DNA of 64,000 nucleotides from an uncultured Spirochaetota bacterium (GTDB lineage Bacteria > Spirochaetota > Brevinematia > Brevinematales > JAOACQ01). The notes beneath the pieces are model-generated. The model was not told the DNA's origin, did no database searches, and was given only the letters and a program-made list of their open reading frames with translations. The first letter of the stretch is position 1. The number at the start of each line of letters is the position of its first letter. Position numbers and translations under genes: made by a program. The stretch lies in NCBI GenBank assembly GCA_963768055.1, contig CAVYGN010000001.1, forward strand, positions 992,001 to 1,056,000, written 5' to 3'. Below are positions 1 to 64,000 of this stretch, piece by piece.

Positions 1-838
1 CCCCGATTCCTTTTCAAACCTGGTTGACTATTTTCATGAAAGAAGGATCGAAGTTTATTCAAAAATAAACCTGTTCGTGCAAAAAGAAGGGTTTAACAGG
101 AATTTATGGGACTCCTACGATTTTACCTGGGATAGTTTTACTTTTGGCGATCTATATTATTTTGATATAAATAATGAGAACACAAGAACAAAATTGGGAG
201 AAATAATATATTTTTTGTCATCACTTCCTGTAGATAAATGGGTCATCGATCTCAGGGAGATTCCTGAGAAGCTTATAAAAGGCTACAAAGATTTTTTGGG
301 GGAGAAGGGGGGCGGTAAATTTATCATCCTGGAAGATACTACTAATGATAATGATTTTAGAATGAGTTCGGGAGACTACGATTATATCAGGGAAAATATA
401 TTTATTATCCCTGACCCGCATCTGATGGAAGCTAAAACTTACGGGGGTCATCCGGGGTGGATTCATTTTATCGACAGTGAAAGCCTGTCGGTCAATAATT
501 ACGCCTCTTTGTCGTTCCTGTTGTCCAGGGAGAAAAATGTGGCAGTGCCTGCGGTTTTTGTAAATTCTTACGGGAGCCAGCTTCTGCGTTTCTTTTTAAA
601 TTCTTCGGGCTTCAGCGTCCTGCCGGTTTCCGACGACAAGCTTGTGATCTATAATAATGAGAAAATTGCGGCATTCAATTTTTCTTCTTCATTCTCTTTC
701 TGGAAAACTGAAAATCTGATTAATAAAAGAGGGTTTTATAAAAGCATATTCGGCGGATCGACCTTGACCCTTAAGAGTAATGAAATGGAGTTTTTTATGC
801 TACCGGATTCGGCGGCATACTGGGTAATTACCAATTAA
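1..838 (+). CDS. Hypothetical protein, 5'-truncated by the window edge
   Basis: The frame of ORF 77..838 is open back to position 2 (PDSFSNLVDYFHERRIEVYSKINLF-VQKEG...). No family recognised. Confidence 0.75.
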   Translation, partial: PDSFSNLVDYFHERRIEVYSKINLFVQKEGFNRNLWDSYDFTWDSFTFGDLYYFDINNENTRTKLGEIIYFLSSLPVDKWVIDLREIPEKLIKGYKDFLGEKGGGKFIILEDTTNDNDFRMSSGDYDYIRENIFIIPDPHLMEAKTYGGHPGWIHFIDSESLSVNNYASLSFLLSREKNVAVPAVFVNSYGSQLLRFFLNSSGFSVLPVSDDKLVIYNNEKIAAFNFSSSFSFWKTENLINKRGFYKSIFGGSTLTLKSNEMEFFMLPDSAAYWVITN

Positions 839-861
839 AAAGTTAACCGGGGTTTAATAAA

Positions 862-1683
862 ATGCTAAAAAAAACACTTTTCCTGCTTATATTCTCTGCA
901 CTTTTTTCCTGCTCGCAGTATTACAGGTTCGATGAACTTTATGATAAAGGCGAGTTCCTGAAGGCTTACCGGCTCCTTGACAACATTAACAACAAGAATA
1001 ATATTCATTACCAGAGAAGGTTATTCAGGGTCGTGATCAAGCTGTCCCTCGACGGCGACAGGGATTTCATAGAGATGCTCAGATCGATGACAAAAGGCAC
1101 GCCGTCCGATGATGTAATTTCCTATTTTATATTCGGGTCGGCCTATGTAGATTTTCTTGACGCTAAGGACACCCCCCAATATCAATCCGTTGTTTCCAAT
1201 TTACAGGATTTGCAAAAAGTACCCGGAGAATTCGTAGTTTACGCTTATAAGCTCAGGGGAATTTCCTGCTATAAACTGGGCAGCTATACCGAAGCTATAA
1301 ATGATTTGAACAGCAGCTACAAAATTATGCCTTATATGGACGATCTGTATTTTATAGGAAAATGTTATTACGGCCTTCAGGATTATAAAACTTCTTACGA
1401 TTATTTCAACAGGGTTTCCTCAGGGACCCAAAATCTCTTCTTCAGGGGGCTTGCAAATTTTGAAATGGGTGAAATTGATTTTTATGAAACCAACTATTCG
1501 GAAGCTCTTTCGAAATATGTTGATTCGGTTAATTTTTATTCAAAAAACGCAGTCTGTACGTACAAGATAGCGAAATGCCTTGAAAAGCTGAAATATAATC
1601 GTTTGAGCCCGAAATTTTACAAAACCTCGCTAAGGATAACGAATGATTATGCAAGCGCCTGGTTTTTTCTGAATATAAATTAA
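862..1683 (+). CDS. TPR-repeat lipoprotein
   Basis: Signal peptide with lipobox LFSC. TPR-like helices (RGISCYKLGSYTEAINDL, YFIGKCYYGLQDYKTS). Confidence 0.8.
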   Translation: MLKKTLFLLIFSALFSCSQYYRFDELYDKGEFLKAYRLLDNINNKNNIHYQRRLFRVVIKLSLDGDRDFIEMLRSMTKGTPSDDVISYFIFGSAYVDFLDAKDTPQYQSVVSNLQDLQKVPGEFVVYAYKLRGISCYKLGSYTEAINDLNSSYKIMPYMDDLYFIGKCYYGLQDYKTSYDYFNRVSSGTQNLFFRGLANFEMGEIDFYETNYSEALSKYVDSVNFYSKNAVCTYKIAKCLEKLKYNRLSPKFYKTSLRITNDYASAWFFLNIN

Positions 1684-1792
1684 GGGCGCTTTATCCTGGG
1701 GCCAGGCACCAGGGCCCATAGGGCATGCATTTATAGTTAAATAGCAAGTTGTTAATATAAAGGGCAATTTTCTTGAGTTTTTATGACTGCCC
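1684..1792 (-). mobile_element. MITE-like non-autonomous element, copy A
   Basis: Starts directly after the TAA stop of 862..1683, with GGGC...GCCC ends. Its reverse complement (gggcagtcataaaaactcaagaaaattgccc...tgctatttaa) aligns with 30560-30620, and it shares gccctatgggccctg with 11088-11102. Confidence 0.7.
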
Positions 1793-1809
1793 TTTAACCG
1801 GGGAATAAA

Positions 1810-2814
1810 ATGCAATCGAGAAAGTACAATTACCTCGTAGCGGATGATGAACCGAATATATTGAAGATCATAAGCGATATCCTGACCCTGCACCCGAATA
1901 CACTTTCTGTTTTTACTGCAAAAGACGGTGAAAAAGCCCTGCAGATTTATATGAATAACAATATAGATATCGTTATTACAGATGTACTTATGCCTCGAAT
2001 AAGCGGACTCGACCTGATTAAAAAAATAAGGGAATTAAACCATGATGCGAATATTATCATCGTGTCGGCGTCAAGTAACCTCAATGTCGTACGGGAGGCT
2101 TTGAGAAACGGGGCTTACGACTATATCTTAAAGCCATTTTCTCTCGATGATATTATGTTTTCAGTAAACAGGATAATCGAAAGGTTAAGGCTTCTTGAAG
2201 AAAAAAAGAGTTACCTGGATTCACTCGAACTCGAAATAGGGGAAGTGTCAAAAAAATTAAAATCTTCTTTTCTCGATGCATTAAGGGTTATCATTAACGC
2301 CCTGGAGGTTAAGGATAAAACTATAAAAATCCATTCCCTGAACGTCGCTAAATATTCTATAAAATTGGCGTCTGCCATAGGTTTGAGCGGCGATGTTATG
2401 GATAATATAGAAACAGGATCGTTTCTGCATGATATCGGGAAAATCGGCATTCCTGATAATATTCTAATGAAACCCACCGCATTGACCAAGGAAGAATTCG
2501 AGATCATTAAAAAGCATCCCGTGCTGGGCAGGCAGATAATCGAACCTATGTTTGGAAAAAATGAAGACATAATCAATATAATATATTATCATCATGAAAG
2601 GTACGACGGGGGAGGTTATCCCGAGGGATTACAAGGAGATAAAATACCTCTTGTCGGCAGGATTTCAGCCCTTGTCAACTCATATGACGCGATGATTAGT
2701 GAAAAGCCTTATAGAAAACCTAAAATCAGGGAAGAAGCGGTAATTGAAATAACCAAGAACATGGGAACGCAGTTCGATCCGGATTTATCGAAAGAGTTTA
2801 TAAAACTGATTTGA
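1810..2814 (+). CDS. Response regulator with HD-GYP c-di-GMP phosphodiesterase domain (RpfG-like)
   Basis: REC motifs (VADDEP, ITDVLMPRISG, YILKPF) plus LHDIGK and HHERYDGGGYP. Confidence 0.93.
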   Translation: MQSRKYNYLVADDEPNILKIISDILTLHPNTLSVFTAKDGEKALQIYMNNNIDIVITDVLMPRISGLDLIKKIRELNHDANIIIVSASSNLNVVREALRNGAYDYILKPFSLDDIMFSVNRIIERLRLLEEKKSYLDSLELEIGEVSKKLKSSFLDALRVIINALEVKDKTIKIHSLNVAKYSIKLASAIGLSGDVMDNIETGSFLHDIGKIGIPDNILMKPTALTKEEFEIIKKHPVLGRQIIEPMFGKNEDIINIIYYHHERYDGGGYPEGLQGDKIPLVGRISALVNSYDAMISEKPYRKPKIREEAVIEITKNMGTQFDPDLSKEFIKLI

Positions 2815-2839
2815 CCATCCGATCGCGAAAGAGGGGGGA

Positions 2840-3409
2840 ATGTTTAATAAATATTTCAATATTCTGATTTTCAGCGTTTTGATCCTCACAGTTTCCTGTT
2901 CTGAAAACAAGAAAAATGCTCCCGAAATCAATTCATTCAAGTCCTCAATTCTGCTTTTCGGGGTTGGTTACGACGAGGACAGGGCCCAGACCGATCTTAA
3001 CTCGGTTTTTTACGCTTTCAGACAGGGAGTCATTTACCGGTTTTCCGGGGACATACTCACACTCAGCCTGGATTATTCGAACAAAACAACCAGGGTATCC
3101 GTAGAAGACCTTACCTATGCAAGATTGGTAAAGCCCATTGATAATTTTTATATTTATGAATTGCCGTATTCCGGTACGGTCAATATCCGCGGCGGATCGG
3201 AAAAAAGAATATCGACGTCTCTTACCCTGAAAAAACCTTTCAGCTACCTGATGAGAATGCTTACAATAGCGGTGATGGAGGAATTGGGGAAAACTCATAA
3301 AAAAGATGAAAAAGGATATATATATCTGGTTTCCCTTAATTATGGCCCAACGTCCGATAAATCTTTAGTAATTTCAGCGGATCTTCTATTGACCAAGGAA
3401 GATCAATGA
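2840..3409 (+). CDS. Hypothetical lipoprotein
   Basis: RBS gaggggg. Signal peptide ending TVSC. Confidence 0.7.
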   Translation: MFNKYFNILIFSVLILTVSCSENKKNAPEINSFKSSILLFGVGYDEDRAQTDLNSVFYAFRQGVIYRFSGDILTLSLDYSNKTTRVSVEDLTYARLVKPIDNFYIYELPYSGTVNIRGGSEKRISTSLTLKKPFSYLMRMLTIAVMEELGKTHKKDEKGYIYLVSLNYGPTSDKSLVISADLLLTKEDQ

Positions 3410-4587
3410 AAATTATGGGAGTAGAAATGCAGAAGAGAATTGCAGTATTCCTGATTCTATCTTTTATTGTTACGGGTTGTTCCCAGGAACATCTGATTTT
3501 TTTAAAGAATCTCCGGAATATAAAATTATTAACCCTTCAGGATATTCTGGAAGAAAGCGGTTTATCCAATAAAAAAAACAGGGAAGAGAGAATAACAAAC
3601 CAGACCGGGAACGAAACAGTCAATGAAAATATCGTTAAAAACAATGTTGAATCTTTTAACAAAGAGCTTGTTTTGCCGTCGGATAAAGATTTTTCGATAG
3701 GTATAAAGCTTTCCAACGACTTTGTGGTATTGAAATCCATCCAGGGAGACGCGGTTTACATAAAAGATTCTTCCAGGCAGGAAAAGGGGCTTTTCCTGTT
3801 CCATAGCGGAAGGAAAGATTCAAAGATAAGGTTTCAGGACTTTGATATAAATGGCACACTCATAAAAAACCTAAATTATTTCGTGAAAATACAATCAGTT
3901 CCGGAGGAAACCCGGAAGCCGGTAAAAACCGTTTTCTCTTCATCAAGCTCCAGCAATTTAACGGAAACTAACGCAGTAGTTTCATCATCCGGAAATACCG
4001 ATATTTCTTCAGCCATAATAGCTTCAATACAGGGACTCTCGACGACTGAAGCACTCCATGAACTATCAAAAATACTGGCATCGCCGGATATACAGGACGA
4101 TGAAAAGGAGGTTATCCGCTATAAGATGACTGAGATCCTGATATCCCAGAAGAGTTACGGCCAGGCTGAAACACAGATAAATAATATGCAGAACCAGTAT
4201 AAAAAATCGTATTATACCGGAAAGCTTCTGATGGACAGGAAAAATTTCAAAGAAGCGCTCCGGCATTATCTCAACGCGCTTGGAGGAGACGACGATACAA
4301 GAAAGAATTCAGTCCTCGATCTTGAAAAACTTATTCTTTCGATAGGCGCGGCTGAGAAAAGCCTGATCGATAGATTGAAAGTCGAAACCGGCAAGTATAA
4401 AAGCGATAAAAGCTTTTATGTAGCCTCTATGCTCGGGATCGCGAAGATATATCAGTCTCTCCCCGATATTTATTCCGCCAAGGATATTTATGAATCTATT
4501 TTAAACGGGGATTACAGTCAGGACCAAAAAGATAAAGCGAAGAATTCTTATGAAGAGCTGAAAAAAGATTTTCTTGAATACCATTAA
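3406..4587 (+). CDS. Hypothetical lipoprotein with C-terminal TPR-like helices
   Basis: Overlaps the previous gene by ATGA. Lipobox VTGC, Ser-rich linker, YYTGKLLMDRKNFKEALRHY. Confidence 0.7.
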   Translation: MKIMGVEMQKRIAVFLILSFIVTGCSQEHLIFLKNLRNIKLLTLQDILEESGLSNKKNREERITNQTGNETVNENIVKNNVESFNKELVLPSDKDFSIGIKLSNDFVVLKSIQGDAVYIKDSSRQEKGLFLFHSGRKDSKIRFQDFDINGTLIKNLNYFVKIQSVPEETRKPVKTVFSSSSSSNLTETNAVVSSSGNTDISSAIIASIQGLSTTEALHELSKILASPDIQDDEKEVIRYKMTEILISQKSYGQAETQINNMQNQYKKSYYTGKLLMDRKNFKEALRHYLNALGGDDDTRKNSVLDLEKLILSIGAAEKSLIDRLKVETGKYKSDKSFYVASMLGIAKIYQSLPDIYSAKDIYESILNGDYSQDQKDKAKNSYEELKKDFLEYH

Positions 4588-4605
4588 TTTTAAAAGGACC
4601 AATAA

Positions 4606-5646
4606 ATGCCGTTTATAAAGGGGATCGAAGGTTTTCTTCAGAAACCCGGCCCCGGCTTTCTCCCGGTCATCGAACAGATGAATCAATTCGGTATAATCGG
4701 CCAGTCGAAAAGCATTGTACAGGCTTATACAAAAGCCCAGAAGGCAGCGCAATCCAACGCGAATATTTTAATCGAGGGGGAAAGCGGTACGGGAAAAGAG
4801 ATCTTTTCCCAGGCCATCCATTATATAGGAAAAAGGGAAAGCGGCCCGTTCGTAAAACTCAACTGCGCTGAAATACCCGAAACCCTCCTTGAAAGCGAAC
4901 TGTTCGGATATGAAAAAGGGGCCTTTACCGGGGCCGGAAAAAGAAAAATAGGCAAGTTTGAACTTGCAAACAACGGCACCATCTTTCTTGACGAAATAAG
5001 CGAAATGTCCCTGTCCCTGCAGTCGAAAATGCTCAGGGTTATTGAAGATAAAACCATTACAAGGGTCGGGGGCCTTGAGAATATACCTATAAACGTACGC
5101 ATTCTTTCTGCAACGAACAGGGATTTATGGCAGCATGTAAGTAAAAAGCAGTTCAGGGAAGACCTGTACTATCGCTTAAACGTTATATATTTCAAAATTC
5201 CGCCCCTGCGGGAGAGAAGGGAGGACATACCCCTGCTGATCGATTACTTTATAAAATTGTATATGAAAAGTGAAAACGTTCTTATCAGGACAGTCGATGA
5301 GGAAGTAATAAGGCTCCTAATATCTCTTACCTGGTCCGGAAATGTGAGACAGCTTGAAAACGTCATACATCACGCGATAATAATGACTTATGACGACAGA
5401 ATATCCCTGGAGGATATACCTGAAAATATTTATTCAAGTATACCGGCCGGCGTTATTCATTCGGCAAGCGGGTTTGTAAAAAAAGACGATGTTATCATAA
5501 CGGATATCGACCTGAATGAAATGGAGAAAACTCAGATACTTAAAGCGCTCGAGCAATCGCGCTGGCGGATCTCGGAAGCCTCTGAAATCCTTGGAATTCA
5601 CAGGAACACCCTGCGACAAAAGATCAAAAAACATAATTTAAGATAA
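4606..5646 (+). CDS. Sigma-54-dependent transcriptional activator (AAA+ and Fis HTH, no regulatory domain)
   Basis: GESGTGKE, ESELFGYEKGAFTGA, IFLDEI, FREDLYYRL, WSGNVRQL, ASEILGIHRNTL. Confidence 0.93.
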   Translation: MPFIKGIEGFLQKPGPGFLPVIEQMNQFGIIGQSKSIVQAYTKAQKAAQSNANILIEGESGTGKEIFSQAIHYIGKRESGPFVKLNCAEIPETLLESELFGYEKGAFTGAGKRKIGKFELANNGTIFLDEISEMSLSLQSKMLRVIEDKTITRVGGLENIPINVRILSATNRDLWQHVSKKQFREDLYYRLNVIYFKIPPLRERREDIPLLIDYFIKLYMKSENVLIRTVDEEVIRLLISLTWSGNVRQLENVIHHAIIMTYDDRISLEDIPENIYSSIPAGVIHSASGFVKKDDVIITDIDLNEMEKTQILKALEQSRWRISEASEILGIHRNTLRQKIKKHNLR

Positions 5647-5654
5647 AATCGCCT

Positions 5655-6521
5655 CTATGCCTTGACCGAGCCTGCCAGAAGGCCCCGGATAAAAAACTTG
5701 CCAAGTACGATATAAACTATAAGTGTAGGAAGCGCAGCCATAAGCGCGCCGGCCATCTGGACGTTCCATTCCACTATCTGGCTTCCTGCCAGGTTCTGGA
5801 GGGCGACAGTTATGGGCTGCATGCTCGGATTAGTCGTTATCGAAACTGCGAAAAGGAATTCATTCCAGATATTCGTGAACTGCCAGATTATCACAACTAC
5901 GAAACCCGGTGCGGATATAGGCAGGAGGATCCTGAAAAAAGTCCCGTAAATGCCGCAGCCGTCTATCTGGCTTGCCTCGATTAGTTCGTCAGGCACTTCG
6001 GCGAAATAATTCCTGAATATGAGCGTAGTTATGGGAAGCCCGTAAATGATATGGGTAAGGATCAGCCCGTACAGGGTCCCGTAAAGGTGTATAACGCTCA
6101 AAAACTGGACAAGCGGGATTAATATGCTCTGGTACGGTATGAACATACCGAACAGTATCAACGGGAAGATTATTGCGGAACCCTTGAATTTCCACTTGGA
6201 AAGCAGGAACCCGTTGACAGAGCCTATAAAAGCGGAAATAAGCGTGGCCGGTATGGTTAAATAAAAACTGTTCAGCAGGTTGGGGTAGAGCTTTTCTATA
6301 GCTAATAGAAATGACCCGAAATTAAGCGATCCTGGAAGAGACCACATTGTCGAAAGGTTGATGTCCTCGAAGCTTTTAAGGGCGGTGATAAGGAGCAGGT
6401 ATATAGGCAGCAGGAAAAAAGCCGAAGCGCATAAGAGGACTAAATACAGGATAACCCTGCCGAAGATCCCCCTTGTTTTATAAAGATCGGGAAGTTTTAT
6501 TTTTTTAGGAAGAATCATCAT
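5655..6521 (-). CDS. Carbohydrate ABC transporter permease (GtsC/MalG-like)
   Basis: EAA loop ELIEASQIDGC. FTNIWNEFLF. Several TM helices. Confidence 0.92.
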   Translation of the reverse strand: MMILPKKIKLPDLYKTRGIFGRVILYLVLLCASAFFLLPIYLLLITALKSFEDINLSTMWSLPGSLNFGSFLLAIEKLYPNLLNSFYLTIPATLISAFIGSVNGFLLSKWKFKGSAIIFPLILFGMFIPYQSILIPLVQFLSVIHLYGTLYGLILTHIIYGLPITTLIFRNYFAEVPDELIEASQIDGCGIYGTFFRILLPISAPGFVVVIIWQFTNIWNEFLFAVSITTNPSMQPITVALQNLAGSQIVEWNVQMAGALMAALPTLIVYIVLGKFFIRGLLAGSVKA

Positions 6522-7429
6522 TTCTTCTCCCTTTTCAGACTGTTTAAAAGATAAGGGATAATTATCACTGCGACTAGAATAAACATTACTACTGAAATTG
6601 CGGCTCCCTCTCCATAGCGGTTGCCCATGAATGTTTTCTCGAACATGTTAATGCCGGGGAAATCGGTGGCGAAACCCGGTCCCGAACCCGTCATCGTATA
6701 TACCAGGTCGAATATCTTGAGGGAAATATGCCCCAGGATTATTAAAACGCTGAGCGTAATAGGGCTGAGCATGGGCAGGATAACAAAACGGTACATCTTG
6801 AATTCGGATGCTCCGTCCATCCTCGCAGCCTCTTTTATCTCAAGGGGTATGCCTGTCAAACCCGCCAGGTACATGGCCATAGTATAGCCCGTCAGCTGCC
6901 ATCCGGCGGCTATGATAACCGGTATAAGGGCCACATGAAAATGCAGGAATTGCGCCGGCTGGGTAAACCAGCCCCATTCAAGTTTTGAAAGGCCGATATT
7001 TGACAGCAATAGATTTATACCGGTAGGACTGCCGGCCATGCCTGGGTTGAAGATCCATCTCCAGACAACCCCGGTGACGACAAATGATACCGCCATAGGG
7101 AACAGGAAGATATTTCTGAAAATATCGCCGCCCTTAAGCTTCCTGTCAAGTAAGATAGCCAGAAGGAGGCCGCCCCCTACACATATGCATAGGAATAAAA
7201 TCGTGAAGAACAAGGTGTTCCAGAGATCTATCTGGAACCTTTCGCTTTTGAATATTTCAGCATAATTTGAAAACCAGGTGAAAGTAAAATTGGGCATGAC
7301 CCCGACCCATGCCGAAAAGGATACCCGCAGGGTCCACAGTATGAAACCGTAAACAAAGATCAGCAACGCTATAATTGTAGGAAGCAGCGATAATAAAGCC
7401 GCTGTAAATTCCTTTTTTGAACGGAACAT
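6518..7429 (-). CDS. Carbohydrate ABC transporter permease (GtsB/MalF-like)
   Basis: EAARMDGAS, SLKIFDLVYTMTG, TM helices. Confidence 0.92.
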   Translation of the reverse strand: MFRSKKEFTAALLSLLPTIIALLIFVYGFILWTLRVSFSAWVGVMPNFTFTWFSNYAEIFKSERFQIDLWNTLFFTILFLCICVGGGLLLAILLDRKLKGGDIFRNIFLFPMAVSFVVTGVVWRWIFNPGMAGSPTGINLLLSNIGLSKLEWGWFTQPAQFLHFHVALIPVIIAAGWQLTGYTMAMYLAGLTGIPLEIKEAARMDGASEFKMYRFVILPMLSPITLSVLIILGHISLKIFDLVYTMTGSGPGFATDFPGINMFEKTFMGNRYGEGAAISVVMFILVAVIIIPYLLNSLKREKK

Positions 7430-7447
7430 ATTCCTCTAAAATAACGA

Positions 7448-7472
7448 CCCCGCCCCTTTAAAAAGGGCGGGG
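7448..7472 (-). terminator. GC-rich stem-loop between the binding-protein and permease genes (partial terminator or mRNA stabiliser)
   Basis: ccccgccc-cttta-aaaa-gggcgggg hairpin about 27 nt downstream of the SBP stop. Confidence 0.65.
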
Positions 7473-7499
7473 CTGATTTGAATTTAAATTACTTCTTTT

Positions 7500-8780
7500 T
7501 CATTTTGTAGACGGTTCGGTTTTTGCCGAAACCACTAATTTTTTAGCGGCATCGACTAAACCTGCGTCGGCCTTATCGACGTCTTTATCGGTGACTAAAA
7601 ATTTCAAAATATCAGTGATTGAAGATAACCAGTTCGGAGCCGCCGCCGCTCCATGAGCGAGGCTGGGTACTATGTTGTTTTTGGAAAAATCATCCATTGC
7701 GGACTGGAGATAAGGGTCGTAAAGGCTCTTGTCCCCGTCGATTCTGCTGGGTATGGACCCTTTTTTCGGATTGAAAGCGTCCTGGCCCTCTTTCGAAGCA
7801 CATAACTGCAGCCATTTAACAGCATTGTCCCTGTGTGGGGCTCCGATCGGCAGCCCAAAGGTATCGGAAAGCATATCGAACGAACCCTTTGTTCCGGGCG
7901 AAGGTGCCCAACCGAATTCCACATCGGGAGTCAAATTCTTCGACTTAAAATAACCTTCAGCCCAGTCCCCCATGATAGTCATGGCGCACTTGCCGTCGAT
8001 TACGAGTTGAGCGGCCTGGTCCCAGGTCAAAGCGCTATGGTCTTCGTTGGCATAACCGAGGATCTTTACAAAGGTTTTGATTGCGTCTTTAACTCCCGCA
8101 GAATCCCACGCAGTCTTGCCGTTCCATAATCCAATATAACCGTCAGGCCCCAGCTTCGCTAAAAGAACGGTTTCGAAAAGCTGGACGGATGCGAAGAATG
8201 CGTTGTCGCCCAATGCCAGCGGAGTAATGCCCTTCTTTTTCAGCTTATCAGCCATGGTAAAAAACTCATCCCATGAATTGGGCACTTTCAAACCGTTGTC
8301 TTTAAACACTTTTTTGTTGTACCACATGACATTAGCCCTGTGGATATTAACAGGTACGCTGTAGATATGCCCGCCGGACGATATTATATCGATAACGCCC
8401 TTCGGATACGCATCCATAATATTTGAGAAAATAAAATCGATGGGTTCCATTTTACCTGCAGCTACATAACCGTCGATTAATTCGTGACCTGCATGAACCT
8501 GGAAAGAATCCGGAGGATTTCCGCCCTGCATCCTTGTGGCAAGAACGGCATGAGCCTTGTCGCCGGCTCCGCCGGCTACGGTAGCGTTGATGAACTCTAC
8601 CCCGGTATTTTGATTGGAGTAGATTTTGATCATCTCCTGCAGACCTTCAGCCTCACCGCCTGCTGTCCACCAGCTGAAAATTTCGACTTTGTTTCCGGCT
8701 TTACCACAAAATGTAATTGTGGTTAAAAGCATTGCGAGACCTACAAGAAAAGAAATTACATGTAATCCCTTTCTTCTCAT
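7500..8780 (-). CDS. Sugar ABC transporter substrate-binding lipoprotein (glucose/mannose GtsA-like)
   Basis: FSWWTAGGEAEGL, GNPPDSFQVH, PVNIHRANVMWYNK, IMGDWA, AFNPKKGSIP. Start moved to ATG 8780, downstream of RBS aggaggg. Lipobox-like TFC. Confidence 0.92.
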   Translation of the reverse strand: MRRKGLHVISFLVGLAMLLTTITFCGKAGNKVEIFSWWTAGGEAEGLQEMIKIYSNQNTGVEFINATVAGGAGDKAHAVLATRMQGGNPPDSFQVHAGHELIDGYVAAGKMEPIDFIFSNIMDAYPKGVIDIISSGGHIYSVPVNIHRANVMWYNKKVFKDNGLKVPNSWDEFFTMADKLKKKGITPLALGDNAFFASVQLFETVLLAKLGPDGYIGLWNGKTAWDSAGVKDAIKTFVKILGYANEDHSALTWDQAAQLVIDGKCAMTIMGDWAEGYFKSKNLTPDVEFGWAPSPGTKGSFDMLSDTFGLPIGAPHRDNAVKWLQLCASKEGQDAFNPKKGSIPSRIDGDKSLYDPYLQSAMDDFSKNNIVPSLAHGAAAAPNWLSSITDILKFLVTDKDVDKADAGLVDAAKKLVVSAKTEPSTK

Positions 8781-8878
8781 AAGCATCCCTCCTATTAAAA
8801 TATATTTTTTCAATAAATTTGATAAGCTGCTATGGAATGATCAGTTTTCAATGATTAATATTACAAACTATGAATTAA

Positions 8879-8907
8879 ATATTAACTATATATCGATAAA
8901 TAGTCAA
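8879..8907 (-). promoter_or_regulatory. Sigma-70-type promoter of the sugar ABC operon
   Basis: TTGACT-N17-TAATAT on the minus strand. Confidence 0.5.
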
Positions 8908-9066
8908 TACTATTTTTATTATTATTGTATTCTGAAATCACAACCCCTCTAAATAGCCCGGCACTTGCTTGGTACTAATAAATATTTTCTACAAGTGCCG
9001 GATAACTGAAAACTAAATCCAACTCCATTGTATTTTAATTCCATGGACACTACAGAAATGTCGCTC

Positions 9067-10968
9067 TTACAATTCTTTCTTTTTGGTTTCGGGTGAATAA
9101 AAAAGTAAATACAACTTTTCTTTTTCATCCATAAACACATCAAATAATTCCGGATCAAAAGCCATGGCCCGTTCCTTAAACATTAAGTGAATTGCAGCCT
9201 TTATACTCATAGCCTTGCGATAAGGGCGGTCTGTTATGACCGAGTCCCAGAAATCAGCAATGGAAACTATCCTGGCCGCAAGTGGAATTTCTTTCCCTTT
9301 CAATTTTCTGGGATAACCGCTTCCATCCCACCGTTCCTGATGACAGTAAACGATTTCACGGATAAGGTCAATATTGGCAATTTTTTCGAGGATCCTTTTC
9401 CCTTCTATTGTATGTTCTTCTATATGTCTGCGTTCATCTGGCTTTAAAGGGCCTTTTTTATTTAAAACAGAATCCCTGGTCCCGATCTTGCCGATGTCAT
9501 GTACCAGTGCGCCCAGGTAAATATTCCTGAGATCATCCCCCTGAATACCAATCTTTTGGGCCAGAATCCTTGCGTAAGAACCGACCCGCTCCACGTGGCC
9601 GCCTGTATATTTATCTTTTGATTCGATTGCGGAAGCCATGGCAAGCAGAAAACTTTCCATCTGTAATTCAATCTGTTTCTTTGAATCTTCAACTTCTTTG
9701 AAAATACGGGAATTGCATATTGCCATAGTAAAAAGATTGCCAAGAGTCCTGAATACCTCCAGTATTTTCTCACTGTACATTCTTCCATCATTCCTCTTGC
9801 CGATAGCGAGGGCTCCGATAACATCATTGCGCCTGATCAGCGGTACTACTATGTCGGCCCGGGAAAGATTTTCAGGGACCCAACCGTTTACCCTCCTGTA
9901 TACTTCAATATCAATAATGAAATCAGAACGGATGGCCTGAATAGAAAGCGGTTCAAATGATAGAATGCCGGCATCAATAAATTCCGTCGAAGAACTGTTA
10001 AAATAAGTTTTTGATAAATCATTGAGTTGATCGCATAGAACCGATTCATCAAGTACTGACATAACTTCTTCACTGAACTCCCTGAGAATGCTTTGATAAT
10101 CAATGGGTCTTCCCAGTATGATCCTCTTAGCCCAGTCAGGAAAAAATGTTCCATAGATAAATAGTAGAATAATCATGAAAAGTGCGGCGCCGATATGTGC
10201 GTTTGCTTCTGAAATATAAAGCCAATGCCGGGATGTTTCCAGGAATAATGTGTAGCCTCCGACCATAAGAAGAAAAGTTAAAAAATAGCCGGAAAGATTC
10301 CCCACCAGGGAATTAAATTCCACCAGGCGGTAACGTAGGCTGGCATATCCAAAAATCCCGGCAAACAACGGGATGCAGAGAGCGCTGATAGGTCCATTAA
10401 AAAGATTGATCCCGAAATGGTAAAGATAATCCAACATGCTTAGAAAAAGAAAAAAATAGGCGATCATGATATATTTTGACCGGTTTTTATCAAGAGAATG
10501 AGCTTGATTATAATTTCTTATCAGCAGAATTATTGCATAAGCACCGAATATAGCAACCAAAAGGGGATTTATCATGAATTTCCAATTTCCACTGGCAAAA
10601 TACCCCCATGGGTAATGATACAATTGATTATTGATATACAAATCGGTAAACCAGAGAGTTGCTATATTTAATATGGATGCCGCAGAAAATAGGATAAGCA
10701 CAAGCCGTTGGGTTTTAAATCCGCAGATAATCCGGGCGGAAATCAACCCGGCTCCTGCGAGCAGTAAAGCCATTGTTAAATTGACCTTTGCGGCGAATAT
10801 TGTCCATTCCTGGAATTTGATTTCAACCCATAATCCTGCCGCTAATGCTGAGCTGAAAATGCAGGTCAGCAAAAACCATGGTTTTACCTTTTTGTCCTGG
10901 CTGAAACGGGTAATAAAGAACCCGACAAACAGGCTGATTACAGCCGAAACTAACAATTGCATTTTCAT
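9067..10968 (-). CDS. Membrane sensor (7TM) - GAF-like - HD-GYP phosphodiesterase
   Basis: N-terminal multi-TM region, GAF-like VVPLIRRNDVIGALAIG, then KDKYTGGHVERV, VHDIGK, HQERWDGSGYP. Confidence 0.9.
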   Translation of the reverse strand: MKMQLLVSAVISLFVGFFITRFSQDKKVKPWFLLTCIFSSALAAGLWVEIKFQEWTIFAAKVNLTMALLLAGAGLISARIICGFKTQRLVLILFSAASILNIATLWFTDLYINNQLYHYPWGYFASGNWKFMINPLLVAIFGAYAIILLIRNYNQAHSLDKNRSKYIMIAYFFLFLSMLDYLYHFGINLFNGPISALCIPLFAGIFGYASLRYRLVEFNSLVGNLSGYFLTFLLMVGGYTLFLETSRHWLYISEANAHIGAALFMIILLFIYGTFFPDWAKRIILGRPIDYQSILREFSEEVMSVLDESVLCDQLNDLSKTYFNSSSTEFIDAGILSFEPLSIQAIRSDFIIDIEVYRRVNGWVPENLSRADIVVPLIRRNDVIGALAIGKRNDGRMYSEKILEVFRTLGNLFTMAICNSRIFKEVEDSKKQIELQMESFLLAMASAIESKDKYTGGHVERVGSYARILAQKIGIQGDDLRNIYLGALVHDIGKIGTRDSVLNKKGPLKPDERRHIEEHTIEGKRILEKIANIDLIREIVYCHQERWDGSGYPRKLKGKEIPLAARIVSIADFWDSVITDRPYRKAMSIKAAIHLMFKERAMAFDPELFDVFMDEKEKLYLLFYSPETKKKEL

Positions 10969-11029
10969 TCTCCGGATAAATAAGTTTATTCAGGCTTTGA
11001 AGTTCTGTCAAAGTAATTGAATTTATTAA

Positions 11030-11157
11030 GGGCGGTTCCAAAAACTCAACTCTTCAAAAATTTAATAAAATTGAAGCTAATAATTCCGCCCTATGGGCCC
11101 TGCCTTGCTGCCCCAGAGGGCTTGTCCCCGTAAGGGGGGCAGTTTTTAGAAGGGCCC
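11030..11157 (+). mobile_element. MITE-like non-autonomous element, copy B
   Basis: 17-bp terminal inverted repeats gggcggttccaaaaact / gggcccttctaaaaact (14 of 17 match). Flanked by TAA and TAT. Non-coding. Confidence 0.75.
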
Positions 11158-11272
11158 TATTGTAATTCCAGAATCAACAACTACCGTAAAAAAATTTCTG
11201 CGTTGACAATTCGAGATATTGTAAAAACAATCTAAAATGTTATATAATTTAACCCGGGTAAGGCAGGATTAT

Positions 11273-16699
<5,427 letters not shown>

Positions 16700-16849
16700 A
16701 ATTATAATTTAGAAGAAACGAAAAGTCACTACCTCCCAATTTTCCCTTTAATGAAAAAAATGTTATAATTTATCTGAGTTGAAATATTTATATAAGTTTC
16801 CGGTACACTTTCCGTAACTTCTATATAAAATCATTTCATTAACTCATTC

Positions 16850-16880
16850 TATGTAATATAATTAAAGTAAATATTACATA
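16850..16880. promoter_or_regulatory. Palindromic operator-like site
   Basis: TATGTAATAT-N11-ATATTACATA, a perfect inverted repeat 29 nt upstream of ATG 16910. Confidence 0.6.
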
Positions 16881-16909
16881 TAATTCAAAGTTAAACGGAG
16901 TTATTTAAT

Positions 16910-18208
16910 ATGTGTTATGCAATACCCGGAAAGGTGAAATCCGTCAAGGACAAATGGGCTTATGTGGATTATTTCGGCGAGGAAAAAAGGGCTTACAATG
17001 AATTCCATGATCTTGTTCCCGGCGATTATATCTATGCCCAGGCGGGTATTGTAATAGAAAAAATCGCTTCTAAGGAAGCGAGGGCAATATTAAAGACCTG
17101 GAAAGAACTGTTCTTCTCTTTGAGAAAAAAGGATGAAGAATTGCTGAAAGACAGTATCCAGGCGGTTTCAGTGAGGACATCCGTAAGAAAACTGCTTGAT
17201 GAGGCCCTGGAAGGCCGGAAACTAACCTCAGACGAACTTTTTTCACTGATAAAAGCCGGTGATGCCGGCGATCTGGCGGACATGTACAGTACGGCAAATC
17301 TCATGAGGGCGAAATTTCATAAAAATTCCTGCTGCGTCCATGGGATAATAGAAATATCGAACTATTGCGCCAGGAACTGCGCATATTGCGGCATATCGTC
17401 TGAAGTCAGGAACATTACCCGCTACAGGATGTCGGAACAGGAAATAATAGAGACGGCGCACACAGCGGTAAATAAATACGGTTTTAAAGCCCTTGTACTT
17501 CAAAGCGGAGAAGATTGTTCCTATTCGGTCGATGAACTGGCTGATATTATACGCATTATCAAGAAAAACGATAACGTTCTGGTTTTTATCAGTTTCGGAG
17601 AAATCGGCTCCATAGGGCTTTCGACGCTTTATAAAGCCGGAGCGAGGGGACTTCTCCTGAGGTTTGAAACGTCGAACCCTGAACTTTATTCCAGGCTTCA
17701 CCCGGGGCACTTGCTGGAAGACCGCCTGAACGACCTCAGGAACGCTTATGATATGGGTTATCTTATAATCACGGGTTCACTGATAGGCCTGCCGGGCCAG
17801 ACTGATATGGACCGCTTGAACGATATCCTTCTTGCCAGGGAACTTCACACTGAAATGTACAGTTTCGGCCCGTTCCTTCCCGCTCCAGGTACGATCCTTG
17901 AAAGGAGCAGAAAACCGGATACGGATATGGTTTTAAAAACAATAGCCGTAACCCGGATCGCGGATGCAGAGAACGCTAAAATACTTGTAACGACGGGTTT
18001 CGAAACGCTCTCGAAAGATGCGAGGCGCCGAGGCCTTATGTCCGGCGCGAATTCGGTTATGATCAACCTGACGCCCGCACTCTATAAAAAAGATTATGCA
18101 ATCTATCCTAACCGGGCTCACAGGGATGAGGATCTTGGACGTCAGATCGAAGACACGCTTTTCCTTCTCAAAAATTTAGGAAGGGCCCCGACTGATCTGG
18201 GGTATTAA
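16910..18208 (+). CDS. HypC/HupF-domain fused to a HydE-like (BioB/HydE/PylB family) radical SAM enzyme
   Basis: N-terminus MCYAIPGKV...VDYFG...PGDYIYAQAG is HypC-like. Then GIIEISNYCARNCAYC (CxxxCxxC), VLQSGED, LLLRFETSNPELY..LHP, GLPGQT, GPFLP..GT, GANSVMINLTP and a YxxY motif. Confidence 0.85.
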   Translation: MCYAIPGKVKSVKDKWAYVDYFGEEKRAYNEFHDLVPGDYIYAQAGIVIEKIASKEARAILKTWKELFFSLRKKDEELLKDSIQAVSVRTSVRKLLDEALEGRKLTSDELFSLIKAGDAGDLADMYSTANLMRAKFHKNSCCVHGIIEISNYCARNCAYCGISSEVRNITRYRMSEQEIIETAHTAVNKYGFKALVLQSGEDCSYSVDELADIIRIIKKNDNVLVFISFGEIGSIGLSTLYKAGARGLLLRFETSNPELYSRLHPGHLLEDRLNDLRNAYDMGYLIITGSLIGLPGQTDMDRLNDILLARELHTEMYSFGPFLPAPGTILERSRKPDTDMVLKTIAVTRIADAENAKILVTTGFETLSKDARRRGLMSGANSVMINLTPALYKKDYAIYPNRAHRDEDLGRQIEDTLFLLKNLGRAPTDLGY

Positions 18209-18209
18209 C

Positions 18210-19142
18210 ATGAATCCGCCGATAATCTGTGTAAAAAATGTCAGCAAGAGCTATGGAGAGATCAGGGCTGTAAAAGATTTTTCATTCGATGTCGAAGAAG
18301 CCACATGTTTCGGCTTTTTAGGCCCTAACGGGGCCGGAAAAACAACAATGATGAAAATGATTTACGGTAAGGCTGAAAGAGACAAAAAGTCAAAAAGCGA
18401 AATAAGGGTTATGGGATTCGATCCCGCTAAAAAACCGCTTGAGATCAAGTCCATTTCCGGAGTCGTACCCCAGGAAGATAATCTTGACGAGGAATTGAGC
18501 GTATTCCAGAACCTTTATATCTATACGCGCTTTTACGCCATTCCCGCCGCTGAGTCAAGGAAAAGGATCGATTCTCTTCTGGATTTTATGGAACTTACAG
18601 ATAAAAAGAAGGCGATGATCCGTGAACTTTCCGGCGGGATGAAAAGACGCCTGATCATTGCCAGGGCTCTTCTGAATAATCCGAGGCTTCTTATTCTCGA
18701 CGAACCGACCACAGGCCTGGATCCGCAGGTAAGGCACCTTATCTGGGACAAGATAAGGAAATTAAAAAAAGAGGGAGTAACGATCCTGCTTACCACCCAT
18801 TATATGGAAGAAGCCTTTGAGATCTGCGACAATATAATAATCATGGATAAAGGGGTAAAAGTTCTCGAGGGAAATCCTCACAAGCTCATTTCAACCAACC
18901 TGGAAAAATACGCCCTTCAGATCATTAATAAAGAAAACGCTTCATGCATCGAGAAAAACCTGGATTTCAAGCTTATCAGGAAAGAGGAATCGGAGGAAAT
19001 AGTGGCGTATTATTCCAACGACCTGAAGTATCTTGAAGATATAGCCCTCTGCATGAAAACAGGAGATTTCTATATCCGGCAGTCCAACCTTGAAGACCTG
19101 TTCCTGAAAACAACGGGGAGGAGCCTCAATGAAGACCAATAA
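18210..19142 (+). CDS. ABC-2 exporter ATP-binding protein (NodI-like)
   Basis: GPNGAGKTT, GVVPQEDNLD, LSGGMKRRL, LILDEPTTGLDPQ, LTTHYMEEA. Confidence 0.92.
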   Translation: MNPPIICVKNVSKSYGEIRAVKDFSFDVEEATCFGFLGPNGAGKTTMMKMIYGKAERDKKSKSEIRVMGFDPAKKPLEIKSISGVVPQEDNLDEELSVFQNLYIYTRFYAIPAAESRKRIDSLLDFMELTDKKKAMIRELSGGMKRRLIIARALLNNPRLLILDEPTTGLDPQVRHLIWDKIRKLKKEGVTILLTTHYMEEAFEICDNIIIMDKGVKVLEGNPHKLISTNLEKYALQIINKENASCIEKNLDFKLIRKEESEEIVAYYSNDLKYLEDIALCMKTGDFYIRQSNLEDLFLKTTGRSLNEDQ

Positions 19143-19914
19143 ACCCTGTGTTCCCTCTCTTTTCTGGAGGATATGGAGCGTGTGGTACCGTCACATGCGT
19201 GTTTACTCAAGGAATATATTGACGAACGGGCTGCCTCCTTTCCTGGATCCACTGATATTCCTGGCAGGCATAGGCATTGGACTGGGCATCTTCATAGGAA
19301 AGATGGAAGGCATTTCATATATTGAATTCCTTGCCTCGGGGCTGCTTGTTTCCACTGCGATGTTCACATCGTCTTTCGAGTGCTCCTTCGGCACTTTCAT
19401 CAGGCTTGAGTTCGACAAAGTTTATGACGGTATGATAGCCGCCCCCCTTACTGCTGAAAACATATTTGTCGGCGAGATCCTATGGGCAGGAGCCAAGGGT
19501 TTCTTCTTTTCCATGGCCGTACTGATAATAATAAAGATCTTCGGGTTTATTCCTGGCCCTATGAGCTTTTTCACTCCCTTTGTAGGGATGCTTACAGGGC
19601 TTATGTTTGCTTCTTTAGCCCTGTTGGTCACATCCTTTGTAAAAACTATAGACCAGTTCAATTTCCTCTTTACCGGCTTCCTTTCTCCGATGTTCTTCTT
19701 TTCGGGTATATTCTTTTCGCTCCAGAATATGCCGCCTGCGATACGGGTCCTGGCTGAGTTCCTGCCGCTAACGCACACAGTGCGCCTGGCGAGGGCCCTT
19801 TGCTTCGGAAGATTCGGTAACCTTGTTTTTCTGGATCTTTTGTATACGGCCGTTTTCATATTACTTTTCGCATACCTGGGAGTTTCCAGGCTCAAAAGAA
19901 AGGTCATAGATTGA
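19129..19914 (+). CDS. ABC-2 exporter permease (NodJ-like)
   Basis: VWYRH, SYIEFLASG, GEILWA, PMFFFSGIFF, LPLTHTVRLAR. Confidence 0.9.
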   Translation: MKTNKPCVPSLFWRIWSVWYRHMRVYSRNILTNGLPPFLDPLIFLAGIGIGLGIFIGKMEGISYIEFLASGLLVSTAMFTSSFECSFGTFIRLEFDKVYDGMIAAPLTAENIFVGEILWAGAKGFFFSMAVLIIIKIFGFIPGPMSFFTPFVGMLTGLMFASLALLVTSFVKTIDQFNFLFTGFLSPMFFFSGIFFSLQNMPPAIRVLAEFLPLTHTVRLARALCFGRFGNLVFLDLLYTAVFILLFAYLGVSRLKRKVID

Positions 19915-19933
19915 CCTGAGGCGGAGGCGGAAA

Positions 19934-20782
19934 ATGCACTACTATAAATACCATGGCCTTGGCAACGATTACATTGTCATAGATCCCTCTCAGGTAAAAA
20001 TTCTGCCCGATAAAAATAATATACGCCTTATCTGCAGCCGGAATTACGGGATAGGTTCCGACGGCATCCTTTACGGCCCGTTATTCGAAAACGGTTCGAT
20101 CGTTTTAAAGATATTCAATCCGGACGGGAGCGAGGCTGAAAAGAGCGGCAACGGGGTAAGGATTTTTTCAAGATTTTTATATGAAAAAGGATATGTGGAA
20201 AAGAGGAATTTTTCTTTTTTAACAAAAGGCGGAAAGGTTGAAATCGAGATAATGGATGAAAACGCGCGCATGATCAAGGTTAACATGGGCAAATATACCT
20301 TTCATAGCGAAAAAATACCGGTATCGGGGATGCAACGCGAGGTGATAAACGAAGAGATCGTCCTGGAGGGAAACTCCTACCGGATGACATGCGTTTCCGT
20401 CGGCAATCCTCACTGCGTCATACCCCTGCCTGATATTTCCGAAAACCTAGCCAGGAGGCTCGGGCCGATAGTTGAAAATTATCCGCTTTTCCCTAACAGG
20501 ATCAATATGCAGCTTTTAAATGTCGTCGACAGGAACAATATAAGGATCGAGATATGGGAGAGGGGCGCCGGTTATACCCTGGCGTCGGGCAGCAGCAGCT
20601 GCGCCGCCTCGCTCGCCGCTTTCAGGCTCGGCATGGTCGACAGCCATGTAAATGTCAAAATGCCGGGCGGGATCATCGGGATAGATATAAAAGGGGAATA
20701 CGTCGAAATGACCGGCCCTGTCGAGGGAGTGGCCGAGGGAAATTTTTCGGGGGAATTTCTGGGGAAGATGAAGCTGGGGTAA
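19934..20782 (+). CDS. dapF: Diaminopimelate epimerase-fold protein with Ser at both catalytic Cys positions
   Basis: KYHGLGNDY, GIGSDG, IFNPDGSEAEKSGNG, SVGNPHCV, WERGAGYTLASGSSSCA. Confidence 0.8.
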   Translation: MHYYKYHGLGNDYIVIDPSQVKILPDKNNIRLICSRNYGIGSDGILYGPLFENGSIVLKIFNPDGSEAEKSGNGVRIFSRFLYEKGYVEKRNFSFLTKGGKVEIEIMDENARMIKVNMGKYTFHSEKIPVSGMQREVINEEIVLEGNSYRMTCVSVGNPHCVIPLPDISENLARRLGPIVENYPLFPNRINMQLLNVVDRNNIRIEIWERGAGYTLASGSSSCAASLAAFRLGMVDSHVNVKMPGGIIGIDIKGEYVEMTGPVEGVAEGNFSGEFLGKMKLG

Positions 20783-20861
20783 ACAAGGATTACCGCAAAG
20801 ATCGCAAAGAATTACAGGGAGAAACGGAGAAGCGGAGAGTTTTTTAAAATATACGGCCTTT

Positions 20862-21057
20862 ATTCGATGGAACCGCGTACAAGGTGAAGCATGCGTTTAC
20901 AGTAAAATTAGTAAAATACCCGAAGCGTACGATTACCTGGAGAAAGCAGTTAATGCGGGATACAAGGATTATGAGTGGATTCTTAAAGATCCCGACCTGG
21001 AAAACCCGAGGAATGATAATGGTTGGGAGGCTTTTTTACGACGGCCTGAAAAAGTAG
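20862..21057 (+). pseudogene. Remnant of a TPR protein C-terminal domain
   Basis: The frame from 20889 reads ACVYSKISKIPEAYDYLEKAVNAGYKDYEWILKDPDLENPRNDNGWEAF. There is no in-frame ATG back to the stop at 20769-71. Confidence 0.65.
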
Positions 21058-21082
21058 GACGAAAAGCTCTATTTCTTTCCTG

Positions 21083-21359
21083 CTGGATTCGAAACAATAT
21101 TCAGTTTTTATATGTAGTCAATTTTTATCTCGCATTTATGAAGAAAACATAGAACTGCCATCGAAAAAAGGCGAAGCAAGCGTTTCGTCCAAGACCGCTA
21201 ATAGTATTTAACCGATTCTTATAGATAATAAAAAATTCTTCAATTAAAAAAGTATTCAATCAAACGCTTGCCGCCGTTTTGAGATGATGCAGTTCAAGTT
21301 TTCGAATCCGGAGAGATAAAAATTGACTACATAAAAGCCGGATGTTGTTTGAACGGCCC
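21083..21359. repeat. Long fold-back inverted repeat with a MITE-type terminus (copy D)
   Basis: About 100-bp imperfect arms with a perfect 21-bp core (21111-21131 vs 21313-21333). The right end reads gggccgttcaaacaac on the minus strand and abuts TTA. Confidence 0.8.
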
Positions 21360-22229
21360 TTACTTCCCACTCTGCAGTATATTCTGGATCGTATTGCTGA
21401 TCGATTCGGCGTCTTCGGCAGCGTTCAGGCTGAGCGCGGCATACATGGCCCTTTTGTAATAATAGATCGATTCATCCTTCCTGCCGAGCTTGAAACAATC
21501 GCCGGCTATCTTTTTTAAATCGTCGAGTATGGCCGCGGTTTTTTCCGCGATCTTGTCGTTTTTAAGGGCCGACAGGTAATTTGTAAGCGCGCTGCCGTAA
21601 TTCAGCTTGTCGTCATAGACTTCGCCGAGATAGTAGTAATTATCCCCAAGGGAGTCGTAAACCTTTCCCCCCTCGTTAATCTGCCTCGCTTTTTCAAGCC
21701 ATCCCGCGGCTTCGTCCAATCTTTTGAGTTTTCTATAGGCTATTCCAATGTTATTATATGCGCCGGCCCTGTCCTGGTCGTTTGCCGCCGATCCGTAGGC
21801 CATCTGGTAATATTTGAGCGCGGTTTCATATCCATTCGTGTTTTCATAAGCCTTCTCGTAAAATTTACCGATGGTAAGATAAATTATAAAGTCGTACTCT
21901 TTTGTGTTTTCATAACCCTTGATAGAGTATGCCGTGAATATATAGTTTGAAGCTTCGGTATAATTTGCCTGTCGCAGCGACAGTTCGGAAAGCTTCTGGT
22001 AAATGCTTATCACATAGCCGGTGTTGTCTATGCTGTAACTTTCCGTGAGCGCGTCAAGGTAATATGACCTGGCGGACTTGAAATTTCCGGACCTGTACTC
22101 CTTAAGTCCGAGAGAAACCAGGTCGGAAACTTCTTTTTCAATAGTATTCCTGACTGAAGGGTTTACTGGGGGTGAACCGCATGAAAACAGCATCAATAAA
22201 GGTATAATTATAACAATCGTTTTTTTCAT
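21360..22229 (-). CDS. TPR lipoprotein
   Basis: Lipobox LFSC. AYNNIGIAYRKL, NYYYLGEVY. Confidence 0.85.
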   Translation of the reverse strand: MKKTIVIIIPLLMLFSCGSPPVNPSVRNTIEKEVSDLVSLGLKEYRSGNFKSARSYYLDALTESYSIDNTGYVISIYQKLSELSLRQANYTEASNYIFTAYSIKGYENTKEYDFIIYLTIGKFYEKAYENTNGYETALKYYQMAYGSAANDQDRAGAYNNIGIAYRKLKRLDEAAGWLEKARQINEGGKVYDSLGDNYYYLGEVYDDKLNYGSALTNYLSALKNDKIAEKTAAILDDLKKIAGDCFKLGRKDESIYYYKRAMYAALSLNAAEDAESISNTIQNILQSGK

Positions 22230-23080
22230 TATAATCTTTCCCCCGGTTTGATGTTTTTATCTATGGTTTTTCCCCCGCCCCCGAGGAAGCTCTTGACTGT
22301 AGAAAGGGTTTCTTTTAATTCTACAAGGTTTTCCCTGAGAAGGATCACTATCGCTTTCATGTCTTCCGGCCTTTCTGTAGCCGTTTTAAGGCTTTTAAGC
22401 GTCGAATCGAGTGAACCCATCATATTGTCTATTTTCGCGGACAGGCCTTTCTTGTCCTTGATAATCGAACCTATAGAGGTATCCTCGGAATTTATATTCG
22501 ACAGGATGTCCCTGGCTTCAGCCGTGATCGTCCTTAAATTATTCATCGTTCCGTTTATCACAGGCTCAAGCTTATCGATATTATTCAGTATTTTTTGCGC
22601 CATTGCGTTTATATCGTCCTTTTTAACAGGTGTTTTAAGGGCCAATTCGTCAAGTATTTTGCGCCCCTCTTCCATATCTGAAGAAAGAATTAAAGAACCC
22701 GGCAATAGCTGGACGGTGTTTGAATCGGGGGATGGTATGAGCACAAGAAAGGAGCTTCCAATGATAGAAGATTGGATTTTAAGAACACTGTCCTGCCTGA
22801 TAAGATAGCGGTATTCCTCATTGAACCATACCGTCACTCTTATACGGTCGTCTTCCGTCAGTTTTAAATCCCTTATCTTGCCGATGTTTATGCTTTTATA
22901 CTTAATGGGGCTTCCGCTTGCCATGCCGTATCCGTCGTCGAAATCCGTTATGTAATAATCCTTTATAGTAAACAGGTCGCTGCCCTTTCCTACCAGTAAA
23001 AGCACTGCGACAAACAGAAATATACCGATCAGTATGAAAGCCGATACCGCTTTCTGAGCGCCTTTAAATGTGAAAGGCAT
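22229..23080 (-). CDS. mlaD: MCE/MlaD family protein
   Basis: N-terminal TM, GMASGSPIKYKSINIGKI, IRQDS..KIQSSIIG, coiled-coil tail. Follows mlaE and mlaF. Confidence 0.85.
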   Translation of the reverse strand: MPFTFKGAQKAVSAFILIGIFLFVAVLLLVGKGSDLFTIKDYYITDFDDGYGMASGSPIKYKSINIGKIRDLKLTEDDRIRVTVWFNEEYRYLIRQDSVLKIQSSIIGSSFLVLIPSPDSNTVQLLPGSLILSSDMEEGRKILDELALKTPVKKDDINAMAQKILNNIDKLEPVINGTMNNLRTITAEARDILSNINSEDTSIGSIIKDKKGLSAKIDNMMGSLDSTLKSLKTATERPEDMKAIVILLRENLVELKETLSTVKSFLGGGGKTIDKNIKPGERL

Positions 23081-23095
23081 ATCCCCCTCCTTAAA

Positions 23096-23830
23096 TTAAG
23101 TTTCGTTACGTATAAATTCCAGGGTAGGGCTGTATTTCGAATTTTTAATTTCGTCGGGCGTTCCGCTCTCAATGATCCTGCCCTTCTGCAGTATGCCGAT
23201 CTTATCGGATATGGAAAGGGCAAAATCAATATCGCCTGTCGCCAGTACCATGGTTTTCTTCTGTTTTTTAAAATCGGAGATGATATTTTTTACCCGGTTT
23301 TGATAATGGGTATCGAGATTGGACATAGGGCTGTCCCAGAAAATATATTCAGGTTCATGTGAAATCGCCCTGACTATATTTATAAGCATTTTCTCCCCGG
23401 TGCTCAGAATATTTGGCCTTTGAGAAAGATCATTATCGAATCCTGCATAGTCAAGATATATTTTTATTTTTTCGTAAATCTCTTTTTCGCTTAATTTTGT
23501 ATGATAATTGAAATAAAGGGAAAGGTTTTCATATATGCTCATGTTGCTGATAAGGGCCGAATTCTGAAAAACGAATCCGCAGCTCTTATGATATTCAAGC
23601 ATCTGGTGCTGGGAATATCTCAGTATGTTTTTCCCGTTCACTTCAACTTCTCCCGATGCAACCAGGGAAAGCCCTGCGGCGATCTTAAGCAGCGTAGTTT
23701 TACCGCTCCCTGAAAGTCCGAGGATCACGTAAGACTCTCCCTCGGAGATCCTTTCTGTCAATTTATCGATCACGACTGTCTTATTGTATTTCAATGTTAC
23801 GTCTTTTATATAAATGCTGCCCATAATCAA
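23096..23830 (-). CDS. mlaF: MlaF-like ABC ATP-binding protein with degenerate motifs
   Basis: GLSGSGKTT, GFVFQNSALI, signature LSTGEK, Walker B YIFWDSP, H-loop LATGD. Confidence 0.8.
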   Translation of the reverse strand: MIMGSIYIKDVTLKYNKTVVIDKLTERISEGESYVILGLSGSGKTTLLKIAAGLSLVASGEVEVNGKNILRYSQHQMLEYHKSCGFVFQNSALISNMSIYENLSLYFNYHTKLSEKEIYEKIKIYLDYAGFDNDLSQRPNILSTGEKMLINIVRAISHEPEYIFWDSPMSNLDTHYQNRVKNIISDFKKQKKTMVLATGDIDFALSISDKIGILQKGRIIESGTPDEIKNSKYSPTLEFIRNET

Positions 23831-23831
23831 C

Positions 23832-24623
23832 CTATAAATAAAAAATGACTGTCATAATAATATCTATAAAAAATAACGCAAAAATGGAGCTTACGACCGA
23901 TTTCGTTGTCACCTGCGGGATATCGGTCTGTTCAAAAGCCTGGAACCCATGATAAATCGCAATACCCGAAATAAAAATACCGAAAATGGCGCTTTTCAGG
24001 AGGCTCATCAAAACGTCGAGCAAAGTTATTGAATTGATGATAAAAGTGATATAGGTGTCGAAACTCAAATCACCTATTGCACTCCCTACAAGAAAGCCGC
24101 CTATCAAACTAATAGCGTTAAAATAAACCGTAAGAAGGACCCCGGCTATTGTCATGCCGGCAATTCTGGGGAAAACTATAAATTTCAGCGAATTGATGCC
24201 AAGCATTTCCAGGGCGTTGATCTCATCGTTGACCATCATTGTGCCGATTTCCGCTGCGATTGCGGTAGCCGAACGGCTGAGAATAATAAAAGCCGTAAAA
24301 ATAGGGCCCAATTCCCTGATAATTACTATGTTGAGGATATCCCCGACCTGTTTCAATACCCCGTAATTGCTTAGAATATAATAGGACTGAATGACCGTTA
24401 CTATTCCGAGGGACAGAGCGACAAGGCTTATGATCTTCAGCGCTCCGTTGCCGGTAAAATATATCTGCATGACGATTATCTTGTTGATCCTCGCCCTTCC
24501 CTTGTTATCCGTAAAATAATCTTTAATTGAATAAAAGAGGAGTGCTGCTACCCCGGTGTAGTATTTGACTTTCTGGTTTACGGAGTTAAGAAACCCGTTG
24601 TAGAACCGGCCTATGACATTCAT
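23832..24623 (-). CDS. mlaE: MlaE family ABC permease
   Basis: IIRELGPIFTAFII..RSATAIAAEIGTM..NDEINALEMLGIN, VFPRI. Confidence 0.92.
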   Translation of the reverse strand: MNVIGRFYNGFLNSVNQKVKYYTGVAALLFYSIKDYFTDNKGRARINKIIVMQIYFTGNGALKIISLVALSLGIVTVIQSYYILSNYGVLKQVGDILNIVIIRELGPIFTAFIILSRSATAIAAEIGTMMVNDEINALEMLGINSLKFIVFPRIAGMTIAGVLLTVYFNAISLIGGFLVGSAIGDLSFDTYITFIINSITLLDVLMSLLKSAIFGIFISGIAIYHGFQAFEQTDIPQVTTKSVVSSIFALFFIDIIMTVIFYL

Positions 24624-24634
24624 AGGTTATTTTC

Positions 24635-24937
24635 CTATTTCTTTTCATTGGATTGTATAAGATCATATAAAAAAGAAAAAATCGATCCTGCTATAAAACC
24701 GTCTATTATGGAAAATAATGAAAGGAGTGAAATTGAAAGAATATTGTTCATGAAATTTTTTAAGACCGGCAGAAGGGGGTTGTAAGAAAACCGGAATATA
24801 TTCGCGTAAAAGGATTTTAAAAGATCTATTATAGGGGCGCCGTAGCCGGTTATAGAGTACCAGACGCCGATGATAAATGTTATGCAGAAGGCCAGAACGG
24901 CGCAGGCAATGCCGAATGACCTGATTCCCAGTTTCAT
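24635..24937 (-). CDS. Small hypothetical membrane protein
   Basis: RBS aaggag. Two hydrophobic segments. DGFIAG..F..LY. Confidence 0.7.
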   Translation of the reverse strand: MKLGIRSFGIACAVLAFCITFIIGVWYSITGYGAPIIDLLKSFYANIFRFSYNPLLPVLKNFMNNILSISLLSLFSIIDGFIAGSIFSFLYDLIQSNEKK

Positions 24938-24970
24938 TTAAAGCTCCTTGTTAATTTTTTATAGAAAGCG

Positions 24971-25546
24971 TTATGATGAGCCGGTATTCATCCCCTTTAA
25001 ATAAGCGGAAAGCTTTAACCTTATTTTTACAAGAATATTATCTACTTTTTTGGATGAAATTTCAAGCTCTGATGCGATAGTTTTATAACTCTTATTTTCG
25101 ATATATCTTTCCAGGACTTTTTGTTCCAGTTCATTTAAATTTTTAAGGCCTCTTTTCATAAATTCGGAATACTCGGTTATGATTGTGTCATTTTCGGGGT
25201 TGGAAACGGATACTATCTCATCTATATCCTGGTCTTTATCGATGTTTTTTCTATGCTGCCAGAAAAAATCCAGCGCGTTTTTGATCCTGTTCCTTATGCA
25301 GACGTTTGCATAGGTGGAAAACATGACCCCCCTCGCCTCATCGTATGTTTCGATAGCCTGGAAAAGGCCGATCATCCCTTCCTGTATCAGGTCATCCCTT
25401 TCGATCGGAAATATTTTATATTTATATAGAATGCTTTTGACCTTGCTCTTGTACCGCCTGTAAAATTCGTTTTCAGCGTTTTTATCGTTTTTGATCAATT
25501 TAAAAAGTTCGTCATCGGTGAGAAGACGGTAATAATTTTCACTCAT
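24971..25546 (-). CDS. RNA polymerase sigma-70 family factor, SigH-like
   Basis: DDLIQEGMIGLFQAIETYD...FSTYANVCIRNRI; SYKTIASELEISSKKVDN. Confidence 0.85.
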   Translation of the reverse strand: MSENYYRLLTDDELFKLIKNDKNAENEFYRRYKSKVKSILYKYKIFPIERDDLIQEGMIGLFQAIETYDEARGVMFSTYANVCIRNRIKNALDFFWQHRKNIDKDQDIDEIVSVSNPENDTIITEYSEFMKRGLKNLNELEQKVLERYIENKSYKTIASELEISSKKVDNILVKIRLKLSAYLKGMNTGSS

Positions 25547-25561
25547 TATATCGCCTGTAAA

Positions 25562-25981
25562 TTATTCGCCGATTATTTTGATGAGGACTCTTTTTCTTCT
25601 TCTGCCGTCAAACTCGCCATAAAAAATCTGTTCCCATGGCCCGAAATCGAATTTACCTCCGGTAACGGCGATCACTACTTCCCTGCCCATCACCTGTCTT
25701 TTCAAATGGGCGTCCCCGTTATCCTCACCGGTTCTGTTATGCCTGTAATGATCGAGAGGTTCATGCGGAGCAAGTTTTTCGAGCCAGTCGGCATAATCGG
25801 CATGAAGGCCGCTTTCATTATCGTTAATAAATACGCTCGCCGTAATATGCATTGCATTTACAAGGCATAATCCTTCCTTGATGCCGCTTTCTCTAAGAGC
25901 GATTTCAGCATCATTGGTGATGTTAACGAAAGCCATCCGCTGGGGGATGTTGAAGGCCAGTTCTTTTTTAAATGATTTCAT
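25562..25981 (-). CDS. yjbQ: YjbQ family (secondary thiamine-phosphate synthase) protein
   Basis: [43 protein letters not shown]. Confidence 0.92.
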
Positions 25982-26097
25982 GATTAACCCCGTTCATGTT
26001 TCAAAGAATCGGGTTATTAATTATATAACTTAACAATTATAAGGAAAAATCCCGGCAGGCATGCTATAATAATATTGAATTGAAAATTCGAGGCGTC

Positions 26098-26910
26098 ATG
26101 TTCTGGAAAAGATTTTTGTTTTTCATAATATTGATCGGCGGAGGTACGGTACTGTCGTATCTGATCTCTATCGGCATGAGAGAAAATCTGAATAACATTA
26201 ACGATATACAAAACCAGCGCAAGCCTGACGAGGGTTACGTCAGGGTCTTTTCATCGGGGCAGGGCGGGACAAACCTGGGATCGGATGTAATTTACTCTCT
26301 CGATTTGAAATCCCCTATGCTTGAACATTTTTACATTCTTTCGCAATTCGAAGGGGATAAATGGATAAAACTGAAAGGAGATAAAAAGATTATCGGAGTG
26401 AACGGAACCGCGATCGACCTTATTAAAGGCGATTATGCCGTGGCGCAGTCATCGTTTCTTCTCAAGTCCGGCCGTTATATTATAAGCGCTGAAAATCCCT
26501 TCATCAAAGGGGAACTTACCCTTTATGTTTCAAATGAAAAGCCTGACCTGAAAACTTATCGAAGGCTGTTAATGATAGATGAAGGAGACTTGAATAATCC
26601 GCCCGAAGGGTATGAAAACATTTATTCTTCAAATTCAGGTATTCCTGAAAAGACCAATGTGATCATTTATAGTTTCAATGTCGGCAGCACAATAAAAGAG
26701 GCTTTTTCCATATACGGTAAAATTTCAGAGGGGAAATTGTCTGTCCGCCTGAAAGGCGGAAATATCAGGGATTTTGAATTTATAAATGAAAATCATCCTA
26801 TGAGCGATCAATGTTCGCTGTTTCTTGAAAAGGGTTCATACAGCATATGGATCTTTACGGACGGGTTTAAGGGCAGGCTTGCGGTATTCAGGAAAAAGCC
26901 ATCATCTTAA
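26098..26910 (+). CDS. Hypothetical membrane-anchored protein
   Basis: ATG after gagg. N-terminal TM. Extended -10 TGcTATAAT at 26062-26070. Confidence 0.7.
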   Translation: MFWKRFLFFIILIGGGTVLSYLISIGMRENLNNINDIQNQRKPDEGYVRVFSSGQGGTNLGSDVIYSLDLKSPMLEHFYILSQFEGDKWIKLKGDKKIIGVNGTAIDLIKGDYAVAQSSFLLKSGRYIISAENPFIKGELTLYVSNEKPDLKTYRRLLMIDEGDLNNPPEGYENIYSSNSGIPEKTNVIIYSFNVGSTIKEAFSIYGKISEGKLSVRLKGGNIRDFEFINENHPMSDQCSLFLEKGSYSIWIFTDGFKGRLAVFRKKPSS

Positions 26911-28005
26911 AATTTCTTCAAGTTTTTCAATAAAGCGGCTGTTCGCTTCTTCGCTCCCTACGCTTATCCTTACATAATTTCCGGAAAATCCGAATGATAT
27001 CAAAGGCCTTATTGTAATTCCGCTTTCCTCGAGGCGGGAGATTATTTCAGGGCTTTTAGTCCTGAAATCGCAAAATATAAAATTACCGTACGGTTTCAAA
27101 TATTCGAAGCCGAGCCTGTCAAGTTCCTTGCAAAGGTAATTTTTGCCGGCTTCAACGGTTTTAAGCGTACTGGCGAGAAATTCATTGTCTCTTAATGCGG
27201 CTTCGGAGCCTTTAAGTTGAAGCACTCCAAGGTTGAAGGGCATCCTGATCTTTTCAATCTGGAGCGCAATCTCTTTTTTCATAACCGCATATCCCACACG
27301 CAGCCCTGCCAGCCCGTAAGCCTTTGAAAATGTATATACCATCATAAGATTCGGAAATTTTTTTAAGAGCGATATCGAGGAATTCTCAAGCCCGGCGAAA
27401 TGAATATAGGCTTCGTCAAGGAGTACTCCGGTTCCCGGAGGGATTTTCACGAGGAATTTTTCAATTTCATTCCGCTTATAAAAAGTCGAAGTCGGATTGT
27501 CGGGATTGGAGAACATTACCAGTTTCGGCTTCCCGCAAGTTTTTACTGTTTCAGCTATTCCATCCAGGTCTACCTTGAAACCGATGCGCTTAACTTCAAC
27601 CATAACGGCGCCCTTTGAGGCCGAACAGATTTCATACATAGAAAAACTTTTTTCTGCAATTATGACCTCATCGCCTGTACTGATGAATGCAGCTCCGATC
27701 ATATTGATTATTTCATCCGCGGAGTCACCTAAAACGATCTGGCCGGTGTTCAAATTTACTCCTTTCGATTTCCAGAAATCGGCAATAGCTTTCTTTAACC
27801 CTTCGATCATTGAAGCATCGGGATAAAGGTTCACGCCTTTTTTAAGTTCTTCATCCATCGCTTTTATAGCGAGGGGAGAACTTCCGATGGGGTTTTCATT
27901 CGACGACAGTTTATAACGCTTGCCTTTACCTGACTTCGGGTATTTTCCTTCGATGTATGCCGGCAAGTTGAAAATGTCGCTTCTGATCGATTTAAGTATT
28001 TCCAT
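26902..28005 (-). CDS. hisC: Histidinol-phosphate transaminase
   Basis: KLSSNENP, NPDNPT, LLDEAY, TFSKAYGLAGLRVGY. Confidence 0.92.
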   Translation of the reverse strand: MEILKSIRSDIFNLPAYIEGKYPKSGKGKRYKLSSNENPIGSSPLAIKAMDEELKKGVNLYPDASMIEGLKKAIADFWKSKGVNLNTGQIVLGDSADEIINMIGAAFISTGDEVIIAEKSFSMYEICSASKGAVMVEVKRIGFKVDLDGIAETVKTCGKPKLVMFSNPDNPTSTFYKRNEIEKFLVKIPPGTGVLLDEAYIHFAGLENSSISLLKKFPNLMMVYTFSKAYGLAGLRVGYAVMKKEIALQIEKIRMPFNLGVLQLKGSEAALRDNEFLASTLKTVEAGKNYLCKELDRLGFEYLKPYGNFIFCDFRTKSPEIISRLEESGITIRPLISFGFSGNYVRISVGSEEANSRFIEKLEEILR

Positions 28006-28006
28006 A

Positions 28007-29071
28007 TCAAACAACCTTTGAACAAACCCATTTATAGGCCTTTCCGGCGCGAAATCCGCTCATTCCTTTTTTGAAAATAAGGTCGGATGCAAGGAATCTA
28101 TCGGAGAGCGGCTCGCCGGTAAGGTAGGGGACGGCAATACAGTACATGAATGCCCTTTTAGCCGCTTCAACTCCGTATTCCGAATCCTCGACAACCGCGC
28201 AGCCGAGAGGGTCCGTGCCCATACGGCGGGCTGTTTCCAGGAATACATCCGGAGAGGGTTTGCCCCTTTCGACGTTTTCTGCGGATACTATAACACTGAA
28301 ATATTTCCCCAGATCCGTTATTTTGATTATCTCATCGAGAATGCCGGGTGAGGTGCCTGAAGCGATTGCTAGTGAGAAACGGGCTTTTTTAAGCATTTCT
28401 ATGAATTTTATCATTTCAGGAAATACTTTCGTGCCGTTCCTCGCTATTTCGATATAATATTTGTTCTTTTTTTCCACCATCGATTCGATCGAATCTTCAA
28501 TATTATAGATCTTTTTGATGTCCTTCATCATTTCAATATTACCAGTGCCTACATATTTGTTCTTCATTGCAGGTGTAAGGTCGACTCCGTAGGATTTCAA
28601 GAGAAGCCTGTCGGATTCGTAATAATTGCCTTCGCTGTCGATGACCGTTCCGTCGAGGTCGAAAATAACCGCCTTGATCGGATATAAAGGAGCCGGCTTT
28701 ACTCTTTTCGATATCTCGATAATATTTCCTTCGGGATCGCCGGCTTCGGTTTCCAGAAAACCATCGCCGGTAATTCTCGGGGCTTTAACACAATCCAGGC
28801 CTGAATTTTTCAACCTCGAATATTCCTTATTTACATCCCTGACTTCCAGGGCTATGTGATATGTGGTTTTTTTGAAGGCTGAGTTATTAATATTTTCCGG
28901 CCTCTCAAGAAGTTCGATTGTCATGCCGTTTCCGCTCAAAAGGACCGTGCGAAGCCCCGGCTGGCGAACACTGGAATAGCGGTATAATGTTTTAAAGCCG
29001 AAAAATTTCCTGTAGAAAAGCTCCATTTTGAAACTATCGGCGACTTCCATGCCTATATGATTCAGCTTCAT
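28007..29071 (-). CDS. VOC (glyoxalase-like) domain fused to a HAD-IA phosphatase
   Basis: LNHIG, IELLE, YHIAL, DPEGNIIEI; then IFDLDGTVIDSE, GKPSPDVF, VVEDSEYGV. Confidence 0.85.
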   Translation of the reverse strand: MKLNHIGMEVADSFKMELFYRKFFGFKTLYRYSSVRQPGLRTVLLSGNGMTIELLERPENINNSAFKKTTYHIALEVRDVNKEYSRLKNSGLDCVKAPRITGDGFLETEAGDPEGNIIEISKRVKPAPLYPIKAVIFDLDGTVIDSEGNYYESDRLLLKSYGVDLTPAMKNKYVGTGNIEMMKDIKKIYNIEDSIESMVEKKNKYYIEIARNGTKVFPEMIKFIEMLKKARFSLAIASGTSPGILDEIIKITDLGKYFSVIVSAENVERGKPSPDVFLETARRMGTDPLGCAVVEDSEYGVEAAKRAFMYCIAVPYLTGEPLSDRFLASDLIFKKGMSGFRAGKAYKWVCSKVV

Positions 29072-29080
29072 TGTTTAATC

Positions 29081-30544
29081 CTATCCATTGTTGGAAATAG
29101 ACAAGGCCTTGAGGAGGCGCTTCCGCGTTCTTTCTTTGCCTATTACCGGTATTATGTAATATGTCTCCGGTCCCTGGGTCCTTCCGGTTAAAGCCGCACG
29201 AAGCGGGAGAAAGAGGTTTTTGCCCTTGATCCCTGTCTTGGTAATGATGCTTGAAACTATCCCGGTAAACACTTCCTCGCTTATGCTTCGATTTTCCATG
29301 GTTATATTATCGAGAAATGCCTGTATAACCCTCCCCGAATCGGGTTTTTTAAGGATATTGAGGGCGTCGCCGGTTATTTCGAAGTCGTCAGTGAGAAAAT
29401 ATCCGATATGGTTCTTTATCTCCGACATATAAGAGCAATATCCGCGGGTTAGACCTACAACCCCCTTCAGAAAATCAATGTTTTCCCCTTTCTTCAAATA
29501 ATCGTCATCGATAAGGCCGGTTTCTTTTATAAATGGGAGTGACAATTCGAACACAGAATCAATATCGCTGTTTATTATATAATGTTTCGATATCCAGTCC
29601 AGTTTGTCCACGTCGAAAACTGCCGGGCTCGGCGACAGCCTTTCGATATCGAAAAGATCTATAAGTTCGCCCTTTGAGAGTAATTCCCTTCCGTCGGGGC
29701 TTGACCAGCCCAAAAGGGCAAGGTAATTCACAAGCGCCTCGGGGGGATATCCGAGATTCCGGAAATCTCCGACGCTTGCAGCTCCCTGCCTTTTAGACAA
29801 CTTCTGCCTGTCCTTCCCGAGGACCAGCGACATATGGGCGAAAACTGGAATTTCGAAATTGAGCGCCTTGTAAAGCATGAGCTGGCGTACGGTGTTCGAA
29901 AGGTGTTCGTCGGCCCTCAGCACATGTGTTATCTTCATAAGGGCGTCGTCAATTACAACAGCGTAATTATATACGGGCATCCCGCTGGGGCGCATGATTA
30001 CAAAATCCCCGACCATTCCACTCGGAAACGTGACCGGGCCCTTTACCCTGTCCTCGAATTTAAAATCCTCGTCGTATGCTATAAACCTTACGACAGGTTT
30101 ACGGCCGAGAGATTCGTAATCTTTTATCTGTTTTCCGGTCAGCTTTCTGCAATGCCCGTCGTAAACCGGAGGTTTGCCCGCGTCGGCCATGGCTTTCTTG
30201 CGGTTCTCCACTTCTTCGGGCGTGCAGTAGCAGTAAAAAGCCTGCCCCGCTTCGAGGAGCTTATCGGAGTAATCTTTATAAATATTCAGTCTTTCGCTTT
30301 GAAGATAGCTGCCGGCAGGGCCCCCTTTATCCGGCCCCTCGTCCCATTCGATCCCGAGCCATTTCAGGTCGTTCATAAGATTTATCGTATATTCGGGATG
30401 GGAACGGTCCAGATCGGTATCCTCGATCCTCAGGACAAATTTGCCTTTCATATGCTTTGCGTAGAGGTATGCAAAAAGTGCGGTTCTAACGTTGCCCACA
30501 TGAAGCATTCCCGTAGGCGAGGGGGCGAAGCGTGTCCTGACCAT
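29081..30544 (-). CDS. gltX: Glutamate--tRNA ligase
   Basis: VRTRFAPSPTG.LHVG, LRIEDTD, KLSKR. Confidence 0.97.
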   Translation of the reverse strand: MVRTRFAPSPTGMLHVGNVRTALFAYLYAKHMKGKFVLRIEDTDLDRSHPEYTINLMNDLKWLGIEWDEGPDKGGPAGSYLQSERLNIYKDYSDKLLEAGQAFYCYCTPEEVENRKKAMADAGKPPVYDGHCRKLTGKQIKDYESLGRKPVVRFIAYDEDFKFEDRVKGPVTFPSGMVGDFVIMRPSGMPVYNYAVVIDDALMKITHVLRADEHLSNTVRQLMLYKALNFEIPVFAHMSLVLGKDRQKLSKRQGAASVGDFRNLGYPPEALVNYLALLGWSSPDGRELLSKGELIDLFDIERLSPSPAVFDVDKLDWISKHYIINSDIDSVFELSLPFIKETGLIDDDYLKKGENIDFLKGVVGLTRGYCSYMSEIKNHIGYFLTDDFEITGDALNILKKPDSGRVIQAFLDNITMENRSISEEVFTGIVSSIITKTGIKGKNLFLPLRAALTGRTQGPETYYIIPVIGKERTRKRLLKALSISNNG

Positions 30545-30559
30545 CTATCCGGCTCCTTA

Positions 30560-30724
30560 GGGCATTTCTAATAACTTAAGAAAATCACCCTATACTAACA
30601 ATCTGCTATTTAATCTATATGATTGCCCAATGGGGCGTTTATCCCAGGATGGGTTTATCCCCGATAGGGGAGGCTTCCTATCCGAAGGGTTTATGCCCGT
30701 AGGGCCGAAGGATTAGAAGCGCCC
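30560..30724 (+). mobile_element. MITE-like non-autonomous element, copy C
   Basis: TTA on both flanks (30557-59 and 30725-27). TIRs gggcatttctaat / gggcgcttctaat. The first ~60 nt are homologous to copy A. Confidence 0.8.
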
Positions 30725-30787
30725 TTAATTTAAAGGATTATTTTAAAGGAGAGTGCAAATTATATCAAACCTGATGTAGACAAATCT

Positions 30788-30868
30788 TCCGCGAAGCCAT
30801 GCTAAGGCCGTAAACGCTAAGACAGAGGTTCCCATAATCCTTTGCGTTTATTCGTGTGTCTTAGCGGA
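30788..30868. repeat. Long imperfect palindrome (REP-like or terminator) 3' of the HD-GYP gene
   Basis: tccgcgaag pairs with cttagcgga, and taaacgctaag pairs with ctttgcgttta. Confidence 0.55.
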
Positions 30869-30890
30869 TATCCTTGAAGATTTTTAAAGA

Positions 30891-32261
30891 TTACTTCTTT
30901 TTAGTATTTTCCAGGGCTAGGAGGAGTTTCTGGTCTTCGATGATCTTTTCGATGGATCTGGTTTTATCCATCTGGAGATCGACCTGGATTGGATATTTCA
31001 GGGTTTCCATCTTTCCGTTTATATAGATCATAACGACAGGCCTCAGGGTCTGCGAGTAATCGACTTTAATGACCTGGGCGACTTCCTTGGTGTTGAGCAT
31101 AACAAAAGAATCGATGGGGACCAGCGGTTTGCCGTAGAGCCGCTTCGGCATCCGGTTAATAAATTCTACGGCGAACCTGGGATTGAATTTAGTGCCGGAT
31201 AGATTCTGAATTGAAAGAAAAGAACTGGAAACGGGGAACGCCTTTCTGTACGGAGTGTCCGAAGTAAGGGCATCGTAAGTATCTGCGATTGTTATCACCT
31301 GGACGAACTCTCCTATTTTGTCCCTGGCGATATGGAATGGATAACCCATGCCGTCATAGTTCTCATGGTGGTAAAGCAGGCAAGCCTCGACTTCCTTGTC
31401 GAAATTTTTCTGGTTTTGGATGATCTCGTAGCCGAGCTGGGGATGTTTTTGAATCATATCCCATTCTTTTTCTTCAAGGGCTCCTGTTTTATTCAATATC
31501 TCCTTGGGAATAAGTATCTTTCCAAGATCATGCAGAATGGCGCCCATGCCGAGAATTTTCAGTTTGTCATGGCTGTACAGCATCTCTTTTCCGAATAGAA
31601 TGGAAAGCATCGCCACATTTATGCTGTGAGTGTATGTATAATTGTCGAAATCCTTTAATTTCAGCATGTTCAGGATCGTATATGTTTCGCTGATCGAGAT
31701 TTCGCCGATAAGCTGTTCTATGATGTTCTCAATTTCTTTTTTAGGCAGGGGCGTTTTCTTGAGGATGCTGTTTTCTATTTCCTTGGCCAGGAAAAGGGAC
31801 TTTTCAATAAGCTGGTTTGAAACGATGTATTTATCAAGACGATAAAAAGTCGAGGAATATACGGGTTTATTATAGTTGAATTTGTGGATATCCTGGTCTT
31901 CGAGGCTTTTAATGATATCGGCAGTGATCACTTCGCCGCTCCCTACGATTTTCCTGCCGTCGGGAGTGAAGGCGTCCCCCTTTAATGTTACGCCGGGATA
32001 AAGGTCCTTGGTTTCCATGGTGATAAGTTTATAAGATTTCTCGACTTTCATTTCCTCGGGGGTATAAAACAGCACTTCCAGCCTTTCCGACTTGAGCTGC
32101 TCGATGAGGCTCTCGGTTACAGGTTCGTCCTTATTGATCTTTTTGACCCCTCCGCTTGTAAAAGCGTCGGCCTCCAGTATCATTCCCGGAAGAAGGGTTT
32201 CGACATGTATCTCGAGAAGTACCTGGTCGTTATTCGGATTCTCGGAGATATCGGGAACCAT
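30891..32261 (-). CDS. HD-GYP phosphodiesterase with a duplicated N-terminal domain
   Basis: DNYTYTHSINVA, LHDLGK, HHENYDGMGYP, IADTYDALTSDTPYR. Two copies of an LxPG..L..DAFT..G unit. Confidence 0.9.
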   Translation of the reverse strand: MVPDISENPNNDQVLLEIHVETLLPGMILEADAFTSGGVKKINKDEPVTESLIEQLKSERLEVLFYTPEEMKVEKSYKLITMETKDLYPGVTLKGDAFTPDGRKIVGSGEVITADIIKSLEDQDIHKFNYNKPVYSSTFYRLDKYIVSNQLIEKSLFLAKEIENSILKKTPLPKKEIENIIEQLIGEISISETYTILNMLKLKDFDNYTYTHSINVAMLSILFGKEMLYSHDKLKILGMGAILHDLGKILIPKEILNKTGALEEKEWDMIQKHPQLGYEIIQNQKNFDKEVEACLLYHHENYDGMGYPFHIARDKIGEFVQVITIADTYDALTSDTPYRKAFPVSSSFLSIQNLSGTKFNPRFAVEFINRMPKRLYGKPLVPIDSFVMLNTKEVAQVIKVDYSQTLRPVVMIYINGKMETLKYPIQVDLQMDKTRSIEKIIEDQKLLLALENTKKK

Positions 32262-32339
32262 CAGATTAAACGGTCCATTTTAAAACCCCCCTAAAATATT
32301 ATATTATTAAGTTACAAAAAATTCAAATATGGGTCAAGC

Positions 32340-33626
32340 TCAATCTATTTCTTCGACCATCACATCGGATAGCCAGATGTCGCCGTAGGATTTGCCGAGG
32401 TCGAATTCAAACTGTGCGTTTGTATCCGTATGTGCAGTCATCCTGAATGAAAATATATAATTTTTCATAACTTTATCAATAGGGATTCTTTTCGGCACAT
32501 CAAATTCTGTAGTATTCGGACTTCCCCAATATGTTTGGTTCGGGTCCCTACCAGCAAATTGTCTATGGATCTTCGCATAAATATCCTCTGTATCGGAGGC
32601 CCTCGCCTTAAAAGAAATCCTGTAACGCTTACCGGTCTCGATATTTAAAAAAGAGGTGTTTAATACATGGTCCCACCAATTCCCGCTACCCCTGTATTTG
32701 AATTTAATATGGCACTCTCCGTTTTCAAGCGTTAACATCAGGCCGGAGGACTGCCGCCATGTTTTATTGCTGAAAAAAGTATTTCTATCGAATTCAGCGT
32801 TCTTTATAAGATTCACCCTGTAATTCGTGGCGCTGAAGTTCGCCGATTCCCCGGGCTTTAAATTCACAACTGCGCCTGCGAGCAGCCTGCCGTCGAAGAA
32901 CCGCCTGATCGCGACCTTGTAGCCCGTTCCCGATATTATCTTCATGTTGAGATGGAAATCGTTGGAAACAGGCTCGGCTACAAGCCTGTGGTTGATAAAT
33001 ATCCCGATCTCCTCTTTTCCCGTGTCGAAATTGCCGAAGTTCAGGTACGCTATCTTCATTTCCTCGTTAAGCATCGCCCTGACCATCTTCGACAGCATCG
33101 TGTCGACGGCGTCGAAAAGGTCCTCGTCCGTAGGCGTGGTGAGGCTGTTCGTCATTATCGATCCCGTGAATTTATTCCATATCTTGAGATTCACTGCCGC
33201 GTCGGGTTTCGATTTCGGCCCTGTAAGTCTGTAATCCCCGAAAACGATAAAATCGCACTGGTTCTGTTTTCCAATGTCCGAAACGCTGTCCTCCAGGGGA
33301 TTCATATTTAAAAGCACGCTTTTATCCGGAAGGTCGATAGACGGGAGGACCGAGAAAAGATTGTAGAACGAGGAGAAAAATATGGTCCTGTAGATCTCGG
33401 GATTGGGGTAAGCCCCTTCCTTCGATCTGTTTTCAAACGGGGTAATAAGGATCTTATGCTTGACAACGGCCTCCGCCTCGGTTTCCTGCTTTTCGAGGAA
33501 AGAGGCGTTGACGTTAGTGTCGGACCCCTTTTCCTGGTTCTCTTTTGTCAGCGCGGTCTGTTCGGCGCAGGATGAAAGCATGATGCTCAATAGGAAGGAA
33601 AAAACCAAAAGAAATATGGATTTCAT
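32340..33626 (-). CDS. Lipoprotein with C-terminal carbohydrate-binding (CBM4/9-like) domain
   Basis: Lipobox LSSC. C-terminal NLIKNAEF...IETGKRYRISFKARAS...FEFDLG...IWLSDVMVEEI. Confidence 0.75.
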   Translation of the reverse strand: MKSIFLLVFSFLLSIMLSSCAEQTALTKENQEKGSDTNVNASFLEKQETEAEAVVKHKILITPFENRSKEGAYPNPEIYRTIFFSSFYNLFSVLPSIDLPDKSVLLNMNPLEDSVSDIGKQNQCDFIVFGDYRLTGPKSKPDAAVNLKIWNKFTGSIMTNSLTTPTDEDLFDAVDTMLSKMVRAMLNEEMKIAYLNFGNFDTGKEEIGIFINHRLVAEPVSNDFHLNMKIISGTGYKVAIRRFFDGRLLAGAVVNLKPGESANFSATNYRVNLIKNAEFDRNTFFSNKTWRQSSGLMLTLENGECHIKFKYRGSGNWWDHVLNTSFLNIETGKRYRISFKARASDTEDIYAKIHRQFAGRDPNQTYWGSPNTTEFDVPKRIPIDKVMKNYIFSFRMTAHTDTNAQFEFDLGKSYGDIWLSDVMVEEID

Positions 33627-33800
33627 ATAAAATGCCCCCTTATAATACATTGCGATCCTTCAATTTTGCAATAAATGATTGAACAAATATTAAACGGAAG
33701 AGAAAAAAATATCAAGCCGGATTGTTAAATTAAGCCGGAAAAATTGAGATAAGGGGGATTATCCATTAGAATATTGGGGTTTGAATATTAGAGAGGGCTT

Positions 33801-35513
33801 ATGAATGATAAAGACAACCCGGTTAAAACCGGCGTAAATTTTATCCATGCAGTTATCAACGATGATATCGAAAGCGGTAAGTATAAAGGTATGGTCCATA
33901 CCCGTTTTCCCCCCGAACCTAACGGCTATCTCCATATAGGACATGCCAAATCGATCTGCCTGAATTTCGGGACCGCCGAAAAGTACGGCGGCTTATGCAA
34001 TCTGCGTTTCGACGATACAAACCCCTCTAAAGAGGAAACAGAGTATGTGGATTCAATAATGCAGGACGTCAGGTGGCTCGGTTTCGACTGGGAGGACAGG
34101 CTGTTCTATGCCTCGGATTATTATGGCAAGCTTTATGAATACGCCTTAAAGTTGATCAAGAATGGAAAAGCCTATGTCTGCGATCTTACCGCAGATGAGG
34201 TTAGGAAATACCGGGGCACTTTGAAGGAACCCGGCGCCGACAGCCCTTACCGGAATAGAAGCATCGAAGAAAACCTCGATCTTTTCGACCGGATGAAAAG
34301 GGGTGAATTTCCCGACGGATTCAGGACACTGCGCGCAAGGATAGATATGTCGTCTCCCAATCTGAATATGAGGGACCCTGTTATCTACCGGATACTCAGG
34401 AGCGCCCATCACCGCACAGGGGACGAGTGGTGCATATACCCGATGTACGATTATGCCCATCCGATATCGGACGCTCTCGAAGGGATAACCCATTCTATCT
34501 GCACCCTGGAGTTCGAAGACCACCGCCCTCTTTACGACTGGGTCCTGGTCTCACTGAATTTCGACCCGAGGCCCCAGCAGATCGAGTTTGCCAGGCTCGA
34601 CCTTACATATACGGTTATGAGTAAGAGGAAACTGCTTGAGCTTGTAAGGGGCGGTTTTGTCAGCGGGTGGGACGATCCCAGGATGCCGACATTATCCGGG
34701 CTCAGGAGGCGGGGTTACACGCCTTCAGCAATCCGCGACTTCTGTGAACGCATCGGTGTGGCAAAAGCCAACAGCGTTGTCGATTTTTCCCTCCTTGAAC
34801 ATTGCCTGAGGGAGGATCTCAATAAGAAGGCTCCGAGAAGGATGGCGGTACTTAACCCTCTCCGTGTAGTCATTGATAATTATCCCGAAGGGCTTGTCGA
34901 GGAATTCGAAGCGGAGAACAATCCGGAGGACGATTCTGCCGGCAAGAGGATAATTCCCTTTTCAAGGGTATTATATATAGAAAAGGAAGATTTCCGCGAG
35001 GACCCGCCCAGGGACTTTTTCAGGCTGGCGCCGGGCAGGGAGATCAGGCTTAAGCATGCTTATTATATCAAATGCCTGAGCGTAATTAAAGATAAAAAGA
35101 CAGGGGAACCGTCCGAACTTCATTGCACTTACGATCCGGGTTCGAAAGGGGGATGGTCTTCCGACGGCAGGAAGGTTATGGGGACTTCGCACTGGGTGTC
35201 GGCCAGGCATGCCGTGGATATCGAGGTGCGTATTTACGATCATTTGTTTACAAAGGAGAACCCCGGCGAGGAAAAAGAAGGGCATGACTACAAGGATTAT
35301 ATAAATCCCGATTCCCTTAAAATATTTAAAGAGTGCAAGGGCGAACCCTCGTTAGGGGGAGTCAAACCAGGTGAAATCCTTCAATTCCTGAGACAGGGAT
35401 ATTTCTGTGCCGATCCTGATTCATCAAATGGAAAACCCTGTTTTAACAGGACCGTATCACTTAACGATCCCTGGGCTAAAAAGCAGAAAAAGGGTCCCTT
35501 ATTGAGTGCTTGA
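33801..35513 (+). CDS. glnS: Glutamine--tRNA ligase
   Basis: [40 protein letters not shown]. Confidence 0.97.
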
Positions 35514-35518
35514 TCGAT

Positions 35519-36496
35519 TCAATCTCCTTTTCCGGCGGGCTTATTGCCGATTACAGCCTGTAAAATCTTGAATTTATCGATCAGTGCAAATATAACAAGG
35601 ATTGCCAATGAGGCCAGCAATACCATTACAGTCATGATCAGGTAGTATTTGACCGACCATTCGAAGGAGATTTTGATAAGTTTGATCAGTGAAAAACTCT
35701 CCCTGTAATTGTTTTCATAAAGGGTTATTTTTACAGTACAGAGTTCGTTTTCTTCAGAATATTGCCCGAGAGTCACCCCCAATTCCTGGAGCTGTTTTTC
35801 GATTTCCTGTATTTTATATTCCAGGTCGATCTCCTCCGACAATTTTCCTCCCTTGGACCTGAGTAAAATAAGGGAATCGCGCATATTTTCCAGGGATTTT
35901 CTCTGCGCGTTTATATCCTTGTATTCGCTGGTTTTATCTGTTTTATTGATTTCGATCGATTTAAGGTTCCCGATCTTTTTTACCTCTTCGAGCATCGCAT
36001 CGAAATTATCGGGGGGCACTCCGATGGATATGTTAAGAAACCGGGAACCCTTTAATCCTGTATTGTTTTCGAATTGTATGACCGAATTGAATTTTTTTAT
36101 AGTGTCGCGGAGGTCTTTGTCCGACTTTTCGAAATCCTTGGTTTCATTTACAAGCGAAGCAACCTTTTCATATTTCTGATCGACGTTTATAAATTGCGGC
36201 TGTAATCCTGCTACTGCCGACTCTTTCTGTATCTTCCTTTTATAACTGGCGAAATTACTCTTGAGATAAGAGTTCTGGCGGACCTGGGGTTCTTCGGTAT
36301 TAACAGCGGTATTAAGGTTCTGTCCTTGATTCTGGGGTACATACTCCTGGCCCCAGTATCCCGACTGGCTATAATAATTCGAATTATAAACCGATACTCC
36401 CTCTTTCATCGAAAGGCCGTAAAGAATGCGGAGAACCAGAAATAGAACGAAAGCGAGAGCATAAAACAGGATTCCGATCGGTATTCTTTTTTTCAT
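35519..36496 (-). CDS. DUF4349-family membrane protein
   Basis: ISIGVPPDNFD...DKTSEYKDI...coiled coil...TVKITLYE and a C-terminal TM. Confidence 0.75.
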   Translation of the reverse strand: MKKRIPIGILFYALAFVLFLVLRILYGLSMKEGVSVYNSNYYSQSGYWGQEYVPQNQGQNLNTAVNTEEPQVRQNSYLKSNFASYKRKIQKESAVAGLQPQFINVDQKYEKVASLVNETKDFEKSDKDLRDTIKKFNSVIQFENNTGLKGSRFLNISIGVPPDNFDAMLEEVKKIGNLKSIEINKTDKTSEYKDINAQRKSLENMRDSLILLRSKGGKLSEEIDLEYKIQEIEKQLQELGVTLGQYSEENELCTVKITLYENNYRESFSLIKLIKISFEWSVKYYLIMTVMVLLASLAILVIFALIDKFKILQAVIGNKPAGKGD

Positions 36497-36900
36497 AAAA
36501 TGCTCCCCGGTTTGAAAAGTTTAATAGCTTCTTCGTTAAGAAGCGTCCATATACTGTATACTCCGAGGGCTGTACCGACGGGTACATGCAGTAAATTAAA
36601 AAAAGAAATGATAAGGACAAGGATCCTTCCCCATTCCCTTTTTTCTAGCAGGCCTATGCTTCCAGTAATACCTGTTATTGCGAAAATCAAAACAATTGCC
36701 GCTATGGAAGCCATGACGATGGAGACTATATCCATTAATTCCCGGGGGATTTTATCAGGGTCTAAAACGCCGATCTTAACACAATATGAAACGATGTGAG
36801 GGAATAAGGCGGAAATAATTATCAGGATCAGCCCGCCGCAAAAAAAGATCGATGAGTAAACGATATTCAGGATCCCCGTAAGTCTGATATGATTTTCCAT
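36493..36900 (-). CDS. Hypothetical membrane protein
   Basis: GLLEKREWGRIL...NLLHVPVGTALGVYSIWTL. Confidence 0.8.
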   Translation of the reverse strand: MENHIRLTGILNIVYSSIFFCGGLILIIISALFPHIVSYCVKIGVLDPDKIPRELMDIVSIVMASIAAIVLIFAITGITGSIGLLEKREWGRILVLIISFFNLLHVPVGTALGVYSIWTLLNEEAIKLFKPGSIL

Positions 36901-37002
36901 ATGAAACTCCCGTTTTTAATATAATAACAGTAAGCCAATTTTAAAATATTTTCAAGTCGGGAGGCTAAGATAATTATCTCTTAAAAATTTTTTTTAAATC
37001 TA

Positions 37003-37050
37003 TTGACAAAGTGAACAAATAGTAATACACTATATTTAGTAATACTAAAT
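37003..37050 (+). promoter_or_regulatory. Sigma-70 promoter with adjacent palindromic operator (probable PadR autoregulation)
   Basis: TTGACA-N17-TACACT (37003-37031), followed by ATTTAGTA-A-TACTAAAT (37034-37050). Confidence 0.7.
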
Positions 37051-37073
37051 ACCTTGCAAAAAAGGGTATATTA

Positions 37074-37436
37074 ATGAGTGAAACAAATATTCAACTTAAA
37101 AAGGGTGTTATAGAGATATTGATCTTAAAACTTTTAAGCCGGGAGAAAATGTACGGTTACCAGCTTATGCAGGAACTCGATATTAAAAGCCGCGGTTTTT
37201 TTAAAATGAAGGAGGGGACGCTTTACCCGGTTTTATATCGCCTGGAGGACGGAGGGTTTATTACGAGTCTATGGGAAGAACCGGACCGCAGCAGTGTTGA
37301 AAAACGATCGGTGCCCAGGAAATACTACCGGATCACTAAAGAAGGACTTGTCGAACTTAACAAACTGATATCGGATCTAGAACAATTATTTAGCGGAATT
37401 AACCTCATTCTGAAGGAGGGACCTGAAAATGGATGA
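37074..37436 (+). CDS. PadR family transcriptional regulator
   Basis: MYGYQL, EGTLYPVLYRLE..G.I, RKYYRIT..G. Confidence 0.95.
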   Translation: MSETNIQLKKGVIEILILKLLSREKMYGYQLMQELDIKSRGFFKMKEGTLYPVLYRLEDGGFITSLWEEPDRSSVEKRSVPRKYYRITKEGLVELNKLISDLEQLFSGINLILKEGPENG

Positions 37437-38211
37437 CAGGATCGAAAGTTACATTAACCGCGTTATCGATGGGATAGTAGTCGGCGATAAGCTTAAAAAG
37501 CGGATCGCACAGGACTTGCGTTCGCATATCACGGATGCTTCGATAAATCAGAACATTGATGATGTGCTCGGCAGGATGGGGGATCCGGCAAGGGTTTCCG
37601 CCGAGTTTATGGATTCCGTCTATGAAAATAAAAGCGAAGTGATAAAACGCCTGGTCCGGGAGCGTCTCAGGGTAAGCCGGCTGCTTACAGATTATTTTGA
37701 ATACAGCAGCAAAATCTCTTTTTTTGGGCTTCCGTTACTTCATATTAAGTTTCGGAGGCACCTTAACGCAAAACCCGCCACGGCCAGAGGGATCGTTGCC
37801 ATTGGAAACCGGGCTATTGGAGCGGTGGCGGTTGGAAGGTTTTGCTTCGGCGGTTTATGTTTCGGCATGTTTCCGGTCGGTTTGGTCGCCTTCGGATCTT
37901 TCAGCAGCGGAGTAATTGCATTCGGCGGTTTCGCATTAGGGATATGTGCACTGGGCGGTATAACCCTCGGAATACTGGCCGTCGGCGGTTTTGCTTTCGG
38001 CCTCAGCGCATTCGGCGGTTTTGCCTTCGGCTTAATTTCAGGAGGGGGGTTTGCAAGGGGAGTGGTCGCCATGGGGGGGCACACTATGGGGCAATATATA
38101 GGAAATCCGGGTTCATCAAATGAAATCAAGGCGCTTATCCGGCTGGCATACCCCCATATCAGCGGTTGGATCCTCGATATTATTGTTTTCTTCAAATTTC
38201 TTTATATATGA
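37429..38211 (+). CDS. PadR-associated membrane protein with glycine-rich repeats
   Basis: Helical N-terminus (YI..V...DL.SHI...MGDP..V..EF). ARGIVAIG followed by many GxxAxG repeats. Confidence 0.8.
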   Translation: MDDRIESYINRVIDGIVVGDKLKKRIAQDLRSHITDASINQNIDDVLGRMGDPARVSAEFMDSVYENKSEVIKRLVRERLRVSRLLTDYFEYSSKISFFGLPLLHIKFRRHLNAKPATARGIVAIGNRAIGAVAVGRFCFGGLCFGMFPVGLVAFGSFSSGVIAFGGFALGICALGGITLGILAVGGFAFGLSAFGGFAFGLISGGGFARGVVAMGGHTMGQYIGNPGSSNEIKALIRLAYPHISGWILDIIVFFKFLYI

Positions 38212-38237
38212 ATTTGTTTACTGGGAGGTAACTCAAT

Positions 38238-39137
38238 ATGACAATGGTAGAATCGGATCATATAGTCAAGAGCTTTTCCGGGAAGACGGCTGTAAACGAT
38301 CTTTCCTTTACTATTGCAGAAGGTGAAATATTTGGCCTTATCGGTCCTAACGGAGCAGGTAAAAGCACTACCATCAAGCTGATACTCGATTTCATCAAAC
38401 CCGATTCAGGCAGCATTAAAATGCTCGGTGGCAATACATTCAATGAAAATATGAAAAATCAAATCGGCTATCTGCCTGAAGAGAGAGGGCTTTACAAAAA
38501 ATTGCCGGCGATCGATCTTATAATTTACCTCGCCTCCCTTAAAGGTATGGACAGGCGCAAGGCAGAGAAAAAGGCGGACGAACTTCTCCGGCAAACCGGG
38601 ATGCTGTCAAATAAAAAAATGAAAATCGGGGAAATGAGCAAGGGCATGGGTCAGATTATACAATTGATCGTCACTATTATCCATGACCCGAATTTGATTA
38701 TTCTGGACGAACCTTTCTCAGGCCTTGACCCTGTAAATACCGATCTTTTGAAGAGATTGCTCATAGGCTTAAGGGATCGGGGCAAGGCCATTATCCTGAG
38801 CACGCACCGGATGAATGACGTTGAGGAGCTCTGCGACCGTGTACTTATGATAAATAACGGATGCGCCGTTCTGTACGGAGATCTTAAAGAAATCAAATCG
38901 GGATATGGAAACCATTCGGTTCTTGTGGATATTGAGGGTGAAACCGGGGAATTGCCGGGGGTAATAGAGAAAAGGCAGCATAAAGGCTTTGTTGAATTGG
39001 TACTGGATAAGGATACTACACCCCGTCATATTCTTGAAAAACTGTTCAAAAGCGGAATAACTGTAAACCGCTTTGAGTCGGCTGCTCTTTCTTTAAATGA
39101 TATATTCTTGAAAAAGGTGGGAAAATATGATCAATAA
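38238..39137 (+). CDS. ABC transporter ATP-binding protein (NatA-like)
   Basis: GPNGAGKST, IGYLPEERGLY, MSKGMGQ, ILDEPFSGLDPVN, STHRM. Confidence 0.92.
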   Translation: MTMVESDHIVKSFSGKTAVNDLSFTIAEGEIFGLIGPNGAGKSTTIKLILDFIKPDSGSIKMLGGNTFNENMKNQIGYLPEERGLYKKLPAIDLIIYLASLKGMDRRKAEKKADELLRQTGMLSNKKMKIGEMSKGMGQIIQLIVTIIHDPNLIILDEPFSGLDPVNTDLLKRLLIGLRDRGKAIILSTHRMNDVEELCDRVLMINNGCAVLYGDLKEIKSGYGNHSVLVDIEGETGELPGVIEKRQHKGFVELVLDKDTTPRHILEKLFKSGITVNRFESAALSLNDIFLKKVGKYDQ

Positions 39138-40347
39138 GACATATTTGATTTTTAAACATGAATTCCTGTACACGATAAAAAGAACCGGGTTTATAATTAT
39201 GACCCTTTTTGTGCCTTTAATAGCGCTTCTGTTTATTGGGATCGGACGTCTCGAATCAACCTATAACAATCCGCCGGTAATGGAAATAAAAACCATCGGA
39301 TATATTGATGAGGCGGGTAAATTTGACCGTTATAATACTCAGGAACATCTGAAGCTGATTCGTTTTAATACCGCGGAAGACGCCATGCAAGCCCTCATCA
39401 GAAAAAATGTTTCGGAATATTTTGTGATTCCCGCGGATTATACTTTGGGCGGGACGATTCATCGATATACTCTTGAGAAAGAGGTGGATACGCCCCCTGT
39501 CGTGAAAGAAGCTATTAAAAATTTTCTCACCGGCAATCTCCTTTCCGGCAAAGTGCCTTCAGGCATAATAGCGCTGATAGAGTCCCCCTTGAACCTTAAG
39601 GTTACACGGCTTACTAAAACAGGGTCTGTTGCCATTGAACAAAGCGGATTCGGAAATCTTATCATTCCCGGAGTTTTCAGCTTTCTTCTGGCCTTCTCCC
39701 TAATGTTCTTTTCGAGCTATTTGATCCATGGGCTGGGCGAAGAAAAGGAGAGCCGTTTGATCGAGGTATTGTTATCGTCTGTTTCCATCCGGCAGTTACT
39801 TATCGGCAAGGTTTTGGCATTGGGTGCAGCCGGGCTTTTGCAGGTTTTAATCTGGCTGATTTCTGCGCCCCTATTATTAAACCTGGCCTTATCCTCTTTC
39901 AGTGTCCTTATCGGCGGTATGCAGATTCCGGCCAATTTCCTTATCCTGGGAACAGTCTATTTTATCCTGGGATATTTATTGTTTGCGGTGATTTCTTTAG
40001 GAATCGGCGCAGTCAGTCCGAATACGCGGGTAGGGCAGCAGTTGTCATTGATTTATACGCTTTTAGGCTATGCGCCCCTCTGGTTCTTATCATTACTGAT
40101 ATTCTTTCCGAAAAGCCCTGTCTGGGTTTTCCTGACAATATTCCCGGTCACGGCTCCAGTTCAGACTATGTTAAGGCTGGGCGTAACGGATATTCCTCCA
40201 TGGGAACTGGCGGCCAGTATAGCGGTGATGGTACTTTCAATATTCGGGTGCCTGCTTCTGTCTATCAAGGTTTTCAGGGTTAATTTACTTATGTACGGGA
40301 AAAAGCCGGTTTTTGGAGAAATTATTCACAACATAAGAAAGGGATAA
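39127..40347 (+). CDS. ABC-2 transporter permease (NatB-like)
   Basis: EEKESRLIEVLLSSV...LLIGKVL; YFILGYLLF. Confidence 0.9.
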   Translation: MINKTYLIFKHEFLYTIKRTGFIIMTLFVPLIALLFIGIGRLESTYNNPPVMEIKTIGYIDEAGKFDRYNTQEHLKLIRFNTAEDAMQALIRKNVSEYFVIPADYTLGGTIHRYTLEKEVDTPPVVKEAIKNFLTGNLLSGKVPSGIIALIESPLNLKVTRLTKTGSVAIEQSGFGNLIIPGVFSFLLAFSLMFFSSYLIHGLGEEKESRLIEVLLSSVSIRQLLIGKVLALGAAGLLQVLIWLISAPLLLNLALSSFSVLIGGMQIPANFLILGTVYFILGYLLFAVISLGIGAVSPNTRVGQQLSLIYTLLGYAPLWFLSLLIFFPKSPVWVFLTIFPVTAPVQTMLRLGVTDIPPWELAASIAVMVLSIFGCLLLSIKVFRVNLLMYGKKPVFGEIIHNIRKG

Positions 40348-40400
40348 GTTCTTTTCCCGGATTTTGCCGCATATCCTTCAGGAAACCGAAGGAGAAAATT

Positions 40401-40750
40401 ATGGGCTTACTCTTTAAAATAAGTTTCAGGATCCGGCCATAACCGTCGGAATGATGATACTTGTAGCGACAAGTTCGTTCATAAAGGGCCTGACAGACGT
40501 CATATTAAATAAGCTGCTGGTATATTCATACGGCCATGTCTCGATCAACGGCTACGAGAACGGAAGTCTCCAGAATTCGGTAATAAGGGACAGGGACAGG
40601 ATCGTAAAAATAATCAAGAGCGTGAAGGGTGTTTATGCGGTTAACGATTACCTTTACGTTTACACAAGGGTCGTCGGCAAAGGCAAATCGGGAATGCTTA
40701 CGCTTTTCGGCATGTTTCAGATCTTCAACAAGATATATTTGAAAACTTGA
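40401..40750 (+). pseudogene. Truncated, frameshifted FtsX/LolC-type ABC permease
   Basis: RBS aaggag and ATG 40401 give MGLLFKISFR, then a stop. A shifted frame continues AITVGMMILVATSSFIKGL...YSYGHVSI and ends after about 100 aa. Confidence 0.65.
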
Positions 40751-40790
40751 GCAAGTGATCATACCTTTCTTCTTCTTAAACCTGAAGCTC

Positions 40791-40818
40791 TTGACAGAAA
40801 TATTATTTGTGATACAAT
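40791..40818 (+). promoter_or_regulatory. Sigma-70-type promoter of the kinase pair
   Basis: TTGACA-N16-TACAAT with an extended -10 TG. Confidence 0.55.
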
Positions 40819-40898
40819 ATAAAATCAATTCGAACAATAAATACTTAACCATATCTAAGTAAAAAATTAATAATCAAACTATCTTGCGGAGCTTATAG

Positions 40899-42752
40899 TT
40901 GAATCTGTTATCGTTATGTCATACAACGGCGTTATTTGTTAGCTTATGGCTAATTTATTTAATTCTTTTTAAAAACTCAAAAGCCCTGTCAAACTGGGTT
41001 TGTGCATTGTTTATTCTATGCATAGCGGTCTGGAATTTCACTTTTATATTCCTCCAGGGTCCCTCGTCGCATGATACAGCCATGTTCTGGTTGAATATTT
41101 CCGTTATCGGCTGGGGTTCTATTGGCGTTTTATCGCTATGGCTCGGCCTTGTATTATCTAAATGGGATAAAATATTAGAAAAATGGTATTTTTATCTTAT
41201 CATATTTTCAATTCCGATCTTTTTTATATATAAGCAATGGACAGGATACCTTGTCCATGATATCATAAGACAACCCTACGGCTGGTCGCCTTTATGGTCA
41301 GAGTCGATCTGGACCCGGATTTTTTATGCTTATTTATCTTTAATTCCAATAATTACTTTCTTTTTCGGCTATAATGCTATAAAAAAAAGAAATTTGCAGT
41401 TTGAGAAGAAAAGGATTAAATTAACTATTACTTCGGGTTTCATCTTTTTTATTTTTATATCGCTTACAGACATTGTTCTTCCGGGACTTGGCATCTATGG
41501 CATTCCCCCTGTCGGTGCTCTCACAGCGCTTATTATGGCTAGTATAATTATCTACGGAATAAAAAAATATAGATTGATGACCATCACTCCCGCATATGCG
41601 GCCTCCGATATCCTTGCCACAATGAGCGATTCATTGATCCTCATCAGTCCTGACGGCAGCATCATTGAAGTTAACAACGCGGCATTGGACCTTCTTGGTT
41701 ACAAGAGAGAAGAGATTATCGGCAGCCCGGCTACGATATTGTTCCCCGAGGAAATCGTAAAATTTCAGGATAAAAGCGATTTGTCCGACAGACAACAATT
41801 TTTTTTACTTACAAAACAAAGAGAGGAAATACCCGTCAGTTTTTCAGCCTCGACCATGAAAGATAAAACGGGTGAATTATTAGGCATAGTCTATGTAGCC
41901 AGGGATATGCGCGAGATCCTGATGCTTCAGAAAAAGGAGAAGGAGCTTAAAGCCGAAAAAGCATGGACTGAAGCATTGCAGGAAAAAGCCCTGGATTTAC
42001 AGGAAGCGTATGACAAGCTAAGAGAAACTCAAACCCAACTGGTTCATTCGGAGAAGATGGCTGCCGTGGGACAGCTAGCCGGCGGCGTCGCACATGAGAT
42101 CAATAATCCGTTGGGAGTTATACTGGGATTCGCCCAGAGCTTAGTGAAGAGGATAAAAGAGGACGACTACCTTTATAAACCTCTAAAATCGATTGAGCGC
42201 GAAGCTTTGAGGTGCAGGTGGCTTGTGGGCGATTTACTTACATTCTCGAGGGTTGAAAAGACAATGTCTGAAGAAATTGATATTAACCAGGCCATTGACG
42301 AGACATTATCTTTTATAGAGGCGCGTGCAAAGATACAAAACATTACGATCTTCAAGGAATACGGAAAGGGGTTGCCCCGGATATTTGCAAATAAAAATCA
42401 GATACAGCAGGTCGTTGTAAATCTATGCAATAACGCTATCGATGCGATGTCGGATGGAGGGAACTTAAGGCTTTTAACCAGAGAGGAAGGCGATTGCATA
42501 TCGGTTGCTGTTTCGGACACCGGAAAGGGGATTTCCGAAGAAGTAAAGAAACACCTTTTTGAGCCCTTTTTTACCACAAAAGAAATTGGCAAAGGAACCG
42601 GCCTTGGGCTGAGCTTATGTTACGAGATCATTCGAAACCACAACGGTGCAATCGAAGTTAAAAGCGAGATGAATAACGGAACCGTATTCACCATAAAATT
42701 TCCGGCAGGTAGAACCGATAACGATGTGAAACTTTCAGGTTCAGGGAAATAG
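40899..42752 (+). CDS. 7TM-PAS sensor histidine kinase
   Basis: TM region, PAS, AGGVAHEINNPL, N-box NLCNNAIDA, G1 DTGKGI, F/G2 FEPFFTTKEIGKGTGLGLS. Confidence 0.93.
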   Translation: MNLLSLCHTTALFVSLWLIYLILFKNSKALSNWVCALFILCIAVWNFTFIFLQGPSSHDTAMFWLNISVIGWGSIGVLSLWLGLVLSKWDKILEKWYFYLIIFSIPIFFIYKQWTGYLVHDIIRQPYGWSPLWSESIWTRIFYAYLSLIPIITFFFGYNAIKKRNLQFEKKRIKLTITSGFIFFIFISLTDIVLPGLGIYGIPPVGALTALIMASIIIYGIKKYRLMTITPAYAASDILATMSDSLILISPDGSIIEVNNAALDLLGYKREEIIGSPATILFPEEIVKFQDKSDLSDRQQFFLLTKQREEIPVSFSASTMKDKTGELLGIVYVARDMREILMLQKKEKELKAEKAWTEALQEKALDLQEAYDKLRETQTQLVHSEKMAAVGQLAGGVAHEINNPLGVILGFAQSLVKRIKEDDYLYKPLKSIEREALRCRWLVGDLLTFSRVEKTMSEEIDINQAIDETLSFIEARAKIQNITIFKEYGKGLPRIFANKNQIQQVVVNLCNNAIDAMSDGGNLRLLTREEGDCISVAVSDTGKGISEEVKKHLFEPFFTTKEIGKGTGLGLSLCYEIIRNHNGAIEVKSEMNNGTVFTIKFPAGRTDNDVKLSGSGK

Positions 42753-42761
42753 TAATTTGAT

Positions 42762-44597
42762 ATGATAAACCTTTTAAACATAGCCTATTATTTTTCTTTT
42801 CTTATATGTGTTTGGCTTATCTTTTTTATTATCTCAAAAAATCCGAAAGGCTTGGCAAATAAAGTTTGTGCCATGCTTATTTTATGTTTTGCGATCTGGA
42901 ATTTTTCGGTTTTGTTTTTGCAAAATTCGAAGTCCGGGAATGAAGCAATGTTATGGAAAAATATTTCTTCATTTGGATGGTGCGGTTTCGCCGGCTTCGC
43001 AATCTGGCTTTCATATATTATAACATGGAAGGATATCGGAAAGAAAATTATAAAATGGCACTTTTACCCCCTTATCTTCATATTTCCTGCTTTCTTTATT
43101 TTTATGCAATGGAACGGTTATCTGGTTGTTAACTTTACGAAACATGCATATGGGTGGGTATATGAATGGTCTACATCAATCTGGCCCATGCTTTTTTTTG
43201 TGTACTATTTTTCGTTTATTATCCTTGCGTTGGCTTTTGCTTATTTGTCTATAAATAAAAGAATTTATAATTTTGAAAAAAAAAGAAAGAGATTAATTAT
43301 TATTTCAGCATCGATTTTTCTTATTGCCGCTTCTACTACCGAAATTGTTCTGCCGCTATTAAAAGTTTACATCGTTCCACCGATAGGCTCAATCTTTTCA
43401 GTCATTCTGGCTGCGGCTTTTGTATACTCGATAAACAAATACAAATTTTTGTCACTTAATCCGGCATATGCCGCATCCGACATAATTTCAAACATGAGCG
43501 ATTCTTTAATCCTTATTGACAGTGAAAGCAAAATCATTGAAGCAAACAACGCCCTATTGAATATGCTCGGATATTCAAGTTATGAACTTATCGGCAGCGG
43601 GGCTGAAAAATTATTTATGGGGCAAAGGCCGGCGAATGCCGCCGTTAAATGGGAACTTTTATTTAAAAAAGAATCTTTCAAAAATATAAAAATTGTATTT
43701 AGAACTAAAGACGGCGATGATATTCCTATAAGTTTTTCGGGCTCGGCTATGAAAGATAATGAAGGTAATTATATAGGGATAGTTTGTATAGGCAGGGATA
43801 TGAGGGAGATATATCGGCTGCAGGAAAGGGAACAGGAACTTGTGGCTGAAAAGGCCCGTACAGAAGCATTTCAGGAAAGGGCCCGGGAATTACAAAAAGC
43901 ATATGACAGTTTAAAGACAGCTCAAACTCAGCTCATACAATCCGAGAAAATGGCTGCTGTAGGGAGGCTGGCCGGCGGTGTGGCTCATGAAATCAACAAT
44001 CCATTGGGAGTCATACTTGGGTTTGCCCAGAGCATAATAAAAAGAATAAAAGAGGACGATCCGCTTTATATACCTTTAAAATCGATTGAGAGAGAGGTGA
44101 TCAGATGCAGGAAAATGATTGTTGATTTATTAAAATTTTCCAGGACAGAAAATACTATGGCCGAAGATATTAATTTAAACAGGACAATTGAAGAGACATT
44201 ATCTTTTGTCGGGTCCCGCGCCAAAGTAATGGGAATTGATATTATCAAAGAATTTCAGGATGATCTGCCTCTGATAAGGGCCAATAACAACCAGATTCAG
44301 CAGTTAATAGTTAACCTATGCAACAATGCAATAGAATCTATGCCTGAAGGCGGTAAAATAAAGATAACTACAGGAAGGATTGGCAATAGCCTGGAGTTTT
44401 CGATAAGCGACACAGGTATAGGTATGAGTGAGGAAAATAAAATGCATATATTCGAACCCTTCTATGCCACAACAGGTTTAAGCGTATGCCGGGAGATTAT
44501 CAATAAACATAATGGAACTATTGAAGTTGAAAGTGTATTAAATAACGGGACTTTATATAAAATAAACTTACCTTTAGATGCGTGCTTTAATAAATAA
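42762..44597 (+). CDS. 7TM-PAS sensor histidine kinase paralog lacking the G2 box
   Basis: Same architecture and H-box as 40899..42752, but reads FEPFYATTGLS. Confidence 0.9.
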   Translation: MINLLNIAYYFSFLICVWLIFFIISKNPKGLANKVCAMLILCFAIWNFSVLFLQNSKSGNEAMLWKNISSFGWCGFAGFAIWLSYIITWKDIGKKIIKWHFYPLIFIFPAFFIFMQWNGYLVVNFTKHAYGWVYEWSTSIWPMLFFVYYFSFIILALAFAYLSINKRIYNFEKKRKRLIIISASIFLIAASTTEIVLPLLKVYIVPPIGSIFSVILAAAFVYSINKYKFLSLNPAYAASDIISNMSDSLILIDSESKIIEANNALLNMLGYSSYELIGSGAEKLFMGQRPANAAVKWELLFKKESFKNIKIVFRTKDGDDIPISFSGSAMKDNEGNYIGIVCIGRDMREIYRLQEREQELVAEKARTEAFQERARELQKAYDSLKTAQTQLIQSEKMAAVGRLAGGVAHEINNPLGVILGFAQSIIKRIKEDDPLYIPLKSIEREVIRCRKMIVDLLKFSRTENTMAEDINLNRTIEETLSFVGSRAKVMGIDIIKEFQDDLPLIRANNNQIQQLIVNLCNNAIESMPEGGKIKITTGRIGNSLEFSISDTGIGMSEENKMHIFEPFYATTGLSVCREIINKHNGTIEVESVLNNGTLYKINLPLDACFNK

Positions 44598-44604
44598 CTT
44601 TATA

Positions 44605-46656
44605 TTACTGGCTCTTAAGCTGTCCGTTAAGCCATTTTTCTTTGTTGGCGGTTTCTGTCAGGACCTGGTTCATTTTGCCGTATTTTTCTCTAAGGTCCTG
44701 TTCGTATGTAACAAGATCCCTGTTCATTTTTTCTATTTCTTTCTGCTCATCGCCGATTTTCCTGTTGTTAAACACTATCCTCTCATCGAAGAAGCTTCCC
44801 GTCCCTATGCTGAGACGGAGGGTCTGGTTGACCGATACCGCTGCGCCCGAATCTTTGACCATGTCGCCATGGGTATCATAAGCGAAAAGCTGTTCGACGC
44901 CGTCGAATCTGCTTTTTAAGGCGTTGCGGAATTTCTCAAGTTCTATATTCAAAAGACCCATCTTCGTGGAATTCCATTCTTCTGAATTTACGCTGAAAGT
45001 ACCGTTCTTTTTTGTATAGATTCCTATCTGTTCAAGAAGCGAAAGCTCCCTTGTGTAGACTGTTTTATAAGGAGCGGCAGGGATAGTCCTGAGTCTGTTC
45101 ATGAGTATAATAACCGGACTTTCGGTTTGGAAAGCACCGATTTTAAGATTATCCGGGCTCCTCTGACTTAGCGGGGTATGGTCGAGACTGGGTGTCGTTA
45201 CAATATGAAGATATTCCATGGATTTATTATAGCTGTCGATCCATGCCAATAGAGCGTCTTCGATCTTTTTATAGTCATGGTCTATAGAGGCCGTTACCTG
45301 TTCCTTTGATTCCGATTTAAGGTTTAGGGTCACTCCGTCGACTAGGTTGTCGATGATGTTCTTATCCCTTTTAACTTCAACGCCGTCAAAATTGATAATG
45401 GAATCGCTGGCCTTGCTGATAACGTTTTTAGGCTGAATACCGCCCTCGGATATTTTAGTGACAAGGCGGGCGTCCGAGATCATGAATTCCCTGTCGGTGT
45501 TTTTATTTCTTACGGTAACCTTATCTATTGTTTTGTCTTTATATGTAGCAAGCGAATTGCTGAAATTTCCAGTATTATCGATATAATAACTTTTGACGGT
45601 TCCGTCGTCGAAAGATAGAGTCAGGATTTCAGTGAAATTAGATACGGTTTCCGGCGGAATTTTCTTTTCCTCGTAATAGGTTATGAGGCTTCCTCCCGAA
45701 ACTGTTACATTGGAAACCGATACCGGTTCCATTAAATTTATATCGACGTTTGTAGCATTGATATTGGATTCCTTGGATACCGGGTTGTAAGGGCTCATTG
45801 AGGCGTTAAAATAGAAAATGGAACCTTCGGTTATTTTGATATTATCCTGGGACAGGTTTACTTCGCCTTCGTCGCCGGGCAGGAGGCGAACCCTGTTGGA
45901 ATCGGATGTAATAGGGTTTGCAGACCTGGCAGTCAGCTTGCTGAAATCTATATTTTTTTCATCGGTTTTAGCCTCGCCCTCACCCAAAAGGTTTATTTCC
46001 TTGAGGGCGGAAATATCACCGCTAAATTTAAGCTTATTCTTTTCCCCTGTCTCTTTACCGCTTATTACCAGGATTGACGATGCGTCGGTGTCGTTAATTA
46101 TACGGACCTCGATGGCGTCCTGGGCCTGCTGCTGCAGGGCGTCCGCGAGCTGGTAAATGGTCCCGCCGGCGAATTTAAATTTTAAGATTTTACCGCTTAT
46201 AGTTATGGTGAATTCGCAAGGCGGAAGGGTCTTGTCCTTCGGGAATGAAGAACTCTTAAAAGAATCCGGCTTGGCAATTTGAAGAACTGTTATTTTGTAA
46301 GTATCTTTTTTAGCCTTTCTTTCAGCGGAGACATCGAGAACAGCGGGGTCTGAAGAACTGCCGACCATTTCCCTGAAAGGGGTTTTAAAGTCATACAGTG
46401 CCCTAGATTTCTCATCCAGGTCTCTCAAATATTTAGTAAGGTCTTTTACTATATCGTTTTCAAGCTTGTAATCCTGAATTTCAGTTTCTTTTTTTTGTAT
46501 GGGAATCTTCTTTATCAAAAGGAATTTCTGTATCGTATCTTCTGTATTTATCTGATTATTTCCGGGAATATTGAAGTGCACCTGGTTATTGGCATCCTGT
46601 GAAAACGCCGCCGCGTAAAACCCCGCCAGGATTAAAAATATTATAGATACTCTCAT
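44605..46656 (-). CDS. fliD: Flagellar filament cap protein FliD (spirochaete-type, with N-terminal extension)
   Basis: IPG...NTEDTIQK...IP, SSSDPAVL, ITVLQIAKPDSFKS, FDGVEVKRDKNIIDNLVDGVTLNL, L.QIGI.T, C-terminal LREKYGKM. Confidence 0.88.
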   Translation of the reverse strand: MRVSIIFLILAGFYAAAFSQDANNQVHFNIPGNNQINTEDTIQKFLLIKKIPIQKKETEIQDYKLENDIVKDLTKYLRDLDEKSRALYDFKTPFREMVGSSSDPAVLDVSAERKAKKDTYKITVLQIAKPDSFKSSSFPKDKTLPPCEFTITISGKILKFKFAGGTIYQLADALQQQAQDAIEVRIINDTDASSILVISGKETGEKNKLKFSGDISALKEINLLGEGEAKTDEKNIDFSKLTARSANPITSDSNRVRLLPGDEGEVNLSQDNIKITEGSIFYFNASMSPYNPVSKESNINATNVDINLMEPVSVSNVTVSGGSLITYYEEKKIPPETVSNFTEILTLSFDDGTVKSYYIDNTGNFSNSLATYKDKTIDKVTVRNKNTDREFMISDARLVTKISEGGIQPKNVISKASDSIINFDGVEVKRDKNIIDNLVDGVTLNLKSESKEQVTASIDHDYKKIEDALLAWIDSYNKSMEYLHIVTTPSLDHTPLSQRSPDNLKIGAFQTESPVIILMNRLRTIPAAPYKTVYTRELSLLEQIGIYTKKNGTFSVNSEEWNSTKMGLLNIELEKFRNALKSRFDGVEQLFAYDTHGDMVKDSGAAVSVNQTLRLSIGTGSFFDERIVFNNRKIGDEQKEIEKMNRDLVTYEQDLREKYGKMNQVLTETANKEKWLNGQLKSQ

Positions 46657-46745
46657 AGAATATCCCCTCTTATATTATACTGTAAATCTATACATATATC
46701 GGAATTTTTACAAATATAAGAAGTTTGCGATAATCCCAGCCCCGT

Positions 46746-47912
46746 TTAAGCTTTCTTCGCGGCCTTTCCCGGCCTGTTCGTGATAACGATAATTGTTACT
46801 GCTATGGAGGCGGCTACGACAATAGCAAGGGCTATTACACTATGTGCTAACATAGAAACAATAATCGTGATTATCGAAAGGGGCAAAGCTATGAGAAAAG
46901 CTATCCCTCCGATCAGGAACCTGCTGACAGTTCCGATTACCGATACTATATCGAGCAGGACGCTGATAGGTTCAAAAACCAGGAAAATTCCAAGCCACAT
47001 CATTATAAAACCTGTAAGCCTTAATATCCAGCCGAGTGTTGAAAACTCACTATGAAGTGTCTGGATGGCCGCCTGCCTGTCAGAATTAAATATCCTGTAT
47101 AATTTTCCGAAAAGCTTGTCGACAATCCTTTTATTGCCGACGGAAAAAGGTTTGAGGGTAATATTTTCAGGATCGATGCTGCCGAACGCCGTTCCAGTAA
47201 ATCCTGATTTTAAGACCCGGTAACTTACCCGTAAATCGCCAAGGCGGGGTGTATCTATGCCGCCTTTGCCATTGTAAATATAATCTCCGGAAATTTCATT
47301 TCGGCCGCTGCCGATATTTACTTTCAAATTTACAAGCTCCGGTGAAATAGGTGAAATCGATTCTTCGGCGGGCAGGTCAAGTCCGGCCGTAGGGATTTTA
47401 TATAATCCCATTTTTATCTCGTTTACTCTTTTTGTGGCGCTTTTTATTTCCATTTCAGGATTTTCATGTCCGGACTTATGAAAGGACTTTCCGGGCTCAT
47501 CTGTCCACTCTTTTGCATATGAATAAGTCGTTACGGTAGTTGAACCGCCGCCTACGGCGTCTTTATGGGTTTCACTGCGCCTGTGTTCAACCCATGCGTA
47601 CATTTCGGCTTTTCTAAAGACTTCCAGGTATTTCCCGTTCTTAAGGAATAAGCCGTCTCCGATTGTTTCACTGGAATTGACTACTCCGTTTAGAGATACG
47701 ATCTGGCCGTTGGTAACATTAGCGGGCCTGGAATTAATATCCATTACGGCAGACAACCGGGCATATTTTGAAAGGTCGACCCTTCCCTCGTTCAGAAAGA
47801 GGACCGCAAATGAACCGAAAAATAAAACTATCCCGACCAATACTCCGATCAGGGAATTGCCAATTCTGCCTCCAAAACCCTGTGACGTTACTTCTGAAAA
47901 TTCATCGGCCAT
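46746..47912 (-). CDS. TMEM43/DUF1625 family membrane protein
   Basis: LF.NEGR, R.AEMYAWVE, Y.KEW, HENP, P.LGDLRVSY, W..R..GF..M..G. Confidence 0.85.
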   Translation of the reverse strand: MADEFSEVTSQGFGGRIGNSLIGVLVGIVLFFGSFAVLFLNEGRVDLSKYARLSAVMDINSRPANVTNGQIVSLNGVVNSSETIGDGLFLKNGKYLEVFRKAEMYAWVEHRRSETHKDAVGGGSTTVTTYSYAKEWTDEPGKSFHKSGHENPEMEIKSATKRVNEIKMGLYKIPTAGLDLPAEESISPISPELVNLKVNIGSGRNEISGDYIYNGKGGIDTPRLGDLRVSYRVLKSGFTGTAFGSIDPENITLKPFSVGNKRIVDKLFGKLYRIFNSDRQAAIQTLHSEFSTLGWILRLTGFIMMWLGIFLVFEPISVLLDIVSVIGTVSRFLIGGIAFLIALPLSIITIIVSMLAHSVIALAIVVAASIAVTIIVITNRPGKAAKKA

Positions 47913-48037
47913 GGAGTACCTCCCAAATTTTTATTTAAATCTGTAATCCGATAAATTGTATTTAAATTTATTAAAAACGACAAATATTTTCCTGATATTT
48001 TTAAAATTGTTCAGGTCGCATCTACCTTTCGGGTACC

Positions 48038-48133
48038 GGCTTGTCCGGTAAAAAGGCAGTTATTAGAAGTGCCCTTAATATTAAACAGTAAATTTTTAAT
48101 ACGGGGCTTGTTCTTGAATTATTGAAAGTGCCC
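48038..48133 (-). mobile_element. Nested MITE remnants (copy E)
   Basis: 48075-48133 on the minus strand (gggcactttcaataattcaagaa...) matches the left end of copies A/C. 48038-48074 (ggcttgtcc..ggcagttattagaagtgccc) matches the right end of copy B and abuts TTA. Confidence 0.7.
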
Positions 48134-48184
48134 TTTATAATTATAATATTATTCGGCCGTCTCTGGACTGCGGAGGGGGATTTT

Positions 48185-48322
48185 ATGAATATAACGAATC
48201 TGACAAATGCATCTTCAGTCCTGGCTAAAAGTAAAAGCAATGCTTTGGAAACGCTTTTAATTATTTCAGTATTTCTGTTAGTAGTGCTTTTATTGATCTC
48301 ATTCAATAGAAGGCTTAAATAA
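48185..48322 (+). CDS. 45-aa single-TM small protein
   Basis: Strong RBS ggaggggga. MNITNLTNASSVLAKSKSNALETLLIISVFLLVVLLLISFNRRLK. Confidence 0.55.
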   Translation: MNITNLTNASSVLAKSKSNALETLLIISVFLLVVLLLISFNRRLK

Positions 48323-48422
48323 ATGAATCAAAATTTCATTATTGGTGTACTCTAACTGCCCGCGGTAATTTTCCGTTATTTAAGGTTTAATGTATAATTA
48401 TCACTAAAAAAAGGAGAATACT

Positions 48423-48827
48423 ATGATCGACAGGATGAATGATGAAATGGTTAGGGCCGTAATTGAAACGGTCCCGGTTGAAATAACTGTTATCGACGCA
48501 AACGATGAAGTTGCCGGCTGGAACCAGCATGATACGAGGCTGTTTTTCAGGCCTATGACGTCGTTAGGCCTTAATTTCCGGGAATGCCATCCGAAGGAAA
48601 GTCTTTCCAAGGTAGAAGCCATAGTCAGTGAAATGAGATCGGGCAAAAGGGACAGGGCTCGCTTCTGGATAGATCTGACTGTAAAAAAGGGTGAAAAGAA
48701 ACACAAGGTTTTAATCGAATTTTTCGCTCTGCGTGACGGCAGCGGAAAATATCTCGGGTGCATGGAATGTACGAGGGACGTGGATGATATTTTGTCCCTC
48801 GAAGGGGAAAAGAGACTTTTGGATTGA
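48423..48827 (+). CDS. Stand-alone PAS-domain protein (PAS_10/DUF438-associated type)
   Basis: PVEITVIDAND, RECHPKESLSKV, ARFWID, FFALRD..GKYLGCME. Confidence 0.85.
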   Translation: MIDRMNDEMVRAVIETVPVEITVIDANDEVAGWNQHDTRLFFRPMTSLGLNFRECHPKESLSKVEAIVSEMRSGKRDRARFWIDLTVKKGEKKHKVLIEFFALRDGSGKYLGCMECTRDVDDILSLEGEKRLLD

Positions 48828-48909
48828 TACGGTCTGCTTGTCCCCAGGCGAAAAACTTCGATCAAAAAGCTCAGTCCTATCCCAACCAAATTTAAGACAA
48901 TAAGAGATC

Positions 48910-49878
48910 TCATATTGATTGAGTCGCCCCGCAATAATAATGGAAGGCCGCTCCTGAATAACTTAAATGAAAGCCTGCATCTTCCGCTGCTTCTATCAAC
49001 CCGGCATTTTCGGCGTCAAGCCAGAGATCGAGAAGGCAATAGTCATTGAGCCTGGTTTTGATGTCATTGAGCATTTCGGCTTCAATACCCTTTTCTTTAT
49101 ATTTATTTAGGACAATTACGTCAAGGATCTTATAGGCAGTTTTATCCGTCATCAGCGTTTTTCTGCAGATATCATCATTTATGATGTTGATAAATCCTGC
49201 CGGATCTTTACCCTGCCAGTAGATAAAGCATTTTGACTTACCTTTATATAAGCTTCTGCGAGCGTTGTCGATAAGGTATTCAAGCAGGCCTCCCCTGTCT
49301 GAATTTCTTTCTTTTAATAACGAGACTGGCCTTGACAGGTTTTGAAGGAATATTTCGATTTCAGGGCCATCGGGAGGAGCGATATGTTCGCTTAATGTCC
49401 CGGCCCGGCCGTTGCCTTGATAATACCTGAAAATATGCCAGCCCATTCTGAAACGGAATCCGCTCGATTCATAGATCTGGATTGCCGGGTAATTATAAAG
49501 ATCGGTACCGACGGTTATAATCTCCGCGTTAATTCCGCAAAGTCTCTCAAGTGCTATAGTTACAAGATGCCTGCCTATACCTTGGCCCCTGTGGCTCGGG
49601 TGTACTGCAAGAAGAAGAATGCTCCCTGTTTTTTTCCCTGCAGCAATTGAGAGCGGAAGATTCATGCAGTAAGTGATAAATCCGATTACCTCGTTGTTTT
49701 CTTCAGCTACGAAGGATGAGGAAGTTGGGGAGAGGAGCATATCGTATGCGAAAGCCGGGTATGTGGTATCGGTGATGCTCGTCAAGTGCTTGTCGAACGA
49801 ATAGGGGGAAGTATCGAAAAGGCGTGATAATTCTATCAGTTCAGGTATATCTCCGTTTACGGAATCCCTATAAATCAT
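48910..49878 (-). CDS. GNAT family N-acetyltransferase (tandem GNAT)
   Basis: LAVHPSHRGQGIG, N.PA..IYESSGF, and a second degenerate GNAT. Confidence 0.85.
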   Translation of the reverse strand: MIYRDSVNGDIPELIELSRLFDTSPYSFDKHLTSITDTTYPAFAYDMLLSPTSSSFVAEENNEVIGFITYCMNLPLSIAAGKKTGSILLLAVHPSHRGQGIGRHLVTIALERLCGINAEIITVGTDLYNYPAIQIYESSGFRFRMGWHIFRYYQGNGRAGTLSEHIAPPDGPEIEIFLQNLSRPVSLLKERNSDRGGLLEYLIDNARRSLYKGKSKCFIYWQGKDPAGFINIINDDICRKTLMTDKTAYKILDVIVLNKYKEKGIEAEMLNDIKTRLNDYCLLDLWLDAENAGLIEAAEDAGFHLSYSGAAFHYYCGATQSI

Positions 49879-49886
49879 TTAAATAA

Positions 49887-51644
49887 TTATGGATTTATTA
49901 CGTCGATCTGCGTCAAATCGTCATTTTTAAGCACAATGATCTTCTTATCGGAATCGTTTACGTAAATAGAATCCCCAAAAAAAGTGATTCCTGTATCCGG
50001 ATCTACCTGTGTTTCAGACTGGGCGACTTTTTCCAGCTTTTCATCGAATTTTCCCACGTAATAAGCGAAATGCGACAATATTATTGAGTATATGAAATCC
50101 TGTCTGACCTCAACGAAGCTTCTCCAGAATATATTGTCTTTGCCCTGGTATTTAGGGATCAGTGTTTTGTTGTCGAGAAGGACAAGAAAATGATCCGATT
50201 GATGATTGTCGGTACTGTAGCCGATAACGACTACCCCGTCCTTGAATACGTCGAATTTATGTCCGCATATATCTTTGAAGGGGGAAGTGATCTCAACTTT
50301 TTTTGTAACCGGGTTGATTATGTTCATCTCATTATTATAATGCCCCTGGGGTATGTATTGTTTTATTTTCAGGTAATAGAACTTTCCCTCGAATATGCTT
50401 TTATCGGGGGTATTCTTTTTAAGTTCTTCCTCTCTCTTTGAAAGTTCAAGGGCCTTCTGGTCAAGTTCAGCTGTTTTGTTGCTTATTTCCTGGCTTGCAT
50501 TTACCGGCGTATTGGCGTTTGTTGCGCCGGTCTCATCTTTTTTGATCTCTTCAGATGCTTTTTTTACATTTTCTTCATTTTGAGTGTTTTTCAATTCCTG
50601 ATTCGTGACTTTTTCTATATCCTTTTTTAAAGTCTCCTTTTGAGCCGCGGTATTATTTTCTTCTTTATTTATCTGTTTTTCAGTGTTTTGAATATCTTTT
50701 TTTTGTTTTTCAATTACCTTTTCATTATTAGAGATTTGTTTTTCCTTTAAAGCTTTTTCATTTTTATCCTTTGTATTATTCAATTCCTCTTTTTTCTTAT
50801 TAAGATCGTTTTCAGAATTTGTCAATTCCTGCTTTTTCTTTTCAAGATCCGCTTTTTTTTCTTCCGTCTTTTTTTCCCGTTCATTGACTGTTATAGTATT
50901 CTTTTCTATCTCTTTTTTCTTTTCTTCCACTGTTTTCTTCGATTCTTCAATTTCTTTCTTTTGTATCTCATTTATCTGTTTCCGCTCCTTGAGGCCTTTG
51001 TCTTCACGATTTTTCAAAAGATCGATGACTTCTCTGCCTGTGATTTCGCCTGTATCCAGCAGGCCTGCTTCCCCCTTTTTAAGGTCGTCTGTGAGGGGAA
51101 TAATCATCTTGGTTTTTCCCGGCCATTCCGAGTAAAGGACATCAATTCCGGAGTTTCCTCCGGATATATTATCCATAACTATTTTTTTATACCTGGCGGA
51201 AAAATAGGCGATGTCGTTCCTGTGGACTGCATTATAATAGGATACGAATATTGCGATTATCATGGAGTCGGCGGGCGAGTAACCGTAACGGCGGGACAAA
51301 TAACTCGAAACGATCAGCCTGACGCTGTCAATATGGTCTATTTTAGCGCCGGGAAGGATGGAAAATATGTCGGAGTCGATCCCGTTAGTATCTTTCGAGT
51401 TTACGGCATGAATTATTGAAAATAAAAGATAGCTGTAAAACTGGTTATATGAAACCGACATTTCGGCCAGGGACCTGCCGATACCGATTCTCTGTAACGG
51501 GCTTACCGGAGCGTTTCGAGGGCCTTCATAGTTTATGAATTTTATTTTTTGAGATTCCTTTAACTCTTCAACATCAACCTTATAAGAAAATAAAAAAGAA
51601 AAAAACAGGAAAAAAAGGGCGGCGGTCGTCAAAATACGTTTCAT
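49887..51644 (-). CDS. P83/100-family spirochaetal antigen with long K/E/N-rich coiled coil
   Basis: IKFINYEGP, DSDIFSI...IDHIDSVRLIVSSYL...YYNAVHR...WPGKTKMIIPL. Confidence 0.85.
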   Translation of the reverse strand: MKRILTTAALFFLFFSFLFSYKVDVEELKESQKIKFINYEGPRNAPVSPLQRIGIGRSLAEMSVSYNQFYSYLLFSIIHAVNSKDTNGIDSDIFSILPGAKIDHIDSVRLIVSSYLSRRYGYSPADSMIIAIFVSYYNAVHRNDIAYFSARYKKIVMDNISGGNSGIDVLYSEWPGKTKMIIPLTDDLKKGEAGLLDTGEITGREVIDLLKNREDKGLKERKQINEIQKKEIEESKKTVEEKKKEIEKNTITVNEREKKTEEKKADLEKKKQELTNSENDLNKKKEELNNTKDKNEKALKEKQISNNEKVIEKQKKDIQNTEKQINKEENNTAAQKETLKKDIEKVTNQELKNTQNEENVKKASEEIKKDETGATNANTPVNASQEISNKTAELDQKALELSKREEELKKNTPDKSIFEGKFYYLKIKQYIPQGHYNNEMNIINPVTKKVEITSPFKDICGHKFDVFKDGVVVIGYSTDNHQSDHFLVLLDNKTLIPKYQGKDNIFWRSFVEVRQDFIYSIILSHFAYYVGKFDEKLEKVAQSETQVDPDTGITFFGDSIYVNDSDKKIIVLKNDDLTQIDVINP

Positions 51645-51685
51645 CCTCGATACCTCCTAAATAGCTTATCATTATATGATAAGAT

Positions 51686-51714
51686 ATTATAAAAAACTAT
51701 GATATTTAAATCAA
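51686..51714 (-). promoter_or_regulatory. Sigma-70 promoter of the P83/100 gene
   Basis: TTGATT-N17-TATAAT on the minus strand. Confidence 0.65.
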
Positions 51715-51721
51715 CAAGGTA

Positions 51722-51800
51722 TAAAAATAAAAGCGGCCGGACTGATCCCCCTGCAGGCAGTCCGGCCGGCTGAAAAAATAATTAACCCCCCTACCATCCG
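51722..51800 (-). ncRNA. Candidate ~75-nt small RNA (promoter plus intrinsic terminator)
   Basis: TTGACT-N18-TATAAT at 51835-51806, then hairpin ggccggactg/cagtccggcc (about 51735-51767) followed by TTTTATTTTT. Confidence 0.4.
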
Positions 51801-52049
51801 CACCTATTATATTAAATAGTACTAAAAAAAGTCAATACGTCTTTGTACGTATTTACGCATGCAATAGTAACTAAATTATGCTGATTAAATATCAACAATT
51901 CATTGCTATATACATTTGTCAAAAAAAAATCTGATTATACGATAAGTGCCGTCTGCCTTTTGTTTGTACAATTAAAAGGCGTCATTATTTGTTGATTTTT
52001 CTCAAAGGGTGTATAATATTATCGTTTATATTATGTTGGGAGGACAATT

Positions 52050-55000
52050 ATGTCTAAATCCATGGTGATGATGGATGGTAATAACGCGGCGTCGCATGTA
52101 GCTTACGCTTTTTCCGAGGTAGCTGCTATTTATCCGATAACACCTTCATCGACAATGGCTGAATTTTGCGACGATTGGTCGAGCGAAGGAAAAAAGAACA
52201 TGTTCGGCGACGTAGTTAAAATAAGTGAAATGCAGTCGGAAGGCGGAGCCGCAGGTGCCGTTCACGGCTCGCTGCAGGCGGGTGCGCTTACAACGACTTT
52301 CACATGCTCGCAGGGGCTTTTGCTTATGATCCCCAACATGTATAAAATTGCAGGAGAACTACTGCCCGGCGTATTTCATGTCAGTGCGAGAACGGTTGCG
52401 GCCCATGCGCTTTCGATTTTCGGTGACCATTCGGATGTTATGGCCTGCAGGCAGACAGGTTTTGCAATGCTGGCTTCAAGTTCGGTACAGGAAATACTCG
52501 ATATCGCTCCTGTGGCTCATCTGGCGGCAATAAAAACAAGAATTCCTTTTTTGCATTTCTTTGACGGTTTCAGGACCTCCGCCGAAGTTCAGAAGGCTGA
52601 AGCCCTCGAATATACGGATTATGAAAAACTCCTTGATAAAAAGGCCCTCGACGAATTCAAGAAAAGGGCATTATCGCCCGAGAAACCGGTTACCAGGGGA
52701 ACGGCCCAGAACCCCGATATCTTTTTCCAGGCGAAAGAATCTTCAAACAAGTTTTACGATACTGTTCCGGACGCTGTGGAAGCATATATGCAGGAAATGA
52801 AAAAGCTTACCGGAAGGGAATATCATCCTTTCAATTATTATGGGGCTAAAGACGCTGAAAATATCATCGTAGCCATGGGTTCGGTTACCGACCTTGCAGA
52901 ACCCGTTATTGATTATTTATTAAAAAAAGGTGAAAAGATCGGCATAATCACAGTTCATCTCTACAGGCCTTTCTCTGCAAAATATTTCTTTAATGTTCTT
53001 CCCAAAACTGTTAAGAGAATCGCGGTTCTTGACAGGAGTAAAGAACCAGGTGCTATGGGAGATCCTCTTTACCTGGATGTAAGGAACATTTTTTATAACA
53101 GGGAAAACGCGCCTATGATTATCGGCGGCAGGTTTGGGTTGGCCTCCAAGGATACCACTCCCGAGCAGATTATTGCGGTTTACAATAATCTAAAGACGAA
53201 AGAACCTAAAGATCAATTTACTGTCGGAATCGTAGACGATGTCACATTCAAATCGCTTCCTGTCGGTGAAAGTGTCGACGTATGCCCCGAAGGCACTTTC
53301 GAAGCTAAATTTTACGGAATAGGTTCGGATGGGACTGTAGGCGCGAATAAGAATTCAATCAAAATAATCGGCGACAACACTGAAAAATACGCTCAAGCGT
53401 ATTTCGCTTATGATTCAAAAAAATCTGGCGGAATAACAATTTCCCATCTCCGTTTCGGTGATAAGCCTATCCGGCTGCCTTATTATGTAACCAATCCCGG
53501 TTTTGTGGCCTGCCATGTGAGTTCGTATCTTGATAAATACGATATGATAAGGGGATTGAAGAGGGGCGGAACGTTCCTGCTCAACAGCATCTGGAATGAA
53601 AAGCAGGTTGCAGAGCATATACCTGCTTATATGAAAAAGTATATGGCTGAAAACGATATTCAATTTTATGTTATAAACGCGACAGAGATCGCCGAAGGGC
53701 TGGGGCTGGGCGGAAGAACCAACACTATAATGCAGTCGGCATTTTTCAAACTCGCAAATGTCATCCCGTACGCTGACGCGCTCAAGTTTATGAAAAAGGC
53801 CATTTATAAGACCTATGGAAGAAAGGGAGACGACATTGTAAATATGAACTATGCCGCGATAGAAAAGGGCGGAGAAGTTAAAAAAGTAGATATCTCTGCT
53901 AAGTGGAAAGAATTGAACGTAATGGAAGAGAAAAACAAAGATCTGCCTGATTTTGTAAAGAATATAATGATACCTATGAACGCACAGGAAGGCGATGATC
54001 TTCCTGTAAGTAGTTTTTTGGGGATCGAGGATGGAACATTCCCGACCGCAACAACCCAGTATGAAAAAAGAGGCATAGCTGTCAATGTTCCCGAATGGTT
54101 GCCGGATTATTGTACTCAATGCAATCAATGTTCGTTTGTCTGTCCGCATGCTGTGATAAGGCCTTTCCTGATAGATGAAAAGGAAATGAAGGGCCTGACC
54201 GGAGGAACAAAGACATTAAAAGCCGTTGGAAAAGGTTTTGAAAATTTCCAGTATAAAATCCAGGTCAGTGTGATGGATTGCACAGGCTGTGGAAATTGCG
54301 CGGATGTATGCCCAGGGAAACAGAATAATAAGGCTCTTGTTATGAAACCGCTGGAAAGTCAGAAAGAAGAGATTGTCCGCTGGAATTATATTTCTGAAAA
54401 TGTAACATATAAAGACACCTTGATGAGTAAATCGACCCTTAAGGGAAGTCAGTTTGCGCGGCCTTTGTTTGAATACTCGGGTTCCTGCGCCGGATGCGGG
54501 GAGACGCCTTATATTAAAGTTATCACTCAGCTCTTCGGTGAAAGAATGGTCGTAGCTAACGCAACGGGTTGTTCTTCGATTTATGGAGGTTCAGCTCCGG
54601 CAATGCCTTACTGTGTCAATTCGGAAGGGCATGGTCCGGCATGGGCTAATTCGCTCTTCGAGGACAATGCCGAATATGGTTTCGGCATGGTGATAGCTGA
54701 CCGCCATCAAAAGGACCGGATTGAGACCCTTATGAAAAAAGCCATTGAAAAAGGGGTTTCTGAGGAAATCAAATCCGTTTTCGAAGAATGGATGCAAAGC
54801 AGAAATGATAGTGAAAAATCAAAAGTTTCCGCTGATAAGGTAAAACTTTTGCTGAATAAAGAAAAATCAGGCATCCTCGGCGATATAAAAAATCTTGAGA
54901 ATTACCTTATAAAAAAATCTCACTGGGTTATCGGCGGAGACGGCTGGGCCTATGATATCGGATACGGCGGCCTCGACCATGTTCTGTCAATGGGCGAAGA

Positions 55001-55562
55001 CATAAATTTGCTTGTTCTGGACACTGAGGTTTATTCCAACACCGGCGGCCAGGCTTCGAAATCCACTCCTACCGCAGCCATAGCCAGGTTCGCCGCTTCA
55101 GGTAAAAAGACCCGTAAAAAAGACCTTGGAATGATGGCTATCAGCTACGGGTATGTTTATGTTGCACAGGTCGCTATGGGGGCTAATAAAGTGCAATTCC
55201 TGAAGGCTATTTCCGAAGCCGAAAGCTATCCGGGGCCTTCCCTTATAATAGCTTATTCCCCCTGTATCCAGCAGGGTATTCATGCCGGTATGGGAAAATC
55301 CCAGGAAGAAGAAAAGTTAGCTGTGGATTCAGGCTATTGGCATCTCTACCGCTATAACCCTCTCCTTGAGAGTGAAGGTAAAAACCCGTTTACCCTGGAT
55401 TCGAAAGAGCCTGTTTCAAGCTACAGGAATTTTATGATGGGTGAAATCAGATTCTCCTCGCTCGTTAAAATATTTCCTGATAAGGCTGAAGAACTCCTCA
55501 AATCGGCTGAATTGAATGCAAATATACGATACCGGAATTACAAGAAGCTTTCCGGACAATAA
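52050..55562 (+). CDS. nifJ: Pyruvate:ferredoxin (flavodoxin) oxidoreductase
   Basis: YPITPSS, EMQSEGGAAG, CTQCNQCSFVCP, CTGCGNCADVCP, SCAGCGE, GGDGWAYDIG. Confidence 0.97.
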   Translation: MSKSMVMMDGNNAASHVAYAFSEVAAIYPITPSSTMAEFCDDWSSEGKKNMFGDVVKISEMQSEGGAAGAVHGSLQAGALTTTFTCSQGLLLMIPNMYKIAGELLPGVFHVSARTVAAHALSIFGDHSDVMACRQTGFAMLASSSVQEILDIAPVAHLAAIKTRIPFLHFFDGFRTSAEVQKAEALEYTDYEKLLDKKALDEFKKRALSPEKPVTRGTAQNPDIFFQAKESSNKFYDTVPDAVEAYMQEMKKLTGREYHPFNYYGAKDAENIIVAMGSVTDLAEPVIDYLLKKGEKIGIITVHLYRPFSAKYFFNVLPKTVKRIAVLDRSKEPGAMGDPLYLDVRNIFYNRENAPMIIGGRFGLASKDTTPEQIIAVYNNLKTKEPKDQFTVGIVDDVTFKSLPVGESVDVCPEGTFEAKFYGIGSDGTVGANKNSIKIIGDNTEKYAQAYFAYDSKKSGGITISHLRFGDKPIRLPYYVTNPGFVACHVSSYLDKYDMIRGLKRGGTFLLNSIWNEKQVAEHIPAYMKKYMAENDIQFYVINATEIAEGLGLGGRTNTIMQSAFFKLANVIPYADALKFMKKAIYKTYGRKGDDIVNMNYAAIEKGGEVKKVDISAKWKELNVMEEKNKDLPDFVKNIMIPMNAQEGDDLPVSSFLGIEDGTFPTATTQYEKRGIAVNVPEWLPDYCTQCNQCSFVCPHAVIRPFLIDEKEMKGLTGGTKTLKAVGKGFENFQYKIQVSVMDCTGCGNCADVCPGKQNNKALVMKPLESQKEEIVRWNYISENVTYKDTLMSKSTLKGSQFARPLFEYSGSCAGCGETPYIKVITQLFGERMVVANATGCSSIYGGSAPAMPYCVNSEGHGPAWANSLFEDNAEYGFGMVIADRHQKDRIETLMKKAIEKGVSEEIKSVFEEWMQSRNDSEKSKVSADKVKLLLNKEKSGILGDIKNLENYLIKKSHWVIGGDGWAYDIGYGGLDHVLSMGEDINLLVLDTEVYSNTGGQASKSTPTAAIARFAASGKKTRKKDLGMMAISYGYVYVAQVAMGANKVQFLKAISEAESYPGPSLIIAYSPCIQQGIHAGMGKSQEEEKLAVDSGYWHLYRYNPLLESEGKNPFTLDSKEPVSSYRNFMMGEIRFSSLVKIFPDKAEELLKSAELNANIRYRNYKKLSGQ

Positions 55563-55687
55563 ATAAAACCCGGGCCTTTATAATTTTTATAAGTCAAGCT
55601 AATGATTCTCATCCTTTTAGCCGAAAAATACAAACAGGGAACTCTTGTTTTACATGGATATCATAACCCTTACAAAGGGGACATCTT

Positions 55688-57586
55688 ATGACAAAAAAGA
55701 AAACTCTTCTGGTTCTTCTTCTAGTTGTTTCTCTGGCTTTAATGCTGGTAATCGTTTATTTTATTAAAACGAAATTCGGCTATTTCGGAGATTCATATCA
55801 TCAATATATTGAGAATATAGCTCTTAATTACGATACGACAGTCGAAACCAATATGAGTAGGATCAATTCGGAAATAAAATATCTGTCATCTGATAAGCTG
55901 GTTAAATCCGTTTTTGAAAGTTCAAGCCGCGGAGAGGATACTGAAAAATACTTCGACGATTTCGATAAAATAAGGAATTCAATCCCGGAATGCCAGAAAC
56001 TTCAGATTCTTGATTCAATCGGCAATATCATATTTTCAGTTGAAACAAACGAGATAAATAATATAAGGATCGTCAGGCCTATCATGGCTTCGGTAAGAGA
56101 TCATCTTTCGACAAATGATTTTACTTATATTTATCTTCTTAACAAGGATTCGCTGGCGGCATTTTATAACGTTGCCCCTGAAATCTCGTCCACGACTAAC
56201 GGCGGCTATGTAGTGATTTATTACAAGATGAGCAAACTTTTTGCAGGTATATCGTCAGGACAGATCGTAGCGGACGGAGCTATATCGAATATGCTGATAA
56301 CCAGTAAAATTAGTTTAAATAATAACAATGTGAATTATCTCCTGAATTATATGAAAAACCCTGAAATGTATAAAAAAATAGAAAAAAATGAAAAAAGCGT
56401 TTTTGTTGTTAGAAAAAATATACATGGAATTGAAGTCCTGTATTATCCGTCAAATGAGAGACCGATACCGGTTATCGGATGGATAGCCCTTGTAGCATGT
56501 CTTCTGTTTTTTATTCTGGTAGTAATCGCCCTTATAATGATCATGAGGGATGAAAAGTTAATATCTGATATGCCTATAAAACCTGTTAATATTAACATCC
56601 ATGAAGAAGGGTCAGTCGAAAAACCTGATGAAATAAAAACATTGATCAATGATATCGAAGGCAACAAACTCTATGAAGAAAAGGAGGCGAAAAAAAGTAT
56701 TGAAGATATGATCATGTCGAACGGGATCAATTTAACCGAAGCCTTCCCTGTAGCTGAAGATGAGAATATCGCCTTAAAAGATGATATATATGGCCCCGAT
56801 ACAAAAATAGAAATTGCCGAACCTTCAATGATTTCCGAAGACGGCGGGATCGATACCTTTGAATCGGTAAAGCCTACAAAACAAACGGATCTTTTCGCTG
56901 AAGAAGAAAGAATATTGAGTAATATTGAATCGCAGGTTCCGCACAAAGAGGAAAGCTCGGTAAAAATCGGGGACCTGGGGGAAGAAGATGAGTTCATGCT
57001 GAACGAATCTTTCAATGAATCGGAATTTCCTGTTTTCGATGTCCCGGCAGCAGAGGAACAAGTTGCTTTTGAAGCTCCTGCCATTCCGGAAATAAAGGAA
57101 GTTCGGGCAGAGGAGCCGATGATCGAAAATCTTCCGGAAGATATTATGATGGAGCCCCCGCAAAAAATAAGTTCGATTTTAACAGTGGAAGATTATGGCA
57201 AATTAGCCATTGATCTTGCTAAAAATAGCCTGAATATAAATAAAATCCTTATTCTTGAAAAGCATGAAAATGAGTATATTCCCATAATAAAAGAGGGGCT
57301 CGCGGCTGACAATTTCAAGATTATGCCGAACGACCCTATTTTTACCATGTTCCTATCCGGGGGAAAAGGCCTTGATATAAAGGGTAGGATCTATGAAACA
57401 AGATATTTTATGGAAAGGTTCAAACCGGAAGATATTAGAGATATTGATGAAGTTTTTATTACTCCAATTATCAAAAATAAAGAAATTACAGGCATTGCTA
57501 TTTATTTAAAACAACAAGGGATTCACGAACCGACTCACTTCCAGAAATCCGAACTGCTGAACCTGAGTTTTCTACAGGATCAATAA
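55688..57586 (+). CDS. Hypothetical 2-TM protein with extracytoplasmic domain, acidic linker and C-terminal GAF-like domain
   Basis: TM at the N-terminus and at about aa 262-285. E/D/P-rich region. C-terminal FITPIIKNKEITGIAIY. Confidence 0.7.
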   Translation: MTKKKTLLVLLLVVSLALMLVIVYFIKTKFGYFGDSYHQYIENIALNYDTTVETNMSRINSEIKYLSSDKLVKSVFESSSRGEDTEKYFDDFDKIRNSIPECQKLQILDSIGNIIFSVETNEINNIRIVRPIMASVRDHLSTNDFTYIYLLNKDSLAAFYNVAPEISSTTNGGYVVIYYKMSKLFAGISSGQIVADGAISNMLITSKISLNNNNVNYLLNYMKNPEMYKKIEKNEKSVFVVRKNIHGIEVLYYPSNERPIPVIGWIALVACLLFFILVVIALIMIMRDEKLISDMPIKPVNINIHEEGSVEKPDEIKTLINDIEGNKLYEEKEAKKSIEDMIMSNGINLTEAFPVAEDENIALKDDIYGPDTKIEIAEPSMISEDGGIDTFESVKPTKQTDLFAEEERILSNIESQVPHKEESSVKIGDLGEEDEFMLNESFNESEFPVFDVPAAEEQVAFEAPAIPEIKEVRAEEPMIENLPEDIMMEPPQKISSILTVEDYGKLAIDLAKNSLNINKILILEKHENEYIPIIKEGLAADNFKIMPNDPIFTMFLSGGKGLDIKGRIYETRYFMERFKPEDIRDIDEVFITPIIKNKEITGIAIYLKQQGIHEPTHFQKSELLNLSFLQDQ

Positions 57587-57589
57587 TCC

Positions 57590-58465
57590 ATGCTTTTATC
57601 CGTATCCGCTTTAGTTATTCTTGCCGGAATATTTTTTTTATACGCTTATTTTATCGAAACCGGTCTGATTCATGTCATCAGGTCAAGGATTAGAACATCA
57701 GGGATAATGGGGAGGTATACGTTCCTCCATATTACAGATCTTCATCTTTATAAAAAAATGAGAAAAGGAAATTTAAACAAAATAAAAGATACACTTAAAT
57801 TATGGGCGGATTGGGTCAAGTTCGATTTTATTTTTATAACAGGCGATTTCATTGACGATAACTCGGGAATTACAATGATAAAGGATGTTGTAGGAGAATT
57901 AAAATCTAGATTCGGCAAATACGCCGTTTTAGGCAACCATGATTATTTCCAGTATAATTTTCTTCATATATTCAATCCCTTGTTTTTTTCCAGGGATAAA
58001 AAACCAACAGATATCAGAGCCTTAAAAAACGCTCTTTTAGACGCGGATATTAAGCTGCTAATAAATCAGACGGAAAAGACAGCCGTCCAGGCCGATGAAA
58101 TATGGATAACCGGTATTGACAGTAAGTTTTTCAAAGAAAAAAGATTACACGAAATACAGTTTCCGGGGGGTAAAGGACTGGCAATAGTCCTTTCGCATTA
58201 TCCCGAGGCGATAAATTACTACAGGGGTAAAGCTGATATCTTTCTGTCGGGCCATACTCATGGAGGGCAGATTACCTTTTTCGGCGTTCCGCTGATCATA
58301 AAAAGCGGTATAAAGAAAAGATATTCCAGGGGAATTTCAGCGCATGGCGACACAGCTTTGTACGTTTCAAAAGGTCTGGGTGTAAGCAGGTATTTTCCAT
58401 TCAGGTTTTTTGCGAGGCCTGATTTTAACATAGTTGACATTTTAGGAGAAAATCATGAAAATTAA
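57590..58465 (+). CDS. Metallophosphoesterase
   Basis: TDLH, TGDFID, GNHD, LSHYP, SGHTHGGQ. Confidence 0.92.
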   Translation: MLLSVSALVILAGIFFLYAYFIETGLIHVIRSRIRTSGIMGRYTFLHITDLHLYKKMRKGNLNKIKDTLKLWADWVKFDFIFITGDFIDDNSGITMIKDVVGELKSRFGKYAVLGNHDYFQYNFLHIFNPLFFSRDKKPTDIRALKNALLDADIKLLINQTEKTAVQADEIWITGIDSKFFKEKRLHEIQFPGGKGLAIVLSHYPEAINYYRGKADIFLSGHTHGGQITFFGVPLIIKSGIKKRYSRGISAHGDTALYVSKGLGVSRYFPFRFFARPDFNIVDILGENHEN

Positions 58466-59102
58466 ATTAATTTTTATATGTGCAGCCGTTCTTTATGCTT
58501 CACAAATTTATCCGGATATGAAGAGCGGCTTCAATAATTTAAGGAATTCATACAGAGACGGCAGATATATCGGCATCATTAATAGCAGTTCAGATATAAT
58601 CGATGCCGTTTGCAGTGAAATCATTTTAAACTTCTACAGGGTTATGCCGGATATTCAAAATTATGCGATTTCAAATTCTAACAGTTCTTATAATTTTTCG
58701 GAAGGCGACGGGCTGACGGATTACTTGATATCAGTTGAAAAAATATTTACCAACAGTGATGAGACTGCGGTAATGACAATCAGTTCTTCCCCCTTTGATG
58801 TGGAAAGGTATGATAATCTGATCGGTAATTACGAGTATTTAAACAATAAGGGGGATTATGAAAGATATTATATAACATTTAATAAATTAAATTATTTTTA
58901 CATAATAGATAACTATACAGCGTATTTTACTTTTACAATAGAAAAAAATAAAGATTCAGATGAAATTATATCGGGTTTGCTGTTCAAACTTAATTTTTCA
59001 AAAGGTGTAAAAAACAATGTAAAAAAAGCGATAATAGAAAACTGCATGAATAATTTTATTATCAAGCTAAAGAGCGGAAACCTGGTCAACTTTTTGAAAT
59101 AG
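58455..59102 (+). CDS. Hypothetical exported protein
   Basis: RBS aggag. Signal-like N-terminus. Confidence 0.65.
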   Translation: MKIKLIFICAAVLYASQIYPDMKSGFNNLRNSYRDGRYIGIINSSSDIIDAVCSEIILNFYRVMPDIQNYAISNSNSSYNFSEGDGLTDYLISVEKIFTNSDETAVMTISSSPFDVERYDNLIGNYEYLNNKGDYERYYITFNKLNYFYIIDNYTAYFTFTIEKNKDSDEIISGLLFKLNFSKGVKNNVKKAIIENCMNNFIIKLKSGNLVNFLK

Positions 59103-59817
59103 GCTCGTCAGAAAGTTCTGAAAGTATCTTACGCACTGTTCCTGCCATATCTTTCTTGTCCGAGATTGAGCGTCCCATAACAATATAATCGGAACCTGAA
59201 TCTTTTGCTTCGGATGGGGTCATAACTCTTCTTTGATCGTCTGTTACTTCCTCTTTCATCCTGATCCCGGGCGTAACAAGTATGGCTTCTCCGCCAAGTT
59301 CTTTCCTGAGCAGCCTGACTTCCAATGGAGAACATACAAAACCCCTGATTCCTTCGTTATATCCCATTCTGGCAAGATGACTGATCATATCGTTTAATTT
59401 AATATTTATTTTCATCTCATTCTTCATTATATGTTCGTTCATGCTTGTAAGGATTGTCACACCAAGCGGTATAGGGGCCTCTTTGACAGGACATCGGGCC
59501 ATACATTCGCTTATTCCGTTTAGTACGGCACGGATCATCTCCTTGCCTCCGAGGAGATGAAAGGTGAACATTTTTACTTTCATATAACCTGCTACAAAAC
59601 TTACACCCTTAACGGTGTTTGGAATGTCAAAAAACTTGAGATCGAGAAAAATTGATTTCCCAAGGGAATTGATATAATCTATTATCTTATTTCCTTCAGC
59701 TGTATAGAGAATACTGCCGACTTTGAAGGTATCGATCAGGGGTGATAATTCGTCGATTATGTGCCTTGCCTCAATAAAATTATCCGTATCGAGGGCCATA
59801 ATTAGCTTTGTTCCCAC
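59086..59817 (-). CDS. pyrF: Orotidine-5'-phosphate decarboxylase
   Basis: ALD, FKVG, FLDLKFFDIPNTV, VTILTS, VTPGIR, DDQRRVMTP, VMGR. Confidence 0.96.
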   Translation of the reverse strand: MGTKLIMALDTDNFIEARHIIDELSPLIDTFKVGSILYTAEGNKIIDYINSLGKSIFLDLKFFDIPNTVKGVSFVAGYMKVKMFTFHLLGGKEMIRAVLNGISECMARCPVKEAPIPLGVTILTSMNEHIMKNEMKINIKLNDMISHLARMGYNEGIRGFVCSPLEVRLLRKELGGEAILVTPGIRMKEEVTDDQRRVMTPSEAKDSGSDYIVMGRSISDKKDMAGTVRKILSELSDEPISKS

Positions 59818-59966
59818 TTTATTTCCTCCCAGGATTGACCTGATTTATTATTATGATTATTATAGATTATAATTTGTAATTTGAAAAATAAGAGGGATTA
59901 AATTTTATCGCATGTTTATGCCGATATAATGATCAGATTTATTATTTTATTATTAAGAAGGTATAT

Positions 59967-60341
59967 GTGAAAGGGATTTTAGTTGCGATCTTTTCGGGGT
60001 TATTAGTTGTATCATTATGTGCATGCTCGGGAAAACCGGTGAGGCCGAATCAGGGATCAAACTTTTCCCAGACAAGGGGCCAGAATCAAAATCAGCTTAG
60101 ATACGAAAATAGTACTTTTAAAAATCCGGTCAATAATGCTTATCAAACAAGGACCTTCAGGAAGACCGGACCTATTTTCGGGCTCAATTTAAGAAAACTA
60201 TTTGGTTCTTTCAGGTTCAATATCAATGAAACTATAAGTGATAATTTCGCGGCGTTGATCGTTGTATTTGCAGTTCTTCTTGTTATAGGTTTCATTGTTT
60301 TTCAAAACCGCAGGAGTGTTAGAAAAGGCTCTTATCGTTAA
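59967..60341 (+). CDS. Hypothetical lipoprotein with C-terminal TM
   Basis: Lipobox-like LCAC. C-terminal hydrophobic segment followed by RRSVRK. Confidence 0.6.
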   Translation: MKGILVAIFSGLLVVSLCACSGKPVRPNQGSNFSQTRGQNQNQLRYENSTFKNPVNNAYQTRTFRKTGPIFGLNLRKLFGSFRFNINETISDNFAALIVVFAVLLVIGFIVFQNRRSVRKGSYR

Positions 60342-60354
60342 GAGATTCTAAGAA

Positions 60355-61842
60355 ATGATTCTTGAGAGAAAGAGCGGAATTTTACTTCACCCTACATCGC
60401 TTCCTGGAATATTCGGTATCGGGGCTCTTGGTAATAATGCCTTTGAATTTGTCGATTTCTTATCGGAATGCGGTATTGCTCTATGGCAGATATGCCCCCT
60501 CGGTCCTACAGGTTATGGTGATTCTCCTTATCAATGTTTCTCCGCATTCGCGGGAAACCCTCTATTGATAGATATTGAAAAGCTGGTCAATCAGGGTTTA
60601 CTTCTTGAAAAGGACCTGAATATTGAAATGAATTTTGATGAAGATAATATTGATTTTGGAAAGGTTCTTCAGTATAAAATTCCCCTGTTAAAAAAGGCGG
60701 GTGAAAATTTTTATCATGATAAAAACGCCTCTTCCGGCAGGGATTTTTCTTTTTACTGTGAAAAACAATCTTTCTGGCTGGATGATTATTCGCTTTTCAT
60801 GGCTTTAAAAAATTTTCATGGGGGGACTGGCTGGTCAACATGGAAAAATGAATATAAAAACAAAAACCCCGAAGAAATAAACATTTTCAGGAAAAAATAT
60901 AAAGAAGAAATACTTTTCCATAAATTTATACAATATACATTCTACAGACAATGGAAAGATTTAAAAACATACGCCAATGAAAAAAATATTTCGATCATAG
61001 GCGATATTCCCCTGTTTGTCTCTTTTGACAGCGCTGATGCATGGGCTCATCCGGAATATTTTCAATTTGACTCTTCACTGGAACCCTTAAAAGTAGCCGG
61101 AGTTCCCCCGGACTATTTCAGTTCAACCGGACAGCTATGGGGAAATCCGCTCTATGACTGGAAAAAACTTAAAGACTTAAAATATGAATGGTGGTTAAAA
61201 CGCCTGAAAATAAACTTTGAATTGTATGATCTTGTAAGGCTGGACCATTTCAGGGGTTTTGCGGCATACTGGGCGGTCCCTTACGGTGATAAAACTGCAG
61301 TAAATGGAAAATGGGAGAATGGTCCTGGGGGAGATTTTTTTAAAGCTATGGGAAAAACAATAGGTAAATTGCCGATAATAGCGGAGGATCTGGGGGTAAT
61401 AACACCTGATGTGGAACGTTTAAGAGATGATTTCGGATTTCCCGGTATGAAAGTGCTTCAATTTGCGTTCGATGAAGGCCCAGACAACCCTTATCTGCCG
61501 CATAATTATGCATCTAACGCAGTAGTTTATACCGGTACGCATGATAATGATACAATTAGGGGCTGGTATGAGAAATTGAAACCGGATATCAGATTATTTA
61601 TTAACGATTACATTGATCTTCAAGACAGAGAAATAAATTGGGGGCTTATAAGGCTCGCCTGGTCATCGAATGCGGCTTTTGCTGTAACACCTCTTCAGGA
61701 CGTGCTGGGGCTCGGCAGCGAGGGCAGGCTGAATATTCCGGGAACGGCGTCCGGCAACTGGCGATGGAGGTATAGAAAAGGGGCAATCGACGGCGAAATA
61801 AAAGCGAAACTGCAGCGGCTCAATTACCTGTATGGCAGATGA
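60355..61842 (+). CDS. malQ: 4-alpha-glucanotransferase (amylomaltase)
   Basis: SGILLHPTSLP, GVPPDYFSSTGQLWGNP, RLDHFRG, IAEDLG, YTGTHDNDT. Confidence 0.97.
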   Translation: MILERKSGILLHPTSLPGIFGIGALGNNAFEFVDFLSECGIALWQICPLGPTGYGDSPYQCFSAFAGNPLLIDIEKLVNQGLLLEKDLNIEMNFDEDNIDFGKVLQYKIPLLKKAGENFYHDKNASSGRDFSFYCEKQSFWLDDYSLFMALKNFHGGTGWSTWKNEYKNKNPEEINIFRKKYKEEILFHKFIQYTFYRQWKDLKTYANEKNISIIGDIPLFVSFDSADAWAHPEYFQFDSSLEPLKVAGVPPDYFSSTGQLWGNPLYDWKKLKDLKYEWWLKRLKINFELYDLVRLDHFRGFAAYWAVPYGDKTAVNGKWENGPGGDFFKAMGKTIGKLPIIAEDLGVITPDVERLRDDFGFPGMKVLQFAFDEGPDNPYLPHNYASNAVVYTGTHDNDTIRGWYEKLKPDIRLFINDYIDLQDREINWGLIRLAWSSNAAFAVTPLQDVLGLGSEGRLNIPGTASGNWRWRYRKGAIDGEIKAKLQRLNYLYGR

Positions 61843-61876
61843 GTATCTCCGACTGGTTTGCAAGGGATAAAATCCT

Positions 61877-62731
61877 TTATTTTTTTTTCTTTACTTTTAC
61901 TTCAATGACTTCAGGTTCTTCCCCTGTTTCAATGATCTCTTCTTTTGGAACTTTATGAGTTTTAGTAGCTTTTTGAGGAGCTGGAGCGTTTTCATGATCT
62001 ATAAGCCATGATTTATAATATAAATACCGGAAACAATGGGGGCATTGATAGATATCGATATTTTCCGATTTCAGGTCTTCTCCCAGCTCTCCCTGAAGGT
62101 TAGTCGGGAGGACTGTATAACAGCCGGCGCAAGCGTCCTGTTCAACTTCGACAATAGCCGTTCCGCCGGTCTTTTTGATAAGCGACTCGTAATATTCAAT
62201 GAACTGAAGATCGAATTCAGCCCTTAATTTATTCTGGTCTTTTTGAGTTTTATCAAGTTCTTTTTTATATTCTTTTTTAATGGAATTTATGTGTTCGTCA
62301 AGTTCGGAAATTTTGGTATCGTTTTCTAATATTTTAAAGCTGATCTTTTCAAGTTCGACTTTCATTTCAAGTTGTTTGGCCGTATCGTAATCGATCTGGG
62401 CCTGAATCAGGGACAACTCCTGCTGCTGCTTTTCCATTTCTTTTTCCCAGGATTTGATCTGCCGGGCTATCTTTATCTTATCTTTGCCATCGTCAAGGCT
62501 TTTAATGCGTTTATTGATTTCGTCCCTTTTGCCCAGTTCCTCGTTTATTTTTTTGTTCATTTCATTGATATTCGTCTGTATTTCATTACTTGATGTAAGA
62601 AGGCCTTCGTTTTCAAGTTTGACCTTATCCATCTTTTTTTCTTCTTCGGAATAAAGGTTCTTGATTTCATTTTCTCTGTTATACAAGACCTGTAATTGAA
62701 CCAGGTTTTTTATTCTTGTAATATTCTCCAT
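61877..62731 (-). CDS. C4 zinc-ribbon coiled-coil protein (CT398/DUF164 family)
   Basis: Long coiled coil, then CAGC...CPHCFRYLY. Start reset to ATG 62731 (RBS ggag) because the longer ORF overlaps the tRNA. Confidence 0.88.
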   Translation of the reverse strand: MENITRIKNLVQLQVLYNRENEIKNLYSEEEKKMDKVKLENEGLLTSSNEIQTNINEMNKKINEELGKRDEINKRIKSLDDGKDKIKIARQIKSWEKEMEKQQQELSLIQAQIDYDTAKQLEMKVELEKISFKILENDTKISELDEHINSIKKEYKKELDKTQKDQNKLRAEFDLQFIEYYESLIKKTGGTAIVEVEQDACAGCYTVLPTNLQGELGEDLKSENIDIYQCPHCFRYLYYKSWLIDHENAPAPQKATKTHKVPKEEIIETGEEPEVIEVKVKKKK

Positions 62732-62786
62732 TTTAACTCCTTGATAAGATGGGATTCTGGTGCATGAGTATCGATCTTTAAAGATA

Positions 62787-62860
62787 TGGGCCCACCTGGG
62801 CTCGAACCAGGGACCCACTGATTATGAGTCAGTTGCTCTAACCGGCTGAGCTATGGGCCC
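62787..62860 (-). tRNA. tRNA with CAT anticodon, Ile2 (lysidine) type; CCA not encoded
   Basis: GGGCCCA-TAGCTCAGCCGGTTAGAGC-A-ACTGA-CT-CAT-AA-TCAGT-GGGTC-CCTGG-TTCGAGC-CCAGG-TGGGCCC-A. G1-C72 paired and no 3 G-C anticodon stem, so not fMet. Confidence 0.93.
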
Positions 62861-62900
62861 TAAAAATACTTAAATATTTTAATTTCTAATAGTGTTTTAG

Positions 62901-64000
62901 TCAAATTATATCGGAAAAATTTAATATCCTGTCTAATATCCTGTATTGAAGAGCCTCGCTTAAATGGTAGTCTTCGATCCCTTTATTTTCATTCAGATCC
63001 GCTATTGTTCTTGAGATTTTCAGAATTTTGTCATATGCCCTTATAGAAAGCATGAATTTTTCCATTGCAAGTTTAAGCAGTCTTTCCCCTGAGGCAGAAG
63101 GTACGCAAAATTTTGATATTAATTTGTGAGGCATCTGGGAATTAGTATAAAGACCGTATTTTAAGAGCCTCTCCCGTTGGATATTCCTTGCATTGACAAC
63201 CCTTTTTCTGATTTCTGCCGAATTCTCCGGGGGAGAACCCGTCCGTATCTGGTCGAATTTTATTCTCGGGACCTGGACCTGGATATCAATGCGGTCAAAA
63301 AGAGGGCCGGAAATTTTTTTGTAAACGGTGAGAATATCTCTTGCGTCCCATTGATCAATGTCGTTATTATTATTTGAAGGATTAAGAGCAGCTATAAGCA
63401 TAAAGTTTCCCGGAAATTCAACCGATGCCTCGGCGCGGGAAATAGTAATTTTTCTATCCTCGAGAGGCTGTCTCAGGCATTGAAGAACATTGGTTTTAAA
63501 TAGCTGGAATTCATCAAGAAAAAGGACTCCGTTATGGGCCAGGCTTATCTCGCCCGGTTTTATAAATCTCCCCCCTCCGATAATTGAAGCATCCGATGCA
63601 GTGTGGTGAGGGGTCCTGAACGGCCTGTCGACAATCAGAGGCTGTTTCTGGCTCGTCATTCCGGCAACGCTGTAAATCATTGTTGTCTCGAGGGCTTCTT
63701 CAAGGGTCATCTTCGGTAAGATAGTCGGAATACGCTTGGCAAGCATTGTTTTACCGGTTCCGGGAGGGCCGATCAGGATGGCGTTATGCCCGCCGGCAGA
63801 ACATATCTCAACTGCCCTCTTGGCGGATTCCTGGCCTACAATATCGGACATATCCGGTTTAATTTCAGGGCCGCAGGGATTATCCGGGAAGGATATTTCA
63901 GTTTTATATTCGTTTTTAGGGCAGGGGCTTATCTGTTTCGAGCCGTCTAAATAATTTATAGCGTCTTTAAGATTTGAGACTGGAATTACATTAACGGAGC
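62901..64000 (-). CDS. comM: YifB/ComM family Mg-chelatase-like AAA+ ATPase, 5' part outside the window
   Basis: GPPGTGKTMLA, RPFRTPHH, PGEISLAHNGVLFLDE, SGPLFDRID, RTIADL. Frame is open to the window end. Confidence 0.93.
   Translation of the reverse strand, partial: SVNVIPVSNLKDAINYLDGSKQISPCPKNEYKTEISFPDNPCGPEIKPDMSDIVGQESAKRAVEICSAGGHNAILIGPPGTGKTMLAKRIPTILPKMTLEEALETTMIYSVAGMTSQKQPLIVDRPFRTPHHTASDASIIGGGRFIKPGEISLAHNGVLFLDEFQLFKTNVLQCLRQPLEDRKITISRAEASVEFPGNFMLIAALNPSNNNNDIDQWDARDILTVYKKISGPLFDRIDIQVQVPRIKFDQIRTGSPPENSAEIRKRVVNARNIQRERLLKYGLYTNSQMPHKLISKFCVPSASGERLLKLAMEKFMLSIRAYDKILKISRTIADLNENKGIEDYHLSEALQYRILDRILNFSDII

Follow-up and report, generated by a model that had tools for sequence, protein, structure and literature searches.

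A HypC-like domain joined to a HydE-type radical-SAM barrel: a widespread clade of candidate hydrogenase maturases

In textbooks, HydE and HypC belong to two separate cofactor assembly lines, and both handle iron with CO and CN. In a 64-kb stretch of DNA (the window in the following), a single reading frame encodes a HypC-like domain and a HydE-type barrel, which raises the question what a protein could do with the two halves joined in one chain. The best reading, to which we assign a probability of about one half, is that of a HydE-derived maturase with a built-in HypC-like thiolate that would carry an Fe-CO/CN unit. It is built on sequence comparisons and a predicted structure. A literature search, with subscription journals outside its coverage, found no paper on a HypC-HydE fusion, and taxon-focused searches for hydrogenase maturation genes found nothing.

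Domains and coordinates

The gene is a single unbroken reading frame of 432 codons with an ATG start and a GGAG nine nucleotides 5' of the ATG (Table 1). Its translation starts with MCYAIPGKV and includes VDYFG, PGDYIYAQAGIVI, NSCCVHGIIEISNYCARNCAYCG, LLRFET, GPFLP, GANSVMINLTP, and YAIY, among them all motifs that an initial annotation of this DNA had quoted (MCYAIPGKV, VDYFG, LLRFET, GPFLP, GANSVMINLTP, and a C-terminal YxxY). This annotation had read the chain as HypC plus a HydE-like radical-SAM enzyme, and the Pfam models HupF_HypC (PF01455; residues 1-64, 52.3 bits, gathering score 28.5), Radical_SAM (PF04055; residues 147-305, 60.9 bits, gathering score 29.5), and BATS (residues 323-401, 22.7 bits, gathering score 22.2) all score above gathering on it. 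The best NCBIfam model is HydE (TIGR03956) with 221.3 bits, which is under the equivalog cutoff of 254.6 and speaks against the best reading; the other fused proteins score from 214.6 to 283.2 bits, on either side of this cutoff. Among the PDB sequences, phmmer matches T. maritima HydE (TmHydE) with 210.8 bits over residues 93-427 and T. kodakarensis HypC (2z1c) with 36.7 bits over residues 1-67. The public gene call for the same reading frame (P0003, 345 residues) starts only with residue 88 and leaves out the HypC domain. In general, the public labels of the fused proteins vary between HydE, HypC, biotin synthase, and "radical SAM protein".

Table 1. Coordinates of the fusion gene, its parts, and neighbouring genes in the window
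Feature	Position	Strand	Basis or remark
Whole reading frame: HypC-like domain, linker helix, HydE-type radical-SAM/BATS barrel	16910..18208	+	Pfam, NCBIfam, AF2
HupF/HypC-like OB-fold domain, residues 1-64	16910..17101	+	Pfam PF01455, PDB 2z1c, AF2 strands 7-52
Cys2 codon, N-terminal Cys of the HypC-like domain (MCYAIPG)	16913..16915	+	invariant in alignments
Gln44 codon, site of E. coli HypC His51	17039-17041	+	alignment with E. coli HypC
Long helix, residues 54-84: HypC C-terminal helix and conserved linker	17069..17161	+	alignment, AF2
C141-C142-V143-H144 clade signature, start of barrel strand 1	17330..17341	+	alignment
Radical_SAM core, residues 147-305	17348..17824	+	Pfam; F226 = Tm T134, R246/G247 = Tm D154/R155, R251 = Tm R159
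CX3CX2C radical-SAM cluster motif: C153, C157, C160	17366..17389	+	aligns with the TmHydE cluster motif
M316 (Tm M224), just upstream of the BATS region	17855-17857	+	alignment
BATS region, residues 323-401	17876..18112	+	Pfam; T361/T362 = Tm T268/T269, M384 = Tm M291, Y399 = Tm Y306
R402 (Tm K309), just downstream of the BATS region		+	alignment
NodI/DrrA-like ABC ATPase	18210-19142	+	starts 1 base past the maturase stop
NodJ-like ABC-2 permease	19129-19914	+	3' of the ABC ATPase
DapF, diaminopimelate epimerase	19934..20782	+	TIGR00652, 240.7 bits, cutoff 114.65; last gene of the same-strand run
PFOR	52050-55562		

The N-terminal domain resembles the HypC/HybG/HupF proteins (PF01455; T. kodakarensis HypC 2z1c/3vyr) in its Met-Cys N-terminus with the MCxxxPG motif, in an OB-fold about 50 residues long with a helix after it, in passing the Pfam gathering score, and, in the relatives of the fusion, in being encoded directly 3' of hypA or hycI. 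However, it does not form a separate protein of some 75-90 residues, it stays under the cutoff of the NCBIfam HypC model (TIGR00074, 39.9 versus 48 bits), and Gln44 takes the site of E. coli HypC His51, which we take to be the conserved and important His of the xVLVHVGxA strand. Gln, Tyr, Thr, or Ala is present at this site in all of the 16 fused N-termini that were aligned with E. coli HypC. Cys2, the residue on which HypC bears Fe(CN)2CO according to PMC11565642, is invariant in the same 16 N-termini and in 26 of 26 aligned sequences. The initial annotation was therefore right about both the retained Cys2 and the exchange of the HypC His for Gln.

Both domains could also just have been placed side by side. 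In this case the protein would be bifunctional, an ordinary HypC for [NiFe] and an ordinary HydE for [FeFe] hydrogenase, and the halves would work independently of each other. We consider this rather unlikely, and the missing His51 equivalent in all 16 fused N-termini is one point against it. Another is the connection between the halves. The linker is conserved, with W64, F68, F69, L71, and D75 of its helix being invariant, and the AF2 model of the whole chain has a pTM of 0.91 (mean pLDDT 90.9) and predicts a rigid placement of the HypC-like domain and the HydE barrel relative to each other. The barrel of this model superposes on TmHydE (3cix) with a Foldseek E-value of 1.4e-32, a target-normalised TM-score of 0.93, and an rmsd of 1.5 Å over 337 columns.

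Phylogeny and the altered pocket of the barrel

The fusion is encoded in 388 of the 413 candidate stretches of the species-genome set, corresponding to 388 species genomes, and PF04055 and PF01455 occur together in 119 of the 120 best database matches. Therefore, it is not an assembly artefact, and the architecture is not limited to one assembly, a concern that the initial annotation had raised. Going by their record titles, 41 of the 80 loci that were kept belong to Omnitrophota, 7 to Margulisiibacteriota, and 6 to Spirochaetota; fewer come from Planctomycetota, from Elusimicrobiota, and from candidate lineages, WOR-1 and Saganbacteria among them, and some loci are without assignment. In quick trees, for which support is given as SH-aLRT only, 21 fused and 3 unfused rows form one clade within HydE (SH-aLRT 99 with the BioB outgroup and 99 without). 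Of the three unfused rows, two have V or L as their first residue and seem to be fragments. As far as such trees go, the fusion is shown to have arisen once within HydE. Its persistence as one clade across several phyla also counts against independent halves. Between the window and its two closest relatives (L001 and L002) dN/dS is 0.04-0.06 with dS saturated, and the gene is under strong purifying selection in the window's lineage. With the reading frame being intact and dN/dS that low, a pseudogene or relic was rejected.

Other partners have been joined to HydE as well. In a sister HydE group, all four rows carry another small Cys-bearing N-terminal domain, Se_S_carrier (PF11823), and 17 of 19 longer relatives are HypC-HydE-HydG triple chains. 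The HydE-HydG fusion P0150 and the Se_S_carrier-HydE fusions P0154, P0157, P0246, and P0264 have the canonical Arg at the site of Tm R54 and are without a HypC domain, and like the fusion they are cases in which HydE has repeatedly been joined to its upstream partner HydG or to small Cys-bearing, carrier-like domains. Literature searches found no characterised HydE-HydG or Se_S_carrier-HydE fusion. Stand-alone copies of the fused HypC-like domain are nearly absent (2 of 14 candidates, both on tiny contigs). The invariant Cys2, the Se_S_carrier domain of the sister group, and the near absence of stand-alone copies all speak for a carrier logic. The reading frame belongs to a distinct and widespread clade of HydE-derived radical-SAM proteins with a built-in HypC-like domain, which are candidate hydrogenase maturases.

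The C-terminal part has the HydE barrel fold and the CX3CX2C motif. It aligns end to end with TmHydE (3cix/7o1o; TIGR03956), T268 and T269 of TmHydE are kept in the clade, and the relatives are operon-linked or fused to HydG. Unlike HydE, the fusion adds the N-terminal domain and the linker helix, has no Cys at the sites aligning with the auxiliary cluster residues C311, C319, and C322 of TmHydE, and is mostly found in [NiFe] operons in its relatives. The residues of the barrel were compared between the 24 rows of the clade (21 fused and 3 unfused) and 50 other HydE rows. Tm E58, M224, M291, Y306, R159, and E161 are kept in all 24 clade rows (the first four being E148, M316, M384, and Y399 of the reading frame), and the site of Tm K309 is Lys or Arg in 23 of them and Arg in the reading frame. 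In TmHydE, E58, M224, M291, Y306, and K309 hold or process the Fe synthon; M224 and M291 hold the Fe(I) units, and roles have also been given to E58 and K309 (PMC11826987). Intact catalytic residues are what would be expected of an ordinary HydE, and they count for the side-by-side explanation as well as for the best reading.

The pocket, in contrast, differs from that of the other HydE rows at four positions. At position 142 (Tm H52) all 24 clade rows have Cys, a residue that is absent there from the 50 others, which have His in 25 and Tyr in 8 rows. Position 144 (Tm R54) is His in all 24 rows versus Arg in 47 of 50, position 226 (Tm T134) is Phe in 21 of 24 versus Thr in 47 of 50, and position 247 (Tm R155) is Gly or Ala in all 24 (Gly in the reading frame) versus Arg in 42 of 50. 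The initial annotation had pointed to an extra CC before the cluster motif; only its second residue, C142, is a mark of the clade, whereas position 141 is Cys in just 12 of the 21 fused rows. According to section 3.4 of PMC11826987, R54, T134, R155, and T269 are in contact with the CN ligands of a modelled dimer product, roles which for R54, T134, and R155 rest on a QM/MM model of a proposed product and not on a solved complex. Three of these four residues are replaced throughout the clade (H144, F226, and G247), and the fourth is kept (T362). Because these changes track the fusion, they argue against independent halves, which would have no need of them.

PylB, BioB, and the HmdB/HcgA-type enzymes share with the fusion the full TIM-barrel radical-SAM fold and BATS, and the model reaches target-normalised TM-scores of 0.87 with PylB and 0.84-0.87 with BioB in Foldseek. 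Membership in these families was rejected on the scores (PylB 122.6 versus 348.2, BioB 104.3 versus 225, HmdB 79.4 versus 320.9) and on the tree with BioB as outgroup; of the clades that the initial annotation had wanted to be compared, the protein falls with neither PylB nor BioB but nests within HydE.

Gene neighbourhoods of the family and of the window

For the relatives, 81 neighbourhoods of 8 kb to either side of the fusion were inspected. [NiFe]-hydrogenase genes are present in 71 of them, hydG or hydA in 43 (HydG in 35), both gene sets in 41, and [NiFe] genes with neither hydG nor hydA in view in 30. The neighbouring radical-SAM genes are HydG with 482 and 444 bits (cutoff 312). Runs of LSU-hycI-hypA end with the fusion or with one further gene after it, with median gaps of 6.5 bp to hypA (n=38) and 5 bp to hycI (n=13), and is followed by hydG, or by rex and then HydABC-type genes. 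In 13 loci a same-strand hydG is located directly 3' of it, at a median gap of -1 bp. In hundreds of uncultured anaerobes the fusion is found inside clusters of hydrogenase genes, and there may thus be a physical link between the two assembly lines.

This arrangement supports the side-by-side explanation. The gene lies exactly where the two gene sets meet, about 5-6 bp from its neighbours on the [NiFe] side, both sets are in view in 41 of the 81 neighbourhoods, and hypC and hydE would have merged because hypC, following hypA, and hydE, preceding hydG, adjoined each other. In addition, no second HypC-like reading frame was found in the loci, and a second HydE was found in only one of the 81 neighbourhoods (L003). 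At L003, a canonical HydE (359.6 bits) adjoins HydG in addition to the fusion, and the fusion is thus not always the sole HydE.

The same neighbourhoods could be explained by a maturase working across the pathways. It would take the synthon from HydG, the HydE-like barrel would strip off its Cys, and Cys2 would deliver a mononuclear Fe-carbonyl-cyanide unit, or at least the CO, to the [NiFe] large subunit, which HypA and HycI would then finish. The 71 neighbourhoods with [NiFe] genes and the 30 of these without hydG or hydA in view fit this explanation, as do the position at the end of the LSU-hycI-hypA runs, the hydG genes directly 3', the separate canonical HydE at L003, and the replacement of pocket residues fitted to a dinuclear product. 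HypC/HupF works together with HypD, HypE, and HypF, which are commonly encoded together with it. Unlike in such a context, the 81 neighbourhoods gave no hypD, hypE, or hypF, either in a motif search or with phmmer and E. coli seeds (HypB was found in one); this also fits a cross-pathway function, although these genes may lie elsewhere in the genomes with the fusion. The motif search, the only one used for HydF, also found no HydF in the 81 neighbourhoods. Furthermore, where [NiFe] hydrogenase obtains its CO ligand under anoxia "remains elusive" according to the introduction of PMC11565642, which we count in favour of a cross-pathway function. However, in 9 of the 81 neighbourhoods the fusion is followed by HydA-type [FeFe] genes, and a HydE is required in such organisms. 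HydG makes Fe(CO)2(CN) as its synthon while the [NiFe] site needs Fe(CN)2(CO), and the equivalent of HypC His51 is missing. A cross-pathway function thus appears quite doubtful to us.

The window itself offers another context. The scan of the 52 larger reading frames in its 64 kb found neither a hydrogenase gene nor a hyd or hyp gene, as the initial annotation had stated for hydA, hydF, hydG, and the hyp genes, and there is no hydrogenase gene in the 17 kb around the fusion in L001 and L002. Since hydG, hydA, hydF, hyp, and hydrogenase genes are missing here, a hydrogenase role in the window is extrapolated from the relatives. What the initial annotation had seen as a lack of hydrogenase context is true of the window, L001, and L002 but not of the family. 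Instead, the gene is followed by the genes of an ABC-2 transporter and dapF on the same strand, in the same order as in L001 and L002. By eye, no convincing sigma-54 promoter (TGGCAC-N5-TTGC) was found at 16700-16909, 3' of a giant sigma-54 activator, and a scan for sigma-70 promoters and terminators at 16500-21500 gave counts not above those of shuffled sequence.

It might be that the enzyme has been repurposed in the window's subclade of Brevinematales and now produces or alters a small molecule or a metal complex, which the adjacent NodIJ/DrrAB-like ABC-2 transporter exports. The close gene order and the missing hydrogenase genes are in line with this idea, which the initial annotation had offered in the form of an enzyme for an exported metabolite. 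The idea rests on the transporter as a neighbour, but an ABC ATPase is directly 3' of the fusion in only 3 of the 73 readable cases, namely in the window, L001, and L002. Outside this lineage the ABC-2 transporter does not adjoin the gene, and it does not belong to the conserved parts of the system. The window protein also retains all signatures of the clade and every catalytic residue, and other loci of Brevinematales or spirochaetes (L028, L050, and L068) have a [NiFe] context. In addition, the PFOR encoded in the window suggests a ferredoxin-based fermentation, which is usually accompanied by hydrogenases elsewhere in the genome. Repurposing is therefore very improbable.

A putative carrier in cis and its meaning

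Returning to the HydE-derived maturase with a built-in carrier, the barrel would still take the HydG-made [Fe(Cys)(CO)2(CN)] synthon and perform HydE-type radical chemistry on it. The thiolate of Cys2 would then receive an Fe-carbonyl-cyanide unit from the remodelled pocket with C142 and H144, in which the Arg and Thr contacts to the product are replaced, and the tethered HypC-like domain could bring the unit to its client as a carrier in cis. Either HydF/HydA or the [NiFe] large subunit may be this client. In the window's lineage, the gene would have moved from the hydrogenase genes to its site before the ABC-2 exporter and dapF. The hybrid maturase of the initial annotation, whose HypC domain was to hold an Fe/thiol substrate, is compatible with the monophyletic clade, the remodelled pocket, and the rigid placement in the AF2 model; its mechanism is a proposal derived from alignments and modelling. 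Gene order ties the fusion more closely to [NiFe] genes (71 of 81 neighbourhoods) than to hydG or hydA (43 of 81), and the rival explanations thus fit the neighbourhoods at least as well.

A bolder proposal is that HypC-HydE, with or without HydG, represents the core of a second, tyrosine-based route to the Fe-carbonyl-cyanide part of [NiFe] hydrogenase in strict anaerobes. Here, iron would receive its CO and CN from HydG, a mononuclear unit would pass from the remodelled HydE barrel to Cys2, and the HypC-like domain would bring it to the [NiFe] large subunit, whose gene is a few genes upstream; a minimal set of HypA and HycI, encoded next to the fusion, would complete the process. This we regard as improbable. 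If true, however, it would explain the origin of the CO ligand in the absence of oxygen and would show the two hydrogenase assembly lines to be linked.

HypC and HydE share one covalent chain in the fusion, which forms a conserved and monophyletic clade, and the pocket has been rebuilt around a new Cys and a new His. This provides a testable handle on how the HydE product exits the barrel and is transferred to an acceptor. It also provides one on the origin of the [NiFe] CO ligand without oxygen, the question that is called elusive in the introduction of PMC11565642.

Domain architecture and genomic context of the fusion

The initial annotation described a HypC domain and a HydE-like radical SAM enzyme on one chain, which is confirmed by Pfam, NCBIfam, alignments to PDB sequences, and AlphaFold2/Foldseek; all sequence motifs that it quoted are present in the translation. 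The fusion is encoded by a single open frame of 432 aa with an ATG start and a GGAG 9 nt 5' of it. In Pfam the N-terminus passes the gathering threshold of HupF_HypC (residues 1-64, 52.3 vs 28.5 bits), followed by Radical_SAM (residues 147-305) and BATS (residues 323-401). The top NCBIfam model is HydE (TIGR03956) with 221.3 bits, which is below the cutoff of 254.6. PylB (122.6 bits), BioB (104.3 bits), and HmdB (79.4 bits) are all well under their own cutoffs, and HypC (TIGR00074) reaches 39.9 bits at a cutoff of 48. Among PDB sequences, Thermotoga maritima HydE (TmHydE) aligns end to end with residues 93-427 (210.8 bits) and Thermococcus kodakarensis HypC with residues 1-67 (36.7 bits). The AlphaFold2 model, built with 26 relatives as input (mean pLDDT 90.9, pTM 0.91), predicts five strands (residues 7-52), a single long helix (residues 54-84), and the barrel. 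Its top Foldseek match is TmHydE (E 1.4e-32, target-normalised TM 0.93, rmsd 1.5 Å over 337 columns), with PylB and BioB next.

The database protein for this ORF, P0003 (345 aa), begins at residue 88 with a GTG read as Met and therefore misses the HypC-like domain, so that the fusion is hidden at the window locus in public annotation. The public labels of fused proteins are mixed (HydE, HypC family, biotin synthase, radical SAM protein). A literature search with gene-name and fusion terms, covering part of the journals, found no paper on a HypC-HydE fusion, and a taxon-based search on hydrogenase maturation genes returned nothing.

Coordinates of the fusion, its neighbours in the window, and features at the loci of relatives
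Feature	Locus	Position	Strand	Remark
Fusion ORF	window	16910-18208	+	
P0003	window	17171-18208		
Upstream neighbour of the fusion	window	11237-16699	+	1820 aa; Ser/Thr kinase, AAA_16, TPR, GAF, sigma-54 interaction, HTH_8
PFOR	window	52050-55562		profile scan of larger ORFs
HD_5 (HD-GYP-type) protein	window	1810-2814		
HD_5 (HD-GYP-type) protein	window	9067-10968		
HD_5 (HD-GYP-type) protein	window	30891-32261		
HydG/canonical HydE pair	L003	6-1163 and 1373-2473		
Fusion	L003	8001-9317		
Minimal HypA	L004	7741-7986		
Minimal HypA	L021	7756-7998		
Minimal HypA	L007	7647-7889		
HypA with CxxC pairs	L005	282-641		
HypA with CxxC pairs	L013	2120-2452		
Cluster 27 ORF	L040	10723-12642		

As had been noted from the sequence, no hydA/F/G or other hyp genes were found in the window, and the 52 larger ORFs scanned contain no hydrogenase or maturation genes. 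The sigma-54-activator gene upstream of the fusion is not found at this place in the two closest relatives of the window (L001 and L002) according to the cluster map, and there is no clear sigma-54 promoter in window positions 16700-16909. The three HD_5 proteins of the window include one with a receiver domain and one with a GAF domain. Downstream, a NodI/DrrA-like ABC ATPase begins 1 base past the fusion stop, followed by an overlapping NodJ-like ABC-2 permease and by DapF, and L001 and L002 share this order. The arrangement would suit a repurposed enzyme tied to an exporter, a reading that would concern the window lineage only and that we regard as very improbable.

Distribution and place within HydE

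Both Pfam domains are present at about 432 aa in 119 of the 120 best matches from a search of 5.8 billion proteins, the sole exception being the N-terminally short P0003. The architecture thus extends beyond the assembly of the window: a relative is encoded in 388 of 413 candidate stretches (one genome per species). Among the 80 retained loci, record titles point to Omnitrophota in 41 cases, Margulisiibacteriota in 7, and Spirochaetota in 6; Planctomycetota, Elusimicrobiota, and candidate lineages (WOR-1 and Saganbacteria among them) contribute fewer, and some loci lack an assignment. The nearest relatives are from Brevinematales MAGs (79% and 73% identity), and the Borrelia_P83 and FliD genes of the window are consistent with a spirochaete. 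Within the window subclade the fusion gene is under purifying selection (dN 0.13-0.18, dN/dS 0.04-0.06, with dS >2 and thus saturated). An alignment of 26 sequences shows no variation at MCYAIPG, Q44, N139, C141-C142-V-H144-G, the cluster cysteines, and GRAPTD, nor at the linker residues W64, F68, F69, L71, and D75. Free-standing versions of the domain were searched with the 85-aa N-terminal part against proteins of 46-149 aa, requiring shared 5-residue words. Because only two of 14 candidates matched, on contigs of just 563 and 1622 nt, this type of HypC-like domain seems hardly ever to be free-standing, although distant free forms may escape such a word search.

Quick-search trees with SH-aLRT support were computed from 74 HydE-type barrels (50%-identity representatives, best database matches, and the Omnitrophota locus L003) without their N-terminal domains and with Escherichia coli BioB. 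All 21 fused rows and three unfused rows form one clade, with a support of 99 both with BioB and without it. Of the three unfused rows, two look fragmentary, their first residue being V or L. Four HydE proteins with a different N-terminal domain, Se_S_carrier (PF11823), make up the sister group (support 87). These proteins (P0154, P0157, P0246, and P0264; 277.7-309.5 bits, all exceeding the HydE cutoff) have a DUF3343-type domain with a conserved Cys and no HypC, and represent a second case of HydE joined to a small thiol-carrier-like domain. Three further HydE proteins (P0145, P0170, and P0184; 283-354 bits) are extended at the N-terminus by about 100 aa that match no Pfam model.

Gene neighbourhoods of the relatives

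The 80 loci and an equal-sized excerpt of the window gave 81 neighbourhoods with 1175 ORFs, which were clustered and named by Pfam and NCBIfam. The usual order is Fer4_22 subunit, FAD/NAD subunit, Oxidored_q6 small subunit, NiFeSe large subunit, HycI protease, HypA, fusion, and Rex and/or HydG (482 and 444 bits, cutoff 312). At some loci a sensor kinase, NuoF-like, Fe_hyd_lg_C (HydA), and NuoE-like genes lie further downstream, and alternatively Mrp/Mbh-type membrane subunits precede HycI, HypA, and the fusion. Median gaps are 6.5 bp from hypA (n=38) and 5 bp from hycI (n=13) to the fusion, and -1 bp to hydG (n=13) and 98 bp to rex (n=22) behind it. The HypA just upstream (cluster 4, 48 of 81 neighbourhoods) is mostly minimal with about 80 aa, keeping the MHE nickel-binding N-terminus but having neither CxxC pair of the zinc domain; of 14 sequences compared, only two carry these pairs. 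A further conserved ORF (cluster 27; about 639 aa, unmatched in Pfam and NCBIfam) is found at L040 and six other loci and recurs 3' of HydG, FAD/NAD subunit, and GltD-like genes and, at five loci, also of a Glu_synthase-like gene.

Within 8 kb of the fusion, 71 of the 81 neighbourhoods contain [NiFe]-related genes, and 65 of these a large or small subunit, HycI, or HypA. HydG is present in 35, HydA in nine, and either of them in 43. Both sides occur together in 41 neighbourhoods, [NiFe] genes only in 30, the HydG/HydA side only in two, and neither in eight (the window, L001, L002, L042, L043, L044, L053, and the 2.3-kb L076). With sequence motifs and with phmmer using E. coli seeds, no HypD, HypE, or HypF and just one HypB were found in the 81 neighbourhoods; sequence motifs revealed no HydF there. 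A cross-pathway route, by which HydG would feed the [NiFe] site, seems rather doubtful to us. The link to HydG can be covalent: 17 of 19 relatives among proteins of 757-2160 aa are single HypC-HydE-HydG chains of 805-946 aa, one of them encoded in the Omnitrophota chromosome of L023; domain scores were obtained for two chains. This linkage suggests that the barrel still acts on the HydG synthon. L003 encodes, about 6 kb upstream of the fusion, a canonical HydE (359.6 bits) with HydG beside it, and therefore both HydE types coexist in at least one genome.

Altered pocket and a proposed thiolate carrier

Independently of the tree, the fused clade differs from canonical HydE in its pocket, as columns of the 24 clade rows and 50 other HydE rows show. 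Position 142 (TmHydE H52) is Cys in 24/24 clade rows, while the other HydEs have His in 25, Tyr in eight, and Cys in none of 50. Position 144 (R54) is His in 24/24 instead of Arg (47/50), position 226 (T134) Phe in 21/24 instead of Thr (47/50), and position 247 (R155) Gly/Ala in 24/24 instead of Arg (42/50). E58, M224, M291, Y306, R159, and E161 are conserved in all clade rows. According to a computational study of TmHydE, M224 and M291 hold Fe(I)(CO)2(CN)S units, E58 and K309 participate in cysteine breakdown, and the CN ligands of the modelled dimeric product are in contact with R54, T134, R155, and T269 (PMC11826987). Judged by these roles, the clade retains the catalytic apparatus of HydE and has three of four product-contact residues altered, with a Cys and a His introduced in this pocket.

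His51 is an important residue of E. coli HypC. In an alignment of E. coli HypC (translated from L081) with 16 fused N-termini, Cys2 is retained in all 16 but His51 is not: its position is Gln in the window subclade, so that both the kept Cys2 and the change from His to Gln seen at first hold; the remaining fused N-termini have Tyr, Thr, or Ala there. In HypC, Cys2 carries Fe(CN)2CO, which HypC on its own is proposed to deliver to the apo large subunit (PMC11565642).

That two independent activities just share one chain is unlikely in our view. The single clade, the pocket signature linked to the fusion, the invariant Cys2 without the HypC His, the conserved linker, and the confident two-domain model together favour a functional coupling of both halves. 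Given this coupling and the link to HydG, we read the fusion, at about even odds (roughly 0.5), as a HydE-derived maturase: the synthon from HydG would be processed in the barrel, and the tethered HypC-like thiolate would receive and then carry the Fe-CO/CN unit.
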